Assembly: GCA_965208725.1 (NCBI GenBank)
Contig: CBDBPI010000002.1
Location: 1,706,878-1,770,877, forward strand
DNA: 64,000 nucleotides
Direction of reading: 5' to 3'
From: Dehalococcoidia bacterium
GTDB taxonomy: Bacteria > Chloroflexota > Dehalococcoidia > Lucifugimonadales > GCA-2712585
Positions 1 to 64,000 of the stretch are shown piece after piece. How positions within the stretch are numbered: the stretch's first letter is position 1; every line of letters starts with the position of its first letter. The position numbers and the translations under genes are program-made. The notes beneath the pieces are model-generated. The model worked only from the letters and a program-made list of their open reading frames with translations. It was not told where the DNA came from and ran no database searches.

Positions 1-16
1 AACCTAAAACCACGCC

Positions 17-1138
17 TCACTCCAGGTCATACAGCTTGATAGCGTTCGTCCGCGTAACCTTCAGGGCCACTTCATCCGAAATGCCTTCGAAGTTCTTGTC
101 CACAATTTCGTGGGAATTCGGAAATGTGGAAGCTCCGTGCGGGTAGTCGCTGGCCCAGGCGAAGTTGTCCTCCCCGAAATAGTCCGTCAGCATCAGACCC
201 ACGGCGTCATCCATGAAGGTGCCGAAAATCTGCCGCTTCGCGTACTCGCTCGGCGCCATCTCCAGGTCCGTCACCGTCTTCCATCCCTGCTGGTGGTACC
301 AGACGTCGGAACGGTAGACGTAGTGCGGCATCCATCCGATGTCATTCTCCGCCGACACAATTCTCAGGTTGGGATGACGCGCCAGCACGCCGGAGAACAG
401 AATCTCCGAGATGGACCGCTTCACCTCATCGATCATGCTCATCACGCTCAGATAGTGGTTGTTCTTGAACTTGCCCACCTTCTGGGTCTCCGGCCCATGA
501 CCCGAATTCACGTGCAGGCTTATGGGCATGTTCAACTCCGAGGCGGTCGCCCAGAAAGGCTCATATACCGCGTCGCCGTAGCTCATCTCGTCCGGTGGTG
601 AGGTCATTATCGTTCCACCCCGCAGCCCAATTTCTGAGCAGCGTCGAAGCTCCCTCGCCCCCTCCGCCGGGTCGAGCAACGGAATCAGCCCCAAACCGAT
701 GAAACGACTTGGATCATAGCTGCAGAACTCCGCAAGCCAGTTGTTGTACCCCCGGAACAGCGCGGCCTGCAGAGCCGCGTCCCTCGTGAAGGCCAGCATC
801 CGGAAACCCTGCGTCGTATAGATTACCTCCGCCTCTATCCCGTCCAGCTCCATGTCCGGAATCCGCTCCGCAGGAAGGTACGCGCCGAGCCGGCAATCAT
901 CCAAAGTCTCTCCCTCAATTGCCCGGTTCTCCTCCGCCGAGCGGCCCGCGTTGAAGGAGCCCGAAATGCTCTTCGGCTCCATGTCCCCGAAAAACATATA
1001 CTCGCCCGCAGGCAGCCCCGGAGGATTCACCACGTTCCGCGGCGCCCTGTCACGGAACTCCGCGTCCACGTAGTCCGACCACATCGTCCGCGGCTCCACC
1101 ACGTGAGAGTCTGCTGAAATCAACTTATAGTCCGCCAT
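17..1138 (-). CDS. Amidohydrolase-2 family metal-dependent hydrolase
   Basis: ORF 17..1162(-). The N-terminus 'MADYKLISADSHVVEP' and overall pattern fit amidohydrolase_2-type enzymes. I trimmed the start to the ATG at 1138, which is preceded by AAGGAG (revcomp of 1141-1150). Paralogous to 34612..35787 and 36027..37169. Confidence 0.75.
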   Translation of the reverse strand: MADYKLISADSHVVEPRTMWSDYVDAEFRDRAPRNVVNPPGLPAGEYMFFGDMEPKSISGSFNAGRSAEENRAIEGETLDDCRLGAYLPAERIPDMELDGIEAEVIYTTQGFRMLAFTRDAALQAALFRGYNNWLAEFCSYDPSRFIGLGLIPLLDPAEGARELRRCSEIGLRGGTIMTSPPDEMSYGDAVYEPFWATASELNMPISLHVNSGHGPETQKVGKFKNNHYLSVMSMIDEVKRSISEILFSGVLARHPNLRIVSAENDIGWMPHYVYRSDVWYHQQGWKTVTDLEMAPSEYAKRQIFGTFMDDAVGLMLTDYFGEDNFAWASDYPHGASTFPNSHEIVDKNFEGISDEVALKVTRTNAIKLYDLE

Positions 1139-1315
1139 TTTCGTCTCCTTCCACCCGAGCATGCTTCGTAGCCGGCATCATTCGCCGACCTTGCTGCCAT
1201 TCTAGCAGAAACTCCGCCACAATACCCCGGACTGCGCGAGACTTTGCAACGCCCGATATTTCTAAATCCACGGCCCTTATATATAATGAAAGGAGAGCGT
1301 CAAGCTCCTCTGCCC

Positions 1316-1405
1316 GGAGAGGTGGCCGAGTGGACGAAGGCGCCGCTCTCGAAAAGCGGTATACGTATGCGCGTATCGCGGGTTCGAATCCCGCCCTCTC
1401 CGCCA
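1316..1405 (+). tRNA. tRNA-Ser (anticodon CGA), CCA encoded
   Basis: GGAGAGG acceptor 5' arm pairs with CCTCTCC. Anticodon stem ccgct/agcgg with loop CT-CGA-AA. Long variable arm. T-arm gcggg-TTCGAAT-cccgc. Discriminator G followed by CCA. Confidence 0.9.
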
Positions 1406-1434
1406 CCCCCTTCCCTTGTTCCTGCGAAGGGATA

Positions 1435-1553
1435 CCTTTGAACAACCGTCATTCCGGCGAAAGCCGGAATCCAGAATTGCGCGATTTAGCTATAACTCCG
1501 GCAGGACAACGAAACAATCTGGTCCTGTTACGCCAGTTAAGCAAAGGCCTCCG
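1435..1553. repeat. 119-bp MITE-like element, copy 1 (second copy at 15854..15972)
   Basis: About 88% identical to 15854..15972 by hand alignment. Starts CCTTTGAACAACCGTCATTCCGGCGAAAGCCGGAATCCAGAA and ends ...GCAAAGG. Has imperfect terminal inverted repeats (CCTTTG / CAAAGG) and an internal GAAA-tetraloop hairpin TTCCGGC-GAAA-GCCGGAA. Confidence 0.8.
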
Positions 1554-1698
1554 AAGGCAGGAACCTGCTGTCTACCCGCACTATACTCTCTTACCAACAC
1601 CAACACTCTGCCATCCTTCCGGTTGACACTAAATTCCCCATCCCTGCATACTTTATGGCCGATGCCTTCCCTTGGCATCGCAGGATCTTCCCGAATTT

Positions 1699-1790
1699 GG
1701 AGAGGTGCCAGAGTGGACGAATGGGCGCGCCTGGAGAGCGCGTAGGCTGGGCAACCGGCCTCGCGGGTTCGAATCCCGCCCTCTCCGCCA
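1699..1790 (+). tRNA. tRNA-Ser (anticodon GGA), CCA encoded
   Basis: GGAGAGG...CCTCTCC acceptor stem. Anticodon stem cgcgc/gcgcg with loop CT-GGA-GA. Long variable arm. T-arm gcggg-TTCGAAT-cccgc. Ends G-CCA. Confidence 0.9.
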
Positions 1791-1906
1791 TCACCCACAT
1801 GTCATTCTGAGCGAAGCGGAGCGGAGTCGAACAATCTCGTTGCACTGTCACCAGACCTCTCCACGTTGTAGCCCCTATTTTCGTATGCTATGCTAACTTC
1901 AGCGCC

Positions 1907-3088
1907 ATGAGCGACCTCAAGTACTGGATTGCTTTTAATAAGGTGCGCCAGTTGGGCACCGTGCGATTTCGCCTGCTTGAAGGCTTTTTCGGTTCTCTGG
2001 AGGACGCCTGGTTCGCTCCCACCCGACATCTCCGTACCGCCGGCCTGGACCGGCGCGCCGTCAGGTTCGTTGAAGAAGGCCGCAGAACCATAGACCCCGA
2101 CCACGAGCTCGAACGACTCGAAAAGGCCGGCGTATCCGCCTTCAACTGGAACCACGACGGCTACCCCGACCTGCTCAAGCAGATTCCCGACCCGCCCCCC
2201 GTGCTCTACGTCAAGGGCAAAATCGAACCCGAAGATAAGCGCTCCATCGCCATGGTCGGCACCCGCAGGGCCACCCCCTACGGACGCGAAGCCGCCCAGG
2301 CCCTCTCCGCAGACCTGGCCCGCACCGGTATTACCGTCGTCAGCGGCCTCGCCCGCGGCATCGACACCGTCGCCCACAGGGCCGCCCTCAACGCCAACGG
2401 CCGCACCCTGGCCGTCCTGGCCAGCGGCGTTGACTACATCTACCCCAGGGAAAACAAGCATCTCTCGCAGGAAATCGTCGAAACCGGCGGTGCCCTCATC
2501 AGCGAACACCCCCTCGGAGTTCGCCCCGACCCACGGCAGTTTCCCCGTCGCAACCGGCTCATGAGCGGTATGACCCTCGGCACCCTCGTCATCGAGGCCG
2601 GCAAGGGCAGCGGCGCCATCTGGACTGTCCGACACGCCCTTGAGCAGGATAGAGACGTCTTCTGCATTCCGGGCAGCATCTTCTCCCCCGTCAGCTACGG
2701 CCCAAACCAGCTGATCCAGGAAGGGGCCAAGCTGGTCATGGACTTTCAGGACATCCTCCGGGAAATGAACCTGAACACCATCTACAATCTCCCCATTCAA
2801 GCCAGACCCGCTCCGGCAAGAAGGGAGCCGCCGGCCGCCCCAGTCACCGTCCCCGCCGAGCAGATGACGCTGAAACCCGCCAATCCGAAGCTCGAAGGGA
2901 ACGAAAAAACCCTCCTCGACCAGATATCCTATGAGCCAATCCACATCGATCAGATCTGCAGAGGCGCCGGCCTGCCCGCCCACGTGGTCAGCAGCACCCT
3001 TACCATCATGGAAATCAACGGCCTCATCAAGCAGGTCCCCGGTATGCAGTACGTCCTCACCAGAGAGGCCACGAGCATCTATGGCTAA
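1907..3088 (+). CDS. dprA: DNA processing protein DprA (Smf)
   Basis: 393-aa ORF with the DprA Rossmann core 'VVSGLARGIDTVAHRAAL...GRTLAVLASGVD' and a C-terminal winged-helix-like tail. Sits in the conserved dprA-topA neighbourhood. Confidence 0.9.
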   Translation: MSDLKYWIAFNKVRQLGTVRFRLLEGFFGSLEDAWFAPTRHLRTAGLDRRAVRFVEEGRRTIDPDHELERLEKAGVSAFNWNHDGYPDLLKQIPDPPPVLYVKGKIEPEDKRSIAMVGTRRATPYGREAAQALSADLARTGITVVSGLARGIDTVAHRAALNANGRTLAVLASGVDYIYPRENKHLSQEIVETGGALISEHPLGVRPDPRQFPRRNRLMSGMTLGTLVIEAGKGSGAIWTVRHALEQDRDVFCIPGSIFSPVSYGPNQLIQEGAKLVMDFQDILREMNLNTIYNLPIQARPAPARREPPAAPVTVPAEQMTLKPANPKLEGNEKTLLDQISYEPIHIDQICRGAGLPAHVVSSTLTIMEINGLIKQVPGMQYVLTREATSIYG

Positions 3089-3150
3089 CGATTCGGACCC
3101 TACCCACCTACAACCAAACAACTTGAAAATTCAGGAGGCTCAAGCCGTTT

Positions 3151-5439
3151 ATGGCTGTTAAAACTCCCAAAAGAGCCCGTTCCCGCAAGGCGTCCAGCAA
3201 ACTCGTCGTGGTGGAATCCCCCACCAAGGCCAGGACCATTGGCAAAATTCTTGGCAGCGACTACAAGATAACTGCCTCCATGGGCCACGTCCGTGACCTG
3301 CCCAAGGGCAAGCTCGGCATCGATGTCGACCACGAATTCGCCCCCACCTACTCCGTGCCCCGCGACAAGTCCTCCACCCTGAAGGAAATTCGTCAGCTGG
3401 GCAAAAGCGCCACCTCCATCTATCTTGCTACCGACCCCGACAGGGAAGGCGAGGCAATATCCTGGCATCTCGCCAAGGCTCTCGGTTGGGACCTGGATTC
3501 GCCCGACCTCCAGCGCATCGTCTTTCACGAAATAACCCCCGGGGCAATCAACGAAGCCTTCCAGCACACACGCCCTCTCGACCTGGACCTCGTCAACGCC
3601 CAGCAGGCCCGGCGCATCCTCGACCGCCTCGTTGGCTACGAGCTCAGCCCCCTCCTCTGGAAAAAGGTTCAGCGCGGCCTCTCCGCCGGTCGGGTCCAGT
3701 CCGTTGCCCTCCGCCAGATTGTCGACCGCGAGAAGGAAATCCAGGCCTTCGACCCTAAGGAATACTGGACAATGGAGGCCAATCTCGCCAGGGACGCCCG
3801 CGTCTTCTCCGCGCTCCTCCACTCCGTGTCAGGCGAACGACGCAAGATACAGCTTCCCAACGAAGCCAGAGTCCGCGAAATCGAAGCCGATCTGCAGGAC
3901 GCCGCCTATACCGTTACCTCCGTCAAGACCAAAGAACGCCGTCGGCGACCCTCGCCCCCCTTCACCACCAGCACCCTCCAGCAGGAAGCCGGACGTAAAC
4001 TCCGCTTCACCGCCAAGCGCACCATGCGCGTCGCCCAGCAGCTTTACGAAGGCGTCTCCCTCGGCAGAGAGGGCTCCGCCGGCCTCATCACCTACATGAG
4101 GACCGACTCCACCAGCCTTGCTTCCTCCGCCATCGGCGAGGCTCGCAAGTACATCTCCGAAAAATACGGCGAACGCTATCTTCCCAAGGGCGCTCGCATC
4201 TACAAGACCCGCTCCAGGGGCGCCCAGGAGGCCCACGAAGCCATCCGCCCCACCTCAATCTTCCGCACACCGGAGTCCTTAAAGAGCCGTCTCAAGCCTG
4301 AACAGTTCCGCCTATACACCCTCATCTGGCAGCGCACTCTGGCATCCCAGATGGCCGACACCATCTACGACGCCACCTCCGCAGACATCCGCGCCGCCCG
4401 GCCTGATACGGACAACGCCTATCTCTTCCGCGCCACCGGCACACGGACAAAATTCCTCGGCTTCGCCACCCTCTACAAGGAAGGCAAGGACGACGACCCC
4501 CAGGATGACGGCAAGCCCCTGCCCAAGCTGGAAAAAGATGACGTGCTTGACTTCAAAAAGCTCGAGTCGAAGCAGCACTTCACCCAACCTCCGCCCCGCT
4601 ATACCGAGGCAACCCTCGTCAAACTCCTGGAGGAGAAGGGCATCGGCCGTCCCAGCACCTACGCCCCCATCCTCTCCACCCTAACCGACCGCAACTACGT
4701 CACCAAGGAGAAGAACCGCCTCGTCCCCACCGCCCTCGGCATCTCCGTCAGCGACCTCCTGACCCAGTTCTTCCCCGACGTTATGGACGTGGCCTTCACC
4801 GCTAACATGGAGGACTCCCTCGATGAAATCGCCCGCGGCGAACGCCAGTGGGTGCCCATGCTGGAGAATTTCTACACCCCCTTCAAGAAGACCCTCCAGG
4901 AAGCTAAGGACAAGATGCCAAAGGTCAAGGTGGAGGAACCCACCGACGAGAAGTGCGAAAAGTGCGGCAGTCCCATAGTCATAAAGACTGGCCGCTTCGG
5001 ACGCTTCATGGCCTGCTCCGGCTTCCCCGAATGCCGCAACACCAGGGAGATAGGCTCCAACGGCGCCGCTCCGTCACAGGAAGAGACCACCGAAGAACTC
5101 TGCGACAAGTGCGAAAGCCCCATGGTCATAAAGACCGGCCGCTTCGGTCGCTTCATGGGCTGCTCCGCCTACCCCAAGTGCCGCAACATCAAGCCCATGA
5201 AGACCGGCGCCCGCTGCCCCAGGTGCGACGACGGCGACCTGCTGGAACGGAAGGGACGCCGCGGCGTCTTCTATGGCTGCTCCAACTACCCCAAGTGCAG
5301 GTTCCTCGTCAACAAGCGTCCCCTCCCCGAACCCTGCCCCGAGTGCGAAGGCCTCATGGTCGTAGACAGAAACGACATCCAAACCTGCACGCGTTGCGCC
5401 TGGAAAGGCGAACCCGCAAAGGCCCCCGCCAAGGTATAA
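3151..5439 (+). CDS. topA: DNA topoisomerase I
   Basis: 762 aa. TOPRIM N-terminus 'LVVVESPTKARTIGKILG', catalytic region 'ITYMRTDS', and four C-terminal C4 zinc ribbons (CxxC...CxxC repeats such as 'CEKCGSPIVIKTGRFGRFMACSGFPEC'). Confidence 0.95.
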   Translation: MAVKTPKRARSRKASSKLVVVESPTKARTIGKILGSDYKITASMGHVRDLPKGKLGIDVDHEFAPTYSVPRDKSSTLKEIRQLGKSATSIYLATDPDREGEAISWHLAKALGWDLDSPDLQRIVFHEITPGAINEAFQHTRPLDLDLVNAQQARRILDRLVGYELSPLLWKKVQRGLSAGRVQSVALRQIVDREKEIQAFDPKEYWTMEANLARDARVFSALLHSVSGERRKIQLPNEARVREIEADLQDAAYTVTSVKTKERRRRPSPPFTTSTLQQEAGRKLRFTAKRTMRVAQQLYEGVSLGREGSAGLITYMRTDSTSLASSAIGEARKYISEKYGERYLPKGARIYKTRSRGAQEAHEAIRPTSIFRTPESLKSRLKPEQFRLYTLIWQRTLASQMADTIYDATSADIRAARPDTDNAYLFRATGTRTKFLGFATLYKEGKDDDPQDDGKPLPKLEKDDVLDFKKLESKQHFTQPPPRYTEATLVKLLEEKGIGRPSTYAPILSTLTDRNYVTKEKNRLVPTALGISVSDLLTQFFPDVMDVAFTANMEDSLDEIARGERQWVPMLENFYTPFKKTLQEAKDKMPKVKVEEPTDEKCEKCGSPIVIKTGRFGRFMACSGFPECRNTREIGSNGAAPSQEETTEELCDKCESPMVIKTGRFGRFMGCSAYPKCRNIKPMKTGARCPRCDDGDLLERKGRRGVFYGCSNYPKCRFLVNKRPLPEPCPECEGLMVVDRNDIQTCTRCAWKGEPAKAPAKV

Positions 5440-5445
5440 CGACAA

Positions 5446-6390
5446 ATGGCAATCCCACAAGAACTCCTCGATAAGTACAAAGCCTTCCTCATCGGCACGA
5501 AGGGCCGGTCCGAAAACACCGTCCGCGTCTATCTCGACGATCTCTCAACCTTCAACCGTTTCCTCCAACAGGAAAACGCCGACTACGCCCAACTCGATCG
5601 TCGCTTCCTCCGACAGTACCTCGCATGGCTCGCAACCCGCGCCCTCGGCAAGCGCGGCGGATACGCCCGCGTCAGCGTTCAACGCAAGCTCGTCTCCCTG
5701 CGCGCCTTCTACCGCTTCCTCCAGCAGCAGGGCATTGTCAAAATCAACCCCGTGCCCAAGGGCAGCGCCTTCCGCGTCAAAACCGAAAAGCGCCTGCCCG
5801 ACTTCCTCACCGAAAATGAGACGCAGCGAATCCTTGAAGCCCCCGACACCGACACCGAGCTCGGCATCCGCGACCAGGCCATCCTCGAACTCCTCTACTC
5901 CTCCGGCGTCCGCCTCTCCGAATTGGCCGCTCTGAATATGGAAGACCTGAGTCTGGAAACCCGCGAAGCCAAAGTATTCGGCAAAGGCTCCAAGGAGCGA
6001 ATCGTCCTCCTCGGCCGCCCCGCCGTCCAGTCCCTCCACCACTATCTCTCCTCCTCAAGACCTACGCTGATGGACAACTTCACAAATGCCCTCTTCCTCA
6101 ACAAGTACGGCGGCCGTTTATCCCCTCGCAGCATCCAGAAAATCGTCAAAAAGAGCGCCCGTCAGGCCGCCATCAACCCCAGGACCCACACCCACAGCAT
6201 GCGCCACACCTTCGCCACCCACATGCTGGAAGGCGGCGCCGACCTCCGAGTGGTCCAGGAACTCCTTGGCCACTCCAGCCCCGCCACCACCCAAATCTAC
6301 ACCCACGTTACCCAGCGGCAGGCCAGAAAGGTCTACATGGCCAGCCACCCCAGGGCCAACGGAAGCCCCGAGCCGGTGGACGAAGCATGA
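5446..6390 (+). CDS. xerC: Tyrosine recombinase XerC/XerD family
   Basis: 314 aa. N-terminal SAM-like domain and catalytic motifs 'GVRLSELAAL', 'HSMRHTFATHMLEGGADLRVVQELLGHSSPATTQIYTHV' (R..HxxR..Y). I cannot separate XerC from XerD by eye. Confidence 0.8.
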   Translation: MAIPQELLDKYKAFLIGTKGRSENTVRVYLDDLSTFNRFLQQENADYAQLDRRFLRQYLAWLATRALGKRGGYARVSVQRKLVSLRAFYRFLQQQGIVKINPVPKGSAFRVKTEKRLPDFLTENETQRILEAPDTDTELGIRDQAILELLYSSGVRLSELAALNMEDLSLETREAKVFGKGSKERIVLLGRPAVQSLHHYLSSSRPTLMDNFTNALFLNKYGGRLSPRSIQKIVKKSARQAAINPRTHTHSMRHTFATHMLEGGADLRVVQELLGHSSPATTQIYTHVTQRQARKVYMASHPRANGSPEPVDEA

Positions 6391-6830
6391 CTATCTTCCT
6401 CGTCGTAAACGGCCCAAACCTCAACATGCTCGGACGCAGGGACCCTGAGCACTACGGCACAACTACCCTCGCCGACATCGAAGAGAGCCTCAGCCATCGC
6501 GCCGCCCAGCTTGGCGTTGACCTTGAATTCTGCCAGTCCGACAGCGAAGCCGATCTGGTCGGCTTCATAAACGATAACGCCGCTAACGCCGACGGCATAA
6601 TCATCAACCCCGCGGGACTCACCACCATCGGCTACCCTCTCCTCGACGCCTGCATTGACTCCGGCATTCCCGTCGTCGAGGTTCACCTCAGCAACATCTA
6701 CGCCCGGGAGGCCTGGCGTAGCCCCTCAATCTTCGCCCGCGCCGTCCACGCCACCATCGCCGGTATGCGCTGGATGGGCTACGTAGCCGCCGTCGACTAC
6801 CTTAACGCCCTTACCCATAAGGAGGTTTAA
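6387..6830 (+). CDS. aroQ: 3-dehydroquinate dehydratase, type II
   Basis: 147 aa. 'LVVNGPNLNMLGRRDPEHYG' and 'IIINPAGLTTIGYPLLDA...VEVHLSNI' are type II DHQase signatures. Start overlaps the xerC stop (ATGA). Confidence 0.9.
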   Translation: MTIFLVVNGPNLNMLGRRDPEHYGTTTLADIEESLSHRAAQLGVDLEFCQSDSEADLVGFINDNAANADGIIINPAGLTTIGYPLLDACIDSGIPVVEVHLSNIYAREAWRSPSIFARAVHATIAGMRWMGYVAAVDYLNALTHKEV

Positions 6831-6831
6831 C

Positions 6832-7899
6832 TTGACAGCCAATCGACTCAAACGACTCCGCACCGCCCTCACCGAAAAGGAACTGGATGCCATCCTCATA
6901 TCCACCCCGGAAAACCGCCAGTACCTCTCCGGCTTTGTCGGCACCGCCGGATGGCTCTTCATCTCCCATGAACGCGCCATCCTCGCCACTGACTTCCGCT
7001 ACACCGAGCAGGCCGGCAATCAGGCCCCCGACTTTGAAGTCCAGCAGGTTGCAGGCTGGAAGTGGCTCGTGGAACAGCTGGAAGAGTTGGGCCCCGCCAA
7101 GGTCGGCTTCGAGTCCCAGCACGTCACCATGGCCGCCTACCGCCGCATCGTCGCCGCAATCAAGGAAATGCCCGACGACAAGCGCCCGACGATGGTCGCC
7201 ACCAGCAACCTCGTCGAAAACATCCGCGCCGTCAAGGACGCCCACGAACTGGCAATGCTCCAAAGCGTCATCGACATCTCGGACAAGGCAATGGAGGCCG
7301 TCATCCCAACCCTCCAGGCCGGCCAGACCGAGCGCGAAATCGCCTGGATGATGGAAAAGGCCATGCGTGAGTTCGGCGCCGACAGCCTCAGCTTCGATAC
7401 CATCGTCGCCGGTGGACCCAACGGCGCAATGCCCCATCATCGCGCCGGAGACCGCCCCGTCCAGGAGGGCGAACCTATAGTCATCGACATGGGCGCGAAG
7501 CTCAACGGCTACTGCAGCGACATTACCCGCACCGCCTGCATCGGCCAGCCCGACGACCAGTTCAACAAGATCTATAACCTCGTCCTCGGCGCTCAGCTTG
7601 CCGCCATATCAACCATCAAGCCCAGCCTGAACGGCGAAGAGGCCGACAACCTCGCCCGCACCGTCCTCGACGACGCCGGATACAAGAAGAACTTCGGCCA
7701 CAGCCTCGGCCACGGGATCGGCTTGGCTGTCCACGAATTCCCCCGCGTCGGCCCCACCTCCCCCGATATCCTCGAGGAGTCAATGGTCTTCAGCGTCGAG
7801 CCCGGCATCTACCTCAGCGGCTGGGGCGGCGTCCGCATCGAAGACCTCGTCGTTCTGGAAGAATCAGGCGCACGACCCCTCAGCAAGGCCCGAAAGTAA
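6832..7899 (+). CDS. M24-family Xaa-Pro aminopeptidase/dipeptidase
   Basis: 355 aa with a TTG start. Creatinase-like N-domain plus M24 metal ligands 'DMGAKLNGYCSDITRT', 'HSLGHGIGLAVHEFP', 'VEPGIY...GGVRIED'. Confidence 0.85.
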   Translation: MTANRLKRLRTALTEKELDAILISTPENRQYLSGFVGTAGWLFISHERAILATDFRYTEQAGNQAPDFEVQQVAGWKWLVEQLEELGPAKVGFESQHVTMAAYRRIVAAIKEMPDDKRPTMVATSNLVENIRAVKDAHELAMLQSVIDISDKAMEAVIPTLQAGQTEREIAWMMEKAMREFGADSLSFDTIVAGGPNGAMPHHRAGDRPVQEGEPIVIDMGAKLNGYCSDITRTACIGQPDDQFNKIYNLVLGAQLAAISTIKPSLNGEEADNLARTVLDDAGYKKNFGHSLGHGIGLAVHEFPRVGPTSPDILEESMVFSVEPGIYLSGWGGVRIEDLVVLEESGARPLSKARK

Positions 7900-7975
7900 A
7901 TCGTCTGCCCTTACCGCAATTCGAGGGCAAGCATAGCTCTTGTGGGTAGGGAAAAAGAAAACAGGAGAACCCTGA

Positions 7976-8545
7976 ATGGCAACCATGAACTTTGGAGACC
8001 TCCGAAAAGGACTGGCCATCGAAATAGACGGCCAGCCCTACGAGGTTGTCGATTACACCCGACACAAGATGCAGCAGCGCGCCCCCGTGACCCGCGTAAG
8101 GGTCAAGAACCTCCTCAGCGGCAGCGTCACCGAAAAGACCTTCCAAGCCTACGAGACCTCCTTCACCCCCGCCGACGTCGACAGCGCCGACGCCCAGTAC
8201 CTCTACTACGACGGCGAATTCTATAACTTCATGGACATGGAGACCTACGACCAACATCAACTTACCCAGGATCAGCTGGGCGACGGCCTCAATTACCTGA
8301 AGGAAGAGATAACCCTGGAGATTTCCTTCTACAAGGGCGCCATCATCGGCGTCAAGCTACCCACCTTCGTCGACCTCGTCGTCACCTACAGCCCCCCCGG
8401 CCTCCGCGGCGACACTGCCCAGGGAGGCACCAAGCCCGCCACCCTGGAAACCGGCCACACCCTCAACGTCCCCCTCTTCGTCAACGAAGGCCAGACCATC
8501 AAGGTGGACACCCGCAACGGCCAGTACGTCGAGCGCGTGACTTAG
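7976..8545 (+). CDS. efp: Elongation factor P
   Basis: 189 aa. 'FGDLRKGLAIEIDGQPYEVVDYTRHKMQQRAPVTRVRVKNLLSG' is a typical EF-P domain I. Sits in the conserved aroQ-pepP-efp arrangement. Confidence 0.95.
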   Translation: MATMNFGDLRKGLAIEIDGQPYEVVDYTRHKMQQRAPVTRVRVKNLLSGSVTEKTFQAYETSFTPADVDSADAQYLYYDGEFYNFMDMETYDQHQLTQDQLGDGLNYLKEEITLEISFYKGAIIGVKLPTFVDLVVTYSPPGLRGDTAQGGTKPATLETGHTLNVPLFVNEGQTIKVDTRNGQYVERVT

Positions 8546-9784
8546 GTGCAAGTCTACTCCGTATCCCAGATTACGCAGCATCTGAAGGGTCTGCTCGCCC
8601 AGGACCCCGTCCTTCAGGACGCGTGGGTCGCCGGCGAAGTCTCCAACCTGCGCGTCTCCCAAGCCGGACACGCCTATTTCACCCTGAAAGACCCCGACAG
8701 CCAGCTTAACTGCGTAATGTTCAGAAGGGGAGCCGGCATCGATCTCCTCGCCGACGGCGCCGCCGTCACCGCCCACGGCAACATGTCCCTCTATGAAGTA
8801 CGCGGCACCCTCGATTTCATCACCGACATAGTCGTCTCCGAAGGGGTCGGCCCCCTCGCCCTCGAATTCGAAAGGCTCAAGCAGTCCCTCGAGCAGGAGG
8901 GCCTATTCGACCCCTCCCGCAAGAGGCCTCTGCCCACATTCCCCAAGCACATCGGCCTCGTCACCTCCCCCGCCGGCGCCGTCCTCCACGACGTTATCCA
9001 GGTTCTCACACGCCGTTATACATTGGCCGAAGTCCTCCTCTCCCCCACCCCCGTCCAGGGCCCCGACGCCGCTCCCGCCATCGTCGACGCTCTGACCCGA
9101 CTCTTCCTCGATGGCCGCGCCGAAGTCATCATCGTTGCTCGCGGTGGCGGCTCCATGGAAGAGCTATGGCCCTTCAACGAGGAAGTCGTCGCCCGTGCCA
9201 TCTACGCCAGCCCCGTCCCCATAATCAGCGCTGTCGGCCACGAGACCGACTTCACCATCGCCGATTTCGTCGCCGACCTCCGCGCCCCCACCCCCTCCGC
9301 CGCCGCCGAGCTCGTCGCACCCCACAAGGCCGCCCTCCGGCAGGAAGTCGACGCAAACCTGCAGCGCCTCCTCGCGACCATCTCCGACCAAAACACCCAG
9401 AAACGCTACGCCCTATCTCGCCTAGTCGCCGACCTGGACTACCGCATCCCAGACTTCCCCACTCTGCGTCGTCGCGTCGACGACCTCTCCCATCGTTCCT
9501 CCACCGCCACTGCCGCATTCCTGACCTTGCGAAGCGGCGAGACCGCCTCCTTCATGGCCCGCCTCCAGACCCTCAATCCCGCCGCCACCCTCTCAAGAGG
9601 CTACGCCGTGGTCCACAAGCAGCCCGGCGACCAACCCATCTACTCAAAGAATGCCGTGCGCAGCGGCGACAGCCTAAACGTAACCGTCAGCGACGGCGCA
9701 TTCCCCGCTACCGTCCAGGGTCCTCAACCCACCCGGAGGAGGCGCAAGAAAACTGCCCCCAAGGCCACCGCCCGACTCTTCTAG
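8546..9784 (+). CDS. xseA: Exodeoxyribonuclease VII large subunit
   Basis: 412 aa with a GTG start abutting the efp stop. OB-fold N-terminus 'VSQITQHLKGLL...VWVAGEVSNL' and catalytic core 'IIVARGGGSMEELWPFNEE...PIISAVGHETDFTIADFVAD'. Confidence 0.9.
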   Translation: MQVYSVSQITQHLKGLLAQDPVLQDAWVAGEVSNLRVSQAGHAYFTLKDPDSQLNCVMFRRGAGIDLLADGAAVTAHGNMSLYEVRGTLDFITDIVVSEGVGPLALEFERLKQSLEQEGLFDPSRKRPLPTFPKHIGLVTSPAGAVLHDVIQVLTRRYTLAEVLLSPTPVQGPDAAPAIVDALTRLFLDGRAEVIIVARGGGSMEELWPFNEEVVARAIYASPVPIISAVGHETDFTIADFVADLRAPTPSAAAELVAPHKAALRQEVDANLQRLLATISDQNTQKRYALSRLVADLDYRIPDFPTLRRRVDDLSHRSSTATAAFLTLRSGETASFMARLQTLNPAATLSRGYAVVHKQPGDQPIYSKNAVRSGDSLNVTVSDGAFPATVQGPQPTRRRRKKTAPKATARLF

Positions 9785-9794
9785 CAGAATCACC

Positions 9795-10043
9795 ATGTCA
9801 AACGACGAACAGCAGTTGAACTTTGAAGAAGCCTTCCAGCGCCTGGAGGAGCTTGTGCACACCCTTGAGGAAGGCAAACTCTCCCTGGAAGACACCCGCC
9901 GCCTCTACGAGGAGGGCATGGGCCTCGCCAGGCAATGCAACCGGATGCTCAACGCCACCGAACTCCGCATAACCGAGCTGCGCGATTCCTTCATGGAGGA
10001 AATGTCCGAATCTGAATCAGAAAACGATGAACAGCTTCCTTAA
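9795..10043 (+). CDS. xseB: Exodeoxyribonuclease VII small subunit
   Basis: 82 aa. 'LNFEEAFQRLEELVHTLEEGKLSLEDTRRLYEEGMGLARQC' is the XseB helical hairpin. Lies immediately after xseA. Confidence 0.85.
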   Translation: MSNDEQQLNFEEAFQRLEELVHTLEEGKLSLEDTRRLYEEGMGLARQCNRMLNATELRITELRDSFMEEMSESESENDEQLP

Positions 10044-10692
10044 AGCCGACCTTCACGTTCACACCTGCTACTCCCACGACTCCACCGCCCCCCTCCAGTC
10101 CATCATCAACCGCTGCATCCAAACCGGCATCAACTGCCTGGCCATCACCGACCACAACACCGCGGAGGGCGCCCTGTTGCTCAAGGGTGATGCGCCAATC
10201 CACATCATCGTCGGCGAAGAGGTTAAGTCCTCAGAGGGAGACATCATCGGCCTCTTCCTCAAAGAGACCATCCCCCAGGACCTGACCCCGCAGCAGACAG
10301 TACGAGAAATCAAGTCCCAGGGTGGCCTCGTCATGGTCCCCCACCCCTTCGACCGGGTACGCCACTCCGCCCTTGGCCTTGAGGCCTTCCAATCTATTGC
10401 CCACGACGTCGACATAGTCGAGACCTTCAACGCCCGCAACTTCTTCAACGCCGACGACGCCCAAGCCGACGAAATCGCCCGCAGCCACCACATCGTCCGC
10501 GCCGCCGCCAGCGACGGCCACGCCTCCGTCGAACTCGGCCGCACCTACAACCTCATCCGCACCTTCATCGACACTCCCCAGGACTTCCTCCAGGGCCTCT
10601 CCCAGGCCCAACTCGTCACCAGGCGTACCCGTATGCTCCACCGCATGGCCCCGACAATAGCCAAGGCCCGCAAGTATTTCTCCCGCCGGTGA
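10027..10692 (+). CDS. PHP-domain metal-dependent phosphoesterase
   Basis: 221 aa. 'KADLHVHTCYSHDS', 'LAITDHN' and 'MVPHPFD' are PHP motifs. Overlaps the xseB end by 17 nt. Confidence 0.7.
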   Translation: MNSFLKADLHVHTCYSHDSTAPLQSIINRCIQTGINCLAITDHNTAEGALLLKGDAPIHIIVGEEVKSSEGDIIGLFLKETIPQDLTPQQTVREIKSQGGLVMVPHPFDRVRHSALGLEAFQSIAHDVDIVETFNARNFFNADDAQADEIARSHHIVRAAASDGHASVELGRTYNLIRTFIDTPQDFLQGLSQAQLVTRRTRMLHRMAPTIAKARKYFSRR

Positions 10693-10696
10693 ACCG

Positions 10697-11323
10697 ATGT
10701 CGGCCCTACTCAACCTCGGCATCCTCGCGTCTCACACCGGCACCACTCTCCAGGCCATCATCGACGCCTGCGAACAGGGCGACCTCAACGCCCGCTGCTG
10801 TGTGGTCATCAGCAACAACTCTAAGTCGGTAGCCCTCCAACGGGCTCGCAATCACCACATCCCCGCCCTCCACCTGAGCAGCCGCACCCACCCCGAATCC
10901 CAACCCCTCGACACCGCCATCGCCGACGCCCTCTCCCGCCACGACGTCGACCTTGTCGTTTTGGCCGGCTACATGAAACTCCTCGGCCCAATCACCCTGC
11001 AGCGTTTCCGTAACCGCATCGTCAACACCCACCCCGCCCTGCTCCCTGATTTCGGCGGACGAGGCATGTACGGCGACAACGTCCACCAAGCCGTCCTCGA
11101 CGCCCGACGCGAGGCCACAGGCGTCACCGTCCACCTCGTCGACGAAATCTACGACCACGGTCCAATCCTCGCCCAGACCGAAGTCCCCATCCACCCCAAC
11201 GACACCCTCGCTTCCCTACGAGACCGCGTCCAGACCGTCGAACGCCGCTTCTACGTCGACACCCTCCAGAAAATCGCCACCAACCAAATCCCCCTCCCTC
11301 CTTCTCCCCTCCGCTCATCCTGA
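10697..11323 (+). CDS. purN: Phosphoribosylglycinamide formyltransferase
   Basis: 208 aa. 'LGILASHTGTTLQAIIDA', 'LVVLAGYMKLL' and 'IVNTHPALLPDFGG' (the N-H-D formyltransferase triad region). The last ~10 codons and the stop codon lie inside a repeat module (CGCTCATCCTGA at 11312). Confidence 0.9.
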   Translation: MSALLNLGILASHTGTTLQAIIDACEQGDLNARCCVVISNNSKSVALQRARNHHIPALHLSSRTHPESQPLDTAIADALSRHDVDLVVLAGYMKLLGPITLQRFRNRIVNTHPALLPDFGGRGMYGDNVHQAVLDARREATGVTVHLVDEIYDHGPILAQTEVPIHPNDTLASLRDRVQTVERRFYVDTLQKIATNQIPLPPSPLRSS

Positions 11324-11747
11324 GCCTGTCGAAGGATCGAGCGTCCCTCTTCCATTAAACCTGTAGGGGCGGTTCGCGAACCGCCCTTCTTCTTCCCCCT
11401 CTCCCATCTTGCTAGAGGGCTGGGGTGAGGGCACTCCCTCTCTCCTCTTAAGCCTTCCCCCTTGACGGGGGAAGGCTTGGATGGGGGTGACTCCCCCGTT
11501 TGCCCTACCCCTGCTACCCAAATGACCTTCGTAGTGAGCGGCTCGCGAGCCGCCCGCCCTCGTCAACTGCGCCCAACCCCAAACGTGTCAAACCAGCCCC
11601 ATCTCTACACCAAACCCCTCAACCCACCACCAACTCTGCAACTTACCGCAACGCAGTTGCCTTGCCGTCATGCAATGACCCCCCCAAACCAAAAGACCCG
11701 CTCTTTCAAGCAGGTCTCTTGCAGACTCCTGGTATGTCGAAGGAACG
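11324..11747. repeat. Intergenic mosaic of short hairpin repeat modules
   Basis: Modules seen elsewhere in the window: CGCTCATCCTGAGCCTGTCGAAGGA (11312), GTAGGGGCGGTTCGCGAACCGCCC (~11363), CCCTCTCCCATCTTGCTAGAGGGCTGGGGTGAGGG (~11396), CTTCCCCCTTGACGGGGGAAG+GGATGGGGGTGA (~11455), GAGCGGCTCGCGAGCCGCCC (~11537), GCAACGCAGTTGC and GTCATGCAATGAC (~11650-11680). Confidence 0.8.
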
Positions 11748-12374
11748 CTAGCTATCGCCGTCGCCCTCCTCCTCATCCTCCGCCTTCCCCAGAATCTCGT
11801 CGATAATTCCGTAATCAAGCGCCTGCTCCGGCGTCAGGTAATAGTCCCGGTCCGTGTCCTGCGCAATCTTATCGTAAGGCTGCCCCGTGTTGTCCGAAAG
11901 AATCGTCCGCAGCTTGTCCTGCAGCCGCAGAATCTCCCGCGCAGCAATCTCAACGTCGCTCGCCTGTCCCTGCGCGCCTCCCATCGGCTGGTGCATGTGG
12001 ATGGTCGAATTCGGCAGCGCATACCGCTTCCCCCTCGTCCCCGCCGTCAGCAGCACCGTCCCCATGCTCGCCGTCATACCCACGCTTATGGTCGAAACGT
12101 CGCACCGAATCAGCTGCATCGTGTCATGAATGGCCAGCCCGGCGGAGATGACCCCGCCCGGACTGTGAATATACAGGTTGATGTCCTTGTCCGGGTCTTC
12201 CCGCTCCAGGAACAGCAGCTGCGCGATTATCAGGTTCGCCGTCTGGTCAACAATGGGCGTCCCCAGAAACACAATCCGCTCTCTCAGCAGCAGCGAGTAT
12301 ATGTCGAAGGCCCGCTCGCCTCGAGGCCCGGTTTCCACCACCATGGGTATAATACTGCTCGGGTTGAAAGTCAC
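11748..12374 (-). CDS. clpP: ATP-dependent Clp protease proteolytic subunit
   Basis: 208 aa. '[18 protein letters not shown]', 'INSPGG-like [19 protein letters not shown]' and '[11 protein letters not shown]' (catalytic Ser), with His in 'TIHMHQP'. Confidence 0.95.
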
Positions 12375-12375
12375 T

Positions 12376-13722
12376 CTATTCTCCTTCTTGTTCCTCGTCC
12401 GCCGTCGATTCGGCTTCAGACGAAGATTCCTGTTCTTGCTCCTTGCCCTGAACTATCACTGCAAGACGCTCCAGCGTCTTCTTGGTCTTCAAATTCGACC
12501 CCATAGAGTCTCTGAAGGCTTGGGCTAACACCGCTTTTTGAACGGAAGGGTCTCCCGCCCCGCCTGAATCTTCCACCAGTCGGTCAATCGCCTCGGCCAC
12601 CTCTTCTTCAGTCACCTCAATTCCCTCTTCTTCCGCCAGCTTCCTCAGGACGAAAGACCGGACCATCCCCTCCCGCGTGTCCGGTTTCATCTCTTCCCGG
12701 ATCTCCTCCTCAGTCTTCCCAATCTGCTGCAAATAAGCGTCCATGTCCATCTGCTGAGCCTGCAGGGCCTCTGTCCTCTCGTGCCACATGTGGTCCAACT
12801 GCCGCTCCAGCAGCACGTCGGCAAACTCCACCGTGGCCCCTTCAACCACCTGTTCCATCGCCTTGTCCTGCAAGTCCTGGTCCGCCTCCCGGTCTGCGGT
12901 GGACACCAGGTTCTCCATCACCGATTCCCGCAGCGCCTCAAGCGTGTCGAAGCCGGGCCCAATCCCCTTCGCAAATTCGTCGTCCAGGTCGGGCAGCGCC
13001 CTCCGCTTCACCTCGCTGATTACCACGTGGAAGCGGCATTCCTTGCCGTCATACTCTTCGTTTCCGAAGTCCTCCGGCACCTGCAGCGTGAAGGTCTTGT
13101 CGTCGCCCTTCCTGGATCCCTCAAGCATCACCGAAAAGCCGGGCAGCGGCAGTTTGTTCTCCATGGAAGGAATGAATTCAATCCCCTGGCTGTCAACTAT
13201 GTTCCGCCCCTCCACCGTTCCCGTTACGTCAATCGTCAGCTGGTCGCCAAACTGAATCGGCTCGTCAACGGGCTCCCACGGCGCGGTCTCCGTCCGCAGA
13301 CGCTCCAGCACGTCGTCCACCTGCTCGTCCCCCACGTCAACCGTCTGACGCTCAATCCGCAGATCCTTGTAGTCGCCCAGCTGTACGTTGGGCTCAAGCG
13401 GGACCGTCGCCTTGATCTGAAGGGGTTCGATACTGGTGATGTCCATGTTGGGCGGAATATACGGCTCAAGGCTCTCCTCCTTCACCGCCCGCTCCACCAG
13501 CCCCGTCACCGCCCGCTCCAGCGCCTCGCTCAGAAGTTGCTCCCGACCGACAACCTGTTCAAGGATGCGTCTGGGAGCCTTGCCCTTGCGAAAACCGGGA
13601 ATACGGACCCTGTTGACCAGGCGTCTGTAGGCCCAGTCCAGATACGGGTCCACGTCCTTTTCGTCGCATTCAATGTTGAGGACTACCTCCGTGGGGAGGT
13701 CCGCCTCGCGCGTTATCTTCAA
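12376..13722 (-). CDS. tig: Trigger factor
   Basis: 448 aa. Ribosome-binding signature '[15 protein letters not shown]', followed by a PPIase-like middle domain and a C-terminal arm domain. Directly upstream of clpP (1-nt spacing). Confidence 0.9.
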
Positions 13723-13798
13723 CTAATTCACTTCCCCAAAACCCTGCATGAATTATATCACAGGGGTATTTCTCTGGAACTATATGTGAGCCGCCGGT

Positions 13799-15610
13799 TC
13801 ACTTGTTTTCTGACGCCAGCCGAAGCCCCAACTCCGACAAGTGTCCTTCTTCAACGCTGGACGGCGCGCCGAAAAGCAGGTCCGACGCGCTCTGAGTCTT
13901 CGGAAACGCGATAACGTCGCGGATGTTGTCCACGTCCGCCAGCAGCATAATCAGCCGGTCGATGCCCATGGCAATCCCCCCGTGAGGCGGCGCTCCGTAC
14001 TCAAGCGCGTCCAGAAGCTGACCGAACTGCTGCTGCATCCCCTCGTCCGAATGCCCCATCAGCCGCAGGATCTTCTCCTGGTCTTCCCGACGGTGGTTGC
14101 GAATGCTTCCGCCCCCCACCTCGTACCCGTTGCACACCATGTCGTACTGCTGCGCCCGCGCCGCCCCCGGGTCCGAGTCCAGCAGGCCCGCGTCTTCCGC
14201 CCAGGGCGCCGAAAACGGGTTGTGGGGAGCGTCCCACCGCCCTTCCTCAGGCTGCCACTCCAACAAGGGGAAATTCACAATCCACGCGAAGGCCATCTCA
14301 TTGGGGTCCGCCAACTCCAACCGGTCCCCCATCACCGACCGCAGATGGCTCAGGCTGTTGTTCACCACCTCCTCCGGCCCTGCCACAACCAGCAGCAGGT
14401 CCCCCCGCGAAGCCCCCATCGCCTCCCCCATCCCCCGCACTTCCTCAATCGTGAGATGTCTTGCCGCAGCAGACCGCACCTGCTCCATCAACAGACACTC
14501 CAGCCCCCCTTCACCCTCTCCAATCGCCACTGTCACCAGCCCCAGCGCGCCCCGACTCCGCGCCTCGTCCGTAAGCTGGTCCAATTGACGACGCGAATAT
14601 CCGGCGCAGCCAGGCGCCGCGAATCCCTTCACCATGCCCCCCGTCGACACTACCGAGCGGAAAACCTGGAACCCACTCTCCCCCGCCAGCTCTGTCACGT
14701 CCGCCAGCTCCAGCCCGAACCGCAAGTCCGGCTTGTCAGAACCGAACCTGTTCATGGCGTCACGGTAGTCCAGCCGCGGAAACGGCCCCGAGACCCGCTT
14801 CTCCGGCGTGATAGTCTCAACAATTGCGATGTACAACTCCTCAATGAGCGACAACACATCATCCTGGGTGACGAAGCTCATCTCCAGGTCCAGCTGCGTG
14901 AACTCCGGCTGCCTGTCCGCCCGCAGGTCCTCGTCCCGAAAGCAGCGCGCCATCTGAAAGTACCGCTCGAACCCCGAGACCATTAGCAACTGCTTCAACT
15001 GCTGCGGCGACTGCGGAAGCGCATAGAAGCTCCCGTGATGAAGCCGACTGGGCACCAGGTAGTCCCTCGCCCCCTCCGGCGTGCTCTTGATAAGTATCGG
15101 CGTCTCAATCTCCAGGAACCCCCGCTCATCCAGGAAGTCCCGGATGAACTTCACAACCTTATGACGCAGCACCAGGTTCCCGTGCATCCCCTCCCTTCTC
15201 AGGTCCAGGTATCTATGACTCAGACGCAGCGCCTCGTCCACCTCCTGCTCTTCATTGATATAGAAGGGTGGCGTCTTCGATGGATTCAACACCTGCGTCC
15301 CGCTGGCGTGCACCTCTACGTCCCCCGTTGCAAGCTGGGGATTCTCCGTCCCTTCCGGACGCTTCTCCACTGTCCCCGTAATGCTCACCACCCACTCCGC
15401 CCGCGCCTGCTCGGCTACGGAGTGCGCCTCCGGCGCCGTGGCTGGATTCACCACCACCTGGGCGATGCCGGACCTGTCGCGCAGATCTATGAATATCAGC
15501 CCCCCGTGGTCGCGCCGACGATGCACCCAACCGGAAAGGGTCACCTCGCTGCCCACGCTCCCAAGTCTAAGCTCGCCGCAATTCGTTCGTTCGCCCACAC
15601 ACGCCTCCAT
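13799..15610 (-). CDS. aspS: Aspartate--tRNA ligase
   Basis: 603 aa. OB anticodon-binding N-domain '[23 protein letters not shown]' and class II motifs '[18 protein letters not shown]', 'GGGSIRNH' and '[13 protein letters not shown]'. Confidence 0.95.
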
Positions 15611-16390
15611 TCCTGAAATCGTCTCTGCAACACAAACGCCCCCATCGGGCGCAACTATCTATTCTAGACTACCCCGTCACCCCCATCAACGAAAGCAGAC
15701 CCACCGCCCACCCAATTCCCCTCCCACCCGCTCATCCTGAGCCTGTCGAAGGACGAAGGGACGAGCCTCCTTTCCCATTAACCCGTAGGGGCGACCGGCT
15801 GGTCGCCCTTCCCCCGCCGCCGGTCCCCTCTTCACCCTCTCTCATCCTGGAGACCTTTGAACAACCGTCATTCCGGCGAAAGCCGGAATCCAGAAATGCG
15901 CGATTTAGCTATAACTAGGGCAGGACAACTCCACAATCTGAACCTGTTTCGGCAGTTACGCAAAGCTCTCCGTCCTGGGAGAAGGTTGGGCTGAGGGTCG
16001 CCTCATGCCTCTTCCCCCTTGACGGCGGAAGATTGAGATGGGGGTGATTCCCTCACCAAACATCAATCCCCTGTAGGGAAGAGGGCGGGTTTGAAACCCG
16101 CCCTCTTCCCCCTCCACCCACACCGTACCCGTAGGGTCGGCTCGTCAATCCCCCACCCCCGCGAAAGCGGGGCCCACTCGTCACCAACCACCAAACCCCT
16201 CTCTCCACACCCAACCCCAAATTTGCCGCAACGCAGTTGCCGCCACCCTCGCGAAGGCGGGGGCCTACTCTCCACCGGCCACCAAACCCCCCAACCCACA
16301 CCCAACACTGCAGACTTAGCCGCAACGCAGTGACCCCTCTATCCCCATCCGCCGCCTTGGTGATAAACTGATGCACAAATCATCCCTAAG
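15611..16390. repeat. Intergenic mosaic of hairpin repeat modules, including the 119-bp element copy 2 (15854..15972)
   Basis: In order: CGCTCATCCTGAGCCTGTCGAAGGA (15729), GGGCGACCGGCTGGTCGCCC (15788), the 119-bp element (15854..15972), CTTCCCCCTTGACGGCGGAAGATTGAGATGGGGGTGA (~16012), GGGCGGGTTTGAAACCCGCCC (16083), CCCCCGCGAAAGCGGGGCCCACTC (~16155), GCAACGCAGTTGC (~16225), CGCGAAGGCGGGGGCCTACTC (~16250), GCAACGCAGTGACC (~16322). Confidence 0.85.
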
Positions 16391-16401
16391 GAGGCCCTCA
16401 C

Positions 16402-16848
16402 GTGCCCTTGGCCACAGGCGACAAAGCCCCCGATTTCACCCTCTCAGACACCGATGGACAGGACGTTTCTCTCAGCAGCTTCCAGGGAAAGCAGAAAGTC
16501 CTCCTCGTCTTCTATTGCCGCAACAACACCCCCGGTTGAAACCGCCAGCTCCAGGCCCTGCGGGACGACAGGGCCGAATTCGACGCAGCCAACGCGGCAA
16601 TCCTCGCCGTCAACCCCGCCTCCGTGAAGTCGCACCAGAACTACAAGGCAAAGTTCGACCTCCCCTTCCCCCTCCTGTCCGACGCCGACCGCGCCGTTTC
16701 CAACGCCTACGACGCCGTCAAGGCCAACGGCAAGAGCATCCAGCGCTCCGTCCTCATCATCGATACAGACGGCGTCATACGCTACCTGAAGCGCGGCATG
16801 CCCAAGGACGCCGAACTTCTCGAAGTCCTCAACGGCCTCGATTCCTAG
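16402..16848 (+). CDS. Bcp-type peroxiredoxin with an in-frame UGA (selenocysteine candidate) at the peroxidatic position
   Basis: GTG at 16402, 7 nt after TAAGGAGG. Translation: VPLATGDKAPDFTLSDTDGQDVSLSSFQGKQKVLLVFYCRNNTPG-TGA(16537..16539)-NRQLQALRDDRAEF...PFPLLSDADRAVSNAY. The same frame continues into track ORF 16624..16848. The TGA sits exactly where AhpC/TSA-Bcp proteins carry the T-P-G-C catalytic Cys. Confidence 0.75.
16554..16575 (+). promoter_or_regulatory. Candidate bacterial SECIS hairpin for the peroxiredoxin UGA
   Basis: GGCCCUG-CGGGACGA-CAGGGCC: 7-bp perfect stem with an 8-nt G-rich loop. It begins 17 nt after the U of the UGA at 16537. Confidence 0.45.
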
Positions 16849-16971
16849 TACCCCGCCATTCCACTATGAAACCAGTCCCGACCGCCGACGCCACCACTCT
16901 GGTAGGGAAGGTTCGAATACCGCCCTTCTTCCATCCCAACCACTACCTCTTTTCCGTAAGGCAGTAACCCC

Positions 16972-17793
16972 TTGATACCCGTCGGCGACATAGGCATTCA
17001 GCGCAGGACCATACCCTACGTCACCTACGGCCTTATCTCCATCAACGTCCTGGTCTTCCTCTACGAACTCTACCTCGGCGGCTCCCTCTTCTTCACCGAC
17101 AACATAGACGTTACCGTCTTCTTCCTCCAATGGGGTCTCATACCCAGCGAACTGACCGGCGGCCCCGAAATCACCGAATGGCGCTTCCTCGTCCGCGAAG
17201 GACGCAACATCGGCATTCTCAACGCCGACGTCACCTCCCCCGTCTCCACATGGGGCACCGCCTTTTCTTCCATGTTCCTCCACGGCGGCTGGATTCACCT
17301 CCTCAGCAACATGCTCTATCTGTGGGTCTTCGGACGCAACATCGAAGACCGATTCGGACACCTCGTTTTCCTCCTCTTCTACCTGGGTGCAGGTCTCGCC
17401 GCCGTCTGGACCCACGTCGCCCTCAACATGGATTCCATCACTCCCCTCGTAGGTGCCAGCGGCGCCATCGCCGGCGTAACCGGTGCCTACATCGTCCTCT
17501 TCCCCTTCAGCCGCATCCGCACCCTCGTCTTCTTCCTCTTCATCATGGCCGTCGACTTGCCTGCCATCCTCGTCCTCGGATTCTGGTTTATCCTCCAGCT
17601 TTTCCAGGGTTTGGGACAGTTCGGCGCGTGGGACGCCGGCGTTGCCTACTGGGCCCACGTCGGGGGCTTCGTCGCCGGAATCCTCTGCGGCTTGATTTAT
17701 AAGCTCATCCGCCGCGAACCCCTCATGCCGCAACGAAACAGGCCCTGGGGTCGACGAAACCCCTGGGACAACTTCCCCCCCGACTATCGCTAA
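16972..17793 (+). CDS. Rhomboid-family intramembrane serine protease
   Basis: 273 aa with a TTG start. 'FLHGGWIHLLSNMLYLWVFG' (rhomboid HxxxN region), the catalytic 'GASGAIAGVTGAY' (GxSG), a later 'AHVGGFVAG' His, and multiple TM segments. Confidence 0.85.
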   Translation: MIPVGDIGIQRRTIPYVTYGLISINVLVFLYELYLGGSLFFTDNIDVTVFFLQWGLIPSELTGGPEITEWRFLVREGRNIGILNADVTSPVSTWGTAFSSMFLHGGWIHLLSNMLYLWVFGRNIEDRFGHLVFLLFYLGAGLAAVWTHVALNMDSITPLVGASGAIAGVTGAYIVLFPFSRIRTLVFFLFIMAVDLPAILVLGFWFILQLFQGLGQFGAWDAGVAYWAHVGGFVAGILCGLIYKLIRREPLMPQRNRPWGRRNPWDNFPPDYR

Positions 17794-18008
17794 CCCCACC
17801 CCCAACCCACAAACCATCCTTAGGGGCGACCGGCCGGTCGCCCACCCCCTCTCTTCCCCCCTCTCCCGTCCTGGGAGAGGGTTGGGGTGAGGGTACTCCC
17901 TCTTCATTCACATCCGTCGCCTGACCGCTCATCCTGAGCTTGTCGAAGGACGAGCCGCTCACCCCCGACCCAATCCCTCTCCCCTACCCCTCTCCCTCAC
18001 CCCCACAA

Positions 18009-18037
18009 TTGACACCCCAACACGCCCATACTAGAAT
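18009..18037 (+). promoter_or_regulatory. Candidate sigma70-type promoter upstream of rex
   Basis: TTGACA (18009..18014), a 17-nt spacer, then TAGAAT (18032..18037). About 80 nt upstream of the rex ORF. Confidence 0.4.
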
Positions 18038-18118
18038 CGCCCTACCCCGATACTCCGTTTCACCCTCCCCTCAAATCGCCCAGGAGGAACCGAAAGCCAG
18101 CCCCCGCAAGGAAATTCA

Positions 18119-18784
18119 TTGGCCCCCCAACCTGACAACACCTCATCCCAACACTCCAGGGTCCCGGACGTCGTCATCGATCGCCTGCCCCAGTACGTTC
18201 GCATCCTGCACACCCTCATGGAATCAGGCGTCGATGTGGTCAGCTCACAGCAGTTGGGCCGCCATCTCCAGGTAACCCCCGCCCAGATACGAAAAGACCT
18301 CAGCTACCTCGGACGCTTCGGCAAGCAGGGCAGGGGCTACGACGTTCGCTACCTCGCCTCGGAACTCAAGCAGATCCTCGGCCTCAACCGCCGGTGGAAC
18401 GTCTGCCTCATCGGCGTCGGTCGCCTGGGCAGGGCCATCCTCAGCTACCCGGGCTTTGCTCCCGAAGGCTTCGAAATCGTTGCCGCCTTCGACACTGACG
18501 ACCGCGTCGTGGGTGCAACTCTGGGCGACCTGAAAGTCCAGCCGATGGACGAATTGGGCGAAACCGTTAATCGCCTGAACATCAGTATAGGCGTAATCGC
18601 CGTGCCAAGCTACGTGGCTCAGGAAGTGATGAAGCTGCTGACCGAATGCGGCGTAGAGGCCATCCTGAACTACGCCCCTGTCTACCCCCACGTGCCTGAG
18701 CAAGTACGTGTCCGAAACGTAGACCCCGTCCTCTCCCTCCAGTCGATGACCTACTACCTAAGCCACCGAAACAGCGACGGTTAG
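18119..18784 (+). CDS. rex: Redox-sensing transcriptional repressor Rex
   Basis: 221 aa. Winged-helix 'RLPQYVRILHTL...VSSQQLG...ITPAQIRKDLSYLG..GKQGRGY' followed by the Rossmann 'VCLIGVGRLGRAIL'. The exact start (a TTG in the track) is uncertain. Confidence 0.85.
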   Translation: MAPQPDNTSSQHSRVPDVVIDRLPQYVRILHTLMESGVDVVSSQQLGRHLQVTPAQIRKDLSYLGRFGKQGRGYDVRYLASELKQILGLNRRWNVCLIGVGRLGRAILSYPGFAPEGFEIVAAFDTDDRVVGATLGDLKVQPMDELGETVNRLNISIGVIAVPSYVAQEVMKLLTECGVEAILNYAPVYPHVPEQVRVRNVDPVLSLQSMTYYLSHRNSDG

Positions 18785-19221
18785 CCCACCCCCGGCGAAT
18801 CCCCTCGCTGCGCCCTCCGCCTCCGACGTCGCGCCACCGCCAGCCTCACCGTGGCCCTCCGAAGCTGCGACAGCGCCTGCTCCAGGTCCACGTCCGCCGA
18901 ACGCATAGCTATGCGTTCCTGCGCCAGTTCCATCGCCGCCTGCGCCCGCTCCTCGTCTATCTCCTCCGACCGCTCGGCGGCATCCGCCAGAATGCTGATG
19001 CGGTTCTCCATCACCTCCAGGAAACCGCCAGTCACTGCCAGATACGTCTCCTCCCCGTCCTTCCGCACCATCAGCTCGCCTGGCTGCAGCATGCTCATCA
19101 GCGCAGCGTGATGCGGCAGAATCCCCAGGTCCCCCTCCGTCCCGGGGGCCACCAGCGCCTCCACGTCGTCAGAGTAGACGACCCGCTCGGCGGTGATTAT
19201 CTCCAGTCGTATCGTGGCCAT
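18781..19221 (-). CDS. atpC: F1 ATP synthase subunit epsilon
   Basis: 146 aa. 'IRLEIITAERVVYSDDVEALVAPGTEGDLGILPHHAALMS'. Last gene of the atp operon. Confidence 0.9.
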   Translation of the reverse strand: MATIRLEIITAERVVYSDDVEALVAPGTEGDLGILPHHAALMSMLQPGELMVRKDGEETYLAVTGGFLEVMENRISILADAAERSEEIDEERAQAAMELAQERIAMRSADVDLEQALSQLRRATVRLAVARRRRRRAQRGDSPGVG

Positions 19222-19226
19222 TACCG

Positions 19227-20639
<1,413 letters not shown>

Positions 20640-20661
20640 TCAAATGCCAGTCGCGGTCGCG

Positions 20662-21525
20662 TTAGCCCTCAAGGCTGACCGCGCCGCCTACAATGTCAAG
20701 GAGCTCCGCAGTAATGCTGTCCTGCCGCACCTTGTTAAGCTCCAATGTCAAATCTCCCACCATCTCGTTTGCGTTGTCCGTTGCGTTCCTCATCGCCACC
20801 ATCCGCGCCGACTGCTCGCTGGCGTTCAACTCCAGCATGGAGTGATACACCTCCATCTCCACAAATCGCGGCAGCAGCATGTCAAGCACCGCCAACGGAT
20901 TCGGCTCATAGATGTACCCAACCCTCGACTCAGCCGGCAGGTCCGACGGTTCGATGGGCAGCAGACGCGTAATCTTCGGACGCTGGGTTGTGAGCGAAAC
21001 GAACTCCGGATACGCCAGGTAAACTTCGTCTATCGAGCCTTCGTTATAGTCATTCAAAATAATCTGCGCAATGGGCAGAATCTCCGACATGGGAGGCCGG
21101 TCACCCAGATTTACGAATACCGCCTGCACGTCCTGCCCCGTCCTGACCACGAAGTCCCGACCCTTCCGTCCTACCGCCACCACGCGCACCGGCGTCGGAC
21201 GCTTCACCACGATAAACTGCGCCACAGCCCGGTTCAAGTTCCCGTGCAGCCCTCCGCACAGACCCCGGTCCGGCGTCAGGTGCAGCAGCGTAATCCGGTT
21301 CACGGGCCTCTGCGTCAGCAGCGGATGAATCTCCTCCGTGTCCTGCCTCTGCGCCTTCAGGTCGGATATCACCTGCTGAATCTTCTCGGCATAGGGACGT
21401 CCCGCCAGCACCGCGCTCTGCGCGCGCCTCATCTTGGACGCCGCAATCATCTCCATTGCGTGCGTCACCTTGGCGGTGTTCTCTATGCTGCGAATTCGCC
21501 TCCGCAGCTGTCTCAAACTTGGCAT
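20662..21525 (-). CDS. atpG: F1 ATP synthase subunit gamma
   Basis: 287 aa. 'LRQLRRRIRSIENTAKVTHAMEMIAASKMRRAQ' at the N-terminus and 'ITAELLDIVGGA' at the C-terminus. Confidence 0.95.
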   Translation of the reverse strand: MPSLRQLRRRIRSIENTAKVTHAMEMIAASKMRRAQSAVLAGRPYAEKIQQVISDLKAQRQDTEEIHPLLTQRPVNRITLLHLTPDRGLCGGLHGNLNRAVAQFIVVKRPTPVRVVAVGRKGRDFVVRTGQDVQAVFVNLGDRPPMSEILPIAQIILNDYNEGSIDEVYLAYPEFVSLTTQRPKITRLLPIEPSDLPAESRVGYIYEPNPLAVLDMLLPRFVEMEVYHSMLELNASEQSARMVAMRNATDNANEMVGDLTLELNKVRQDSITAELLDIVGGAVSLEG

Positions 21526-21556
21526 TTCAGTCTCTCGCCGGCTTTCTCATTTACCT

Positions 21557-23071
21557 CTATGACGCCGCGAAGGTCGCCTTGAACTCCTCAAGCGCCTTCT
21601 TCAGCACCTCTTCCAGTTCATCCGTAATGTCTCCGGCCTCCATTATCTGCCCCTCCAGCTCCGGCGCCGCCGTCTCTACGTAGCGACGCAGCTGGTCTTC
21701 GAAAGCTCTGCACTGCGGAATCGGCACCTCGTCCAGGTACCCGTTGTTCAGCGCGTAGAAGATAATCGCCTGCCTGCCCATAGAAAGCGGCTCATACTGG
21801 GGCTGCTTCAGAACCTCGATGCTCCGCTGCCCCCTCTCCAACTGGGCCCGCGTTTCCGCATCCAGGTCAGCCGTGCCAAACTGGGCGAATGTCGCCAGTT
21901 CGCTGTACTGCGCCAGGTCCAGCCGCAGCCTGCCCGCCACGCTTCGGATGGCCCGCGTCTGCGCGGCTCCGCCCACCCTGGACACCGACAGACCCACGTT
22001 CACCGCAGGGCGAATGCCTGCGTTGAACGACTCCGGCTCCAGGTATATCTGTCCGTCCGTAATCGAAATCACGTTGGTCGGCACATAGGCTGAAACGTCT
22101 CCAGCCTGCGTCTCGATGACTGGCAACGCCGTCAGCGACCCGCCGCCGTGTTCGTCGGCCAGCTTCGCCGCCCGCTCCAGCAAGCGGCTGTGCAGATAGA
22201 AAACGTCTCCCGGATACGCCTCACGTCCCGGCGGCCTCCGCAGCAGCAACGACATCTGCCGGTACGCCCACGCGTGCTTCGTCAGGTCGTCGTAGATGAT
22301 CAGCGCTTCCCGACCCGTCTCCATGAACTCCTCGCCGATGGCGCACCCGGCGTAGGGCGCGATGTACTGGAGCGGCGCCGGGTCCGAAGCGTTGGCCGCC
22401 ACCACAACCGTGTGCTCCATCGCCCCGTACTCTTCCAGCGTCGACACCACCTGGGCCACCTTACCCTGCTTCTGCCCGATGGCCACGTAGATGCAAAGCA
22501 GGTTCTGGCCCTTCTGATTGATGATAGTATCCAGCGCGATGGCCGACTTTCCCGTCGACCTGTCGCCAATGATAAGCTCCCGCTGACCCCTCCCAATCGG
22601 AATCATCGAATCAATCGCCTTGATGCCAGTCTGCACCGGCGTATCCACTGACTGCCGAATGACCACGTTCGGCGCAATCCGCTCAATGGGACGAGTCTTG
22701 GTCGTTCGAATGGGACCCTTGCCGTCCAGCGGCCGTCCCAGCGCGTCCACCACCCGACCCACAAGCTCGTCGCCTACCGGCACCTCGATAATCCGACCCG
22801 TGGAGCGGACCGTGTCCCCCTCCTTAACCGCGTCGTCGCCGCCCATGACGGCTGCGCCCACCGTGTCTTCTTCCAGGTTCAGCGCCAGCCCAAGCACACC
22901 TTCCGGGAACTCCAGAAGCTCGCTGTACTGGGCGCCCTGAAGACCCTGAATCCGGGCGATTCCGTCCCCCGCTTCCACCACCGTGCCCACGTCCACCATT
23001 CGGAGTTCCCCCTGGAACTCCTCAATCTGGCGCCTGATTACCGAAACAATGTCTGAACCGCGCGTGGTCAT
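21557..23071 (-). CDS. atpA: F1 ATP synthase subunit alpha
   Basis: 504 aa. Walker A '[15 protein letters not shown]', '[12 protein letters not shown]' and '[20 protein letters not shown]'. Confidence 0.97.
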
Positions 23072-23139
23072 CTATTTGCCTCCTGCCGCGCCGCCCCAAT
23101 TCCGAAACGGCGCGGGTTCCGTATCTTCCTTATATATCT

Positions 23140-23712
23140 CTATGCAGACCCCGAAATCGGGGCCGCTTCCAGTTCCTCCCGCAGACCCTCCAGCTTGGTG
23201 CGCGTGCTGCCGTCCAGCAGCTTGTCTCCAATTCGCAGCACAAGCCCGCCAATAATCGCCGGGTCCACGTGGGCCTCCAGTTCAACCTTCTTGCTCGTCA
23301 TCTCCTCAACAAAGCGGGCAATCCTCTTGCGTTCCCGGCTCCGGAGGGCTATCGCCGAATAGACCGACACCCGCTCCACGCCTCTCCGCGCGTCCAGCAG
23401 ACCCTGAAATTCCGACTCTACCGCGGTAGCCATATCCGAAAGTCCCTGGGACACCATTACGCAGAGCAGATTTCGCGCCAGCGGATTCACCCGCTTGCCC
23501 AGCGCCTCCTGGATGGCTTCCACCTTCCTGTCGAAGGGCACCTTCGCATGCTTCAGGAAAATCCTGAACTCCTCGCCGGAAAGTGCTTCACTGATGCGAC
23601 GCAAGTCCGACGCCCAGGTATCCAGCGTCTTCTCCACTTCCCGAGGCTCCGACGTCATGGCCATCTCATAGATGGCCTGAGCGTACCTCTTTGCCCTGAG
23701 ACTGCTCGCCAT
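23140..23712 (-). CDS. atpH: F1 ATP synthase subunit delta (OSCP)
   Basis: 190 aa. Called from position between atpF and atpA and the C-terminal 'VDPAIIGGLVLRIGDKLLDGSTRTKLEGL' OSCP signature. Confidence 0.9.
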   Translation of the reverse strand: MASSLRAKRYAQAIYEMAMTSEPREVEKTLDTWASDLRRISEALSGEEFRIFLKHAKVPFDRKVEAIQEALGKRVNPLARNLLCVMVSQGLSDMATAVESEFQGLLDARRGVERVSVYSAIALRSRERKRIARFVEEMTSKKVELEAHVDPAIIGGLVLRIGDKLLDGSTRTKLEGLREELEAAPISGSA

Positions 23713-23717
23713 GCGCC

Positions 23718-24224
23718 CTAACCCTGGCCCTTCCCGACTTCCTGGCCTTCATCAAGCACCTGGACGATCAGTTCCCGGTGGGCGCTTGCATCCAACGACT
23801 GGCCGATGACGCGTTCTGCGGCCTGAATGGCCAGAACGGCAAAGTGCCGCTTCACCTCTTCCACGGCGCTGTCTCGCTCCTGCTGAATCTCCTCGCGGGC
23901 GCGGGCTATGAAGGCCTCCGCCTCCGCTCGCGCCTTGGCCATCTCGTCTTCTCGATACTTGTCCGCCAGCGCCCGGGCCTGTTCCAGTAGCTGCTGCCCC
24001 TGTCGACGAGCCTCCTGCAGCTGTTCCTGGGTCCTGGCCTCCGACTCCGCCGCCTCCTGCTTCGCCCGCTCCGCCGCCTCCAGACTATCCCGAATCCGCT
24101 CCGACCTCTGGTCCAGCATCTTCAGGATCGGCTTGTAGGCGAAGAAGTACAGGATTACCAGCAGGATGCCGAAGTTCACCAGAAAGACTATCAGGCTGGG
24201 TATATTTAGACCTAACTCTTCCAA
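23718..24224 (-). CDS. atpF: Fo ATP synthase subunit b
   Basis: 168 aa. A single N-terminal TM segment 'LIVFLVNFGILLVILYFFAYKPI' followed by a long charged coiled-coil helix. Confidence 0.9.
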   Translation of the reverse strand: MEELGLNIPSLIVFLVNFGILLVILYFFAYKPILKMLDQRSERIRDSLEAAERAKQEAAESEARTQEQLQEARRQGQQLLEQARALADKYREDEMAKARAEAEAFIARAREEIQQERDSAVEEVKRHFAVLAIQAAERVIGQSLDASAHRELIVQVLDEGQEVGKGQG

Positions 24225-24265
24225 GGGTTACCTCTCTTCCCATCCAACCTTCGTCGGCCCGGGTT

Positions 24266-24550
<285 letters not shown>

Positions 24551-24573
24551 TCACACAATAATTTGTAGATGCT

Positions 24574-24672
24574 TTAGTCCTGACGGCTGGCGTAGATGGC
24601 AAACACCCCGGCCAGCGTCCCCAGCGTTGCCACGCTGGTCACAATTACAAAAAGCAGTATCAGTACGTCCAT
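24574..24672 (-). CDS. Unannotated 32-aa hydrophobic small ORF between atpB and atpE
   Basis: Not in the ORF track (under 60 aa). ATG at 24672 is preceded by GGAGGAG (revcomp of 24675-24683). Translation: MDVLILLFVIVTSVATLGTLAGVFAIYASRQD, with a TAA stop at 24576..24574. One predicted TM helix. Confidence 0.35.
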   Translation of the reverse strand: MDVLILLFVIVTSVATLGTLAGVFAIYASRQD

Positions 24673-24695
24673 CTCTCTCCTCCGTTCACTTCTTC

Positions 24696-25895
24696 CTATT
24701 CATCATGGTGCGCTATTGCCAGCGTCGCGAAGGTCAGCGTCAGTCCCGCGAAAATCATGGCCTGAATGAATCCTACCAGTAACTCAAGCCCGTAGAAGGG
24801 AATGCTGAAGACGAAGGGCACCAGGAAGGCCGAAACCAGAATCAGCAGCTTCCCCGCCAGCATATTCCCGAACAGCCTGAAGGTGAAGCTCACCACCCGG
24901 ATGAACTCGCTCAATCCTTCCAGAATGCCCACAAACAGATCAATCGGTCCGTTGAACAAGCGGCTCGGCCCCTTGATGAGCGTCTTCACCCTGATGAACT
25001 TCGCCAGATATCCGAATCCCAGCCTTCTCAGTCCCCAAATCTCCACGAACAGGAACGCCACCACCGCCAGTGCCAGCGGCATGTTCACGTCCGTGCCCGC
25101 CGGACGCAGCAGGTCAATGCGCGGCGTCTTCCCCTTCTCTGCGTGTTCCACAATCAACGTCCCGCCCGACTTCACCGCGTCAAACTTCACAATCTTCCCA
25201 ACGGCGCTCTCCGAAACGCACGGCGCCGGTGAGCATCCCTTCGAAAGCTCATCTCCAATTTCGGACTCAGGCTCAAGGTGGAAGACCGTGCCGTCCTTCA
25301 GCGTAAACTCGCCCTCACCCACGCCAGCGATGGTCCCGTGAAGGTGCATCGCCTTCCCTTCCTTCGCCTTGGCGATATATTCGGCGTTCGCTTCCTCAGA
25401 GGAGTTGAACCCCAGCGACGGATAGATGGGCAGCAGCCCCATCCATGCGTTGAACAGCACGAACAGGAAAATCGTCGCGATAATCGGAAAGAAAGCCCGC
25501 GCGATGCCCTTGCCGGAAACCCCCTCTACAAAGTTAAGCAGACCTTCGACAATCACCTCGCCGAACCCCTGAAGCCTGCCCGGCACCAGTTTTCTTCGGG
25601 AAGCCGCCAGCACCAGTATCACAATCAAAACAATGGTCGTCAGCCACGAAGACAACATTGAGTTGGTGATGGCAAAGCCCGTGAATCCCAGGTTTCCGCC
25701 CCTGGCCGCTATCTCCCGTTCCTCCGCGGGGAAAACCGCCGAGGATGGCAGATGAACTTCCGGCTCTTTCACAATCGTGCTGGTGCCGAAAAGTTCCGAC
25801 CCCACCGCCCCGACCACAAACCCGTATACCAGTAAAACCACGAGACTCAATCCGGCCCCGATAATAAGCGGCTTAGCTAAGGCTGACTTGGGCAT
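24696..25895 (-). CDS. atpB: Fo ATP synthase subunit a, carrying a ~100-aa insertion
   Basis: 399 aa. The C-terminal 'FRLFGNMLAGKLL' contains the essential Arg, and 'GLLPI' and 'TDVNMPLALAVVAF' flank a non-membrane insert (about residues 163-262). It is much longer than typical ~230-290 aa subunit a proteins. Confidence 0.9.
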   Translation of the reverse strand: MPKSALAKPLIIGAGLSLVVLLVYGFVVGAVGSELFGTSTIVKEPEVHLPSSAVFPAEEREIAARGGNLGFTGFAITNSMLSSWLTTIVLIVILVLAASRRKLVPGRLQGFGEVIVEGLLNFVEGVSGKGIARAFFPIIATIFLFVLFNAWMGLLPIYPSLGFNSSEEANAEYIAKAKEGKAMHLHGTIAGVGEGEFTLKDGTVFHLEPESEIGDELSKGCSPAPCVSESAVGKIVKFDAVKSGGTLIVEHAEKGKTPRIDLLRPAGTDVNMPLALAVVAFLFVEIWGLRRLGFGYLAKFIRVKTLIKGPSRLFNGPIDLFVGILEGLSEFIRVVSFTFRLFGNMLAGKLLILVSAFLVPFVFSIPFYGLELLVGFIQAMIFAGLTLTFATLAIAHHDE

Positions 25896-26137
25896 TAACG
25901 CCCCTTGCGCTCTCCATCTGGGCTATTCCGGGACGAGTCCTGCAGAAATGGGGACATCAACTTGTACATGCCGAAAAAAGCCGTTACCACTCCCAACAAT
26001 GTCCCGGTGAGCAAAAATACGGGCGAGGTTTCAAACTTCCTGTCCAGCCACAGTCCGGCAAGCACTCCGAAAACAATGCACACCGCTACGTACCACCCCA
26101 ATCCCACCATCTGCATAGCCAAGCGCCAACCGGACAT
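25895..26137 (-). CDS. AtpZ/AtpI-like small membrane protein of the ATP synthase operon
   Basis: 80 aa with two TM helices. 'LAMQMVGLGWYVAVCIVFGVLAGLWLDRKF' resembles the ATPase_gene1/AtpZ family. First gene of the operon; its stop overlaps the atpB start. Confidence 0.6.
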   Translation of the reverse strand: MSGWRLAMQMVGLGWYVAVCIVFGVLAGLWLDRKFETSPVFLLTGTLLGVVTAFFGMYKLMSPFLQDSSRNSPDGERKGR

Positions 26138-26214
26138 TCGCTACCTTCAAAACTTGGTGAACTCTATCACTAGCGTTTTTTAAAGTCAACAAGAACGCTT
26201 TGGTCGAAGCAGAA

Positions 26215-26814
26215 TCAGTTCTCCGTGGCGGTGCCCTTTTCCTCGGGCTTCTCCTTAGCCTCGCCCTTGCCGATATCTTCCAAATCCAGCGTGTTGATGA
26301 AGTCCGTAAAGGCGGACATCCTCTGCAGCTCCTCTTCCCTCACCTTCGTGGGCTTGTCCTCGTCCACAGAAGTCATGTCCTCCTTGGTGATGGGACGACC
26401 CGTATCCGCGTCCAGCTGAATGCCAGCCTTCTCCAATACGTTGTCTTCTGCGTATATGGGCACCTGCGCCCGCACCGCCAGCGCAATTGCGTCGCTCGGA
26501 CGCGAGTCTACCTCCACCTTCTTCCCATTCATCGACACGCCTATCTTGGCGAAGAACGTATCGTTCTTCAAATCGTTAATCCGGATGTAGCTGATCTCCG
26601 CGCCGAGGTTGTCGATGACCGATTGCAGCAGGTCGTGGGTCAGTGGCCGCGGTACCGATATCCCCTGTAGCTTGACCGCGATGGCGTCAGCCTCCGCCGG
26701 GCCAATCCAGATGGGTAGGTGCCTGTCCGATTCCATCTCCTTCAGAATGACCACCCGCTGGTAGTTCATCAGGCTGACCCTGATGCTATCTACGGTCATC
26801 TCCTGCATAAACAC
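26215..26814 (-). CDS. Bifunctional nuclease (DUF151/BFN) domain protein
   Basis: 199 aa. 'VVILKEMESDRHLPIWIGPAEADAIAVKLQGISVPRPLTHDLL' is the characteristic BFN core. The C-terminal tail is acidic. Confidence 0.7.
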   Translation of the reverse strand: MFMQEMTVDSIRVSLMNYQRVVILKEMESDRHLPIWIGPAEADAIAVKLQGISVPRPLTHDLLQSVIDNLGAEISYIRINDLKNDTFFAKIGVSMNGKKVEVDSRPSDAIALAVRAQVPIYAEDNVLEKAGIQLDADTGRPITKEDMTSVDEDKPTKVREEELQRMSAFTDFINTLDLEDIGKGEAKEKPEEKGTATEN

Positions 26815-26972
26815 CTACCTCCTACCTCGACTGTTGCTAATTCTAGTTTTCACCCTCAAGAAGTGTCAAGCTAATCCCGCCGACCCACAACGCTTGACCC
26901 GCCTTGTTGCACGTCATTCTGTAGAGGCGGGTTTGAAACCTGCCCTGTCTCCATCCGCCAGCCCGCTATCTC

Positions 26973-27719
26973 CTAGAACCGCCGCATCTCCGGAAAAGCC
27001 CCCGCCTTCGCCAGCCATCCGGTCCGCTGCGCCAGAGCTTCCATCTCTTCCGGCTGCAGCAGTTCCGCCAGTTCCTTCACCAGACCCTGCGGCTCTGAAA
27101 CCTTCTCCAGAAAGGCCTCCATCGCCTCCAGGGTCTCGGGCTCAAGTTCTTCTCCCCAAAAGTCCCAAATCACCGTCCGCAGCGTGAACGCCGCATTGAA
27201 CGTCAATCCATGGTCGATTCCCCACACCCGTCCGTCCAGCCCCTTGATGCAATGCACCGCCTTCCGGTCGGCGTTGTTCGCGATGATGTCGAAGCAGGCG
27301 ATTCTCTTCAGGTCCCCTCTGTGTGACTCTCGAAGCTCCCGGTACGTAATCCCAGGCTCGTGTTCCACAAACCTCTGCATAGAGCCTACGCCGTAAGGGC
27401 CTTCCCGGATCACCGTCTCCGGCACAAACTCCCACCCCAGAATCTGGCTGAACAGGTAAGCGGCGTACTCCCGCTTGTACAAAGTCCCCGATTCGAAGTC
27501 CCACAATGGAATCTCGCCCTTCATCGGCTTGTAGATTGCCCGCATCTCCTGCCCGTCTTCGTCACGCAGCTTGGCCAGAAAAGTATAGTTGGAACCCACC
27601 GGCGTCAGAATGCAGGAGACCACCTCCCCTTCCCTCAGCAACCGCGACTGGTTGGCTTCGTCCTCCAGGGTCAGCGACGGTTCCTCCGTCTGTTTACTCG
27701 TGCAGCGCTTGGTGGCCAT
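26973..27719 (-). CDS. SCO1664-family protein (PI3/4-kinase-like fold)
   Basis: 248 aa. 'AIYKPMKGEIPLWDF', 'DIIANNADRKAVHCI' and 'WGIDHGLTF' form a kinase-like catalytic-loop pattern. Coupled to an upstream DUF3090 gene, the usual pairing for this family. Confidence 0.6.
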   Translation of the reverse strand: MATKRCTSKQTEEPSLTLEDEANQSRLLREGEVVSCILTPVGSNYTFLAKLRDEDGQEMRAIYKPMKGEIPLWDFESGTLYKREYAAYLFSQILGWEFVPETVIREGPYGVGSMQRFVEHEPGITYRELRESHRGDLKRIACFDIIANNADRKAVHCIKGLDGRVWGIDHGLTFNAAFTLRTVIWDFWGEELEPETLEAMEAFLEKVSEPQGLVKELAELLQPEEMEALAQRTGWLAKAGAFPEMRRF

Positions 27720-28218
27720 TGGTGCGAACGCACATGTGCCCTTCCGGGTCTATTGCCAGACCGCAGAGCACGCAGCGGGGTCTGCCGGCGGCGCAGACTT
27801 CCAACGCCTCCTTCGACAGCTTCAATGCCATCTCCTGCGGCACCCAGAAGCAAAGGTCCGGCGTATCCTCCCCCACCGCTTCCGTGTCGTGGACCAGGAA
27901 CAGGAACGAGTTGATGTCGGCGTCGTGACCCATGGAAAGACTGCCAACCTTGAATTCCAGCCTCACGTATCCGCCGTCATACGTCGGCTCCGGCTCCCGC
28001 CTTCTACCGCTACTTCTCCCGCGCCTCGGCCCCTCCTGGTTGATCTCTTCTATATAAACCGCCAGCTGCTGAAGCTGCTCTTTCTCCAGCCAGAGCTGGG
28101 CGAACGCCGCCCCCGACTCCACCAGCAGACGGAACGTCCTCTTCCCCGGCTCACCCAGCGCCTCCGCGCTTATCTGAGTAACTGTGCCAAAGTTGTTGTT
28201 CGCTTCAAAGGGCGGCAT
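27694..28218 (-). CDS. DUF3090-family protein
   Basis: 174 aa. 'ISAEALGEPGKRTFRLLVESG...LWLEKEQLQQLA' and the C-terminal 'GRPRCVLCGLAIDPEGHMCVRTNGH' zinc-ribbon-like motif. Overlaps the SCO1664 gene by 26 nt. Confidence 0.65.
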   Translation of the reverse strand: MPPFEANNNFGTVTQISAEALGEPGKRTFRLLVESGAAFAQLWLEKEQLQQLAVYIEEINQEGPRRGRSSGRRREPEPTYDGGYVRLEFKVGSLSMGHDADINSFLFLVHDTEAVGEDTPDLCFWVPQEMALKLSKEALEVCAAGRPRCVLCGLAIDPEGHMCVRTNGHQALHE

Positions 28219-28946
28219 TCCCTACTTCCCCTCTCTTCTTCCACTCGAAAACTCGGGGCTAAATCCCTCGTCCCGGGCGCTGTGCCTGAATCAGGCGCAT
28301 ATTGCCGCCTATCTTAAATGCTAGCCCCAACCCTGACAAGAACCACCCACCTCCCTTCCGCCTCTTTCCCCTTGACGGGGGAAGATTGAGATGGGGGTGA
28401 TTCAGACGGAATGGATGACTAACTAGGCAGTTACCCCCCAAGTGCCATTTCCCCCCTTGCCACCCACCCCCTCCACTGCTATCCTCTAAACATGGAAAAT
28501 ATAGAACGTATAGACGGTTGCTTCAACAAATTAAACGAGGAATTCAGAGTTCCCGGCGACTTCTTGATTGAGCCCTTGTATAGAGGCTTGGGCGAGCGTA
28601 AAAAATTTTTGAAACAATTCAATTCCCCATTTCCCCCCTTCTCAGGCACGAATCCGAGCGAAAACGCCCCGAATTGTTTCCCAAAACAATTCCCCTCTCA
28701 GGCACAAACCACTGAAACAATTCCCAAAACAATTACGCACAATCCCAATTGTTTTCCAAAATCAATTCCACCTTCTCTCCCGCCGCTCATCCTGAGCCTG
28801 TCAAAGGACCAACTCTGCCAAACTTGCCGTCACGCAGTGACCCGCCCTCTCTTCATGTGCCCTGAACGCCCTTGCTGAATCCGAAACCCACATCCCTTAT
28901 AGTAAGGTAACCTTTGGAACGAAATAACAACCCGGAGGCGTCCCCC

Positions 28947-29963
28947 ATGCCCAAAGTCAGATTCGGCATCCAGACCGGCCAGCAGGAGACCACATGGCCC
29001 GAACTCAGAGACACCTGGCTCGAACTCGAAGACCTCGGCTTCGACGATCTCTGGGTCTACGACCACTACCTGCCCACCGGCACCACCATCGAAGACGGCG
29101 ATGTCACCGACGCCTGGACCCTCCTCGCCGCCCTCTCCCAGGTCGTCAACCGCCCCCGCATCGGCACCCTCGTCACCAGCGCCACCTTCCGACACCCCGT
29201 CGCCCTCGCCAAGGCCGTCACCACCGTCGACCACGCCAGCAGCGGACGCGTCATCCTCGGCATCGGCGCGGGCTGGCATCGGCCCGAGCATCACGCCTAC
29301 GATATCCCCTTCCCCGGCAATGCCGAACGCGTCCGCCGACTCGAAGAGACCATCCGCGTCATACGCCTCCTCTGGACCGAAGACCGCGCCAACTTCGACG
29401 GACGCTACTACAAACTCCGCAACGCCCCCTTCCAGCCCAAGCCCCTCCAGAAACCCCACCCACCCATCCTCGTCGGCGGCGCCGGCGAACAGCTCACCAT
29501 GCCCATGGTCGCCCGAGTCGCCGACGACTGGAACTGGAACATCACCGGCACCCCCGCAGACTACCGGCGCAAGCTCAAAATCCTCCACCAATGCTGCGAA
29601 AAGGCGGGACGCGACCCCGCCGAAATCTCCCTCTCCCTAAACATGGACTTCCTCATCAGCGACGACCCCAAACGCATCGCCTCCGCCCTCAGCATCAACG
29701 CCAGCGATGCCGGTGTCTCTATCGAAGAAGCTCAGAAAACGACCCTCGCCGGTAACCCCGACCAGATCCGTGAACGACTCGAAGCCTTCATCGACCTCGG
29801 CGTCACCACCTTCATGTTCAGCCTCCGCGCTCCCTTCGACGAAGCCGGGACCCAGGCCCTCCCCGACATCCGCCGGCGCGCCCTCCGCTACCACACCACA
29901 ATGGACGACGTTCGCCGCATGGCCCACGAAGTCCTCCCGCCCCTCCGCAAGAAATTTGCATAA
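28947..29963 (+). CDS. LLM-class (luciferase-like) F420-dependent oxidoreductase
   Basis: Track ORF 28914..29963 trimmed to the ATG at 28947, after CGGAGG. 'MPKVRFGIQTGQQ...LGFDDLWVYDHY', 'TLVTSATFRHPVALAKAVTTVDHASSGRVILGIGAGW' and 'KPLQKPHPPILVGG' follow the TIGR03560-like LLM pattern. Confidence 0.75.
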   Translation: MPKVRFGIQTGQQETTWPELRDTWLELEDLGFDDLWVYDHYLPTGTTIEDGDVTDAWTLLAALSQVVNRPRIGTLVTSATFRHPVALAKAVTTVDHASSGRVILGIGAGWHRPEHHAYDIPFPGNAERVRRLEETIRVIRLLWTEDRANFDGRYYKLRNAPFQPKPLQKPHPPILVGGAGEQLTMPMVARVADDWNWNITGTPADYRRKLKILHQCCEKAGRDPAEISLSLNMDFLISDDPKRIASALSINASDAGVSIEEAQKTTLAGNPDQIRERLEAFIDLGVTTFMFSLRAPFDEAGTQALPDIRRRALRYHTTMDDVRRMAHEVLPPLRKKFA

Positions 29964-30112
29964 CCGTCACAAAAGTGCCGATTAACCTCTTCCCCCTTGA
30001 TGGGGGAAGATTGAGATGGGGGTGATCCCTGCAGCGCGAATGCCAAATTCGCCAGTTGCACAAAAGTACCCATATCTAAGAAAATCTCCCAATCAAAAAC
30101 AGGAGCCAACCA

Positions 30113-30841
30113 ATGACACAAACCCAAAAACTCCTCCCCCTCCCCGAAGACTGGCAGCGCGCCCTAGCCGTCGCCGCCCACCCCGACGACCTCGAATACG
30201 GCGCCGCCAGCGCCATCGCCCGCTGGACCGACCAGGGCAAGGAAGTCGTCTACCTCCTCGTCACCAGCGGCGAAGCGGGCATCAGCTCTATGCACCCCGA
30301 TAGAGTCGGCCCCCTCCGAGAGGAGGAAGAACGTCGAAGCGCCGCCGCCGTCGGCGTCCACACCGTGGATTTCCTCCACCACAAGGACGGCGTCATCGAG
30401 TACGGCCCCGCCCTCCGACGCGACATTGCCCGCGCCATACGCAAACACCGCCCTGATGTCATCCTCGCCCCCAACTACCACCTCACCTGGGGTGGCCCCA
30501 GCTTCAACTTCGCCGACCACCGCGCCGCGGGCCTGGCATCCCTCGACGCCTCCCAGGACGCGGGCAACCCCTGGATCTTCCCTGAACTTATCGACGAAGG
30601 TCTCCAACCCTGGAACGGCGTCAAAATGGTCTGCATAGCCGGATCCCCCCAGCCCACCCACGCCGTCGACGTCACCGATTCCTTCGAAAAAGGCGTCGTC
30701 TCCCTGGAAGAGCATCGCGTCTATCTCGAAAACCTCCCCTTCCACGTCAACCCCGACGAAATGCTCCGCGGCCACGCCGAATCCGTCGGCAAACAATTCG
30801 GAACCCCCCTCGCCGTCCCCTTCCAGGTCTTCACCCTCTAA
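30113..30841 (+). CDS. PIG-L/LmbE-family N-acetylglucosaminyl deacetylase
   Basis: 242 aa. 'ALAVAAHPDDLEYGAASAIARW' (AHPDD zinc motif) and 'DHRAAG'. AGGAG lies 8 nt upstream of the ATG. Confidence 0.75.
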   Translation: MTQTQKLLPLPEDWQRALAVAAHPDDLEYGAASAIARWTDQGKEVVYLLVTSGEAGISSMHPDRVGPLREEEERRSAAAVGVHTVDFLHHKDGVIEYGPALRRDIARAIRKHRPDVILAPNYHLTWGGPSFNFADHRAAGLASLDASQDAGNPWIFPELIDEGLQPWNGVKMVCIAGSPQPTHAVDVTDSFEKGVVSLEEHRVYLENLPFHVNPDEMLRGHAESVGKQFGTPLAVPFQVFTL

Positions 30842-31135
30842 CCCCCTCCCCTATTCCCCCTCTCCCATCTTGGGAGAGGGTTGGGGTGAGGGTATTCCCA
30901 CTTCACCCACGCCCAACCCCAAACTTACCTCAACGCAGTTGCCCCACCCCCACGGATGCGGGGCCCACTCCCTCTCCCCCTCAACCCACACGTCAGATGT
31001 AGGGGCGGGTTTGAAACCCGCCCTTTCCCCACGCCCCGTAGCGCAGCAAAGAAGAATCTCGCGATCCACCCTCACATACAATATGGAACGATTCCACCAC
31101 AATCCGCATACTATCCAATAGAGGCATCAACAAAA

Positions 31136-33052
31136 GTGGCTCACATCCTAAAACACGCCCTACCAAACAACCCCCTGCTGGCCCTATTGGTAGCTGCCAT
31201 CATCCTAACTCTCCTCATATCCTCCTGCACCACCGAAGATACGACTCAGCAAGGCTCCTCTTTCGCAACGTCCATAGCAACCCCCATCCCGACTCCACCA
31301 CCCACACCTAATCCGCGGATAGAACTGACAGACCGAGAAATACTAGTCACCCTCTACCACGCTACCGAAGGCCCAGACTGGAAAAATAACACCAATTGGC
31401 TCAGCGACAAACCCCTTGACGAGTGGCATGGCGTCACCACCGACAACATTGGGCGTTTAACTCGGTTGGAACTTAGTGACAACAATTTAAGTGGAAAGAT
31501 CCCGCCTGGGCTTGGAAACCTCTTACACCTGACTAGCTTAAGCCTCAGAAAAAACAACCTACATGGTGAGATTCCACCAGAACTGGGCAGCCTCTCAAAC
31601 CTCAAATTCCTATGGCTGGACTACAACCATTTGAGCGGAGAAATACCTCGAAAGTTGGGGGATCTCTCCAGTCTCGCGTTAATGCGACTTAGCAATAACC
31701 GCTTAAATGGTGGAATTCCGCCAGAAATCGGCAACCTCACCAACCTCTGGGATCTTCACCTTAGCAACAACCAATTAATTGGAGTGATTCCTCCTGCATA
31801 GACAAACCTTCCATACCTGAACGAACTCTTCCTTGACGGAAACCAATTGAGCGGATGCTTGCCGGAGAGACTCTGGATCGTAAGACAGAACGACTTGTCC
31901 CAGCTGGACTTCCCCTTCTGCAAATCCTATGAATCAACACAAAGTGCAACAGATAGGGAGGCTCTGACCGTCTTCTTTGAAATAACGGGCGGCTACAATT
32001 GGGCCAACAATACCAATTGGCTCAGCGACCTGCCCCTTAACGAATGGTACGGCGTTATCACATACCCCGACGGACGCGTCGCCAAGCTACATCTCGAATA
32101 CAACAACTTGACTGGACGAATACCCTCGGATTTGCAAGCTCTTTCCAGATTGGTAGTGCTAGATCTTCATGGGAACAAATTGAGCGGCAAGATACCTCGG
32201 GAACTTGGCGCCCTCTCAAACCTGGAATTCCTCACGTTGTATAGCAACCAGTTGAGTGGGGAAATTCCAGCAGAATTGGGCAGCCTCAGCAACCTGAGAA
32301 GACTGTGGCTCTGGTATAACCAGTTGAGCGGCGAAATTCCCCCCGAATTGAGTAGCCTCAACAACTTAGAGTACCTGGGACTAGACGATAACCAGTTGAA
32401 CGGCGAGATTCCCCCAGAACTTGGCAACCTCTCAAACCTTGCAAGACTGACACTCAAATCTAATCAATTATCCGGGGAACTCCCAGCGGAACTGGGTGAA
32501 CTATCTAACCTTAGAGTATTGGACTTGGCAGGCAACCAGCTAACCGGAGAGATTCCCCACCAACTAGCCAACCTCTCCAAGCTAAATGAGATGCATCTCG
32601 CCCATAACCATTTAACCGGACAGATTCCGTCCGAATTGGGCAGCCTCAACAACCTGGAGATTCTCTTCCTTTACGGCAATCAATTGACTGGCGAGATACC
32701 TCCGCAGTTGGGAAATCTCACTAATCTGGAACTGTTGAGACTCAGCCAAAACCAGCTCAACGGTGAAATGCCACCCCGGTTGGGCAACCTCTCCAAGTTA
32801 AATGAGATGCATCTCGACAATAACCATTTGACCGGGGAAATTCCGGCACAGTTGGGCAACCTTTCCAACCTGATAATACTACATCTATACGATAACCAAT
32901 TAACCGGCACAATCCCTCCGGAATTGGCAAATCTCTCCAGATTGCAGAGACTTAGACTAAGCGGCAACCCCCTCACAGGCTGCATCCCCGAAAGTCTGTG
33001 GCCCATCCCGTTACACGACCTCCCCTCTCTCAACCTCCCCCTCTGCCCCTAA
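31136..33052 (+). pseudogene. Leucine-rich-repeat lipoprotein (two tandem LRR modules) interrupted by an in-frame TAG at 31799..31801
   Basis: Track ORFs 30956..31801 and 31847..33052 are in the same frame, and translation is continuous across the stop: '...NQLIGVIPPA*TNLPYLNELFLDGNQLSGCLPERLW'. The probable GTG start at 31136 gives the signal peptide 'AHILKHALPNNPLLALLVAAIILTLLISSC' with a lipobox. The repeats are 24-residue 'LxxLxxLxLxxNxLSGEIPxELGx' units. GC is lower than in the neighbouring genes. Confidence 0.7.
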
Positions 33053-33256
33053 CCTCTGCCTCCCCACCCTTGCCACCAAACCCCTAAACCCACCCGCAAC
33101 CCCGCAAACTTGCCGCAACGCAGTTGCCCCCACGCGCAAGCCCAAACTTGCCGTCACGCAGTGACCCGTCATGCAATGACCTTGCCGCAACCACCGTCAC
33201 GCCCTACAATAAACCCAACCCCCAAACGTCGAAAAACCGCGAAGGGAGCGGCAATC

Positions 33257-34243
33257 ATGAACAAGAACATCACCGTCCTCGTAGCCACGGCAGGCCAAGG
33301 CGTCATGCGGTCCTCAAACAACGGTCAATCCTGGTCCCGCGCCGGCATCGACCAGGGCATGCACTCCGACGCCATCGTCCGCTGCCTCTCCACCGACCCC
33401 GACACCCCCCGCACTGTCCTCTCAGGCACCGACAAGGGTCTCTACCGGAGCCCCGACGCCGGACGCACCTGGCAGCTCCTCGACACCCCCCTCTCCGACT
33501 ACAGCGTCTGGAACCTCACCCGCGACCCCCGCAACCCCAACATCATCTACTGCGGCACCGGCACCCCAACCCCCGCCGCCCTCTTCAAGACCACCGACCG
33601 CGGCGAAACATGGGAAAAACTCCCCGTCCAGGTCGCCGAGACCTGCCCCAACGTCGGCGTCCCCCGCTTCACCGGCCTGGCCGTCGACCCCCATGACCAG
33701 AACAGCATCTGGGCCGGCATCGAAGTCGACGGCGTCCGCTACAGCAGCGACGGCGGCCACACCTGGCGCGACGTCAACGGCGCCATATCCAACAAGGACG
33801 TCCACAGCCTCGCCATCGTCGCAGGCCCCCCCAAGTCCGTCATCGTCGTCGTCAACAACGGCTCCTTCACCTCCCAGGACGACGGCCATTCCTGGGACCG
33901 CGCCCTCGCCAGCGAAGTCTTCCCCCTCAACTACCCCCGCTGCATCACCGTCAAGCCCGGCAACCCCAACACCGTCTTCCTCGGCCTCGGCGACTTCACC
34001 CCCGGACGCACCGGCGCCATCCTCCGCTCCCGAGACGGCGGCGAGTCCTGGGACAACCTGGACCTTCCCGTCGAGCCGAACTCCGCCATCTGGGCCTTCG
34101 GCACCCACCCCTCGGACCCGCAGCTGATCTTCGCTGGAAGCCGCTACGGCTACCTCTACCGCAGCGACAACGGCGGCGACTCCTGGTCCAAAGAATGGCG
34201 CGAATTCTCCGAAATTGCCGCCATCGCCTGGGTCCCCTCCTAA
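33257..34243 (+). CDS. BNR/Asp-box repeat beta-propeller protein (sialidase/Ycf48-like fold)
   Basis: Track ORF trimmed to the ATG at 33257 (after GAAGGGAG). Seven SxDxGxTW-type Asp-boxes: SNNGQSWS, SPDAGRTWQ, TTDRGETWE, SSDGGHTWR, SQDDGHSWD, SRDGGESWD, SDNGGDSWS. Confidence 0.7.
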   Translation: MNKNITVLVATAGQGVMRSSNNGQSWSRAGIDQGMHSDAIVRCLSTDPDTPRTVLSGTDKGLYRSPDAGRTWQLLDTPLSDYSVWNLTRDPRNPNIIYCGTGTPTPAALFKTTDRGETWEKLPVQVAETCPNVGVPRFTGLAVDPHDQNSIWAGIEVDGVRYSSDGGHTWRDVNGAISNKDVHSLAIVAGPPKSVIVVVNNGSFTSQDDGHSWDRALASEVFPLNYPRCITVKPGNPNTVFLGLGDFTPGRTGAILRSRDGGESWDNLDLPVEPNSAIWAFGTHPSDPQLIFAGSRYGYLYRSDNGGDSWSKEWREFSEIAAIAWVPS

Positions 34244-34492
34244 CCCCCATCCCAACCCCCCGCACCCTTCTTCCCCACCCCCACGACAGCAGGGGCCTAC
34301 GGCGGGGCGTGACTGGGACGGGCACTCCCCTTCAACAAAATGAACCCTGCAGCAGTGGTTCGCAACCCACCCCTCCCCCTCCCGTGTCCTCGCGAATGCG
34401 GGGACCCACTCTTCCCCCCCAACCAACATTCCTCCCCGTGTACCTCCCTCTCCCATACCCCAAAATCCCCTCCCATACCCACCCCACCCCCG

Positions 34493-34521
34493 TTGACTCA
34501 ATCCCCCCATCCCGCTAGCAT
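34493..34521 (+). promoter_or_regulatory. Candidate sigma70-type promoter upstream of the amidohydrolase gene
   Basis: TTGACT (34493..34498), a 17-nt spacer, then TAGCAT (34516..34521). About 90 nt upstream of the ATG at 34612. Confidence 0.35.
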
Positions 34522-34611
34522 TGCCTCCACAACAACAGGCACAAAATCCCCAAACCCCTCTCCCTTCCCGCCATTACCGCGAAGGTGGGAATCAAAACCC
34601 AGGAGGCCCCC

Positions 34612-35787
34612 ATGCAGATAAAATTCGGACTCATCAGCTGCGACAGCCACGCCCAGGAGCACCCCGAAACCTGGACCTCCCGCATGTCCAAGTCCAGGTG
34701 GGGCGACCGCATCCCCCGCGTCGTCGAGACCACCGACCCCTCAGCCGCCGTTGCCCCCTTCGAAGGCTCCATAGAACGCTGGTACATCGACGGTCAGTTC
34801 ACCGAGACCCGCGGAACCGTCAACTGCCCCACTGCCATGGGAGACCCCCTCCGCAAGACCTACCCACAGCGCTGGGAAGAAGTCCCACGCTTTGTCTACG
34901 ACCCCACCGAACGCTTAAACGCCCAGGACAAGGACGGCATCGACGCTGAAATCCTCTTCCCCAACATCGGCGGCCAGTCCGGCGAACTCTTCGTCAAGTA
35001 CGACCGCGATTTCGAACTCGCCTGCGTCCAGGCCTACAACGACCACATCAGCGAAGAATGGGTCGGCGTCAGCGATCGCTACGTCGGCCTCGCCATCATC
35101 CCCTACAAGTCCGGCATCGACGCCACCGTCGCCGAAATCCGACGCAGCGTCAAAAACGGCCACAAGGGCATCGTCATGCTCGCCGAACCCAGCCAGAACG
35201 CCGACGGGCTGCCCCACATCAACGACCGCTACTGGGACCCCGTCTGGGACGCCTGCCAGAACCTCGACGTCCCCGTCCACTTCCACGCCGGCGCAGGCAT
35301 GAGCAAGCTCGCCATCGACCGGTGGGACGGCTATACCCGCAACCAGCTCCAGGCCATGGGCCCCGCCGCCAGCTTCAGCCTCCAGGCCCAGTCCATCCCC
35401 AACATGCTCCTCTCCGGCACCCTCGAGCGCTTCCCCGAGCTCAAAATCGTCTGCGCCGAGACCGGCCTCGGCTGGGTCAACTACATCATCGAAGCCTGCG
35501 ACCACGAATGGGAACGACGTCACCTCTGGACCGAAGGCCTCGTCAACCGACCCAGCGATGTCTTCCACCGACAGATCTTTGTCGACTTCTGGTACGAGTC
35601 CGCCGGCGTCGAGCAGCGACACTCCATCGGCATGGAAAACATCATGTGGGAGTCCGACTTCCCCCACTCCACCTCCACCTGGCCCGACTCCTGGCAGTTC
35701 ATCGAACGCACCCTCAAGGACGTTCCCCAGGAAGAGCGCTTCCCCCTCATGGCCGGCAACGCCATCCGCATCTACAAAATGGCATGA
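34612..35787 (+). CDS. Amidohydrolase-2 family metal-dependent hydrolase
   Basis: Trimmed to the ATG at 34612, after AGGAGG. 'MQIKFGLISCDSHAQEHPETW', 'DGIDAEILFPN', 'HFHAG' and 'WESDFPHSTSTWP' form the same architecture as 17..1138 and 36027..37169. Confidence 0.75.
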   Translation: MQIKFGLISCDSHAQEHPETWTSRMSKSRWGDRIPRVVETTDPSAAVAPFEGSIERWYIDGQFTETRGTVNCPTAMGDPLRKTYPQRWEEVPRFVYDPTERLNAQDKDGIDAEILFPNIGGQSGELFVKYDRDFELACVQAYNDHISEEWVGVSDRYVGLAIIPYKSGIDATVAEIRRSVKNGHKGIVMLAEPSQNADGLPHINDRYWDPVWDACQNLDVPVHFHAGAGMSKLAIDRWDGYTRNQLQAMGPAASFSLQAQSIPNMLLSGTLERFPELKIVCAETGLGWVNYIIEACDHEWERRHLWTEGLVNRPSDVFHRQIFVDFWYESAGVEQRHSIGMENIMWESDFPHSTSTWPDSWQFIERTLKDVPQEERFPLMAGNAIRIYKMA

Positions 35788-36026
35788 CCCCTCTCTTCGT
35801 CATTCCTGCGAAAGCAGGAACCCACGGCGGAGTGGAGGCACTTCTTGGATTCGCCACCCCTGCGAAAGCAGGGGCCTATGGCGGGGTAGGGATGGGCCGG
35901 GTCCCTCTTCCCCCTCTCCCGTCCTGGGAGAGGGTTGGGGTGAGGGTGCCTACTTGCAACATGACATATCCGTAGGGGCGGGTTTCAAACCCGCCCTCCC
36001 TTAAACCCCACCATAAGGAGCCACCC

Positions 36027-37169
36027 GTGAAACTTACCCACGGCCTCATCAGCGCCGACGACCGCGTCCAGGAGACCCCCGAAACCTGGACCGCCTACAT
36101 CTCCGCCCAAAAGTGGGGCGACCGGATCCCCCACATCGAAGAGCGTGACGATGGCTCCCAGTTCTGGGTCGTCGCCGGCCAGCCCCTCGCCGACCGCCCC
36201 CTCGCCGACGCTGGCGCCCTCATGCCCGACCGTAACCAACTTCCCAAACGCTGGGAAGATGTGCCTGCCGCCGCCTATGACCCCGCCCTACGACTCCTCG
36301 CCATGGACGCCGACGGCGTCGACGCCCAGGCCCTCTACCCCAGCATGTCCGGCGGCTCCGGCGAAGTCCTCGGCGCAATCTCAGACCCCGAACTCCAGCT
36401 AGCGAGCGTCCAGGCCTACAACAACTGGCTCATCGACGCATGGGCAAAGCAAAGCCCCCGCTTCATCCCCCAGTGCCTCGTCCCCATCAACGACCCCAAC
36501 GCAGCAGCCACCGAAGCCGCCCGCGCCATCAACCTCGGACACCGCGGCGTCATCCTCCCCGGGACCCCTTGGGACCTCCAGAACGTTCCCCACATCAACG
36601 ACGACGCTTGGGATCCCCTCTGGAACGTCTGCCAGGACTGTGAAGTCCCCGTCTGCTTCAACTCCGGCGCAACCCAGAAGCTCCGACTCCAGGCCTGGGA
36701 CAACTTCTCCCCCGTCCTCACCGACGCCATCAACGCCATCACCGGCCCCGTCAGCAGCGTCCCCATCCTCGCCAACCTCCTCTTCTCCCGCATCCTCACC
36801 CGCTTCCCCACCCTCAAATTCGTCCTCTCCGACACCTCCCTCGCCTGGGGCGCCTACCTCGTCGAGACCGCCGACCACCAATTCGAACGACAGCGGCTCC
36901 ACCGCGAAGGCTACGCCCTCAAACCCTCCGAGCTCTTCCGACGCCAGTGCTACATGACCGGATGGTACGACCGCGCTGGACTCCAGGTCAGAAGTTACCT
37001 CGGCGTCGAAAACATCCTCTGGCAGACAAACTTCCCCCGCGCCACCTCCACCTGGCCCAACACCCGCCAATACATCCAACGCAGCTTCGCCGACATCCCC
37101 GACGCCGAACGCCAGCAGATCCTCACCACCAACCCCTCCACCCTCTACCACCTCTTAGAGGATGTCTAA
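36027..37169 (+). CDS. Amidohydrolase-2 family metal-dependent hydrolase (3' end remodelled by IS insertion)
   Basis: 380 aa with a GTG start. '[19 protein letters not shown]', '[11 protein letters not shown]' and '[13 protein letters not shown]'. The last three codons and the stop (E-D-V-*) are supplied by the IS left end, which begins at 37158. Confidence 0.75.
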
Positions 37170-38028
37170 AAAGCATTGGAGTTAGCCAATCGTCGTAGCA
37201 TCAAACCAGTCATAGCGGCGTAGACCCATGCTTCTGTGGTCTGGGGCAACTCCTCATAGTCCTTGCTCAGGCGACGATATCGGCCCAACCAGGCAAAGGT
37301 ACGCTCCACAACCCAACGGCGTGGAAGCACCTCGAAGGTGTGTTGACCGGATGGACGCCGCACTAGTTCCAAGTTCCATCCACATATCTTTCGCGTCCAC
37401 TCCACCAGTTTGCCTGCGTAAGCCCCATCAGCCCAGATTCGCTTCAACCGAGGAAACCGGCCTACCAAACCCATCAGCGCCCACCTGGCTCCGTCTCTAT
37501 CCTGGATGTTGGCCGGATGTACCACCACTGTCAACAACAATCCTGTAGTGTCTACTACGATGTGTCGCTTTCTTCCACAGACCTTCTTACCAGCGTCATA
37601 GCCACGAGGCCCCCTTTTTCCGTGGTCTTCACCGTTTGGCTGTCTATGATGGCCCCGCTCGGACTGGCAGACCGTCCCTCATCCAGCCGTAAACGTTCCC
37701 GTAGCGCTTCATGTATCCGCTCCAGGGTCCCATCTCTTCGCCATGTGCGAAAATAGTGGAACGTGATGCGCCACGGGGGCAGGTCGTGAGGGAGCATCCG
37801 CCATGCGCATCCGGTGCGCAACACATAACGAATTCCGTTCATTACCTCCCTGCGCGGGTAATTGATTGGGCGGCCCGTTGATTTCGGGGGAGGCAACAAC
37901 GGTTCCAGCATTTGCCATTCTTTGTCACTCAGGTCGCTTGGATATCTCTCTCTGCTCATGGAACACTACTTTAGGTGCTCCCTTATCTACTATCCTACGA
38001 CTTCCAATGACAGTTTTTAGACACTTTC
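37158..38028 (-). mobile_element. IS5-family (IS427-group-like) insertion sequence, 871 bp, apparently intact
   Basis: Imperfect terminal inverted repeats GAGGATGTCTAAAAA (37158..37172) and GAAAGTGTCTAAAAA (revcomp of 38014..38028). Flanked by a TA/TA direct repeat (37156-57 and 38029-30). Carries two overlapping transposase ORFs. Confidence 0.85.
37166..37959 (-). CDS. IS5-family DDE transposase, orfA (37555..37959) plus orfB (37166..~37625) joined by a -1 frameshift
   Basis: orfA reads '...[14 protein letters not shown]' and then runs out of frame. The -1 frame continues '[42 protein letters not shown]...ADGAYAG...[20 protein letters not shown]'. The shift site is the A5G run GAAAAAGGGGG (about 37613-37623 on the minus strand). 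Confidence 0.85.
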
Positions 38029-38328
38029 TAACTCCCAACGGACCAATTGTAACCTTACTATAGGGCGACAAAATGCGTGTGGAGCACCCAGAATACAGGG
38101 CACTACGGAGCGTGATCATAACCATTATGATTGCCCTTTGTTCCGATGTTACATTGGTATATTTCTGTGGAAGATTTAATCATTGGCACCTTGAACCGAT
38201 AAGAGTCGCCAGACTCAATCTAACCTATTCCTCAAAATGGCCTTTTCAAAATATCTCCCAAGCATCCAGTCACTAGCCACTCAACACTATCGGCCTAGGT
38301 CCAAGTCCACGATAATTCTGGGGAATCA

Positions 38329-38925
38329 CTAGAGTGACTGAGATCGACCGATGGCAATTGCCCCAACCTCTGACCAGTCTGGGTATTTGACACGGAGCGC
38401 AGTCAAAGAAGGTGAATCGCCACCGATGCCAACTGGACAAGCCGCTAAGCCAAGTGCCGTCGCAACCAAGGACGCCGTAGCCAAGAACGCGCCTGCGTCA
38501 CGCAGTATGAGTGACATCCCACCAACATAACTGCCTAGGGTTCGTTTCAGTTCAGCAACGAGACATATGACCGCGGGCGGTGGTTGATCCGTTGCAAGAG
38601 CTGTTTGTGCCCGTACTGCCACCTCCAATGCAATGTTGCTACTTTCAAGGAGTACACTGAGGCGACAAAGGATTGGATCGAACCAGTATAGCCCTGGAAC
38701 TAAACCACGAACGTTAAGTGCCGCAATAACCAATTCAATTGGGTGCCGCGCACCCGCAGAAGGTGAAGGGCGGCTACTTGCTATCTGCCCATTTTCCATA
38801 AACCAGGCAAAACGACAGCGGGCCGCATGTGTCATTAGTGCAAGGAGATCAGACCTACTCGGCGAGTCAAACCTGCGAACTGATTGTCGCCTCTGAAGTA
38901 CGGTAGCAAAGCCCACGTCAGGCAT
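38329..38925 (-). CDS. SagB-type dehydrogenase / nitroreductase-fold flavoprotein
   Basis: 198 aa. 'RRQSVRRF', 'SRPSPSAGARHPIELV', 'GLYWFDP' and 'LILRDAGAFLATASLVATALGLAACPVG' match the SagB/ThcOx-type nitroreductase pattern. No strong SD. GC is about 55%. Confidence 0.7.
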   Translation of the reverse strand: MPDVGFATVLQRRQSVRRFDSPSRSDLLALMTHAARCRFAWFMENGQIASSRPSPSAGARHPIELVIAALNVRGLVPGLYWFDPILCRLSVLLESSNIALEVAVRAQTALATDQPPPAVICLVAELKRTLGSYVGGMSLILRDAGAFLATASLVATALGLAACPVGIGGDSPSLTALRVKYPDWSEVGAIAIGRSQSL

Positions 38926-39217
38926 TTTGCAAATACTACTTCGAGGTAATAACTTTCCAAAACTTTTGGTTTCGTTACTGGCTATCGGGCTAGTTCCGTG
39001 GGGTCTAACATTTGAAATCTCAAACTATGATGCCAATGTTGTGGCAGTGGGACAACCCAGTGGTTGTATCTCAGAATACTGCGAAATTTTTTCAACAAAA
39101 TCGCGAAAATTTGATACTACGTCGCCATCCGTAATCCAACGAGATCCACTGCGAGTTTCAATCAAACATTCATTCTCGCCGATCCAGACTGCATACCCGT
39201 TCACTGACAATGCCGCT

Positions 39218-39799
39218 CTAAATCTTCTCAAACGTATCCGCGCGTTTAGTGCAGCCTCTACATTGACCGCATGCAAGATTGGCAACGTGGCACGAGTGAG
39301 TCCAAGATAGAAGAGAAAGTGGTATTCCAGAGTCATTCACAAGATCAAGGGATGTCTTGTACAAACCTGGTGCTGTCACTCGTATTCCGCCTTCTTGCAT
39401 CATCATTAAAGTACTCAATGCCTCAATGAACCCGGGCGTACCGTCGGCATGTAGGCTGTCTGTCAGAACCGTCCCAACCAGAATTTCTTTAACCCCCAAC
39501 TTCAATGCGACGGGTGCTGCCAACGTCATCAACAGCTGATTGCGGTACGGCCACCACTCAGAAGTTGGAGCATGTGGCGCCGCTTCAATCCCCGCCAGAT
39601 CACCGCTTCCGATTGTCGAACAATCTATTCCTATAAATTCAAGAGGGATCCCAAGCCGCGTGGCAACGGCATTTGCAGCCCTCCACTCTCCTTCAGCAGG
39701 TAGTTGACCGTAGTCCACAAAAATTGCGAGTTGTGGGCGCTCAACAAACGCTATCGCAGAGGAGTCCACTCCACCTGACAAAAGAATCGCTTGCTTCAT
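39218..39799 (-). CDS. QueC-like PP-loop ATPase (7-cyano-7-deazaguanine synthase family)
   Basis: Track ORF 39218..39814. I prefer the ATG at 39799, which forms an ATGA overlap with the upstream stop. 'MKQAILLSGGVDSSAIAF' is the SGGxDS PP-loop, and the C-terminal 'SCHVANLACGQCRGCTKR' is the QueC zinc-cysteine cluster. GC is about 43-48%. Confidence 0.8.
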   Translation of the reverse strand: MKQAILLSGGVDSSAIAFVERPQLAIFVDYGQLPAEGEWRAANAVATRLGIPLEFIGIDCSTIGSGDLAGIEAAPHAPTSEWWPYRNQLLMTLAAPVALKLGVKEILVGTVLTDSLHADGTPGFIEALSTLMMMQEGGIRVTAPGLYKTSLDLVNDSGIPLSLLSWTHSCHVANLACGQCRGCTKRADTFEKI

Positions 39800-40986
39800 C
39801 TGAGTCCGGCCCACACTGCATTGTATGCTGCCTGAGCAAGGCTAGAATAAATTGGTATATCTGTGCCGATTAACATTGTAAAATCGGTGCTCTCGGGTCG
39901 TTCAGTAAGCCCAACGACAGGAATATTCTTAGCCTTAGCGTACCCGACTTCAAATAGTGTCCCCGGGTCCTCCCCATCTAAAAGGGCCAGAACTGCGCTG
40001 CATTCTTCCAAGCCTCGCAAGTCCGCTGGTGCCACCTTACTTGGTTCACCTTTTCCTACATCGTGAAGTGGTGAGAACACTTCCACTCCTAGATCTTTAA
40101 GGCAATCACGCACTTGGTCAACGAGCCATCTCTCACCGTAGCTAAAGAAGGGTCCAGCCAAATAGATCTTCACGTCTCTCCCCCACGCACATTCCACATC
40201 CGATTTCGGCAAGACTACATCGCCACGCTTTGTGACGACCTGTAAGGGCCCTCTCGAACACCAAGTTGCTGTACCTTTGGAAGCCTGCTGTGCTGAATAC
40301 AGTGGATCCTCTCCTCTTTCAGCCCAATACCATGCAAAAAGCGCACTGTAGACGTCACCCGAACCAATTGGCCACACTTCCACTGTTGGGTAAGGCTCGA
40401 TGAAGGAGGTTCCAGAATCATCAACGAGGAAGGCGCCAAGCGGTCCGCACTTTGCAATTACTATTTCAGCAGAGTACTTGCTCCTAACTTGTTCAGCAGC
40501 TTCGGCCACGGGCCGAGATGGAGATTCACAAAGCCCCAGAATCTCTCTATGGTTTCCAACAATGGCTAGTCTTTCAGCACTCCACTCAAAATGCCCCTCC
40601 AAATCTTCAAGCCCTGGGCTTTGAGGGTCAATCACAAGACTCACCGCCTTTACAACGGGCCTTGCTTCAACCATTCCGAAAGTCAATATCGAATCGGCCT
40701 CAACATTCAAGCATACTTTCTGGTTGTCGGATCCACTGTAATCGTGCATCGGCCTACTAACTGGGGTATCGTACATAAAGCAAATAGGCTGAGGTCTTTC
40801 TATGCATTCTAATGCTATACCCTTAGCTCTGACTATTGCAGCAGCTTCCTCATTCACTGCAGAGTGTAGTTTTGGAGGCGAGTGTACGTTGGAGAGTGCG
40901 TATGCTGCTCGTGCTCCCGATCCGAAGAGGTCACTGTATGAGGGATCACGACAGATCTCATGATACACTCCACCAACTACAATCAC
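39796..40986 (-). CDS. Fusion protein: PfkB-like (ribokinase-fold) kinase domain + nucleoside 2-deoxyribosyltransferase-like domain
   Basis: 396 aa. The N-terminal ~260 aa read 'MIVVGGVYHEI...GSGARAAYALS...VIAKCGPLGAFLV...WPIGSGDVYSALFAWYWAE' (PfkB GxGD anion-hole motif). The C-terminal ~125 aa read 'VKIYLAGPFFSYGERW...SPLHD...LDGEDPGTLFEVGYAKAKNIPVVG' (NDT-type Rossmann-like fold with the conserved Glu). GTG start in a GTGA overlap with the upstream gene. Confidence 0.7.
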   Translation of the reverse strand: MIVVGGVYHEICRDPSYSDLFGSGARAAYALSNVHSPPKLHSAVNEEAAAIVRAKGIALECIERPQPICFMYDTPVSRPMHDYSGSDNQKVCLNVEADSILTFGMVEARPVVKAVSLVIDPQSPGLEDLEGHFEWSAERLAIVGNHREILGLCESPSRPVAEAAEQVRSKYSAEIVIAKCGPLGAFLVDDSGTSFIEPYPTVEVWPIGSGDVYSALFAWYWAERGEDPLYSAQQASKGTATWCSRGPLQVVTKRGDVVLPKSDVECAWGRDVKIYLAGPFFSYGERWLVDQVRDCLKDLGVEVFSPLHDVGKGEPSKVAPADLRGLEECSAVLALLDGEDPGTLFEVGYAKAKNIPVVGLTERPESTDFTMLIGTDIPIYSSLAQAAYNAVWAGLR

Positions 40987-41324
40987 GCTGGTTTGACCTC
41001 AACCCGTACTATGCCGTCGTCAATTTCGCAAACCTCCGCACAATATTCTGTCCCCATTTGAAGACAATAAATCAAATCGTCTATTCGTTCCACAATAGCC
41101 CCAACTTGCTCATCGTCCAGTTGAACGACAACGCGTTGTACTGGCTCTCTTTCAAGACATACCTCCAACTGCAGTCCTATGCTGAGACGTTTCACCATTG
41201 CCTCAACGGGCGACGCAAGATTAGTCTGGAATTGAAGTTCATCACAGTTAGTGGTTTGGCTACCAATAGCAAACGGGCCACCAGTCCCGATCCATCTAGA
41301 CGGACCACCACCAGAACCAGACAT
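40983..41324 (-). CDS. Hypothetical 113-aa protein, first gene of the QueC-like operon
   Basis: ATG at 41324, 4 nt after GGGAGG. Gly-rich N-terminus 'MSGSGGGPSRWIGTGGP'. The beta-rich C-terminal part, 'LEVCLEREPVQRVVVQLDDEQVGAIVERIDDLIYCLQMGTEYCAEVCEIDDGIVRVEV', loosely resembles a HIRAN-like small barrel. No confident family assignment. Confidence 0.5.
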   Translation of the reverse strand: MSGSGGGPSRWIGTGGPFAIGSQTTNCDELQFQTNLASPVEAMVKRLSIGLQLEVCLEREPVQRVVVQLDDEQVGAIVERIDDLIYCLQMGTEYCAEVCEIDDGIVRVEVKPA

Positions 41325-41472
41325 TCTACCTCCCAGTTATTGTGTGTCAGTTAAGCCAATCAATGCGATCTGCAAATATCTTATCATACTTCCAAAATAG
41401 GCGGCTCCTCCCCCTCCCCCACTCCCAGAATTTCCTCTATAATCCCCACATCTTAAACCGCAGGAGCCTCCC

Positions 41473-43110
41473 ATGCCCCTCATGACCGGCGGCAAAGCCG
41501 TCGTCGAGTGCCTCAAAGCCCACGACGTCGACACCATCTTCGGCATCATCTCCACCCACACCATGCACATCTACGACGCCCTCTATCATGAGCAGGGCAA
41601 CATCCGCTTCATCGGCGGCCGACACGAACACGCCCTCGGCTTCATGGCCGACGGCTACTCCCGCGTCACCGGCAAGCCCGGCATCATGTTCACCAGCGGC
41701 GGCCCCGGCGCCGCCGACAGCATGGGCTCCATGGGCGAGGCCTACCACGCCTCCTCCAAGCTCCTCCAGGTCACCGCCAACGCCGAACAGGACCTCATCG
41801 ACTCCGGCAAGGGCGCCATCCATGAAGCCAAGGACCAGCTCGGCATGTTCCGCTCCGTCACCGGCTGGAACGCCCTCATCGACAACCTCGAAGCCATGCC
41901 CGACTACTTCCTCGAAGCCTTCCAGCGCTTCGAATCCGGCAGACCCCGACCCATCGAGCTAGAAGTCCCCACAGACCTCTTCGACAAACAGGCCGATATT
42001 GAAGTCATCCCGCCCCGCGACGCGGCCACCCCTGCCCCCGACCCCGTCGCCATCGAAAATGCCGTCATCGCCCTCAAAAACGCCCGGCGACCCATCATCT
42101 GGGTCGGACGCGGCGTCATGCTCGCCGACGCCACCGACGAACTCCGTCAGCTTGCCGAAAACCTCGGTGCTCCCGTCACCTGCGCCACCACCGGCAAGGG
42201 CGCTTTCCCCGACGACCACCCCCTCGGCCTCGGCGTCGGCGAATTCGGCGGCATCCGCGGCGACAGCCCCCTAGGCGACTTCCTCGACAACGCCGACCTG
42301 CTCCTAATCATCGGCTCCACCATGGCCTACCACCGCACCATACAGCAGGGACTCACCCTCCCCAAAAACATCGTCCAGATAGACGCCGACCCCGCCGAAA
42401 TCGGCAAGAACTACCCCGCTTCCATTGGCATCGTCGGAGACGCCAAGGTCGCCCTCCAGCAGATAATCACCCAGCTGGAGTCCAAGCCCAAAGCCACCCA
42501 GGCCGGCTACTCCAGGGAAATCGCCGACCTAAAGAAAGGCATCCACCAGAGCCTTGTCGACCAATACCCCAACGAAACGAGGACCCTTGAAGGCATCCGC
42601 AGCGTCCTGGACCGCGACGCCATCGTTGTCGGCGACGCCACCGTCCCCAACTACCGCGCCTCCCGCTGCATGCCCTTCTACGAACCCAACACCTACATCG
42701 GCCCCAACTCATGGGCCGGACTCGGCTTCGGCTTCCCCGCCGGACTCGGCGCGAAAGTCGGCCAGCCCGACAAACAGGTCGTCGTCATCACAGGCGACGG
42801 CGGCTTCCAGTACAACATCCAGGAACTCGGCACCGCCCTCCAGTACGGCATCAGCCCCGTCGTCCTCGTCTTCAACGACAACGCCTGGGGCGTCCTCAAG
42901 GGCGTTCAGAAGGAAACTTTCGAAGGACGCTACATCGGCACAGAACTCCGCAACCCCGACTTCATCAAGCTCGCTGAAGCCTACGGAGCCCCCGCTACCC
43001 GCGTCCACAACCTCGACGAACTCACCACCACCCTCGCTGACGCCCTCACCGGCAACACCCTTCACCTCATCGAAGTCGCCACCCCCCACGGCTTCCCCGC
43101 CTTCCGCTAA
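41473..43110 (+). CDS. Thiamine-pyrophosphate enzyme (acetolactate synthase large-subunit-like)
   Basis: 545 aa. N-terminal Pyr domain 'GGKAVVECLKAHDVDTIFGIISTHTMHIYDAL', with 'GPGAADSMGSMGEAY'. TPP-binding motif 'GDGGFQYNIQELGTALQYGISPVVLVFNDNAWG'. High GC, unlike both flanks. Confidence 0.85.
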   Translation: MPLMTGGKAVVECLKAHDVDTIFGIISTHTMHIYDALYHEQGNIRFIGGRHEHALGFMADGYSRVTGKPGIMFTSGGPGAADSMGSMGEAYHASSKLLQVTANAEQDLIDSGKGAIHEAKDQLGMFRSVTGWNALIDNLEAMPDYFLEAFQRFESGRPRPIELEVPTDLFDKQADIEVIPPRDAATPAPDPVAIENAVIALKNARRPIIWVGRGVMLADATDELRQLAENLGAPVTCATTGKGAFPDDHPLGLGVGEFGGIRGDSPLGDFLDNADLLLIIGSTMAYHRTIQQGLTLPKNIVQIDADPAEIGKNYPASIGIVGDAKVALQQIITQLESKPKATQAGYSREIADLKKGIHQSLVDQYPNETRTLEGIRSVLDRDAIVVGDATVPNYRASRCMPFYEPNTYIGPNSWAGLGFGFPAGLGAKVGQPDKQVVVITGDGGFQYNIQELGTALQYGISPVVLVFNDNAWGVLKGVQKETFEGRYIGTELRNPDFIKLAEAYGAPATRVHNLDELTTTLADALTGNTLHLIEVATPHGFPAFR

Positions 43111-43116
43111 CCCCCT

Positions 43117-43854
43117 CTACGTAGGGAACATGTCGTACAGCATTGGGAACGTGCGCCTAAAGTAGGCGTTCACAAAGCTGGAGAATGGCCTATCCGGTGA
43201 AATAAATTCGAGGGCTACACCAATCATTTCACTGTCGGCTCGATTCTTAAGTCTATTCTTCAGCATGGCCAGATGCCTAAGCCGACGATTGCGAACGTTT
43301 CGTGGATCATTCTCACCAAAATAACTGTCGTTCAGGTCTAGATCTCTAATCATTCTGAACGATGTTGACCACTCTTCACTATTAACCCGCCTTGCAGGTT
43401 GAATTTCACCCGTATCCACATCGAAGTCAAAATAATCATGAGCTGAACGTTGCCCCTGCTGAAAATTTGGATCCACGTATCGATCTACCGGAATATACCG
43501 AGCATATCCCACGTTTAACACCTGATTAACTTGATCAGCAGATTCAGGCCACTGGCCACCCTTTGCATCGTTGCATTGTTTGCAGCAGTAGACTAAGTTT
43601 TGCCAGTCGAAAGAGAGTGCAGGGAATTTCCTGCGAGGCCGAAAGTGATCGATCGTCTCTTCATCGCGAGAGTTTCCACTTCTTGTAGGAGGCTCGCACG
43701 ATTTTTCGCAATACCCACAAATCCCCTTGAAGTCATCAGAGAGTCCGCGGCGCATGCGGGCACGGTCGCGGAAGTCCAAGTCACTCCACTCTTTTCCATC
43801 ACGTCGCAGTTGGGCCAAGTGCATTGGCTCATTCGAGCGTTGTACCGAATGCAA
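43117..43854 (-). CDS. ptuB: HNH endonuclease, Septu PtuB-like
   Basis: 245 aa. 'CGYCEKSC...ETIDHFRPRRKFP...NLVYCCKQCNDAKG' is the HNH core. It begins 2 nt after the stop of the ATPase gene (TTG at 43854; an alternative ATG lies at 43824). Low GC. Confidence 0.65.
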   Translation of the reverse strand: MHSVQRSNEPMHLAQLRRDGKEWSDLDFRDRARMRRGLSDDFKGICGYCEKSCEPPTRSGNSRDEETIDHFRPRRKFPALSFDWQNLVYCCKQCNDAKGGQWPESADQVNQVLNVGYARYIPVDRYVDPNFQQGQRSAHDYFDFDVDTGEIQPARRVNSEEWSTSFRMIRDLDLNDSYFGENDPRNVRNRRLRHLAMLKNRLKNRADSEMIGVALEFISPDRPFSSFVNAYFRRTFPMLYDMFPT

Positions 43855-43856
43855 AC

Positions 43857-45169
43857 CTAGCCGCTATCCTGGTCGAGGCTCTGTCTTTCCTGGTACCTCT
43901 GCAAGGCTTCAGCAAACTGATGCTCGAACTCCTCTTGCTGTGCCTCCTCCGGTCCACCCGCAAGCAACTCCCGATTCACTCGTTGCCGAAGTCCCTGCAT
44001 CCGCCGTTGACGCTTCTCCTCCTCACGCCCATCGTCCAGCGGCTCCTGGTCACGTAGTCGTCGCAACTCCTTAGCCGCCTTTGCAGTCTCATTATCCGTG
44101 GGGTCTGTAACTCCCATCATCGTCCTCAGAATCTCATCCATTGTCCACCCAACAATATCCTCACTACTGGTTGTGGCCGTAACTCTACCCTCGTCCCTAC
44201 TCATCAGATGCACCTGCCCAGCCCTAAGCCCGGCCACAACGAATGGCGAGTGGGTTGTCGCAAAAATCTGCAGGTTGGGAAAATACTCCGGCGCCTGGAG
44301 TGTCGATAAAACCCGCCGTTGCCACTTTGGATGAAGATGATTCTCTATCTCATCAATCAGCAATATCGCAGGTTTCTTTTCCCAACCCTCTTTCCAACCG
44401 TAATGATTAGCCATCTTTAACGCGAGCGCGTAAATCCATAGAAGCGTCCCCTGTGTTCCTGAACTTAGCGCACCCATATAGACGGACTCTCCACCCTCTT
44501 CGTCGCTGGTCTCAAAGCCCATGTTTGCATGTGGAATCCTGCCAGGCTCAAGATACGTATGCGGACCTACACCGAGAATGACCTCTGTACATATTCTCCT
44601 GACAACAGCATGTACTAAGGCCAAAACCCTATCGATCTCGAACTGCACAGATGGCCTTTCTGCCATCAATTTCCTGTATGCGTCAACGGCTACAACTACA
44701 TCTGTGCCATTGAATATCCCCGGATCGGTTTCGAAGATAAAGTCAAGTGGAAATTTCCTAGCCTCTATAGACCTCTTCCACAGTGGCATTGCAAGCCCAA
44801 TTTCAGGGTTAATCGGCAAGTTTATTCTGGTAGCAGGAATGCTGAGAATCGGAACCCTGCTCATAGTCGTCTCGCTGCAAGCTTTGTGGACGTCACCAAG
44901 CCCGATCTCGCAATTGGAGCAGTCATCGCTCAGAGTTATCAGACATTCCGGCTCCTTATCATCGCCAAAGTCCTCAAACTTCATCTCCTCTAGTATCGGA
45001 TGCAAAGGGTTTTTCTCATTCCGGGAATAGGCATATTCCATAGCTCTCAGGATCGTCTCTTCCCCGAAGCGTTAGGACCAATCAACAAGTTGACCCGCTT
45101 GTCGCAATCCAGAGAGATTTCTGTGGAAATTGGAGGAATGTCTCTAATCAGAATTTTCTCAATATACAT
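43857..45169 (-). pseudogene. ptuA: ABC/AAA_15-type ATPase, Septu PtuA-like, frameshifted immediately after the Walker A lysine
   Basis: The ATG at 45169 opens 'MYIEKILIRDIPPISTEISLDCDKRVNLLIGPNASGK-RRS*'. The 394-aa track ORF (43857..45041) continues in another frame as '(T)ILRAMEYAYSRNE...'. One nucleotide appears to be missing at about 45056-45057; the expected reading is GPNASGK-S-TILRAMEY. Downstream, 'ILLIDEIENHLHP' is the Walker B/D-loop and 'IFATTHSPFV' the H-loop. Confidence 0.65.
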
Positions 45170-45207
45170 AGTGTTTCCTGTAAACCTACAATCTGGTACG
45201 CTCCCCC

Positions 45208-46245
45208 CTAAAGCGGCAACCCCACCGCCCGACCACCCTGTGCGCTCCGCGTCACCGCCTCCGTGAACTCCATGTACCGCACCCCGTCCTCGAACGACGT
45301 GTGCGTCACCTTCTCCACTCCCAGAATCGCGTTCACAAACTCCTCCTCCACCCGCCAGCCTCCCTCCTTCTCCGCCTCAATCACAATCTCCCTCAGCCCC
45401 TCGTCGGTGCGACGTCCCCCGGACAGCTTCCCCTCACCCATGTCCAGATGCAGCGTCCCCTCGCTGCCGAACAGCCACACCTGCGAAGCCGGCGCATGCC
45501 CCGTCACCGCGCTGAAACGCAGCCGCGCCTGCGCCCCGCACGCCATCCGGCACAACACCTCCACGTGGTCCGGTATCGTCACTCCCCGCAGCCATCCATT
45601 GTCGTCCCGACGCTGCCGCACGTTCACCGTCGACATCGCCAACACCGACGTCGCCGGCCCAATCCACCGCATCAACGTCTCATACCATATCCCCATGTTC
45701 ATAATGTTGAACCCGCTCAGGTCCCTGTCCTGACGCCAGTGCAGCGGGCTGTCCCAGTCGATGAACTCGGATCCATGCCCCTGAAGGTCCACCGCCAGAA
45801 TCTCTCCCAGGTACCCACCCGCCATCAGGTCCAGAATCGTCCTGTCGAACTTCAACGTCATCGGCGCAGGCACAATCTGCGCCACCAGCGATGGACTCGC
45901 CACCGACGCCGACAGCATCTCCCGCGCTTCCTCGACATTCATCGCCATCCGCGCCTCCGTCAGCACGTGCTTCCCCTCGTCCAGTGCCGCCAGCGTCACC
46001 GGGCAGTGCATGTACGGCCACGTCCCGATGCAAATCGCGTCCGTGTCGTCCGCCTCCACCAACTCCTCCCAATCTTCGTAGACCGTCGGAATCCCGAACT
46101 CCTCCGCCACCCGCTCGCTCGACTCCCGGCTCCGATTGACCACGCTCACAACTTCCACGTTGGGCAGCGCCTGAAAATTCGGTATGTGATGACGACGCGT
46201 GTTCGCCCCCGCGCCTACAATCCCGATTCTTATCGGTTCATCCAT
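45208..46245 (-). CDS. Gfo/Idh/MocA-family NAD(P)-dependent oxidoreductase
   Basis: 345 aa. 'IRIGIVGAGANTRRHHIPNFQALPNVEVVSVVNRS' is the Rossmann N-terminus, followed by 'EKPMA-like LTEARMAMNVEEA'. Confidence 0.8.
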   Translation of the reverse strand: MDEPIRIGIVGAGANTRRHHIPNFQALPNVEVVSVVNRSRESSERVAEEFGIPTVYEDWEELVEADDTDAICIGTWPYMHCPVTLAALDEGKHVLTEARMAMNVEEAREMLSASVASPSLVAQIVPAPMTLKFDRTILDLMAGGYLGEILAVDLQGHGSEFIDWDSPLHWRQDRDLSGFNIMNMGIWYETLMRWIGPATSVLAMSTVNVRQRRDDNGWLRGVTIPDHVEVLCRMACGAQARLRFSAVTGHAPASQVWLFGSEGTLHLDMGEGKLSGGRRTDEGLREIVIEAEKEGGWRVEEEFVNAILGVEKVTHTSFEDGVRYMEFTEAVTRSAQGGRAVGLPL

Positions 46246-47639
46246 CAGTAGCCAAGCTCCTTCTCAATGTAGCTGATTCCATCGGCGACGATGTCCGCAA
46301 TCTCGTCAACCTCCGCCGCCGAAAGCGTCAACGCGGGTGTCAGGTTCAGATAAGGCACCGTCCTGGTCAGCAGCCCGTTCTCCGCCAGCCGCGCCGACAG
46401 CTTGTCCCCGGCCCCCGGCACCGAAGCAAGCGACTCCTTCGTCGCCTTGTCCTTCACCAGCTCGATTGCGCACATCAGCCCCAACCCCCGCACGTCCCCC
46501 ACAATCGGCGACTCCTTCAACGCCGTCAGCCGGTCCAGCAGTCGACGCCCCATCACCGCCGAATTCTCCACCAGTCCTTCCCGCTCGATAATCTCGATGT
46601 TCGCCAAAGCCGCCGCCGCGCCCGCCGGGTGCCCGCTGTAGGTGTACCCGTGCTTGAACGTCACATCTTCTCCCCCAACGAAAGCGTCCGCCACCTGGTC
46701 CCTCACGATGCACGCCCCCACCGCCTGGTATCCGCTCGTGATCCCCTTCGCCAGCGTGATGATGTCCGGCTGCACCCCGAAGTGCTCGATGGCAAACATC
46801 TTCCCCGTCCGCCCGAACCCGTTTATAACCTCGTCCGCAATCAGCAGCACCCCGTGACGGTCACAGATATCCCGAAGCATCGGCCAGTACTCCGACCCGG
46901 GAATCGCCACCCCAGCCGAAACCGAAACCGGCTCCGCAATGACCGCTGCCACCGTCTCCGGCCCCTCCTCCAGAATTATCTTCTCCACCGCCTCGGCGCA
47001 CCTGACGGCGTTCTCCGACGCCGTCTCTCCATCCACCTCGCTCCGGTACGGCGATGGCTGCGGCGCAACCCTCACAATCGGCAGCATCGGCTGGAAGATA
47101 TCCCGGTTCACCCACGGCGCCTGGTTTACCGCCAGCGCCCCCAGGCTCACCCCGTGGTACGACCCTTCCCGCGAAATAAACTTGATCCGTTCCTTGTCCC
47201 CGCGATTGAAGTGGTACTGACGCGCCATCTTCATCGACGTTTCAACCGAGTCCGACCCGCCGCTCGTGAAAAACACCCGGTTCAGGTCCCCCGGCGCCAG
47301 CGACGCCAGCTTCTCCGCGGCCTTGATGGCCGGAATCGTCCCGTAAGCAAAGGTGTTGGCATAGTGCAGCGTCGAAAGCTGGTCGTGAACGGCCTGCGCA
47401 ATCTCCTCCCGCCCGTACCCCACGTTCACCAGCGCCAGTCCCGCAAACCCGTCATAGTATTCCTGCCCGTCGAAGTCCGTGATCTTCGCCCCCCGACCCG
47501 ACCTCATAATCTTCAACCCGCCCTCCTTCGACACGTCATTCAACTGCTGCATCGGAAACCACAGATTCGAAAGCGCCGCCTCCCGCAGCCCGTCAAAAGT
47601 CTCCGTCTCCAACCATGCCTCCAACCCCTTATAACTCAT
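46245..47639 (-). CDS. Class III (omega) PLP-dependent aminotransferase
   Basis: Trimmed to the ATG at 47639, after GGGAGGG. 'FTSGGSDSVETSMKMAR', 'LLIADEVINGFGRTGKMFA' and 'DIITLAKGITSGY' (PLP lysine). Confidence 0.85.
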   Translation of the reverse strand: MSYKGLEAWLETETFDGLREAALSNLWFPMQQLNDVSKEGGLKIMRSGRGAKITDFDGQEYYDGFAGLALVNVGYGREEIAQAVHDQLSTLHYANTFAYGTIPAIKAAEKLASLAPGDLNRVFFTSGGSDSVETSMKMARQYHFNRGDKERIKFISREGSYHGVSLGALAVNQAPWVNRDIFQPMLPIVRVAPQPSPYRSEVDGETASENAVRCAEAVEKIILEEGPETVAAVIAEPVSVSAGVAIPGSEYWPMLRDICDRHGVLLIADEVINGFGRTGKMFAIEHFGVQPDIITLAKGITSGYQAVGACIVRDQVADAFVGGEDVTFKHGYTYSGHPAGAAAALANIEIIEREGLVENSAVMGRRLLDRLTALKESPIVGDVRGLGLMCAIELVKDKATKESLASVPGAGDKLSARLAENGLLTRTVPYLNLTPALTLSAAEVDEIADIVADGISYIEKELGY

Positions 47640-47919
47640 GCCATCCCTCCCAAATAAACTTGCATCCCTTCTCCCAAGAATACACCGACTCACCACCAAC
47701 TTGAAGGGGTGCGACAAACTTGCAATTGAAAATGTTGCTACGTCCAACTTTCAAAGTTAATATGTGACATAGCCAGCACAGCACGTATATGAACCCAAAC
47801 TCACCCCTCCCATGAATCACCCCCACCAAAATAGACGAAAACCCAACCGCTCCCCCCACCTCTTTGACATTATGGCCATCTATACCCTGTATTAGAACGC
47901 GGATCCGTAGGAAAACGAG

Positions 47920-49212
47920 ATGAAGCTAGTAATGTGGATACTTGCGCTGGCGTTTCTTGTGGTGCTTGCTACAGTAATTTCCCTGGCGGTCGGTTTATGC
48001 ACGTCCATAAGAGAAGGTGAATTCTATTTTCTAGAGGGCGACCTCTTAGAGGAAGGTGATGTTTCGCCTGTAATTAACCACAACGGTCCATACTCCATAC
48101 CTCAATGGTCAGTTGACGGCACTCGTATAGTATCGAGCTTTCTTAACCTGCTGGTATATCCCAAGAAATTTGATTACAAATCAAGAAATGAAGTAACAAC
48201 CTACGTCGTGACATCTAACGGTAAGGGGATAGTATCCGTCCAAGACGCTGGAGAAGCTACCATATCTCCCGATGGGTACCGCATCGCCTTTGCCATTCAT
48301 CCTAGCAGTTTAATGGGCACGTCTGGCTTGGATGGACTCAACAGGGATGCTTTCCCTCAGGCGAGAGGACAGTATCCCGTCTGGTCTCCACAGGGTGACA
48401 AAATTGCCTTCGTGCGAATTGAACCCGACGGACGCCGCTTCCTTATCTTCCCACATAAGCCCTCCGGAGTCTTCACCATTGCGCCCGACGGCTCAGACCT
48501 GCGCAAGATTGGCACTATCAACATCCCGGGGGATTCGGAAGAGAGGCCCATTGAATACAACGGCAGCCTGACATGGTCACCGGATGGAGAGAGTCTGTAT
48601 TTCCTGAACTACCAACAGGACACCATCTACAGGGTAGACACTGACGGATCTGATCTGGAGGAGTGGTTCGTCCTTCCGCTAACGGGAAACGTAGCAAGGT
48701 ATCCAATCCGTAGTCCTCTGGCATGGTCGCCGGATGGACAGCGTATGGCTTTCGTGGCCCTGGCTAATGATCGCAGCCTGAAGCTCTACAACCTTGAGAA
48801 AGATGGCTCCGGCTTCCGAGAAGCGCTTGCCACGAGCGTCCATGAATCCGGCAGCGCCCGCACAATGACAATTAGCAGCTTGGAGTGGTCGCCTGACGGC
48901 AATCACATGCTGATAACTTTCAAGAACTTTCCTGGAGGTAGATCCATACCCGAATCTGTCAATAGAAAAGTGTTGGTAGTTGACATGAGGAACTCCCAAG
49001 TGCAACAGGTTGGATACGGTCCCGCGGCATCCTGGTCTCCGGACGGGACTAGGATAGTGGTTGCCAGGAATTATGGACGGAGTGAAGCAGAGGATATAGG
49101 AGATGACATTGCTTTGCTGACCATGTCCCCTGATGGGTCAGACGTCCAGATTCTGGCTAGGTACAGAGATGAGCGTCTGATACTTGAGGATAGGTTGAAT
49201 GAAGGCAACTAG
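47920..49212 (+). CDS. PD40/TolB-like beta-propeller repeat protein with an N-terminal TM anchor
   Basis: 430 aa. N-terminal 'MKLVMWILALAFLVVLATVISLAV', then at least 8 'SPDG' repeats (ISPDGYRIAF, WSPQGDKIAF, TWSPDGESLYF, AWSPDGQRMAF, EWSPDGNHMLI, SWSPDGTRIVV, and others). Noticeably lower GC than the neighbours. Confidence 0.7.
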   Translation: MKLVMWILALAFLVVLATVISLAVGLCTSIREGEFYFLEGDLLEEGDVSPVINHNGPYSIPQWSVDGTRIVSSFLNLLVYPKKFDYKSRNEVTTYVVTSNGKGIVSVQDAGEATISPDGYRIAFAIHPSSLMGTSGLDGLNRDAFPQARGQYPVWSPQGDKIAFVRIEPDGRRFLIFPHKPSGVFTIAPDGSDLRKIGTINIPGDSEERPIEYNGSLTWSPDGESLYFLNYQQDTIYRVDTDGSDLEEWFVLPLTGNVARYPIRSPLAWSPDGQRMAFVALANDRSLKLYNLEKDGSGFREALATSVHESGSARTMTISSLEWSPDGNHMLITFKNFPGGRSIPESVNRKVLVVDMRNSQVQQVGYGPAASWSPDGTRIVVARNYGRSEAEDIGDDIALLTMSPDGSDVQILARYRDERLILEDRLNEGN

Positions 49213-49348
49213 AGAGACCTGGTGAACAGATTGGAGTACCGAAGCAACTATACGACCATTCGACTACTGAAAATCTCAGTTGAATCCGACTGAAGCTAGT
49301 CGATTTCGGTGTGTCCCGGACTCCTCTCCCCGAACAAATCCCCACCCC

Positions 49349-50803
49349 CTAAATCCGCGGCCTCCGCTGGTGCCACGGCGTCGCTTGCTCATAAGCGTGG
49401 GCCGTCGCCAGAATCACATCCTCCCGGAACGGACGCCCAATCAACTGCATCCCAATCGGCATCCCTCCCGCCTCGGGCCCCGCAAACCCGCACGGCACAT
49501 TCATCGCGGGCACATTCGAAAGCGGCACCAACGGCGTCTGGTCTGGCCCCCGCATCAGCAGGTCCGCCGCGTCCTGCTTGCTCGCAGGCATCACGTTCGG
49601 CCTGATTAACGGCGCCGTCACCCGCATCGTCGGCGACGCCAGCACGTCAAACTGCCCTAGCGCGGCGTGTACCTGTCGACGCAGCATCGACCGAAGTCTC
49701 TGCACCTTCGCGTACAACTCTCCCGGTACCAGGCTGCCCGTCAGAAACTTCACCTGCTGGTCATAGTCAAACTCCGTCAATCGCGTGTCCATCCACTCCT
49801 TGTACCTCGCTGGCATCTCCACGTACATGTGCGTGTAGAAAATCAAACGCGCCATCTGTGCCAGCGGCACCGATACTTCCTCCACCTCAGCCCCCAAATC
49901 GGAAAGCATCTCCACCCCCCGCAAAAACGCCCGACGTACCTCCGGCGTCACCTGCTCGTCCTCCGTCAGCTCCTTGATGACCCCCACCCTCAGCGACTCC
50001 CCCGAGCTGCCCGAAGGAATCGTCCCCGTCAGCGCCCCGCGAAAGTCGGGTACGGGCACGTCCGCCGTGTTCGGGTCCTTCGGGTCGTGACCGCAGATGG
50101 GCTGAAGCGTAATCGCCGCGTCCTCCACCGACCTCGACATAGGCCCTGCCTGGTCCATCGACCAGATTATCGGCATCAGCCCGTACCTGCTAACCCTCCC
50201 CCATGTCGGACGGACCCCCACAACCCCGCACCACGACGAAGGATGCCGAATCGACCCCGACGTATCCTCACCCAACGACGTTGCGCACATCCCCGACGCC
50301 ACCGCCGCGCCAGACCCCGAACTCGAAGCCCCAGGCTCATAGTCCGTGTTCCACGGATTCCGTGTCCGACCGTAGGGAAACATGAACCGGCCCCCGGACG
50401 CGAACTCGCTCATGTTCAGCTTCCCCAGCAGTACCACCCCCGCCTCCTTGATCCGCGCGATAACCGTCGCGTCCTCCTCCGGCACAAAGTCCCGCAGCAG
50501 AAACGAAGCGTTCGTCGTCCGGATCCCCTCCGTCCACATCTGGTCCTTGACCGCTATGGGAATACCGTGCAAAGGCCCCCGATACTCTCCCTGCCGGATC
50601 TCCGACTCCGCCCGACGCGCCTGCTCCAGCGCCTTCTCCGCCGTCACTGTTATGTAAGCAAACAACTTCGAGTTCAACTGCTCGGTCCGCTCCAGGTACG
50701 CCTCCGTCAACTCCACAGGCAACAATTCCCGGTTGCGCAGCAACTCCGCCTGCTCCACCACCGAGAGATAATGAAGCTCATTCTTATTCAAATCTACCTC
50801 CAA
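49349..50803 (-). CDS. Amidase-signature family amidase (GatA-like)
   Basis: 484 aa. 'LHGIPIAVKDQM' and 'GASSSGSGAAVASGMCATSLGEDTSGSIRHPSSWCGVVG' form the AS signature with the Ser-cisSer-Lys triad context. Confidence 0.85.
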   Translation of the reverse strand: MEVDLNKNELHYLSVVEQAELLRNRELLPVELTEAYLERTEQLNSKLFAYITVTAEKALEQARRAESEIRQGEYRGPLHGIPIAVKDQMWTEGIRTTNASFLLRDFVPEEDATVIARIKEAGVVLLGKLNMSEFASGGRFMFPYGRTRNPWNTDYEPGASSSGSGAAVASGMCATSLGEDTSGSIRHPSSWCGVVGVRPTWGRVSRYGLMPIIWSMDQAGPMSRSVEDAAITLQPICGHDPKDPNTADVPVPDFRGALTGTIPSGSSGESLRVGVIKELTEDEQVTPEVRRAFLRGVEMLSDLGAEVEEVSVPLAQMARLIFYTHMYVEMPARYKEWMDTRLTEFDYDQQVKFLTGSLVPGELYAKVQRLRSMLRRQVHAALGQFDVLASPTMRVTAPLIRPNVMPASKQDAADLLMRGPDQTPLVPLSNVPAMNVPCGFAGPEAGGMPIGMQLIGRPFREDVILATAHAYEQATPWHQRRPRI

Positions 50804-50974
50804 GTAACCCCTTCAATATCCACCTCTTCCCCTCCACCCACATGTCATTCTGAGGAGGCCCGCGACGAAGAATCTCGCCGCCTTTGCGCCTCACTTTCCA
50901 CTCTTGCCTCTTCCCCCTTGACGGGGGAAGATTGAGATAGGGGTGATCCTCCCCAACATCTCATTCCATCCCCC

Positions 50975-51304
50975 CTACTTCGGCGGCAGCGACAACGCGA
51001 AGCCTACCCCTCTATCCAACCAGTCCCTCAGGTCGCAATCGGAAGCAATCCCCTCGGCCTCAACCACCACAAACCCCCGCATCTGCCGACCCGTAAAATC
51101 CATAGGCCCGCAGTGTGGCGCCGACAACGCCTCTTCATAAGCGTCAGCCCCCACCCTCACCATCAGCCGCTCTCCCATAATCCCCGCCGCCATGTTCCCC
51201 TTCACCATAAACGCCAGCCCACCAAACATCTTCCTCTCCACCACCCCTTCCAACCCGTGAAGCGACTCCGACACCCGCAGCGCCAGCCCCTCATCGTACG
51301 CCAT
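50975..51304 (-). CDS. TfoX N-terminal-domain protein
   Basis: 109 aa. 'LALRVSESLHGLEGVVERKMFGGLAFMVKGNMAAGI' matches the TfoX_N pattern. Confidence 0.65.
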   Translation of the reverse strand: MAYDEGLALRVSESLHGLEGVVERKMFGGLAFMVKGNMAAGIMGERLMVRVGADAYEEALSAPHCGPMDFTGRQMRGFVVVEAEGIASDCDLRDWLDRGVGFALSLPPK

Positions 51305-51482
51305 CAGCCCTTCACTCCCTTGTTCCTGCGAAGGCAGGAACCATTACTCTGACCACGTTCAACTCTTTCCCATAAATCGCCCCTCGCCCTCATCCTACCG
51401 CTCCCTCTTCCCCTCACCCCCGCGAAAGCGGGGCCCACTCTCTATCAGTCATCAAACCTCTCCTCCGCGCCCTACCCCAAAC

Positions 51483-52676
51483 TTACTGCAACGAAGTTGC
51501 TGCCCTGAACAGCCCGAACGAGCTCGTATACCCGTGCAGATACGTCGTCCCCTGCACCGGCCCAATCTCCCCGTTGCAGAAGAACCCCCCCACCGGAATC
51601 TCCCCCATCATCTCCCGGAAAATCCCCGTGTCGTGGTCCGGCTGGCCGTACAAATACTGACCCCGCCCAAGGCACGAAAACAGCAGCGCTCCCTCCACCC
51701 CCGTCTCCCGGTACCTGTCCTTGTACTGGTTCACCATCGCCGTCAGGTCTTCAGCGGAAGTTTCCGCGTCCCTCAGGTGAAACTGCACAATCTGACCCTC
51801 CCGCAGCCGCTCCCCAATAGCCAATGCCCCATGCCGGGGGTCCATCCCCACAATGTTCCGAATCAGAAAATCGCCAAGCTGGGGATACTCCTGAAACTCG
51901 TCCATCACCACCCCCAGAAACAGCGAATGCCGAGCCAGGTCCTTGTCCCTGTCGCTAAGCACCCCGTACAGCTCCCGAAGCGCCTCCAACGCCGTCGACC
52001 CGTCCAGTTCCAGCAAAATGTTGTTCTCGCACTTGGTAACGTTCATCGGCCTGCCGATGGGACGGCACCCCTGCGCTACGATGGTGTCAATAACCACGTC
52101 ACCGTGAAACGCCAGTCCCACCGCCCCGGAGCGATGCGCCTTGCCGTCCAGCATCAACACGTTCGCCCCAGGATGTTGCCCGCCGCTCGCCATTCCCCCC
52201 ACCTTCACGCTGTACCGAAAGGCGTAGTCCAGCCCCAGCAGCAGGTTGTCGCTTCGAATCGTAAAGGGGTCCGTAATCAGCAAAAAGTTGGGACTGTCGT
52301 CGGGATTCGTCCCCACCAGCGTCTCCCAGGCGCTCGGCGATGCGTCCAGGTCCGGCAGGTCCTCGTTGGAGACATGAAACGGCGTCACCGACACCCCCGG
52401 CAGCGACGCAGCCGTCACCGAAAACCCCGCCCGCTGCTCAATCTCCTGCCCTCCGCCGATAACCCCGCCTGCCGAGCAGCCAATCAGGTGCTTCGCTCCA
52501 AGCCGCTTCGCCACCAGACCCGGAATCCGCTCGTACGACTCCCCGTGATGCGGCGAAGCGAACACCACCGCCAGGTCCACCGCCTCCGACCCAAGCTCTC
52601 CTCTGATGGATTCGACGCACGAATCCAGGGCCTCATCTACGGACGAACTCTCAGATGCAGCCGACGCCCACTTCAT
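51483..52676 (-). CDS. FIST-domain (FIST_N + FIST_C) sensory protein
   Basis: The track ORF runs to 52955, but its first 93 codons read through repeat modules. I trimmed it to the ATG at 52676, after GGAGGG. 'DLAVVFASPHH', 'LIGCSAGGVIGGG' and 'LFSCLGRGQYLYG...PVGGFFCNGEIGPV' form a typical FIST C-terminus. Confidence 0.7.
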   Translation of the reverse strand: MKWASAASESSSVDEALDSCVESIRGELGSEAVDLAVVFASPHHGESYERIPGLVAKRLGAKHLIGCSAGGVIGGGQEIEQRAGFSVTAASLPGVSVTPFHVSNEDLPDLDASPSAWETLVGTNPDDSPNFLLITDPFTIRSDNLLLGLDYAFRYSVKVGGMASGGQHPGANVLMLDGKAHRSGAVGLAFHGDVVIDTIVAQGCRPIGRPMNVTKCENNILLELDGSTALEALRELYGVLSDRDKDLARHSLFLGVVMDEFQEYPQLGDFLIRNIVGMDPRHGALAIGERLREGQIVQFHLRDAETSAEDLTAMVNQYKDRYRETGVEGALLFSCLGRGQYLYGQPDHDTGIFREMMGEIPVGGFFCNGEIGPVQGTTYLHGYTSSFGLFRAATSLQ

Positions 52677-52969
52677 CGCACCCTCCGGCAAACCAAACTC
52701 CCGCGAGTATACCAAATCCCCCCACAACCCACACCCACCCCATCCCCTCCGCTCATCCTGAGCTTGTCGAAGGGCCACCCACCCCCCCTCGTCATTTCTG
52801 CGAAAGCAGGAACCCACGGCGGGGCGGTTCAGGGGTGGTATCCTCTTTCCCCTCTTCTCTTCCTTCTGCCCCCTTGACGGGGGAAGATTGAGATGGGGGT
52901 GAAACTCCCCCCCTAGCCCCCACCCACCCTCTTGTTGCACAATAGAGCAAAACACCCCGCGGAGGCCCT

Positions 52970-55018
52970 ATGCCCAACCGACTCGCCAACGAGACCAGCC
53001 CCTATCTCCTCCAGCACGCCAACAACCCCGTCGACTGGTTCCCCTGGGGCCCCGAAGCCCTCGAAAAAGCCCGCTCGGAAGACAAGCCCATCCTCCTCAG
53101 CGTCGGCTACTCCGCCTGCCACTGGTGCCACGTCATGGAGCGCGAGTCCTTCGAAAACCAGGCCATCGCCCGCCTCATGAATCGCAGTTTCGTCAACATC
53201 AAGGTCGACCGCGAAGAACGCCCCGACATCGACGGCATTTACATGCAGGCCGTCCAGGCCATCACCGGTCAGGGCGGCTGGCCCATGACCGTCTTCCTCA
53301 CCCCCGATGGCGAACCCTTCTACGGCGGCACCTACTTCCCGCCGGAAGACCGCGGCCCCATGCCCGGCTTCCCCCGCATCCTCCTCACCATGGACCAGAT
53401 CTACCGCACCCGCCGCTCTGAGGTCACCAAAGCCTCCACAGAAATCGTCAACCGCCTCAAACAGACCAGCCAAATGAAGTCCGAGGCTAGCCTCCTCTCT
53501 CCCGACATCCTCAACGAAGCCTTCCTCCACATGGCCGCCGGCTTCGACGCTCAGAACGGCGGCTTCGGCGGCGCTCCCAAGTTCCCCCAGCCCATGAACT
53601 TCGACTTCCTCCTCCGCTACCACGACGCCACCGGCAACGAAGAGGCCCTCCACATCGTCAACCTCTCCCTCGAAAAAATGGCCCTCGGCGGCATGTACGA
53701 CCAGCTTGGCGGCGGCTTCCACCGCTACTCAACCGACAGCTACTGGCTCGTGCCCCACTTCGAGAAGATGCTCTACGATAACGCCCTCCTCAGCCGCCTC
53801 TACCTCCACGCCCACCTCGCCACCGGCCACGACCTCTATCTGCGAATCGTCCAGGAGACCCTCGACTACGTCCTCCGCGAAATGACCTCCCCCGAAGGCG
53901 GTTTCTACTCCAGCCAGGACGCCGACAGCGAAGGTGAGGAAGGCAAATTCTTCATCTGGTCCCCCGATGAAATCCGCGCCGCCCTCGGCGACCGGGACGC
54001 TGATATCTTCTGCGCCTACTACGACGTTTCAGACCAGGGCAACTTCGAAGGCAAGACAATCCTGAACGTGCCCATCGGCGCCGAAGAAGTCATCGACCGC
54101 CTCGACATCGAACCCGAAGACCTCGAAGACGCCCTACAACGCGGCAAGTCCGCTCTCCTCCCCGTCCGCAACGCCCGCATCGCCCCCGACCGCGACAACA
54201 AAATCCTCACTGCCTGGAACGGCCTCATGCTCCGCAGCTTCGCCGAGGCTGCCGCCTCCCTCCAGCGCGACGACTATTACGACGCCGCAGTCAACAACGC
54301 CCGCTTCATCACCGAAAACCTCCAGTCCAACGGACGCCTCCTCCGCACCTGGAAGGACGGCCAGGCCCGACTCAACGGCTACCTCGAAGACTACAGCTTC
54401 CTCGCCGACGGTCTCCTCGCCGTCTACGAGCTTACCCTGGATGACCACTGGCTGAACGAAGTCCAGCGACTCACCGACGATATGCTCGACCTCTTCTGGG
54501 ACCCCAACGAAGAAATCTTCTACGACACCGGCACAGACCACGAGACCCTTCTAGTTCGCCCCCGCGACGTCTTCGACAACGCCACCCCCTGCGGTTCCTC
54601 CGTCGCCGCCGACGTTCTTCTCCGCATGGCCCTCCTCACCGGCAACGAAAGCTATCGAAACGTCGCCACAGCCGCCCTCCGCGGCCTCGGTCCAATGCTC
54701 TCCCAGTACGCCAACGGCATGGGACGCTGGCTCGCCGCCCTCGGCTTCCACGTGGGCCAGCCCAAGGAAATCGCCATCGTCGGCGACCTCAACTCCGACG
54801 CCGCCCAAGACCTCCTCGACGAAATCCACCTCCGCTACCTCCCCAACCGCGTCCTCGCCGCCTCCGAGCACGGCGACCCCGCCGGCTCCCACCCCTTCCC
54901 CCTCCTCCGCCATAAGACCCTCATCGAAGGCCAACCCGCCGCATACGTCTGCCGCAACTACGCCTGTAACCTCCCAGTCACCACCCCCCAATCCCTCGCC
55001 ACCCAACTCAACACCTAA
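52970..55018 (+). CDS. Thioredoxin-domain protein (DUF255 / YyaL-like) with a six-hairpin glycosidase-like C-domain
   Basis: 682 aa. '[55 protein letters not shown]' is the canonical DUF255 N-terminus with CxxC. Confidence 0.85.
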
Positions 55019-55091
55019 ACCCCCGGTTGAAAAATATATCGCCTGTGCTATATCCTTACGACTCCTAGCTCACCTGAACAGGAATAATGCG

Positions 55092-55298
55092 ATGACCCAG
55101 AAGACTCCTGAATCCATATCCAAGACCGATCAGAGCGAACGACAGGACGAGTTTGATTCAGACGACCAATCATGGTTCTGGTCTCCCGATTGGCAAGCTG
55201 AAGAAGAAGCTGCGTCACGCGAAATAGCAGATGGCGAACTCTCGCCTCCTTTCGATAACATGGAAGACGCTGCGGAGTGGCTTAATTCTCCGGAGTAA
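55092..55298 (+). CDS. Small acidic protein, candidate antitoxin
   Basis: 68 aa and very acidic ('DEFDSDDQSWFWSPDWQAEEEAASREIADGE'). Lies 6 nt upstream of a RelE/ParE-like ORF. No recognisable DNA-binding motif. Confidence 0.35.
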   Translation: MTQKTPESISKTDQSERQDEFDSDDQSWFWSPDWQAEEEAASREIADGELSPPFDNMEDAAEWLNSPE

Positions 55299-55304
55299 CC
55301 ACCC

Positions 55305-55598
55305 ATGACGGGACGTCGATTCGGACCATTGCGACTCGTGTTTGCTCCCCAATTTCGGCGGGCCCGCAGGAAGAAAACTCCAGAACTTCAACGTGCACTG
55401 GACGCCAAAGTTGAGCGCCTTCGCACCAACCCCAGTCATCCTTCTCTGCGACTGAAGAGAGTACGCAGTGTCAGATTTGAGGGAGTATGGGAAGCATCTG
55501 TCAACATGTCCTCACGCTTCACCCTTCAGTTCGCACCGGACGGCGCAAGCGTAATACTGCGCAACTGCAACGGCCACGAAGTGCTTAGATCCCCCTAG
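55305..55598 (+). CDS. RelE/ParE-superfamily toxin-like protein
   Basis: 97 aa. The pattern 'F..QFRRARRKKTPELQRALDAKVERLRTNPSHPSLRLKRV....GVWEASVNMSSRFTLQF..DG..VILRNCNGHEVL' follows the RelE/ParE layout (helical hairpin, 'nP..psL..k.l', beta sheet, terminal H-E-x-L). Confidence 0.5.
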   Translation: MTGRRFGPLRLVFAPQFRRARRKKTPELQRALDAKVERLRTNPSHPSLRLKRVRSVRFEGVWEASVNMSSRFTLQFAPDGASVILRNCNGHEVLRSP

Positions 55599-56030
55599 TG
55601 ATTTGCAGAAACACCCACCATGAACTTCCCCAACCGCGTCCTCGCCACCCAACTCAACACCTGACCAATCTCCCACCCCCCTCTTACCCTCTCCCGTCCT
55701 GGGAGAGGGTTGGGTTAGGGTCCCCCCTCTTCGTCATTCCAAACTTGCCGTCATGCAATGACCCCACGGCGGGGCGGTTGAGGGGCGGATCCTCTACCCG
55801 CTCATCCTGAGCCTGTCGAAGGATCGAGCGCCCCCTTGTTATACACCCCCTCTCCATCCTTTCCCCATTCCCGCGAAGGCGGGAATCCACCCTCAATCCA
55901 CGTCCGACTCTCCCCCTGAACACCCAACCTTCCCCCCTCTTCGTCATTCCAAACTTGCCGTCACGCAATGCCCCACGGCGGAGCGGTTCTGGAACCACCC
56001 CTTGCCTACTCCCGCTAAGCAAAATTACAT
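55599..56030. repeat. Intergenic mosaic of hairpin repeat modules
   Basis: CCCTCTCCCGTCCTGGGAGAGGGTTGGGTTAGGGT (~55684), TTGCCGTCATGCAATGACC (~55745), CGCTCATCCTGAGCCTGTCGAAGGA (55799), TTCCCGC-GAAG-GCGGGAA (~55870), TTGCCGTCACGCAATG (~55950). Confidence 0.8.
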
Positions 56031-56100
56031 ATATGTGAGAAATCACAAAAGTTGTGATTTTCTTTCACATACAGCAAACTAACCAACGATAACGGTCCAA

Positions 56101-57231
56101 ATGATTGCGTGGCAGGACACCTTGCAAGGAAGAGCCATCACAGTCTGTCTGCTACTGATAGCCTCCCTATCTTCGTTTCTCCTGGTTTCTGCTTGCGCCA
56201 TCAGCGACCTCCCACCCACGGCCCAACCCCAGACAGACCTCTCTACCCCCACGCAAACACCCTCCCCCACTGCTCCACCACAGACAGTCACCGCTGTTCC
56301 CATGCCAACATTTCCGCCCCAAACACCGCCTCCCGCAACTGCCGTTAGAACTACGCCACTCCCAACCGCTGCACCATCGCCACCAACCTCACCCACGCCC
56401 ACACTCACCCCCTCCCCAACGCCTTCTCCTACGCCGGCCCCCACTCCTCCCTCTACGCCAACGCCTATACCTGCCCCGGCTAACACCCCCTCGCCCGCCA
56501 TTGCAGCCACGCCCGTTCCAACACCCACAAGCACCCCCACACCTTCTCCCACACCCCCTCCGACTCCCACTCCAATGCCGACTCGCTCCCCTCTTGGAAT
56601 TGTAATGGACCATCTCTCCAACACCATTCCTTGGTTCTCGAATCCACAGACCTTCACGGATGAACGCGCGTGGCAAACCCTCATCAAATTATCCATCATG
56701 GATATGGAGGTCGGTTTTGCTATCGCGGGCCTCCCGTGGATTGCCGACGGTCTAACCGGTGTTGAGGATTCTACTCTGGCCGGCCTTTACGTTGTTGCAA
56801 CTACCGATGCTGGTCTGGCAAGGCTAGCCTTGGATCTTCCTTGGGTAACAGGCGAAGCAGCATATACGGGGGACGAAACGTATGGAGAGAGAAGTGCGCT
56901 TTACTCTCTGAATAACATCGCAGAATACCATCCGCAGATTGCAAGCCACGTTGTATCCCTTCCCTGGCTTAACGATGACCTGACCGATCTTGAGGTGCGG
57001 GTCCTGGGAGATTTGTCCGACCTGGCCGCCCTCGAAATGGAAGCAACCTGGCTGGCAGCAAATCTACCCTGGTTTCTCGACAGATCCGTGACCGGGGACG
57101 ATTGGAGTGTCCTTCGCAATATCGTTGATGTGGCTAGAAGTGACGTCGAGAGAGCGCGCACCCTCTTGAGAGGGCACTTCGCAGGCTCCCCTCCTCCCGT
57201 ACCTCCACAAATCATTCCAAGCGCACCGTAG
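56101..57231 (+). CDS. Putative lipoprotein with a long Pro/Thr-rich linker
   Basis: 376 aa. Signal/lipobox 'ITVCLLLIASLSSFLLVSAC', about 130 aa of P/T/S-rich low complexity (PTPTxTPSPTP repeats), then a ~190-aa globular C-domain with repeated 'LPW(I/V/L/F)xD' motifs. No family recognised. Confidence 0.5.
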   Translation: MIAWQDTLQGRAITVCLLLIASLSSFLLVSACAISDLPPTAQPQTDLSTPTQTPSPTAPPQTVTAVPMPTFPPQTPPPATAVRTTPLPTAAPSPPTSPTPTLTPSPTPSPTPAPTPPSTPTPIPAPANTPSPAIAATPVPTPTSTPTPSPTPPPTPTPMPTRSPLGIVMDHLSNTIPWFSNPQTFTDERAWQTLIKLSIMDMEVGFAIAGLPWIADGLTGVEDSTLAGLYVVATTDAGLARLALDLPWVTGEAAYTGDETYGERSALYSLNNIAEYHPQIASHVVSLPWLNDDLTDLEVRVLGDLSDLAALEMEATWLAANLPWFLDRSVTGDDWSVLRNIVDVARSDVERARTLLRGHFAGSPPPVPPQIIPSAP

Positions 57232-57561
57232 CTGAGCCGAGGAATCTCCCCTCCACCTACACTCCGTAGGGGCGACCGGCCGGTCGCCCTTCCCCTCTTA
57301 TCCCTTCCACCTCAACGGGCAAAGAGCGAGGCGGGGATGATCGCTCCAAGGAGATGTAGGGGAGACCCTTCTGGTAGCCCGCTTCTTTCTCGTCCTCTAC
57401 GCTATGCAGGGGCGGGTTTGAAACCCGCCCTCCCCTCTCTTTTTCCTGCGAAGGCAGGAACCAATTCCCTACCCGCATCCAACTGTCCCCCACCACCCCT
57501 TGACTCTCCCCCAATTCCCCCTAAACTTCACATCATCTCCCCCCCAAAAGGAGCCTCCCCC

Positions 57562-57825
57562 ATGCCCGACCCCAACAAACACGCCATCGAAATCGAATAC
57601 TGCCACGACTGAGGCCACGCCCTCCGCGCCGCCTGGATGGCCGGCGACACCCTCAACCGCATCGGCGACCGCATCTCCTCCTTCACCCTCATCCCCGGCG
57701 GCCACGGCAAGTTCGACGTCCGCATTGACGGCCAGCTCGTCGCCGAGCATCGACACGAACCCAACGCCCACATCTTCCCCGACCTCCAGGACCTCCTCAA
57801 AGCCTTCGACCAACGCGCCAACTGA
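57562..57825 (+). CDS. SelW/Rdx-family redox protein with a C-x-x-U motif (selenocysteine candidate)
   Basis: ATG at 57562, after AAAGGAG. Translation: MPDPNKHAIEIEYCHD-TGA(57610..57612)-GHALRAAWMAGDTLNRIGDRISSFTLIPGGHGKFDVRIDGQLV... The same frame runs into track ORF 57637..57825. 'IEYCxxC/U...RAAWMA' is the Rdx-family signature. Confidence 0.75.
57627..57646 (+). promoter_or_regulatory. Candidate bacterial SECIS hairpin for the SelW-like UGA
   Basis: CGCCG-CC-UGGAU-GG-(C)-CGGCG: a 7-bp stem with a one-nt bulge and a G-containing 5-nt loop. It begins 17 nt after the U of the UGA at 57610, the same spacing as in the peroxiredoxin gene. Confidence 0.4.
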
Positions 57826-57849
57826 ACCCCCACAAAGAAAGGCCCAGCC

Positions 57850-59103
57850 ATGACCACCAACGACAACGTACAATCCCCCGTCGCCGTCCGCCCCCAAGAC
57901 TACCCCCGAGGCCAAATCCTCGCCTCCTCCGCCGACGAAGCCCGCAAGTCCACCCAGGGCCGACGCCTAGTCCGTGAGCGCGTCCTCTCCCTCGGCAAGG
58001 ACGCCATCTACAACATGACCGGCCTCGTCCGCGCCTTCCCCCTCGACCCCGAAGACCTCCCCACCCTCGAGAACCAGTTCACCTACTACACCCACTTCCT
58101 TGGTCGTGCCGAGGCCATGGCCGTCGAATTCGTCGGCGCCAACCCCCGCGACCACCAGGCCGTCATGTGCAACCGCGTCACCTCCGCCATGCTCGCCATC
58201 ATGCTCGGAACCCTCAATCGCGGCGACGCAATCATCTCCCTCGTCGGCAAAGGACGCTCCCACCCCTCCGTCCAGCAGGCCGTCGAGCTCGTCGGCGCCG
58301 ACTTCATCGAAGTCGAATCCATCGAAGCCCTCGAAGATGCACTCCCCCTCCGACCCTGGAAGATGCTCGTCGTCACCCCCCTGACTCCCTCCAAGCACCA
58401 CGTCCCCGCCGACCAGGTCGCCCACGCCATACGGCTGGCCAAGGAGCGCGACATGCTCGTGTTCCTCGACGACGCCCACATGATGTCCCGCACCATCTTC
58501 TTCGACGAACCCCCCACCTTCCAACTTGGCGACGTCGACCTCTCCGTCTGGTCCCTCGACAAGCACGTCCCCGGCCCCCGAGGCGCCGCCATCGTCGGAC
58601 GCAACGACCTCATGGAGCAGGTCTCTGCCCAGGCCTTCCAGTTCGGCCTCGAAGCCCAGTCCGGCCACTACGTCGCAATGGTCCGCGGCATGGAAGCCTT
58701 CGATCCCGAGCCCGTCAAGCGCGCCTCCGCCCTCGCCCGCACCCTCCACAAAAAATTCCAGGCCCGCTTCGGCCCCACCGTCTACCAGGCCGGCCCCGGC
58801 GTCGCCCTCACCGCCGAAGACTTCACCGAAGTGGTCTTCAATCACGCCGGGACCCGCGAAACAACCCTCGCCCCCTCCGAAGTCTCCGTCACCGCCAGTT
58901 TCCTCCTCCTCAAGAACTACGGCGTCATCACCATCCCCATCACCGGCTACCCCGGCGCTGCCCCCACCTTCCGACTTATGATGCACCCCGACGGCGAACG
59001 ATTCGGCGTCGACCCCCTCGTCCACGCCGTCCAGGACACCATCGAACGAACCGCCACCCTCCTCCAAAACCCCAACGCCGTCCGCACCCTCCTCCTCGGC
59101 TAA
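57850..59103 (+). CDS. PLP-dependent fold-type-I enzyme, SelA-like family
   Basis: 417 aa. 'VWSLDKHVPGPRGAAIVG' parallels the SelA 'SGDKLLGGPQAGIIVG' PLP-lysine segment, and 'LVFLDDAH' parallels the upstream Asp region. It lacks the SelA N-terminal tRNA-binding domain, so it is not called selA. Confidence 0.5.
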   Translation: MTTNDNVQSPVAVRPQDYPRGQILASSADEARKSTQGRRLVRERVLSLGKDAIYNMTGLVRAFPLDPEDLPTLENQFTYYTHFLGRAEAMAVEFVGANPRDHQAVMCNRVTSAMLAIMLGTLNRGDAIISLVGKGRSHPSVQQAVELVGADFIEVESIEALEDALPLRPWKMLVVTPLTPSKHHVPADQVAHAIRLAKERDMLVFLDDAHMMSRTIFFDEPPTFQLGDVDLSVWSLDKHVPGPRGAAIVGRNDLMEQVSAQAFQFGLEAQSGHYVAMVRGMEAFDPEPVKRASALARTLHKKFQARFGPTVYQAGPGVALTAEDFTEVVFNHAGTRETTLAPSEVSVTASFLLLKNYGVITIPITGYPGAAPTFRLMMHPDGERFGVDPLVHAVQDTIERTATLLQNPNAVRTLLLG

Positions 59104-59800
59104 CCCCCTTACTAACCGCTCATCCTGAGCCTGTCGAAGGACAAGGGCTAGCGGTTGGTTCGTGTTTCGTCTCCCCCGCGAAAGCAGGACCCCATGGCTG
59201 GGCTGTGAAATAGATTTCGTCATTCCTGCGAAAGCAGGAACCCACGGCGGGGTGGTGGACGGGTGGTCCCTTCCCCTCTTAGCCCTTCCCCCTTGACGGG
59301 GGAAGGTTCGGATGGGGGTGATTTCCTCGCTCGCCCTCCGCTCATCCGTAGAGGCGGGTTTGAAACCCGCCCTCTTCATACCTCAACCCACACCTGACTC
59401 GTAGGGGCGGCTCGCGAGCCGCCCGCCCCACACACGATGCGCTCATCCTGAGCCTGTCGAAGGACGAGCGCCCCCTAATTCGTTATTCCTGCGAAAGCAG
59501 GAACCTACGGCAATGCGGTTGCTGGGCGGTCCTCTCTCCCTCTTATTCCTTCTCCCGTCCTGGGAGAAGGTTAGGGTGAGGATATCCCACCCTCCCCTCT
59601 TAATCCCCACCCCCGCGAACGCGGGGGCCCACTCTCTACCCACACTCAACCTGTAAGGGCGACGGCCGGTCGCCCTCCTTTCCTGTAGAGGGACCCCAAC
59701 ACCCTCACCCCTCCTCCCCTTCCCTCTCCTTCGTGCATGTATAATTCCCATCAGTGCCCTCCCGCGTTGCGACAAATCGCGATGGCCCAAAGGGAAAGAA
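59104..59800. repeat. Densest mosaic of hairpin repeat modules (at least 11 modules from 8 families in ~600 bp)
   Basis: In order: CGCTCATCCTGAGCCTGTCGAAGGA (59117); CCCCCGCGAAAGCAGGACCCC (~59172); GTCATTCCTGCGAAAGCAGGAACCCACGGCGG (59216); CTTCCCCCTTGACGGGGGAAGGTTCGGATGGGGGTGA (~59286); CGCTCATCC+GTAGAGGCGGGTTTGAAACCCGCCC (~59339); GTAGGGGCGGCTCGCGAGCCGCCC (~59401); CGCTCATCCTGAGCCTGTCGAAGGA (59440); TTCCTGCGAAAGCAGGAACC (~59486); CTCCCGTCCTGGGAGAAGGTTAGGGTGAGG (~59557); CCCCCGCGAACGCGGGGGCCCACTC (~59610); GTAAGGGCGACGGCCGGTCGCCC (~59653). Confidence 0.85.
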
Positions 59801-59804
59801 AAAA

Positions 59805-60690
<886 letters not shown>

Positions 60691-60710
<20 letters not shown>

Positions 60711-61503
60711 CCTCTTCCTCAAGTCCCTCTTCGACAACCGCCGCAGCCTAGGCTGGTGGGTTTTGGGTATTATCCTCCTGTGTGCGCTCATGACCTCCTT
60801 CTATCCCAGCATCTCCACCAACGACGCCCTCCAGGACTATATTGACGCCTTTGATCCCGACCTGCTGGCTATCTTTGGATTTACGGAAATGATCGACATG
60901 ACCTCAGGCGCGGGCTACCTCAGCGCCGAGATGTTCAGCCTGATGGTCCCCCTGCTCCTCATCATTTTCGCCATCAGCCTCGGCGCATCTTCCATAGCGG
61001 GCGAAGAAGACAAGCGCACCATCGAAATCCTCCTCTCCGAGCCTGTCAGTCGACAGCGCGTCCTTCTGCAGAAATACGCCTTCCTTCTCGCCGCAAGCAT
61101 CCTGCTGGCCGCCGTTGTTTGGTTATCCCTGGCCCTCGGCTCCCTCGCCGTTGGCATGGACCTGAGTATGGCCGATCTTGCCGCGGCAACCACAAGCTCC
61201 TCGCTTCTTGGCATCGCCTTCGGCTCCCTGGCCTTCGCAATCGGCGCCATCACCGGCAGCCGAGGACTCAGCGTCGGCGTCTCCGCCGGTACCGCCGTCG
61301 CCACCTACGTAATCAACACCCTCGCTACCATCGTGGATTTCCTGGAACCGGTCAGATGGGTCTCCCCCTTCTTCTACCACGGCGGCAACTCGCCCATACT
61401 GAACGGCCTCGACCCCCTCCACGTCCTCCTGCTGCTCGCCGTTATCGCAGTCCCCACAATCGCCGGCTACCTCGCCTACCACCGCCGCGATCTGAAGTTG
61501 TAG
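60691..61503 (+). CDS. ABC-2-type transporter permease
   Basis: 270 aa with about six hydrophobic segments. Overlaps the end of the ATPase gene, a typical ABC-2 exporter pair. Confidence 0.7.
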
Positions 61504-61892
61504 ACCCTAAGCTCTCACTCCTCCGTAGGGGCGGCTCGCGAGCCGCCGACTCCTAACCAGCCATCAATCCTCTCCCCCACGCCCAACCCCAAACTTTCCG
61601 CAACGAAGTTGCCCGTCACGCAGTGACCCCACCCCCGCGAACGCGGGGCCCAACTCTCTATCCACACCCAATCCCCCAACTTGCCGTCATGCAATGACCC
61701 CCCTCTCCTGTCCTGGGAGAGGGTTGGGGTGAGGGTTATTCCCCGCCCCCTAACCCGCTCACCCTGAGCCTGTCGAAAGACGAAGGGTCAAGCGCCCCAA
61801 CCTATCCAGGTAGGGGCGGGTTTCAAACCCGCCCTCTTCCAACTCCAATTCCCCACCCCCGCGAAAGCGGGGGCCCACTCGCAACCCGAAAC
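61504..61892. repeat. Intergenic mosaic of hairpin repeat modules
   Basis: GTAGGGGCGGCTCGCGAGCCGCC (~61525), GCAACGAAGTTGCCCGTCACGCAGTGACC (~61598), CCCCCGCGAACGCGGGGCCCAACTC (~61635), GTCATGCAATGAC (~61687), CCTCTCCTGTCCTGGGAGAGGGTTGGGGTGAGGGT (~61705), CGCTCACCCTGAGCCTGTCGAAAGA (61756), GTAGGGGCGGGTTTCAAACCCGCCC (~61810), CCCCCGCGAAAGCGGGGGCCCACTC (~61857). Confidence 0.8.
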
Positions 61893-62543
61893 TTACCGCA
61901 ACGAAGTTGCCGAAGTTGCCTCCGGCTCCAACGGCCTCGACACCCCCACCATCGAGTCCCGCGTCACCAGACGCGCCAGCTCCTCCTCGCTCCAGCCCTC
62001 CGTCCCAGCCGGACGCTGCGGCAGCACCAGGTATCGAATGTCCGCCATGCTGTCCAGAACACGCACCTCCACCCCATCTTCCAACTCCAACCCGAACTCC
62101 CGCATCACCCCCCGAGGATCAATCACCGCCCTCGACCTGTACGTCAGGCTCTTGTACCAGTCCGGCGGACGACCCAGCAGCCACGTCGGGTAGCACGAAC
62201 ACAACGTGCACACTACCAGATGATGTACCCCGTCCGTATTCTCCGCAACCACCACGTCAGGCAGGCTCTCCGACTCCGAATACCCCATCTCCGCCACCGC
62301 GGCCTTAGCGTCCGACAGCAGCCGCTCCTTGAACTCCGGGTCTGTCCACGCCCTCGCGACAATACTCGCCCCGTCCGCCGGCGACCGGGCCTCACCTTCC
62401 GCCAACAGACGCTCAACCTCCTCGACGCTCACAATCCCCTTATCCACCAGCACCGCCTCCATCGCCCTCACCCTCCGGGCGTAGTAACCCAACTCCTCGT
62501 CGTGCGCCATCCCTGCATGTTCATGTCCGTGAGACTCGCTCAT
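61893..62543 (-). CDS. Nitrile hydratase alpha subunit (cobalt-type metal site)
   Basis: 216 aa. 'VVCTLCSCYPTWLLGRPPDWYKSLTYRSRAV' contains the C-T-L-C-S-C claw (Thr indicates cobalt type). The last ~9 codons run into a GCAACGAAGTTGC repeat module. Confidence 0.85.
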   Translation of the reverse strand: MSESHGHEHAGMAHDEELGYYARRVRAMEAVLVDKGIVSVEEVERLLAEGEARSPADGASIVARAWTDPEFKERLLSDAKAAVAEMGYSESESLPDVVVAENTDGVHHLVVCTLCSCYPTWLLGRPPDWYKSLTYRSRAVIDPRGVMREFGLELEDGVEVRVLDSMADIRYLVLPQRPAGTEGWSEEELARLVTRDSMVGVSRPLEPEATSATSLR

Positions 62544-62560
62544 CTTTGCCTCCTATCCTG

Positions 62561-62860
62561 TTAGACCGGTTCCAGCCAGTGCTCGAAAACGTCCGCCAGC
62601 AGCTTGTCTCCATCTGATCCCCCATACCCTTCCCATAACTCCCCCTGGCTGAACTCCACCAGGTACAACGGCATCGCCGGCTCCCCCGACCCGCCGTACG
62701 CCAGCGACTCCGGGTTCGGGTACGCCCCGTGACACCTCTCTACCGTCCCGACCTTACCTCTGATGAACCACGGCGTCCGGTTATGTCCCTTAACGTTCAA
62801 ACACCGCACCCGCACTCTGTCCCCCGCGCCAAACTTCGGCTGCTTCTCTGACATCGACAC
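62561..62860 (-). CDS. Nitrile hydratase beta subunit, C-terminal half (separate ORF)
   Basis: 99 aa. 'KFGAGDRVRVR...GHNRTPWFIRGKVGTVERCHGAYPNPESLAYG...PLYLVEFSQGELWG' matches the SH3-like C-domain of NHase beta. The GTG at 62860 overlaps the upstream TAG by 1 nt; an alternative ATG lies at 62854. Confidence 0.7.
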   Translation of the reverse strand: MSMSEKQPKFGAGDRVRVRCLNVKGHNRTPWFIRGKVGTVERCHGAYPNPESLAYGGSGEPAMPLYLVEFSQGELWEGYGGSDGDKLLADVFEHWLEPV

Positions 62861-63162
62861 TAACCCTCGCCTCCCGAAAGGTCAGACATCTTCCGGTCGA
62901 TCTCTTCTCGCGTGAAAATGCCCTTCTCAGCAAGAATCGACTCCACCGACTCCGCCCACCGTTCGTAGTAGCTCATCGACTCATACTTGCTCGGCTCGAT
63001 AGCCTCAATCCCCCGGCGCATCTCGTCCGTCCTCATCAACCCCTTCCCCCGCAACGCCCCGAGAAGCGCGATCATCCGCACCTCCCAGTCCATCACCGGA
63101 TGCTCTTCCTGGTCGATGGGTTCGTCCGTGGGCCAACCCCCCCTGTCATGCACTCCCGGCAT
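62860..63162 (-). CDS. Nitrile hydratase beta subunit, N-terminal half (separate ORF)
   Basis: 100 aa. 'MPGVHDRGGWP...WEVRMIALLGALRGKGLMRTDEMRRGIEAIEPSKYESMSYYERWAESVESIL' matches the helical N-domain of NHase beta. Confidence 0.7.
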   Translation of the reverse strand: MPGVHDRGGWPTDEPIDQEEHPVMDWEVRMIALLGALRGKGLMRTDEMRRGIEAIEPSKYESMSYYERWAESVESILAEKGIFTREEIDRKMSDLSGGEG

Positions 63163-63568
63163 TGCACCACCTCCTTAGTAGACGTTATAGACGCCAACCG
63201 CCCACACTATATCACACACCCTAAAACCCCCTCCCGCTTAACCTCTTCCCCCTTGACGGGGGAAGATTGAGATGGGGGTGACTCCTCCATCACCAAACCG
63301 CTCATCCTGAGCCTGTCGAAGGATCGAGCGTCCCCCTACATCAACCCGTAGGGGCGGCTCGCGAGCCGCCCGCCCGCTATACCCACGAATTTGCCCAACC
63401 GAAGCGCCTTCCCCTCCCTCCACAACCGACACCTCACCCCAAATTTGCCGCAACGCAGTTGCCCCCACCCCCGCGAAAGCGGGGGCCTACTCTCTCGCAG
63501 CCATCAAACCCCACAACCCACGCCCAACTCTGCGAAACTTGCCGCAACGCAGTTGCCCAAACTTGCCG
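63163..63568. repeat. Intergenic mosaic of hairpin repeat modules
   Basis: CTTCCCCCTTGACGGGGGAAGATTGAGATGGGGGTGA (~63243), CGCTCATCCTGAGCCTGTCGAAGGA (63298), GTAGGGGCGGCTCGCGAGCCGCCC (~63348), GCAACGCAGTTGC (~63447), CCCCCGCGAAAGCGGGGGCCTACTC (~63468), GCAACGCAGTTGC (~63545), GTCACGCAGTGAC (~63569). Confidence 0.8.
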
Positions 63569-64000
63569 TCACGCAGTGACCCCAAACGCCTCCGAGCGAA
63601 GCACACCAGCCTTGTCCGTCCTCTCCCACGGCACATTCAACTCCTCCCGACCGAAATGACCGTACGCCGCCAGCTCGCTGTACATCGGCCGACGCAGCTC
63701 CAGATCACGAATAATCGCCGCCGGACGCAGATCGAAGTGCTTGTCCACCAGTTCCTGTATCCGGTCATCGTCCAGCTTCGCCGTCCCGAATGTCTCCACG
63801 CTCACCGAAATCGGACGCGCCACCCCGATGGCGTACGACACCTGCACCTCCGCCCGGTCCGCCAGTCCCGCCGCCACGATGTTCTTCGCCACGTACCGCG
63901 CCGCGTACGCCCCCGACCGGTCCACCTTCGTCGGGTCCTTGCCGGAGAACGCCCCGCCTCCGTGCCGCGCCAGCCCGCCGTACGTGTCAACCAGAATCTT
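63569..64000 (-). CDS. metK: S-adenosylmethionine synthase (C-terminal part; gene continues beyond the window)
   Basis: Reading upstream of the track ORF gives '[47 protein letters not shown]...', the canonical Met[17 protein letters not shown] motif. The 5' end lies outside the window. Confidence 0.9.

Follow-up and report, generated by a model that had tools for sequence, protein, structure and literature searches.

The peroxiredoxins that carry selenocysteine (Sec) in a TxxU motif (Prx, PF00578) are listed in PMC13188914 as an experimentally verified prokaryotic selenoprotein family, and PrxU of Eubacterium acidaminophilum is given there as the founding Sec-Prx (Sohling et al. 2001, its reference 83). 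In marine metagenomes Sec-Prx is among the most abundant selenoprotein families, with 253 genes in GOS, and neighbouring genes for Prx and SelW selenoproteins have been described there (PMC2398784). With 46-49 such genes, Dehalococcoidia MAGs have been counted among the bacteria that are richest in selenoproteins (PMC13326102). As for the RNA signal that accompanies such genes, the bacterial SECIS model describes an apical loop of 3-9 nt with a G in its first two positions, a stem of 4-16 bp, a distance of 16-37 nt between the UGA and the loop and a minimum free energy of at most -7.5 kcal/mol (PMC13188914).

Here we analyse a gene of the AhpC/TSA family in a stretch of 64,000 nucleotides from a Dehalococcoidia bacterium (the window, by which we mean the whole stretch of DNA that was analysed). 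The gene contains an in-frame UGA at the position where its homologues have the catalytic Cys. We conclude, with a probability of about 90%, that positions 16402-16848 encode a UGA-recoded Sec peroxiredoxin in which the UGA at 16537-16539 would specify selenocysteine as the peroxidatic residue, a reading that is based on sequence comparison.

Results

The gene is located on the forward (+) strand, as are its elements and the second gene with its hairpin described below, and extends from a GTG at 16402 to a TAG at 16846-16848, comprising 148 codons of which one is the in-frame UGA. Direct reading of the sequence reveals a Shine-Dalgarno-like TAAGGAGG at 16387-16394, 7 nt 5' of the GTG. The frame reads VPLATGDKAPDFTLSDTDGQDVSLSSFQGKQKVLLVFYCRNNTPG (45 sense codons, ending in VFYCRNNTPG), then TGA, and then NRQLQALRDDRAEF and its continuation (102 sense codons, ending in LNGLDS). 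The earlier note on this DNA had described the same TAAGGAGG, the GTG at 16402 and a single TGA-interrupted frame up to 16848, and all of them were found at the coordinates that it gave. In the mechanical list of open reading frames the gene appears in two pieces, 16402-16539 (45 aa) and 16624-16848 (74 aa). The 45 confident genes of the window were used to train a codon-usage log-odds score, which was 0.40 before the TGA and 0.61 after it, the mean for confident + strand genes being 0.48, and a scan of the window with this score placed the peroxiredoxin by far at the top of 71 candidates for read-through of one TGA, with no other candidate ranked near it. TGA is the terminator of 8 of the 45 confident genes, which indicates that this codon has not been globally reassigned.

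When U is replaced by C, the translated frame matches the Pfam AhpC-TSA profile (PF00578) with 126 bits (E=1.1e-36, cut-off 26) over positions 2-123 of 124, and the match runs across the TGA. The closest solved relatives are BCP/PrxQ proteins, with 5ENU as the best match (E=6e-28), together with 3DRN and Rv2238c. Among the NCBIfam models, NF006960 (E. coli Bcp) scored 88, under its cut-off of 140, whereas the PrxU equivalog NF040737 gave 48.6 bits against a cut-off of 270 and Prx-SUH (NF045827) 21.1 bits against 298. The region 16402-16848 is a single frame, and its product is a predicted thioredoxin-fold peroxidase of 148 residues that belongs to the BCP/PrxQ branch of AhpC/TSA. The residues expected around the active site are in place: Thr43 (codon 16528-16530), the conserved active-site Thr of the homologue alignment, and the peroxidatic residue form the T-x-x-C(U) arrangement at the start of helix 2 (T43-P-G-U46), and Arg115 (codon 16744-16746, in IQRSV) corresponds to the active-site Arg that is conserved in peroxiredoxins, being aligned with the one in IERS of 5ENU and with R112 in the alignment of homologues; in alignment A2 it does not vary. 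Judged by the homologue column, the UGA (residue 46) falls at the position of the peroxidatic Cys and is the predicted selenocysteine codon. In fact, T43-P-G-U46 aligns with the TPGC of 72 homologues, in agreement with the original proposal that the UGA takes the place of the catalytic Cys that follows T-P-G.

The rest of the active-site motif departs from that of the family. The conserved Pro of PxxxTxxC/PxxxTxxU is absent, and at its canonical position there is Cys39 (codon TGC, 16516-16518), the sole Cys of the protein. According to the alignment of the clade described below, Cys occupies this position in 15/15 members, in which the motif is VFYC(R/K)(N/D)(N/D)T(P/A/S)G-TGA-(N/T)RQL. Among 141 motif-matched best representative Cys homologues, the equivalent position is Pro in 135 and Cys in none; P0007 is the only fetched Cys form sharing Cys at the Pro position, and Pro is retained in the more distant Sec forms L115 and L118. 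A resolving Cys at +5 (CxxxxC) was not found in the window protein, which reads U-N-R-Q-L-Q from the UGA onwards, and this position is Cys in 101 of the 141 motif-matched representative homologues.

Orthologous loci were obtained in two ways. When one genome of each GTDB species was scanned, eight genomes, all from Dehalococcoidia, had a protein of 86-94% identity, followed by a gap to at most 52% identity, and look-ups of database fragments added L001-L003, L114, L122 and L123. This makes 14 orthologous loci from Dehalococcoidia/Chloroflexota (L001-L011, L114, L122 and L123), spanning about 60-94% protein identity, and 15 clade members once the window gene is counted. The MAG chromosomes OZ250180.1, OX638324.1 and OY762063.1 are among the sequences with an orthologue. 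TGA is present at the identical codon in all 14 loci, and TGC or TGT in each of the 72 more distant homologues (at most 52% identity). Except for the UGA, the frame is unbroken in 13 of the 14 orthologues, and none of them contains any other stop; the exception is L001, which has an upstream frameshift and lies on a contig of 2.93x coverage. Pooled pairwise dN/dS was 0.121 before the UGA (codons 2-45) and 0.130 after it (codons 47-148), indicating that the two halves are under equally strong protein-level constraint in one frame. The position of the GTG start is common to the orthologues, with ATG instead in L114 and L123 and with the start of L001 obscured by the upstream frameshift, and the order aspS, prx, rhomboid, rex and ATP synthase is found in most of them, L123 being in another context. 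The comparison that had been suggested at the outset, between a conserved UGA/Cys column and a pattern of decay, has therefore been carried out, and its outcome is conservation.

These results have to be weighed against the possibility that a nonsense change of TGC or TGT to TGA inactivated a Cys-peroxiredoxin, the two ORF pieces being its decaying remnants. The gene is certainly fragmented in the annotation of its relatives, and L001 carries one additional lesion, but this frameshift is the only one and comes from the poorly covered contig. A decaying gene would also be hard to reconcile with a TGA kept in 14 independent genomes, with a dN/dS of about 0.12 on both sides of it, which is the level of a functional gene, and with the conservation of start codon, ribosome-binding site and synteny. 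Because the TGA/Cys column, the intact frames and the low dN/dS on both sides all coincide, we regard both a pseudogene and a sequencing error as practically excluded, the pseudogene keeping a very small probability.

It could also be argued that the UGA ends translation and that an internal start, such as GTG 16624, gives rise to a C-terminal polypeptide of its own, so that the locus would produce two peptides, or the C-terminal one alone, with a role other than that of a peroxidase. An ORF with an internal GTG is present, and databases do carry such fragments as proteins; in a search seeded with the orthologue P0015, 84 of 86 matches were C-terminal fragments of 50-97 aa, many of them starting with RDE or RDD right after the UGA. 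However, the variable length of these fragments shows that the internal starts differ among orthologues, and they lack a conserved ribosome-binding site. Moreover, the segment between the UGA and the internal starts, NRQLQALRDDRAEF and what follows, is conserved more strongly than any other part of the protein and is in the same frame, and neither fragment holds a catalytic residue. We consider this explanation very improbable, and a single protein read through the UGA is the interpretation that we follow below.

A hairpin lies just downstream of the UGA. The predicted bacterial SECIS element, identified by folding and conservation, occupies 16555-16574 and consists of a 6-bp core (16555-16560 with 16569-16574) that is extended inwards by the pairs C16561-G16567 and G16562-C16566, leaving GGA (16563-16565) at the apex and A16568 bulged. 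In the window sequence an extra outer pair, G16554-C16575, is formed as well. The earlier note had proposed a perfect 7-bp hairpin, GGCCCUG/CGGGACGA/CAGGGCC, which does exist at 16554-16575 with its first base 17 nt from the U of the UGA, but its outermost G-C pair is not conserved, being unpaired in 4 of 12 orthologues; what is conserved is the 6-bp core together with the 2-bp inner extension. The isolated 26 nt from 16552 to 16577 fold with -15.5 kcal/mol (z=-3.9), and none of 200 shuffled sequences was equally stable. It is only this local hairpin that stands out, as the z-score of the fold in its 60-nt GC-rich context was not significant. When the SECIS criteria of PMC13188914 were applied by hand, the hairpin fell within all four of them, with a loop of CGGGACGA (or GGA if the inner pairs are formed), a stem of 6-8 bp, a spacing of 21-23 nt and the energy given above. 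No Rfam family matches the hairpin.

The pairing of this structure is strictly kept in the clade. Across the 15 sequences, 120 of the 120 cells of the 8-pair structure (100%) are standard pairs. The loop-closing G-C pair has become A-U in L002, L122 and L123 through two changes that are both at synonymous third positions (CTG to CTA and GAC to GAT), and there are single wobble-compatible changes in the stem in L004 (C-G to U-G) and in L114 (G-C to G-U), so that all three kinds of stem substitution keep the pairing. The observed pairing or covariation score was reached by none of 500 shuffles, and slid controls were 25-48% paired. Synonymous divergence has a minimum over codons 46-58 (0.225 versus about 0.3-0.45), which is a modest dip, and there is another one of similar depth. 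The double change from G-C to A-U is shared by three related sequences and probably represents a single evolutionary event. Besides, the stem falls in conserved codons (A-L-R-D-D-R), which means that part of the conservation of the hairpin is at the protein level. The structure thus has good support, but covariation alone does not prove it.

The window contains a second gene with the same features. A predicted SelW/SelT/SelH (Rdx)-like selenoprotein gene of 87 codons is located at 57562-57825, with a CHD-UGA (CxxU) motif whose UGA is at 57610-57612, and is followed, within the coding sequence, by a predicted SECIS hairpin at 57628-57645 (-12.1 kcal/mol) with the apical loop UGGAU at 57634-57638. 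Its profile scores were 32.6 bits with TIGR02174 (cut-off 34.2) and 38.7 with NF041051 (cut-off 88, E=8.5e-10). All of the 91 homologues in the database are fragments of 56-74 aa that start after the UGA, and several of them have been named 'predicted Rdx family selenoprotein' by JGI; one comes from a SAR202 bacterium. The YCHD-TGA is kept in three orthologous loci (L111-L113), and the hairpin of L112 folds in an equivalent way (-10.9 kcal/mol) with an identical loop. The apical loop begins 21 nt after the UGA, exactly as in the peroxiredoxin if its loop is read as one of 8 nt. In the codon-usage scan this gene was not among the best 40 of the 71 ranked candidates, which shows that the scan does not capture every such gene. 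A second gene of like logic at 57562-57825 had already been pointed out together with the peroxiredoxin, and its conservation in L111-L113 and its SECIS-like hairpin now bear this out. In both genes, which belong to unrelated families, the UGA takes a redox-active Cys position and an NGG-loop hairpin follows at the same spacing, and this argues that the genome to which the window belongs decodes Sec.

The decoding machinery was searched for in the window. Scans of 40 window ORFs with Pfam and NCBIfam did not find selA, selB or selD in the 64 kb. ARAGORN calls a tRNA-SeC at 59345-59433 on the reverse (-) strand that we consider an artefact. At this place Rfam gives no hit to tRNA or tRNA-Sec, even at E<=1. 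The supposed D and T arms, which are its two strong arms, derive from two intergenic palindromes, GGGCGGCTCGCGAGCCGCCC and GGCGGGTTTSAAACCCGCC, which occur 5 and 7 times, respectively, in the window. Moreover, the anticodon is preceded by G and not by U, the acceptor stem consists mostly of wobble pairs and mismatches, and there is no tRNA at the corresponding place in 27 relatives of the neighbouring gene. That gene, which encodes an MJ0158-like PLP enzyme (57850-59103) and adjoins the SelW-like gene, was likewise rejected as a Sec synthase, as no SelA model matched it, only TIGR03576 below its cut-off, and no SelW gene or tRNA lies beside it in its 27 metagenomic relatives. Upstream of the L003 orthologue of the peroxiredoxin gene, where there is a short intergenic stretch, ARAGORN also calls an implausible 93-nt 'tRNA-Gln'. 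Since selA, selB and selD were not found in the window and the tRNA-SeC call is an artefact, the Sec trait of the source genome is something that we infer and do not observe, and selA, selB, selC and selD would be located elsewhere in the genome.

This leads to the alternative that the UGA is recoded to another amino acid, for example to Cys, with a suppressor tRNA or a mechanism akin to SECIS/SelB, or to Trp by near-cognate decoding, the product being a full-length protein that is not a selenoprotein. The conservation and the dN/dS values prove read-through and not the identity of the inserted residue, which is compatible with such a recoding, as is the result for Sec genes in the window; in addition, the database entry of one homologue (P0302) shows a W here, presumably as an artefact of the translation table. 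On the other hand, the UGA coincides exactly with the redox-active Cys both in the TxxU and in the CxxU family, which are unrelated to each other, and such a pattern is the hallmark of Sec. Both are recognised families of selenoproteins, SECIS-like hairpins accompany the two genes at equal spacing, and some Dehalococcoidia species are listed with many selenoproteins in BSepDB, in which only species with the Sec pathway are entered. The insertion of a residue other than Sec is in our opinion unlikely, with a chance that is small although somewhat larger than those of the two explanations discussed above.

Discussion

The proposal of the earlier note that this gene is a probable selenoprotein is supported by the UGA/Cys column, the dN/dS values, the hairpin that conforms to the SECIS model and the presence of the second gene. 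According to what is established about bacterial Sec decoding and about the chemistry of peroxiredoxins, SelB carrying Sec-tRNA(Sec) would bind the hairpin at 16555-16574, whose apical loop is 21-23 nt after the UGA, and Sec would be delivered and inserted at this codon in place of termination. The selenolate of Sec46, activated and positioned by Thr43 and Arg115, could then reduce hydroperoxides and be converted to a selenenic acid, which would be resolved by a thiol, either an external one or that of Cys39, and the enzyme would be recycled by a thioredoxin-type reductant.

The role of Cys39 in this scheme deserves to be considered separately. In solved Prx structures the side chain of the Pro that it replaces touches the peroxidatic residue, and resolution in other 2-Cys peroxiredoxins needs local unfolding. 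As Cys is present at this position in all clade members and in none of the Cys homologues compared, and there is no Cys at +5, Cys39 might be the resolving residue, forming an intramolecular selenenylsulfide with Sec46 within the active-site pocket, in which no local unfolding would be needed. Such an enzyme would represent a new mechanistic subclass of peroxiredoxins, with a Cys at -7 resolving Sec. We put this forward as a tentative idea that is rather less likely to be right than wrong. The replacement of Pro by Cys near Sec could, in that case, determine the way in which a peroxiredoxin without the usual resolving Cys resolves its selenenic acid.

The main value of this work is the correction of an annotation. 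Gene callers have wrongly split this gene because the UGA, which almost certainly specifies selenocysteine, is taken as a stop, and in the window and in 11 relatives for which gene calls were seen it appears as two 'AhpC/TSA fragments' or is represented by the C-terminal piece alone. As a consequence, an antioxidant enzyme is missing from the metabolic reconstructions of SAR202-like Dehalococcoidia. T-x-G-TGA also ends the upstream ORF in all three further families that were examined (L114, L115-L117 and L118-L120). These families, and the C-terminal fragments matched in the search seeded with P0015, probably correspond to the Sec-Prx TxxU family, and they would make the window gene a member of a large, recognised Sec-Prx assemblage. 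The finding of two predicted selenoprotein genes in 64 kb fits the reports of very large selenoproteomes in some Dehalococcoidia. Nothing here is categorically new in biology, given that Sec-peroxiredoxins and their SECIS elements have long been known.

When the hairpin is compared with described elements, it resembles the bSECISearch model (Zhang and Gladyshev) in being a stem-loop within the ORF right after the UGA, in the G-G that opens a small apical loop, in its spacing and in its energy, whereas it has no sequence similarity to the prototype, the fdhF SECIS of E. coli. The second gene of the window shares with the SelW-like (Rdx, CxxU) selenoproteins the CxxU motif and a size of about 87 aa. 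Prx and SelW genes thus co-occur in the genome of the window, as they do in the neighbouring pairs of marine metagenomes, but here they are 41 kb apart.

With the Cys-containing BCP/PrxQ proteins (5ENU, 3DRN, 5IPH and E. coli Bcp) the window protein has in common the length, the domain and the conserved Thr and Arg, and with the closest Cys forms (P0001, P0006, P0007 and P0010; 40-54% identity) also an unusual NNTPG-C-NRQL signature. It differs from the Cys-containing BCP/PrxQ proteins in having UGA for the catalytic Cys, no resolving Cys at +5 and Cys for Pro at -7. Nor is it the PrxU equivalog or Prx-SUH, as the scores given above indicate; with its 148 aa it falls in the short BCP/PrxQ branch and is not of the AhpC/Prx1 type.

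As regards the Sec-Prx (TxxU) family, the window gene shares with it the AhpC/TSA fold, the predicted replacement of the peroxidatic Cys by Sec in T-x-x-U and a SECIS hairpin just downstream within the coding sequence, and here too Cys homologues far outnumber Sec forms. The difference is in the 'highly conserved PxxxTxxU' motif of that family, as the Pro is replaced by Cys in the Chloroflexota clade to which the window gene belongs, and this C-x3-T-x2-U variant of the active site might be the only element of the locus that would repay experimental work.

Strand composition and gene assignment

The window shows an extreme strand asymmetry, far stronger than the usual replication skew, with a GC skew of -0.24 across its whole length (1-64000) whose sign is identical in genes of the + and - strands. 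At the third codon position, read on the coding strand, the skew was -0.60 for + strand genes and +0.35 for - strand genes. The closest relatives (loci L005, L006, L009, and L011) are likewise skewed, from -0.25 to -0.28, and the asymmetry is weaker in more distant relatives. Long antisense ORFs arise because of this skewed composition, and the 1802-3121 region is an example: its longest ORF (439 aa) is on the - strand and gave no family match. According to codon usage, the real gene in this region is on the + strand, at about 1811-3088 (score 0.37), and judging from its sequence alone it is a putative DprA/Smf-like gene.

TGA is the rarest stop codon among the 45 confident genes of the window, where it terminates 8 of them (TAG, 19; TAA, 18). 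At 60% G+C, TGA is usually the dominant stop. This rarity might have to do with heavy reliance on selenocysteine (Sec), or else with the C-rich strand bias.

We also found a stretch of lower GC content (0.49-0.53) at 38-42 kb, to which we assign two adjoining small ORFs (37166-37540 and 37555-37959, both on the - strand) that look transposase-like by eye and, separately, a pair formed by an HNH endonuclease and an AAA_21/AbiEii-type ATPase (43117-45041, - strand). This lower-GC location suggests a mobile or defence islet.

Palindromic repeats and tRNA predictions

Two families of perfect, GC-rich, REP-like palindromes are present in intergenic regions of the window, while 0 copies would be expected by chance. 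The first, GGCGGGTTTSAAACCCGCC, has seven copies (16084-16102, 26926-26944, 31004-31022, 35977-35995, 57411-57429, 59353-59371, and 61815-61833) and the second, GGGCGGCTCGCGAGCCGCCC, has five (11367-11386, 11536-11555, 59405-59424, 61529-61548, and 63352-63371). Spurious ORFs spanning the palindromes have peptide strings in common, for instance 'RQAQDER' and 'PLNRPAVGS'.

ARAGORN called a tRNA-SeC with a UCA anticodon at 59345-59433 (- strand). We rejected this candidate, as it is pieced together from two intergenic palindromic repeats and the region has neither a tRNA nor a tRNA-Sec score in Rfam. A 93-nt 'tRNA-Gln' called upstream of the peroxiredoxin (prx) orthologue on contig L003 is comparably implausible. 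A second method is needed for tRNA predictions in these genomes.

Selenoprotein homologues and an MJ0158-related neighbour

In a representative database homologue of the peroxiredoxin (P0302), which reads ...YPRNSTPG-W-NRQLAAL, Trp occupies the Sec/Cys position; most likely, this residue is a Sec-UGA read with a UGA=Trp table in the depositor's pipeline. In the contigs carrying a distant Sec-peroxiredoxin (L115-L117), prx reads FYPGNDTPG-TGA. About 8 kb from prx, these contigs contain an 84-aa ORF (~11176-11430, - strand) that weakly matches EF-Tu domain 2 and might represent a SelB-like gene fragment.

Furthermore, a gene encoding a 417-aa PLP enzyme (57850-59103, + strand) starts 25 nt past the SelW-like selenoprotein gene. 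This pairing was not found in 27 metagenomic relatives (58-72% identity); in L111, a close orthologous contig, a gene occupies the equivalent position beside the SelW-like orthologue, and the contig end falls within it. The PLP enzyme is a relative of the archaeal MJ0158 family, which is SelA-like; it matches Pfam UPF0425_C and scored 197 bits against TIGR03576, under the cut-off of 304.

Follow-up and report, generated by a model that had tools for sequence, protein, structure and literature searches.

A 64-kb stretch of a Dehalococcoidia genome, analysed here as a whole (hereafter the window), contains a gene for an ABC-type ATPase followed by one for an HNH nuclease, an arrangement that resembles the two-gene Septu defence system, with the ATPase reading frame interrupted directly after the Walker A lysine. 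This raises two questions: whether the pair is indeed a Septu system, and what the interruption means. A preliminary description, made from the sequence alone, offered three readings of it: an inactivated defence gene, an assembly error, or a gene that depends on frameshifting for its expression. We find that the last of these is disfavoured, and that the evidence is compatible with either of the other two.

Organization of the locus

The putative operon lies on the minus strand and comprises a 40-codon ORF and a 394-aa ORF, which together represent ptuA, and a 245-aa HNH ORF, which represents ptuB. The 5' fragment of ptuA (45047..45169, minus strand), 40 codons and a stop, encodes the β1-β2 elements and the Walker A motif as far as its lysine (GPNASGK), after which it runs out of frame into RRS and a stop codon; its end reads LLIGPNASGKRRS, i.e. 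GPNASGKRRS, before the stop. The P-loop had been placed in just this short ORF starting at 45169, and the placement is borne out by profile searches, in which the SMC_N, AAA_23 and AAA_29 P-loop models match the fragment, with 34 of 37 residues identical to an intact homologue (P0002). The remainder of ptuA occupies the downstream frame (43857..45056, minus strand) and carries the ABC signature LSSGTQ, the Walker B motif LLIDEIE, the H-loop THSP and a conserved C-terminal helical extension. The formal ORF within it (43857-45041, 394 aa) starts at an internal methionine, Met44, whose ATG has no evident ribosome-binding site, and the P-loop is absent from it. The database copy of the protein (P0001) equals this 394-aa ORF and comes from the same assembly, and is not an independent observation.

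The second gene, ptuB (43117..43854, minus strand), encodes an apparently intact HNH nuclease of 245 aa. It begins with a TTG 2 nt after the ptuA stop on the same strand, and both profiles and the PtuB chains in the PDB align with the protein from residue 1. It displays the motif DHFRPRRKF...CCKQCNDAKG, with a CxxC...CxxC arrangement formed by C46, C49, C91 and C94 and catalytic positions at DH70, N86 and N95, followed by a variable C-terminal domain. Upstream of the operon a Shine-Dalgarno-like AGGAAA (45174..45179, minus strand) is found 5-10 nt before the ptuA ATG, within the 38-nt spacer that follows the stop of the gfo gene; the segment AGGAAACACTATG is kept in a syntenic contig from a related genome (L001). 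Promoter and terminator scans yielded no prediction on the minus strand in the gfo-ptuA spacer and did not exceed shuffled expectation; transcription of ptuAB therefore probably continues from the amt-gfo operon, with gfo and ptuAB co-transcribed.

The two genes constitute the whole cargo of the interval (43111..45207, unstranded) on which a pair of core genes converge with their 3' ends. The plus-strand tpp, a thiamine-pyrophosphate enzyme gene ending at 43110, has its stop 6 nt away from the cassette; on the other side the distance is 38 nt, to the stop of the minus-strand gfo, which encodes a GFO/IDH/MocA oxidoreductase and ends at 45208. The boundaries, ORFs and coordinates of the preliminary description, including the 2-nt gap before the HNH gene, are all as it gave them. 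Its view of the cassette as low in GC, at about 43%, is right in direction and too extreme in value: the cassette averages ~50% (GC3 0.49-0.55) against 64% in the flanks (GC3 0.83-0.85), and falls to 44-45% in some 300-nt windows only.

Assignment to the Septu family

PtuA and PtuB of Septu are ranked first by PADLOC, NCBIfam, Pfam and PDB sequence and fold searches, with the retron-derived HNH_I-A model nominally ahead on the PtuB side. When PADLOC was run on the repaired ATPase ORF, the best match was PtuA (3.4e-38) and PtuA models filled the top ranks, their matches spanning mainly the C-terminal half and the P-loop; the HNH protein was recovered by HNH_I-A (1.2e-24) and PtuB (5.7e-24). Pfam places the ATPase with AAA_21 (1e-25) and AAA_15 (1.1e-21) and PtuB with HNH (3.8e-07), and TIGR02646 scores PtuB at 54.4 bits, above its curated cutoff of 52.15. 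In searches of PDB sequences the best match of the ATPase is the E. coli Septu PtuA (8ee4, 3.4e-15, residues 232-391), and that of the HNH protein is to PtuB/TIGR02646 chains. A Foldseek search of the PDB, with an AF2 model of the intact homologue P0002 (75% identical to the window PtuA; pLDDT 75.9) as the query, returned PtuA chains for all of its best 50 matches, with E. coli Septu first. Moreover, the same form, a ptuA stop followed after 2 nt by an HNH gene of 245-256 aa, recurs in three independent homologue loci (L082, L083 and L084). The Septu-like gene order and domain content first proposed for the pair are supported by these searches.

It is highly improbable that the pair instead belongs to another class of ATPase-nuclease system, such as the retron type I-A effectors (type II Septu), PARIS, Gabija/OLD or another combination of AAA_15 with a nuclease. 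Models of such systems do match: the retron ATPase_I-A model at 2.2e-32, HNH_I-A as the nominal best on the PtuB side, and AriA models at 2e-27, and ABC ATPases are known to cross-match widely. Against this, PADLOC ranks four PtuA models above the retron I-A ATPase model and 13 above AriA, the structure nearest to the P0002 model is the stand-alone E. coli Septu, and the partner is a TIGR02646-type HNH protein and not a TOPRIM/DUF4435 protein or a helicase. The 2.1-kb cassette holds two genes only, flanked by conserved core metabolic genes; no reverse transcriptase is present in it or adjacent to it, and Rfam detected no RNA family in the region, so the outcome that would have counted against the preliminary description, a retron-associated or other family, did not arise at the cassette. 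PARIS was rejected on its lower ranking (AriA 2.1e-27 against PtuA 3.4e-38) and on the HNH partner in place of a DUF4435/TOPRIM AriB, and Gabija on partner-gene content and model ranking. Retron type I-A PtuAB was rejected on the lack of an adjacent reverse transcriptase and on the NCBIfam equivalogs built on retron Ec78, which score far below their cutoffs for both PtuA (NF041760, 105 against 500) and PtuB (NF041761, 83 against 150). Given these absences, domain and profile evidence identifies the locus as a stand-alone (type I) Septu operon, ptuA-ptuB, a known system here found in a member of the Dehalococcoidia (Chloroflexota). Since the Ec78 equivalog scores are so low and the coverage by the PADLOC PtuA models is partial, the window PtuAB represents a divergent subfamily of Septu.

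Comparison with characterized systems points in the same direction. Like the stand-alone PtuAB of E. coli (PDB 8EE4/8EE7/8EEA/8SUX; Li et al. 2024, as cited in PMC12819146 and PMC13096335), the window locus has an ABC-type ATPase followed by an HNH nuclease in a two-gene ptuA-to-ptuB operon, lacks retron components, and encodes a PtuA of similar length (437 aa once repaired, versus 465 aa). It differs from the E. coli system in showing only ~17% identity in structural alignment, in a central insert of PtuA (approximately residues 50-230) that is not alignable by sequence, in PtuB, which has an additional CxxC pair and another C-terminal domain, in the frameshift in ptuA, and in its host, which belongs to the Dehalococcoidia and not to the proteobacteria. 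In the E. coli Septu EcB88, also a stand-alone PtuAB, mutants of Walker A (K43), Walker B (D316) and the HNH domain (H75, N91) lose immunity, and the system cleaves tRNA-Tyr in its variable loop (PMC13096335); the equivalent residues in the window are K37, D273/E274, H70 and N86/N95, whereas the tRNA-Tyr variable-loop target and the phage range are knowledge from the E. coli system only. The retron I-A PtuA/PtuB pairs (Ec78/Eco7, Ec83/Eco4) also combine a homologous ATPase with a TIGR02646-type HNH protein and share the PtuB motif xHFRPRxKFPAL with the window, but the window locus has no adjacent RT or ncRNA, and its 437-aa repaired PtuA is shorter than the retron PtuA chains of 542-552 aa.

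A missing base in the Walker A serine codon

As sequenced, the first ptuA ORF runs for three codons beyond GPNASGK before its stop, and what remains of the gene is in the -1 frame; a complete Walker A motif (GxxxxGK[ST]) in one ORF is obtained only by inserting one base. The site lies between G45057 and A45056 (45056..45057, minus strand; AAG AG^ ACG), as located by DNA alignments and by the repaired translation, and the missing base corresponds to the third position of the Walker A serine codon, which is AGC in L001. Aligned to this syntenic contig, the window has AAGAG-ACG against AAGAGCACT, a single gap on the window side here. Restoration of one base between 45057 and 45056 joins the two ORFs, as had been anticipated, into a continuous protein of 437 aa (...GPNASGKSTILRAMEYAYSRN...). 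The codons that separate the shift from the long ORF's ATG (ACG ATC CTG AGA GCT) read T-I-L-R-A in the downstream frame, and two of these residues, T39 and R42, are family-invariant, so that the continuity of the frame is not due to chance. Among 2,608 homologues past the E-value cut, the best-scoring are of 408-561 aa and have the P-loop inside one ORF, and the shift is absent from L001, from P0002 and from all other homologues aligned. The comparison with intact PtuA homologues, comprising a syntenic orthologue and thousands of further proteins, confirms a deletion of a single base. The neighbours of the deleted base are G and A, and no homopolymer is present at the site, in agreement with the preliminary description. 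A scan of JGI metagenomes for this junction, whether or not the extra base was present (AACGCTTCGGGGAAGAGN{0,1}ACG...), gave no match, and neither did a protein-guided scan. Exact-sequence look-ups of the window PtuB, of P0001 and of P0002 likewise returned no record.

Apart from this site the genes show no sign of degradation. In comparison with L001, dN/dS is 0.146 for ptuA and 0.246 for ptuB, all invariant family columns are kept, T39 and R42 included, and the cassette contains no second stop codon or indel. These sequences indicate that both genes are otherwise undecayed and carry the signature of purifying selection, and it follows from this that the lesion is either very recent or an artefact of assembly. 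A broader decay of ptuA in the lineage was considered because the L001 ptuA has a frameshift of its own (+1 A at L001:5523), and was dropped: L001 has many other small deletions, including six further ones in its aminotransferase gene, three of them in G-runs, and a frameshift in so noisy a contig gives no support to lineage-wide decay.

Interpretation of the frameshift

We favour, with moderate confidence, the view that the deletion is a very recent inactivating mutation. Under this proposal ptuA would have lost one base in the serine codon immediately following the Walker A lysine. A ribosome that begins at the genuine start would terminate after 40 residues, and at most a P-loop-less fragment of 394 aa would be made from the internal ATG. 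Since mutations in Walker A abolish Septu immunity, we predict that the sequenced form of the system does not function. Published accounts of Septu describe PtuA, an ABC/SMC-like ATPase, as oligomerising and holding PtuB through its C-terminal extension; ATP-bound PtuA is described as restraining the nuclease until phage infection releases PtuB, which then nicks DNA or cleaves tRNA-Tyr and stops phage replication in a manner resembling abortive infection (Septu literature). For stand-alone PtuAB, a 6:2 complex with ATP-inhibited nicking is described (PMC12819146; PMC12640716).

The principal alternative is an error of assembly or consensus in a long-read metagenome; in that case the organism's ptuA would be intact, at 437 aa, and its Septu system fully functional. 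This is fully consistent with the data, and we consider it a substantial possibility, if one short of even. The otherwise undamaged state of both genes, with low dN/dS and every invariant residue in place, is what such an artefact would look like too; related contigs bear names in the style of metaMDBG (ctgNNNl, some with a coverage tag), and L001, which derives from the same kind of data, does have small indels. On the other hand, several of the L001 deletions fall in G-runs, whereas the base lost in the window lay between G and A outside any homopolymer. No other frame break was seen in the window: the GC3 frame scan of all 64 kb detected none, and all eight of the core genes compared between 34.6 and 55 kb match their orthologues over the full length without a change of frame. 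The contig's length, 1.82 Mb, suggests good coverage.

A slender chance may be given to a third reading, in which the deletion is real and tolerated, and the 394-aa PtuA without a P-loop, made from Met44, still scaffolds PtuB through the C-terminal extension. Such a protein is conceivable because ATP is reported as an inhibitor of stand-alone PtuAB; were it so, the locus would encode an ATP-insensitive, differently regulated or dominant-negative variant of Septu rather than a dead gene, and this variant would persist at a hotspot subject to constant exchange of Septu alleles and, above all, of the PtuB C-terminal domain.

Programmed recoding, by which -1 ribosomal frameshifting or transcriptional slippage would yield full-length PtuA and regulated, low-level expression of a toxic ATPase, is on sequence evidence very unlikely. 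In its favour are only the closeness of the two frames, which adjoin no more than 10 nt from the stop codon, and the otherwise intact state of the gene. Against it, neither a slippery heptamer (X XXY YYZ) nor a run of A/T occurs in TCG GGG AAG AGA CGA TCC TGA, and folding of the 116 nt downstream is no stronger than that of shuffled sequence (z = +0.48). Slippage by -1 at AAG or AGA would produce GKET or GKRT where homologues have GKST or GKTT, thereby lacking the Mg-coordinating Ser/Thr directly after the lysine, and the shift is not conserved even in the closest relatives.

A defence hotspot between gfo and tpp

In this clade of Dehalococcoidia the gap between gfo and tpp serves as a small defence hotspot, occupied by divergent Septu alleles in four genomes and by HEC-01 in one, with no cargo in two others. 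In the HEC-01 genome (L002) the genes at exactly this site were recognized by the models HEC-01A (2.3e-157) and HEC-01B (2.3e-64). This PADLOC candidate system resembles the window cassette in its position and in having two genes with an ABC ATPase first; it differs in that its second gene does not encode an HNH protein, and its sequence resembles the window cassette only in the P-loop. Because the same site carries highly divergent Septu alleles in related genomes, the window cassette is not simply a fresh insertion, and the site is a long-lived hotspot. The biological interest of the locus is modest, and lies in the use of one intergenic gap between convergent metabolic genes in this way; it opens no new question on the mechanism of Septu.

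The practical consequence concerns annotation: the gene is deposited as a 394-aa AAA protein (P0001), and programs that require an intact PtuA may therefore miss or mis-score the Septu locus. Synonymous change in the cargo is 3-4 times faster than in the flanks, and PtuB has a mosaic C-terminal domain. Both features fit the general picture of a rapid turnover of immune genes, a turnover that includes loss, of which the frameshift may represent an instance. The associated matches further suggest that the genomes of this group are sponge-associated.

Organization of the cassette

Three ORFs occupy the minus strand from 45169 to 43117. The first, of 40 codons (45169-45047, minus strand), encodes MYIEKILIRDIPPISTEISLDCDKRVNLLIGPNASGKRRS*, carries the Walker A motif as far as its lysine and is preceded by a conserved Shine-Dalgarno-like AGGAAA (45179-45174, minus strand). 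The second, of 394 aa (45041-43857, minus strand), represents the later part of ptuA, the ATPase gene of the Septu anti-phage system, and the third, the 245-aa HNH nuclease gene ptuB (43854-43117, minus strand), starts with a TTG 2 nt past the stop of the second. The 40-codon ORF ends with the codons GCT TCG GGG AAG AGA CGA TCC TGA (45070-45047), whereas the -1 frame from 45056 reads ACG ATC CTG AGA GCT ATG (T-I-L-R-A-M) and leads into the 394-aa ORF; one base added between 45057 and 45056 restores an unbroken 437-aa protein with the motif GPNASGKST. An alignment with 12 homologues shows no variation at T39 or R42, which fall after the shift but ahead of the formal ATG of the 394-aa ORF, and thus the two pieces of ptuA must have been a single gene until very recently. 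On re-reading of the window, the coordinates, sequences and context given in the preliminary description all proved correct; the cassette is indeed of lower GC than its neighbours (64%, GC3 about 0.84), but averages about 50% (GC3 about 0.5) rather than ~43%.

A protein search with ptuA recovered 2,608 homologues. The database includes the window's own 394-aa ORF as P0001, carried by an NCBI/ENA contig of 1.82 Mb, and the next relative, P0002, is an intact protein of 436 aa with 75% identity; the other best-matching homologues span 408-561 aa, P-loop included. In the syntenic metagenome contig L001, whose flanking proteins are 95-97% identical to those of the window, the sequence TCG GGC AAG AGC ACT ATC corresponds to TCG GGG AAG AG- ACG ATC in the window. 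As this is the sole indel in ptuA, across the aligned 2.1-kb cassette, at which the window loses a base in a conserved codon, the lesion amounts to the loss of one nucleotide, the third in a Ser codon. The single-base deletion proposed earlier is thereby borne out: L001 retains the complete AGC, and P0002 and the best-matching relatives are continuous over the P-loop.

Affinities of the ATPase and the nuclease

The four best PADLOC matches of the repaired ATPase are PtuA models (from 3.4e-38); the retron I-A ATPase model comes next, and AriA lower. Its Pfam matches are AAA_21 and AAA_15, with SMC_N/AAA_23 at the P-loop end, and a sequence search of the PDB places E. coli Septu PtuA (8ee4, 3.4e-15) ahead of retron I-A PtuA chains. 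When an AlphaFold2 model of the intact homologue P0002 (pLDDT 75.9) was used as the Foldseek query, the best 50 PDB matches were all PtuA, with the stand-alone E. coli Septu first. The HNH protein matches HNH_I-A and PtuB in PADLOC (about 1e-24), passes the cutoff of TIGR02646 ("retron system putative HNH endonuclease"; 54.4 bits against 52.15), aligns with PDB PtuB chains starting at residue 1, and keeps the CxxC...CxxC pairs and the catalytic DH70, N86 and N95. The Septu assignment of the preliminary description is thus upheld by PADLOC on the repaired ORF, TIGR02646 and the PDB matches, and the profile searches that might have moved the pair to another family, such as a retron-associated one, instead ranked PtuA models best for the ATPase and gave no reverse transcriptase or RNA partner in the cassette. 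Since the cassette has only two genes, with no third gene and no Rfam RNA family match, and is bordered by a TPP-dependent enzyme on one side and a GFO/IDH/MocA oxidoreductase on the other, it is a stand-alone Septu rather than a retron I-A system. Both proteins score far under the cutoffs of the NCBIfam Ec78 equivalogs, as fits a divergent, non-retron subfamily. The locus adds a divergent new member to a well-known defence family.

Origin and consequence of the frameshift

On indirect evidence, we consider it probable that the missing base is a real mutation. It is flanked by G and A and lies outside any homopolymer, the contig is long, and eight core genes from 34.6 to 55 kb match their orthologues full-length in a single frame. 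Scanning all 64 kb by GC3 frame brought up no other frame break: of two candidates, one is a pair of separate genes and the other a likely selenocysteine TGA. What speaks for a one-base assembly error, a lesser but appreciable possibility, is that ptuA and ptuB are both free of secondary decay, with dN/dS between the window and L001 of 0.146 and 0.246 respectively (flanks 0.095 and 0.081), and that related contigs bear metaMDBG-style names and contain small indels, L001 having a +1 A of its own in ptuA as well as six small deletions in its aminotransferase gene. The lesion, a trivial one, is either a knockout of very recent date or an error of one base in the assembly. The suggestion that ptuA depends on programmed frameshifting was rejected, as the shift site lacks both a slippery heptamer and an A/T run, folding of the 116 nt that follow shows no advantage over shuffled sequence (z = +0.48), a -1 slip would yield GKRT or GKET where all aligned homologues have GK[ST]T, and the closest relatives lack the shift.

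The L001 aminotransferase deletions (L001:2680-4131) are each of 1-2 nt, three of the six in G-runs (e.g. GGGGG to GGGG), whereas gfo and tpp, the oxidoreductase and TPP enzyme genes, are intact in that contig; they probably reflect low-coverage consensus error and less likely a true pseudogene. Upstream, GmrSD in L001 is divided between two ORFs, one N-terminal and one C-terminal.

In the retron Ec78 system PtuB on its own is not toxic. Septu EcB88 cuts the tRNA-Tyr variable loop during infection, and substitutions in its Walker A (K43), Walker B (D316) or HNH motif abolish immunity (PMC13096335). The stand-alone PtuAB of E. coli assembles as a 6:2 complex in which the PtuA C-terminal extension holds PtuB, and ATP lowers its DNA nicking (PMC12819146; PMC12640716). 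A PtuA without residues 1-43 would be unable to bind nucleotide, and no ribosome-binding site is evident for the internal ATG at 45041; hence, if the deletion is real, the sequence predicts an inactive Septu whose nuclease gene is intact but has no partner.

A defence hotspot between gfo and tpp

When species-representative genomes were scanned with the gfo protein, the window fell among Dehalococcoidia MAGs; sponge-type MAGs, those of Poribacteria included, came up among the more distant matches. Seven related sequences, counting the window, share the convergent gfo|tpp arrangement. Four carry Septu (the window, L001, and intact divergent alleles at L005:11169-13291 and L082:6001-8129), one has the PADLOC candidate system HEC-01 (L002:9357-11182; ATPase HEC-01A 2.3e-157, HEC-01B 2.3e-64), and two are empty (L003:11021-11405 and L004:11024-11604), with GC-rich spacers of 386 and 582 bp bearing a repeated hairpin-like element. 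In this Dehalococcoidia clade the gap between gfo and tpp serves as a defence hotspot.

Among the Septu carriers the flanking proteins are 85-97% identical, against 53-80% for PtuA and 54-66% for PtuB. Synonymous divergence (dS) is 3-4 times as large in the cassette (0.84-1.03) as in the flanks (0.20-0.34). In PtuB the window and L001 share 91% identity over the N-terminal 100 residues and 48% over the C-terminal domain; the latter is mosaic (window 43117-43560 against L001:6800-7244), parts of the window's copy looking nearer to L005, which points to domain-level recombination, or to diversifying selection, in the part contacting the PtuA C-terminus. Given the divergence of PtuA and PtuB between conserved flanks, the mosaic PtuB and the high dS, the cassette represents a recombining polymorphism of long standing in one fixed place and not a fresh insertion. 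Both replacement (HEC-01) and loss (the empty sites) take place there, a turnover with which an inactivating frameshift is in keeping. For comparative study the hotspot and the mosaic PtuB deserve mention, but they are unsurprising.

The short GC-rich repeat GCTGCGCTCRGRRTGRCAKGTGG, which is REP/MITE-like, lies inside hairpin-like units of ~50 nt; it occurs twice in each empty spacer (L003:11239-11261 and 11354-11376; L004:11410-11432 and 11525-11547) and once in the window, away from the hotspot (1795-1817, minus strand).

Other features of the window

A small Rdx/SelW-family gene (57562-57825, plus strand) has an in-frame TGA (57610-57612) exactly at the CxxU position (EYCHD-TGA-G) and, with Cys in its place, matches Pfam Rdx at 1.6e-13; it likely encodes a selenoprotein, liable to truncation by ORF callers. 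A PLP-dependent UPF0425-like gene follows (57847-59100).

Several other low-GC islands were noted. One of low GC3 and about 50% GC (30956-33052, plus strand), inserted between high-GC core genes, encodes two eukaryote-like leucine-rich-repeat proteins of 281 and 401 aa. Another (38329-41324, minus strand; GC3 0.40-0.47) has four genes: nitroreductase-like, QueC-like (PADLOC QueC 2e-17), a 396-aa PfkB-kinase/nucleoside 2-deoxyribosyltransferase fusion and a 113-aa ORF with no match. The four may form a module for modification or defence of the nucleoside or 7-deazaguanine type; the surrounding core genes are far closer to each other in L003 and L005. Single-gene islands encode a 430-aa PD40/WD40 beta-propeller protein (47920-49212, plus strand) and a 376-aa ORF without Pfam or PADLOC match (56101-57231, plus strand). 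The only Rfam match at gathering threshold within the window is a tRNA gene (1316-1402, plus strand).

Plus-strand GC skew is strong and negative throughout (about -0.15 to -0.4 per kb), irrespective of which way the genes point; AT skew tracks gene orientation. The weaker GC skew in some low-GC islands (e.g. -0.02 at 48-49 kb) is consistent with a more recent foreign origin.

Follow-up and report, generated by a model that had tools for sequence, protein, structure and literature searches.

A misannotated SelW-like (Rdx) gene with a conserved in-frame UGA, predicted to encode selenocysteine, in the Dehalococcoidia/SAR202 lineage

The window, i.e., the whole stretch of 64 kb of Dehalococcoidia DNA that was analyzed, contains two genes in which an in-frame UGA falls at the position of a redox cysteine (Table 1). 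At the first of them, a SelW-like gene, the mechanical ORF list gives a 62-aa frame at 57637..57825 alone, as the earlier note on this DNA had said of its ORF track. The note had also placed the start of the gene upstream, at an ATG at 57562 preceded by AAAGGAG, with a frame running through a TGA at 57610..57612, and we could verify all these coordinates in the sequence. The frame opened by this ATG comprises 16 codons (MPDPNKHAIEIEYCHD), the TGA and then 70 codons (GHALRAAWMAGDTLNRIG…FDQRAN), which open with GHALRAAWMAG… and are closed by a terminator TGA at 57823-57825. The 16 upstream codons have a GC3 of 0.81 in frame, compared with 0.56 and 0.31 when they are read in the two alternative frames; downstream of the UGA, in the same frame, it is 0.91, and in the confident genes of the window it is ca. 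0.8. Of the 74 genes analyzed (see below), 54 have an in-frame start codon (ATG, GTG or TTG) at a distance of 16 codons from the UGA on its 5′ side. A co-oriented gene coding for an MJ0158/SelA-like PLP enzyme is located 24 nt downstream in the window’s clade. A family-wide functional link with this MJ0158-like PLP gene was considered and rejected, the synteny being present in the window’s clade (L001-L009) only.

Table 1. Location of the features of the SelW-like gene and of the second gene with an in-frame UGA in the window
Feature	Position	Strand	Remarks
SelW-like/Rdx selenoprotein CDS (predicted)	57562..57825	+	87 codons plus TGA terminator; predicted Sec is codon 17
Shine-Dalgarno-like AAAGGAG	57547..57553	+	8 nt before ATG 57562; direct sequence reading
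Cys14 codon TGC	57601..57603	+	First CxxU residue; Cys in 73/74 genes analyzed
In-frame UGA, predicted selenocysteine residue 17	57610..57612	+	TGA in 75/76 related loci
Predicted bacterial SECIS hairpin	57627..57646	+	7 bp, bulged C57642; apical loop UGGAU 57634-57638
Annotated 62-aa ORF	57637..57825	+	Truncated call; starts at internal Met26
BCP/PrxQ-like peroxiredoxin	16402..16848	+	UGA 16537-16539 at peroxidatic Cys; hairpin 16554-16575

With the UGA read as Cys, the product matched the Pfam Rdx family (PF10262) with 51.1 bits (E=1.6e-13), the match extending over profile positions 2-70 of 74. The annotated 62-aa ORF obtained 19.4 bits and fails the gathering score (22.6 bits), i.e., the 25 upstream residues contribute ca. 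32 bits. The affiliation to the SelW/Rdx family proposed in the earlier note is borne out by this match of the read-through product. Its redox motif and helix, IEIEYCHD-U-GHALRAAW, fit the Rdx pattern, (I/V)xYCxxC/U followed by RAxW. Six Rdx proteins in the PDB (3DEX, 2FA8, 2OJL, 2P0G, 2OKA and 2OBK) were matched along residues 2-68, with E values from 1e-9 to 2e-6, and their IEYCTQC…RAAW(L/M)A aligned to IEYCHD[U]…RAAWMA, so that the UGA corresponds to the second Cys of CxxC. The 70 post-UGA residues, used in an exhaustive search, recovered distant full-length relatives, among them CxxC forms (IEYCVPCGY in P0111, KYCLPCGY in P0119 and YCTQC in both P0114 and P0117) whose second Cys is again aligned with the UGA. 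These alignments, with the PDB proteins and with the distant Cys forms, uphold the earlier claim that UGA stands in place of the second Cys of the motif. Another distant relative is a CxxS form (P0120), and there are odd variants with Trp (UGG) at the UGA position (P0103) or with Arg at both redox positions (P0094). The best NCBIfam matches, despite their sub-threshold scores, were TIGR02174 (CXXU_selWTH; 32.6 bits, just below the cutoff of 34.2) and NF041051 (SelTWH_Campy; 38.7 bits vs a cutoff of 88), and by these scores the 87-aa protein represents a slightly divergent Rdx subfamily. Homology to the solved Rdx structures suggests a thioredoxin-like alpha/beta fold. Judging from the sequence comparisons, the annotated 62-codon gene is a truncated version, and the real product is, in all likelihood, an 87-codon SelW-like redox protein.

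Among species-representative genomes, a scan located 76 related loci, all of them in Dehalococcoidia/SAR202/Chloroflexota MAGs, at which the tblastn matches continue across the stop position. The homologous codon is TGA in 75 of the 76 and TGT or TGC in none, and the frame (I/L)E(I/L)xYC[HQW][DHP]-U-[GRKS]HA is intact in 72. The exceptions are a decayed copy with Cys replaced by Phe and two extra stops (L068), a frameshifted copy (L073), a gene with Tyr at the Cys14 codon (L071) and a distant paralogue with Leu at the UGA position (L076). The analysis of codons was carried out with 74 genes (73 loci plus the window). The summed entropy of codon positions 1/2/3 was 6.6/4.2/13.8 for the 11 codons before the UGA and 9.6/6.8/25.8 for the 21 codons after it. 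No amino-acid change was observed at Glu-7, Ile-6 or Tyr-4, and 73 of the 74 genes have Cys-3, with synonymous variation at each of these positions. The frame runs without interruption across the UGA, with purifying selection acting before and after it, and since the entropy patterns on both sides are of the coding type, the constraint expected for a recoded UGA is present. Besides, the in-frame UGA is kept among orthologues and paired with Cys in distant homologues, as is characteristic of selenoproteins. Toward the C terminus, the motif AEHRHEPNAHIFPDLQDL is near-invariant and specific to the Dehalococcoidia/SAR202 subfamily.

The conservation of the upstream frame bears directly on the possibility that the UGA is a true stop, in which case the real protein would be the 62-aa form starting at Met26 (57637) and the 16 upstream codons would be a leader or a short uORF with re-initiation. 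Such a product would be devoid of the first strand, the redox motif and part of the first Rdx helix, and it scores below the Pfam threshold. It is true that gene callers report the 62-aa form here and truncated forms in all the close database homologues (91/91, 56-74 aa), which are made to begin with the internal Met or else with another start just past the stop, and that 72 of the 74 genes have kept the in-frame ATG of 57637. However, both the upstream codons and the 8 codons from the UGA to the AUG are conserved as amino acids, with variation at third positions, and these 8 codons align to the RAAW of the Cys-form helix. No Shine-Dalgarno-like motif was noted before 57637, where the stretch is a GC-rich stem. 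Moreover, the internal Met is replaced by Ile (ATT) in L070 and by Leu (CTG) in L071, and thus, it is not a universal start. The earlier note had itself named, as an outcome that would disprove it, translation starting at the downstream Met with no conserved frame upstream, and the conserved upstream frame contradicts this. Termination at this UGA appears very improbable. Several of the truncated homologues already carry the JGI label “predicted Rdx family selenoprotein,” one of them from a SAR202 MAG.

The same comparisons speak to a more trivial origin of the UGA, either a pseudogene or faulty sequencing or assembly of a Cys-form (TGC/TGT) Rdx gene. One base change suffices to convert TGC or TGT into TGA, and a few relatives are indeed decaying (L068, with its extra stops and Cys→Phe, and the frameshifted L073). 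This would hardly produce TGA at the very same codon in 75 out of 76 assemblies obtained independently from different species, with no TGC or TGT among them, nor purifying selection on both sides of the codon, nor a conserved and covarying RNA stem downstream. The conservation of TGA and the constraint on the frame thus rule out, for all practical purposes, both sequencing error and pseudogene. The earlier note had considered an artifact or a pseudogene unlikely, and in this it was right, although the matching hairpin spacing that it invoked is weak as an argument when taken alone.

The hairpin downstream of the UGA has a 5′ arm CGCCGCC, the loop UGGAU, formed by the Trp-Met codons, and a 3′ arm GGCCGGCG. 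Its stem starts at +17 from the U of the UGA (other counts give 14-17 nt downstream, or +17 to +19), and the core conserved across species covers 57629-57643. In the single sequence, the stability of the hairpin is unremarkable; its energy is -12.1 kcal/mol (39 nt), 15% of random 39-mers from this window (60% GC) fold at least as well, and the z-score of the 61-nt fold is 0.18. We aligned 73 sequences (the window and 72 species representatives) from the UGA to +66, and RNAalifold independently placed a stem at columns 21-24/30-33, closed by the loop UGGAU. The outer pair, 21:33, is formed by the third positions of two Ala codons, both synonymous, and among the 73 sequences it is U·A in 35, C·G in 14 and G·C in 6, being unpaired in 18. 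The C/C form accounts for 12 of these 18 (the window’s clade plus L033, L040, L041 and L049) and is able to take the 7-bp bulged register instead. Covariation in the 6-pair structure was 0.159 vs 0.061±0.008 in shuffled alignments, and none of 500 shuffles reached the observed value. When the 3′ partners were slid by 1-3 columns, all measures fell, with the −3 and +1 registers still pairing 69% and 63% of cells, respectively. Parsimony on a neighbor-joining tree, from which the stem columns had been left out, implies that both bases have switched together, from one Watson-Crick pair type to another, on 9 or more independent occasions, for example between L043 (U·A) and L052 (C·G), only 9% divergent. 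The third base of the Ala codon at +7 is an invariant C that pairs with the G of the AUG, and other Ala codons have third-position entropies of 1.3-1.7. The loop bases U25, G26, G27 and U29 are also invariant. The hairpin is therefore conserved via compensatory changes at synonymous sites.

An Rfam search of the region gave no match of the hairpin to SECIS or any other family. In the Sargasso Sea study, the bacterial SECIS was described as a hairpin that follows the UGA immediately and whose small apical loop contains G (PMC1088965), and a conserved structure of this type is what we found 3′ of the UGA here. It should be noted that in the window’s own clade, the covarying pair is C/C, and the shifted bulged register must be assumed. 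Of what the earlier note had said of this hairpin, its position, loop and +17 offset stand, and covariation across species can now be added to them; the matching of spacing and stability by themselves are weak evidence. As spacing and stability in a single sequence say so little, it is the covariation across species that carries the argument for the hairpin.

The second gene with an in-frame UGA codes for a BCP/PrxQ-like peroxiredoxin, in the context …VFYCRNNTPG-U-NRQL…. It matched the thiol peroxidase/PrxQ models of NCBIfam, in all cases below the cutoffs, and the homologues recovered by the metagenome scan were distant only (≤49% identity). Out of 80 such metagenomic homologues, 65 have TGC or TGT as the codon aligned at TPGC, and 1 has TGA. 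The peroxiredoxin had been presented in the earlier note as another UGA-at-redox-Cys case, and the 65 homologues with a Cys codon at the aligned site agree with it; by this alignment, its UGA and the peroxidatic Cys evidently form a valid Sec/Cys pair. Prx (TxxU) has already been described as a selenoprotein family (PMC2398784). The hairpin in the peroxiredoxin gene has an energy of -15.5 kcal/mol, within the most stable 4% of 39-mers of the window, and starts at 16554, i.e., at +17, the same offset as that of the SelW-like hairpin (57627), so the equal spacing reported for the two genes was found to be exact.

We looked for the machinery of selenocysteine insertion. There were no selA, selB, selC or selD genes within the 64-kb window, and tblastn with approximate E. 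coli probes detected no SelA, SelB or SelD genes in the flanks of the 76 Rdx loci, with SelD giving no match at all in the window or at the 76 loci. A SelB-like match in L033 adjoins a tRNA cluster and probably represents a translation GTPase of the general kind, and the single SelA-like match, in L064, corresponds to a DgaE/selA_rel PLP lyase instead. ARAGORN found no tRNA-SeC in 1.73 Mb of 156 fetched loci, nor in the loci of the closest relatives (L001-L008). In the window, it called a tRNA-SeC on the minus strand at 59345-59433, 1.5 kb from the SelW-like gene, which we rejected as an artifact of repeat hairpins. A tRNA-Sec was expected to have a 13-bp (8/5) acceptor/T branch, or the 12-bp (8/4) branch of some Chloroflexi, together with a structured long variable arm, a covariance-model match and the character of a unique conserved gene; this is not what is found at 59345-59433. 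Its acceptor stem contains three G·U pairs as well as one mismatch, and no pairing is formed in the variable region. The tRNA-clan models of Rfam gave no match at E≤10 there, and the same search mode detects the genuine tRNA-Ser(gga). The “D” and “T” arms correspond to two hairpins of dispersed repeats, for each of which there are at least 9 further copies, and the whole intergenic region (59104-59753) is a mosaic of repeats present at >40 other places of the window. Selenoproteins and the Sec trait have been reported in some sequenced Chloroflexi (PMC1794560), and another article describes tRNA-Sec species in Chloroflexi, some with an atypical 8/4 fold (PMC5389517).

In the window, UGA is also a normal stop, as it terminates 8 of the 39 confident genes (ca. 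20%), the SelW-like gene included. Since UGA is a general stop here, its recoding must depend on the local context. This same proportion of genes ending in UGA is one of the points against a further possibility, that the codon is read as a standard residue (Trp or Cys) by near-cognate or suppressor decoding and that the hairpin merely promotes read-through. In its favor, no sel genes were found in the window or in the 76 Rdx-locus flanks, the distant relative P0103 has Trp (UGG) at the position of the UGA, and acidobacterial tRNAs with novel 8/4 and 9/3 cloverleafs have been proposed as missense or nonsense suppressors (PMC5389517). Nevertheless, the codon is located at the nucleophilic position of CxxC, the classic Sec/Cys site, and no close relative has a Cys codon, which is difficult to reconcile with decoding as Cys. 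The hairpin, which immediately follows the UGA and has a small loop containing G, shows the features of bacterial SECIS (PMC1088965), and there is the second gene with UGA at a redox Cys in the same window. We regard decoding as a standard residue as very improbable.

We consider it highly probable that 57562-57825 is a genuine selenoprotein gene, SelW-like (Rdx), with Cys14-x-x-Sec17, and the UGA at 57610-57612 is most likely read as selenocysteine by the ribosome. Translation would start at the ATG at 57562, and the mRNA hairpin at 57627-57646 (loop UGGAU) would serve as the SECIS element, following the standard bacterial decoding route. This putative element would recruit SelB·GTP·Sec-tRNA(Sec) when the UGA enters the A site, and the UGA at codon 17 would thus be recoded to selenocysteine. 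If, as we infer, the residue is Sec and SelB binds to the hairpin, the 87-aa product would be a putative thioredoxin-fold thiol/selenol oxidoreductase, cycling between the selenolate/thiol and a Cys14-Sec17 selenenylsulfide. More speculative, and in our opinion doubtful, is the idea that the Rdx of Dehalococcoidia/SAR202 constitutes a Sec-only subfamily in which the near-invariant, His-rich AEHRHEPNAH-IFPDLQDL provides a specialized role, e.g., in metal or selenium handling, possibly coupled to the PLP enzyme in the window’s clade. If this were true, a major deep-ocean lineage would be more selenium-dependent than has been recognized.

As to the annotation, the hypothetical protein of 62 aa should be replaced by a predicted CxxU selenoprotein of 87 aa. 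The gene implies that the Dehalococcoidia/SAR202 lineage decodes UGA as selenocysteine, which is supported by the second case in the same window, and this bears on the trace-element needs of abundant ocean bacteria. A full-text literature search combining SAR202 and selenocysteine returned incidental mentions only, and therefore, the Sec trait of this lineage seems to be little discussed. The covariation-supported SECIS model of the clade (73 sequences) could aid in finding other selenoproteins. General knowledge of selenoproteins is left unaltered, SelW-like CxxU proteins having been documented since 2005 as the commonest selenoproteins of marine prokaryotes.

The E. coli fdhF SECIS is an in-ORF hairpin that follows the UGA immediately and has conserved G/U in its apical loop, ca. 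20 to 25 nt from the UGA. The window’s gene shares with the fdhF/SelB system an in-ORF hairpin 3′ of the UGA, without sequence similarity, and its own SECIS candidate differs in having the loop UGGAU and a stem that starts from +17 to +19. Among eukaryotes, vertebrate selenoprotein W (SelW/SELENOW) and its relatives SelT, SelH and Rdx12 belong to PF10262 and are small thioredoxin-like proteins with a CxxU near the N terminus. The window’s protein has in common with them the PF10262 domain and the CxxU on the N-terminal side, at low sequence similarity. However, the eukaryotic group uses a kink-turn SECIS in the 3′ UTR, with SBP2 and eEFSec, whereas the window’s gene has a bacterial-type hairpin within the coding region. 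The solved Cys-form Rdx proteins, 3DEX (SAV_2001), 2FA8 (Atu0228), 2OJL, 2P0G, 2OKA and 2OBK, share with it the core IEYCxxC…RAAWMAxE plus GxFxV…DG; they are of ca. 105 aa and have CxxC (TQC), which needs no recoding, in contrast to the CxxU of the window’s protein.

The closest parallel is found in the SelW-like proteins of marine metagenomes. SelW-like selenoproteins were already part of the Sargasso Sea selenoproteome in 2005 (PMC1088965), and in GOS no other prokaryotic selenoprotein family is as abundant as the SelW-like CxxU proteins, which comprise 427 Sec vs 56 Cys forms (PMC2398784). The proteins described in these studies by Zhang, Gladyshev and co-workers (PMC1088965 and PMC2398784) have the same Rdx/SelW domain as that of the window and the same CxxU with Sec in second place, and in both, a SECIS-type hairpin with a small G-containing loop lies within the CDS just 3′ of the UGA. 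As in the Sargasso/GOS family, Sec forms far outnumber Cys forms in the Dehalococcoidia/SAR202 subfamily. Both come from marine uncultured bacteria and are truncated by gene callers. The Dehalococcoidia/SAR202 subfamily is set apart by its own AEHRHEPNAHIFPDLQDL motif, by a TIGR02174 score under the cutoff (32.6 vs 34.2) and by the absence of any Cys form in the 76 genomes. The window’s gene is an ordinary member of a well-known and routinely misannotated marine family.

Immediately downstream of the SelW-like selenoprotein gene, on the same strand and starting only 24 nt past its stop codon, there is a gene for a PLP enzyme that resembles MJ0158/TIGR03576, a family related to SelA. Only the clade of the window itself (L001-L009) shows this adjacency, and the link to the PLP gene is thus not family-wide. 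Upstream of the selenoprotein gene, a DUF255/thioredoxin-domain gene is kept at a distance of ca. 2 to 6 kb in L001, L002, L004-L010 and L012.

Features of the window in the surroundings of the selenoprotein gene and beyond
Feature	Window position	Strand	Details
MJ0158/TIGR03576-like PLP enzyme gene	57850-59103	+	197 bits, below cut-off
DUF255/thioredoxin-domain protein	52970-55018	+	Thioredox_DsbH, E=9e-78
BCP/PrxQ-like peroxiredoxin	16402-16848		UGA 16537-16539; hairpin 16554-16575
tRNA-SeC(tca) call	59345-59433	minus	ARAGORN
Repeat modules	16084, 26926, 31004, 35977, 57411, 59353, 61815		
Repeat mosaic	59104-59753, as well as numerous further intergenic stretches		

The peroxiredoxin carries its UGA in place of the peroxidatic Cys (TPG-U), whose aligned codon specifies Cys in 65 homologues. 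The peroxiredoxin is probably a second selenoprotein. Elsewhere, at ca. 37166-45041, there are ORFs with a low GC3 (0.41 to 0.55 versus ca. 0.8 in the rest of the window), with one gene of typical GC3 (41473-43110) lying between them. The stretch adjoins two small ORFs (37166-37959) that look like the two halves of a divided transposase, and the region may be a horizontally acquired island.

Short GC-rich repeat modules are abundant in the intergenic regions of the genome. The repeat hairpin GGCGGGTTTSAAACCCGCC appears in seven copies in the window, versus 0.01 expected. The copy at 57411, with a T-rich run after it, may act as the terminator of the upstream gene. Modules of this kind also make up, as a patchwork, the 650-bp spacer that follows the PLP gene, and over 40 partial matches to it occur at other places in the window. 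The single tRNA-SeC call was rejected since it is made of a unique spacer and two hairpins that belong to dispersed repeats, and lacks any covariance-model support; nor was a tRNA-SeC called in the loci of close relatives. Searches for the Sec machinery could be led astray by this false positive.

Some relatives carry duplicated, decayed or altered versions of the selenoprotein gene. In L007, the intact gene (ca. 10001-10261) has a 94-nt partial copy (ca. 8224-8316, 95% identical) 1.76 kb upstream, which spans the RBS, the start codon, the first 16 codons, the TGA and about seven more codons; this copy looks like the remnant of a partial duplication. Three other loci (all at ca. 10001-10260) suggest occasional gene loss, or else assembly errors in long-read MAGs: L068 has Cys replaced by Phe plus two additional in-frame stops, L073 a frameshift immediately past the hairpin, and L071 Cys changed to Tyr and Met to Leu with the UGA kept. 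Finally, a one-base mutation has altered the Sec position in some relatives: two homologues of the representative library, P0103 with Trp at this position (YCHLW) and P0094 with Arg at both redox positions (YRHDR), and a paralogue in L076 (10052-10165) with Leu (YCAGL).
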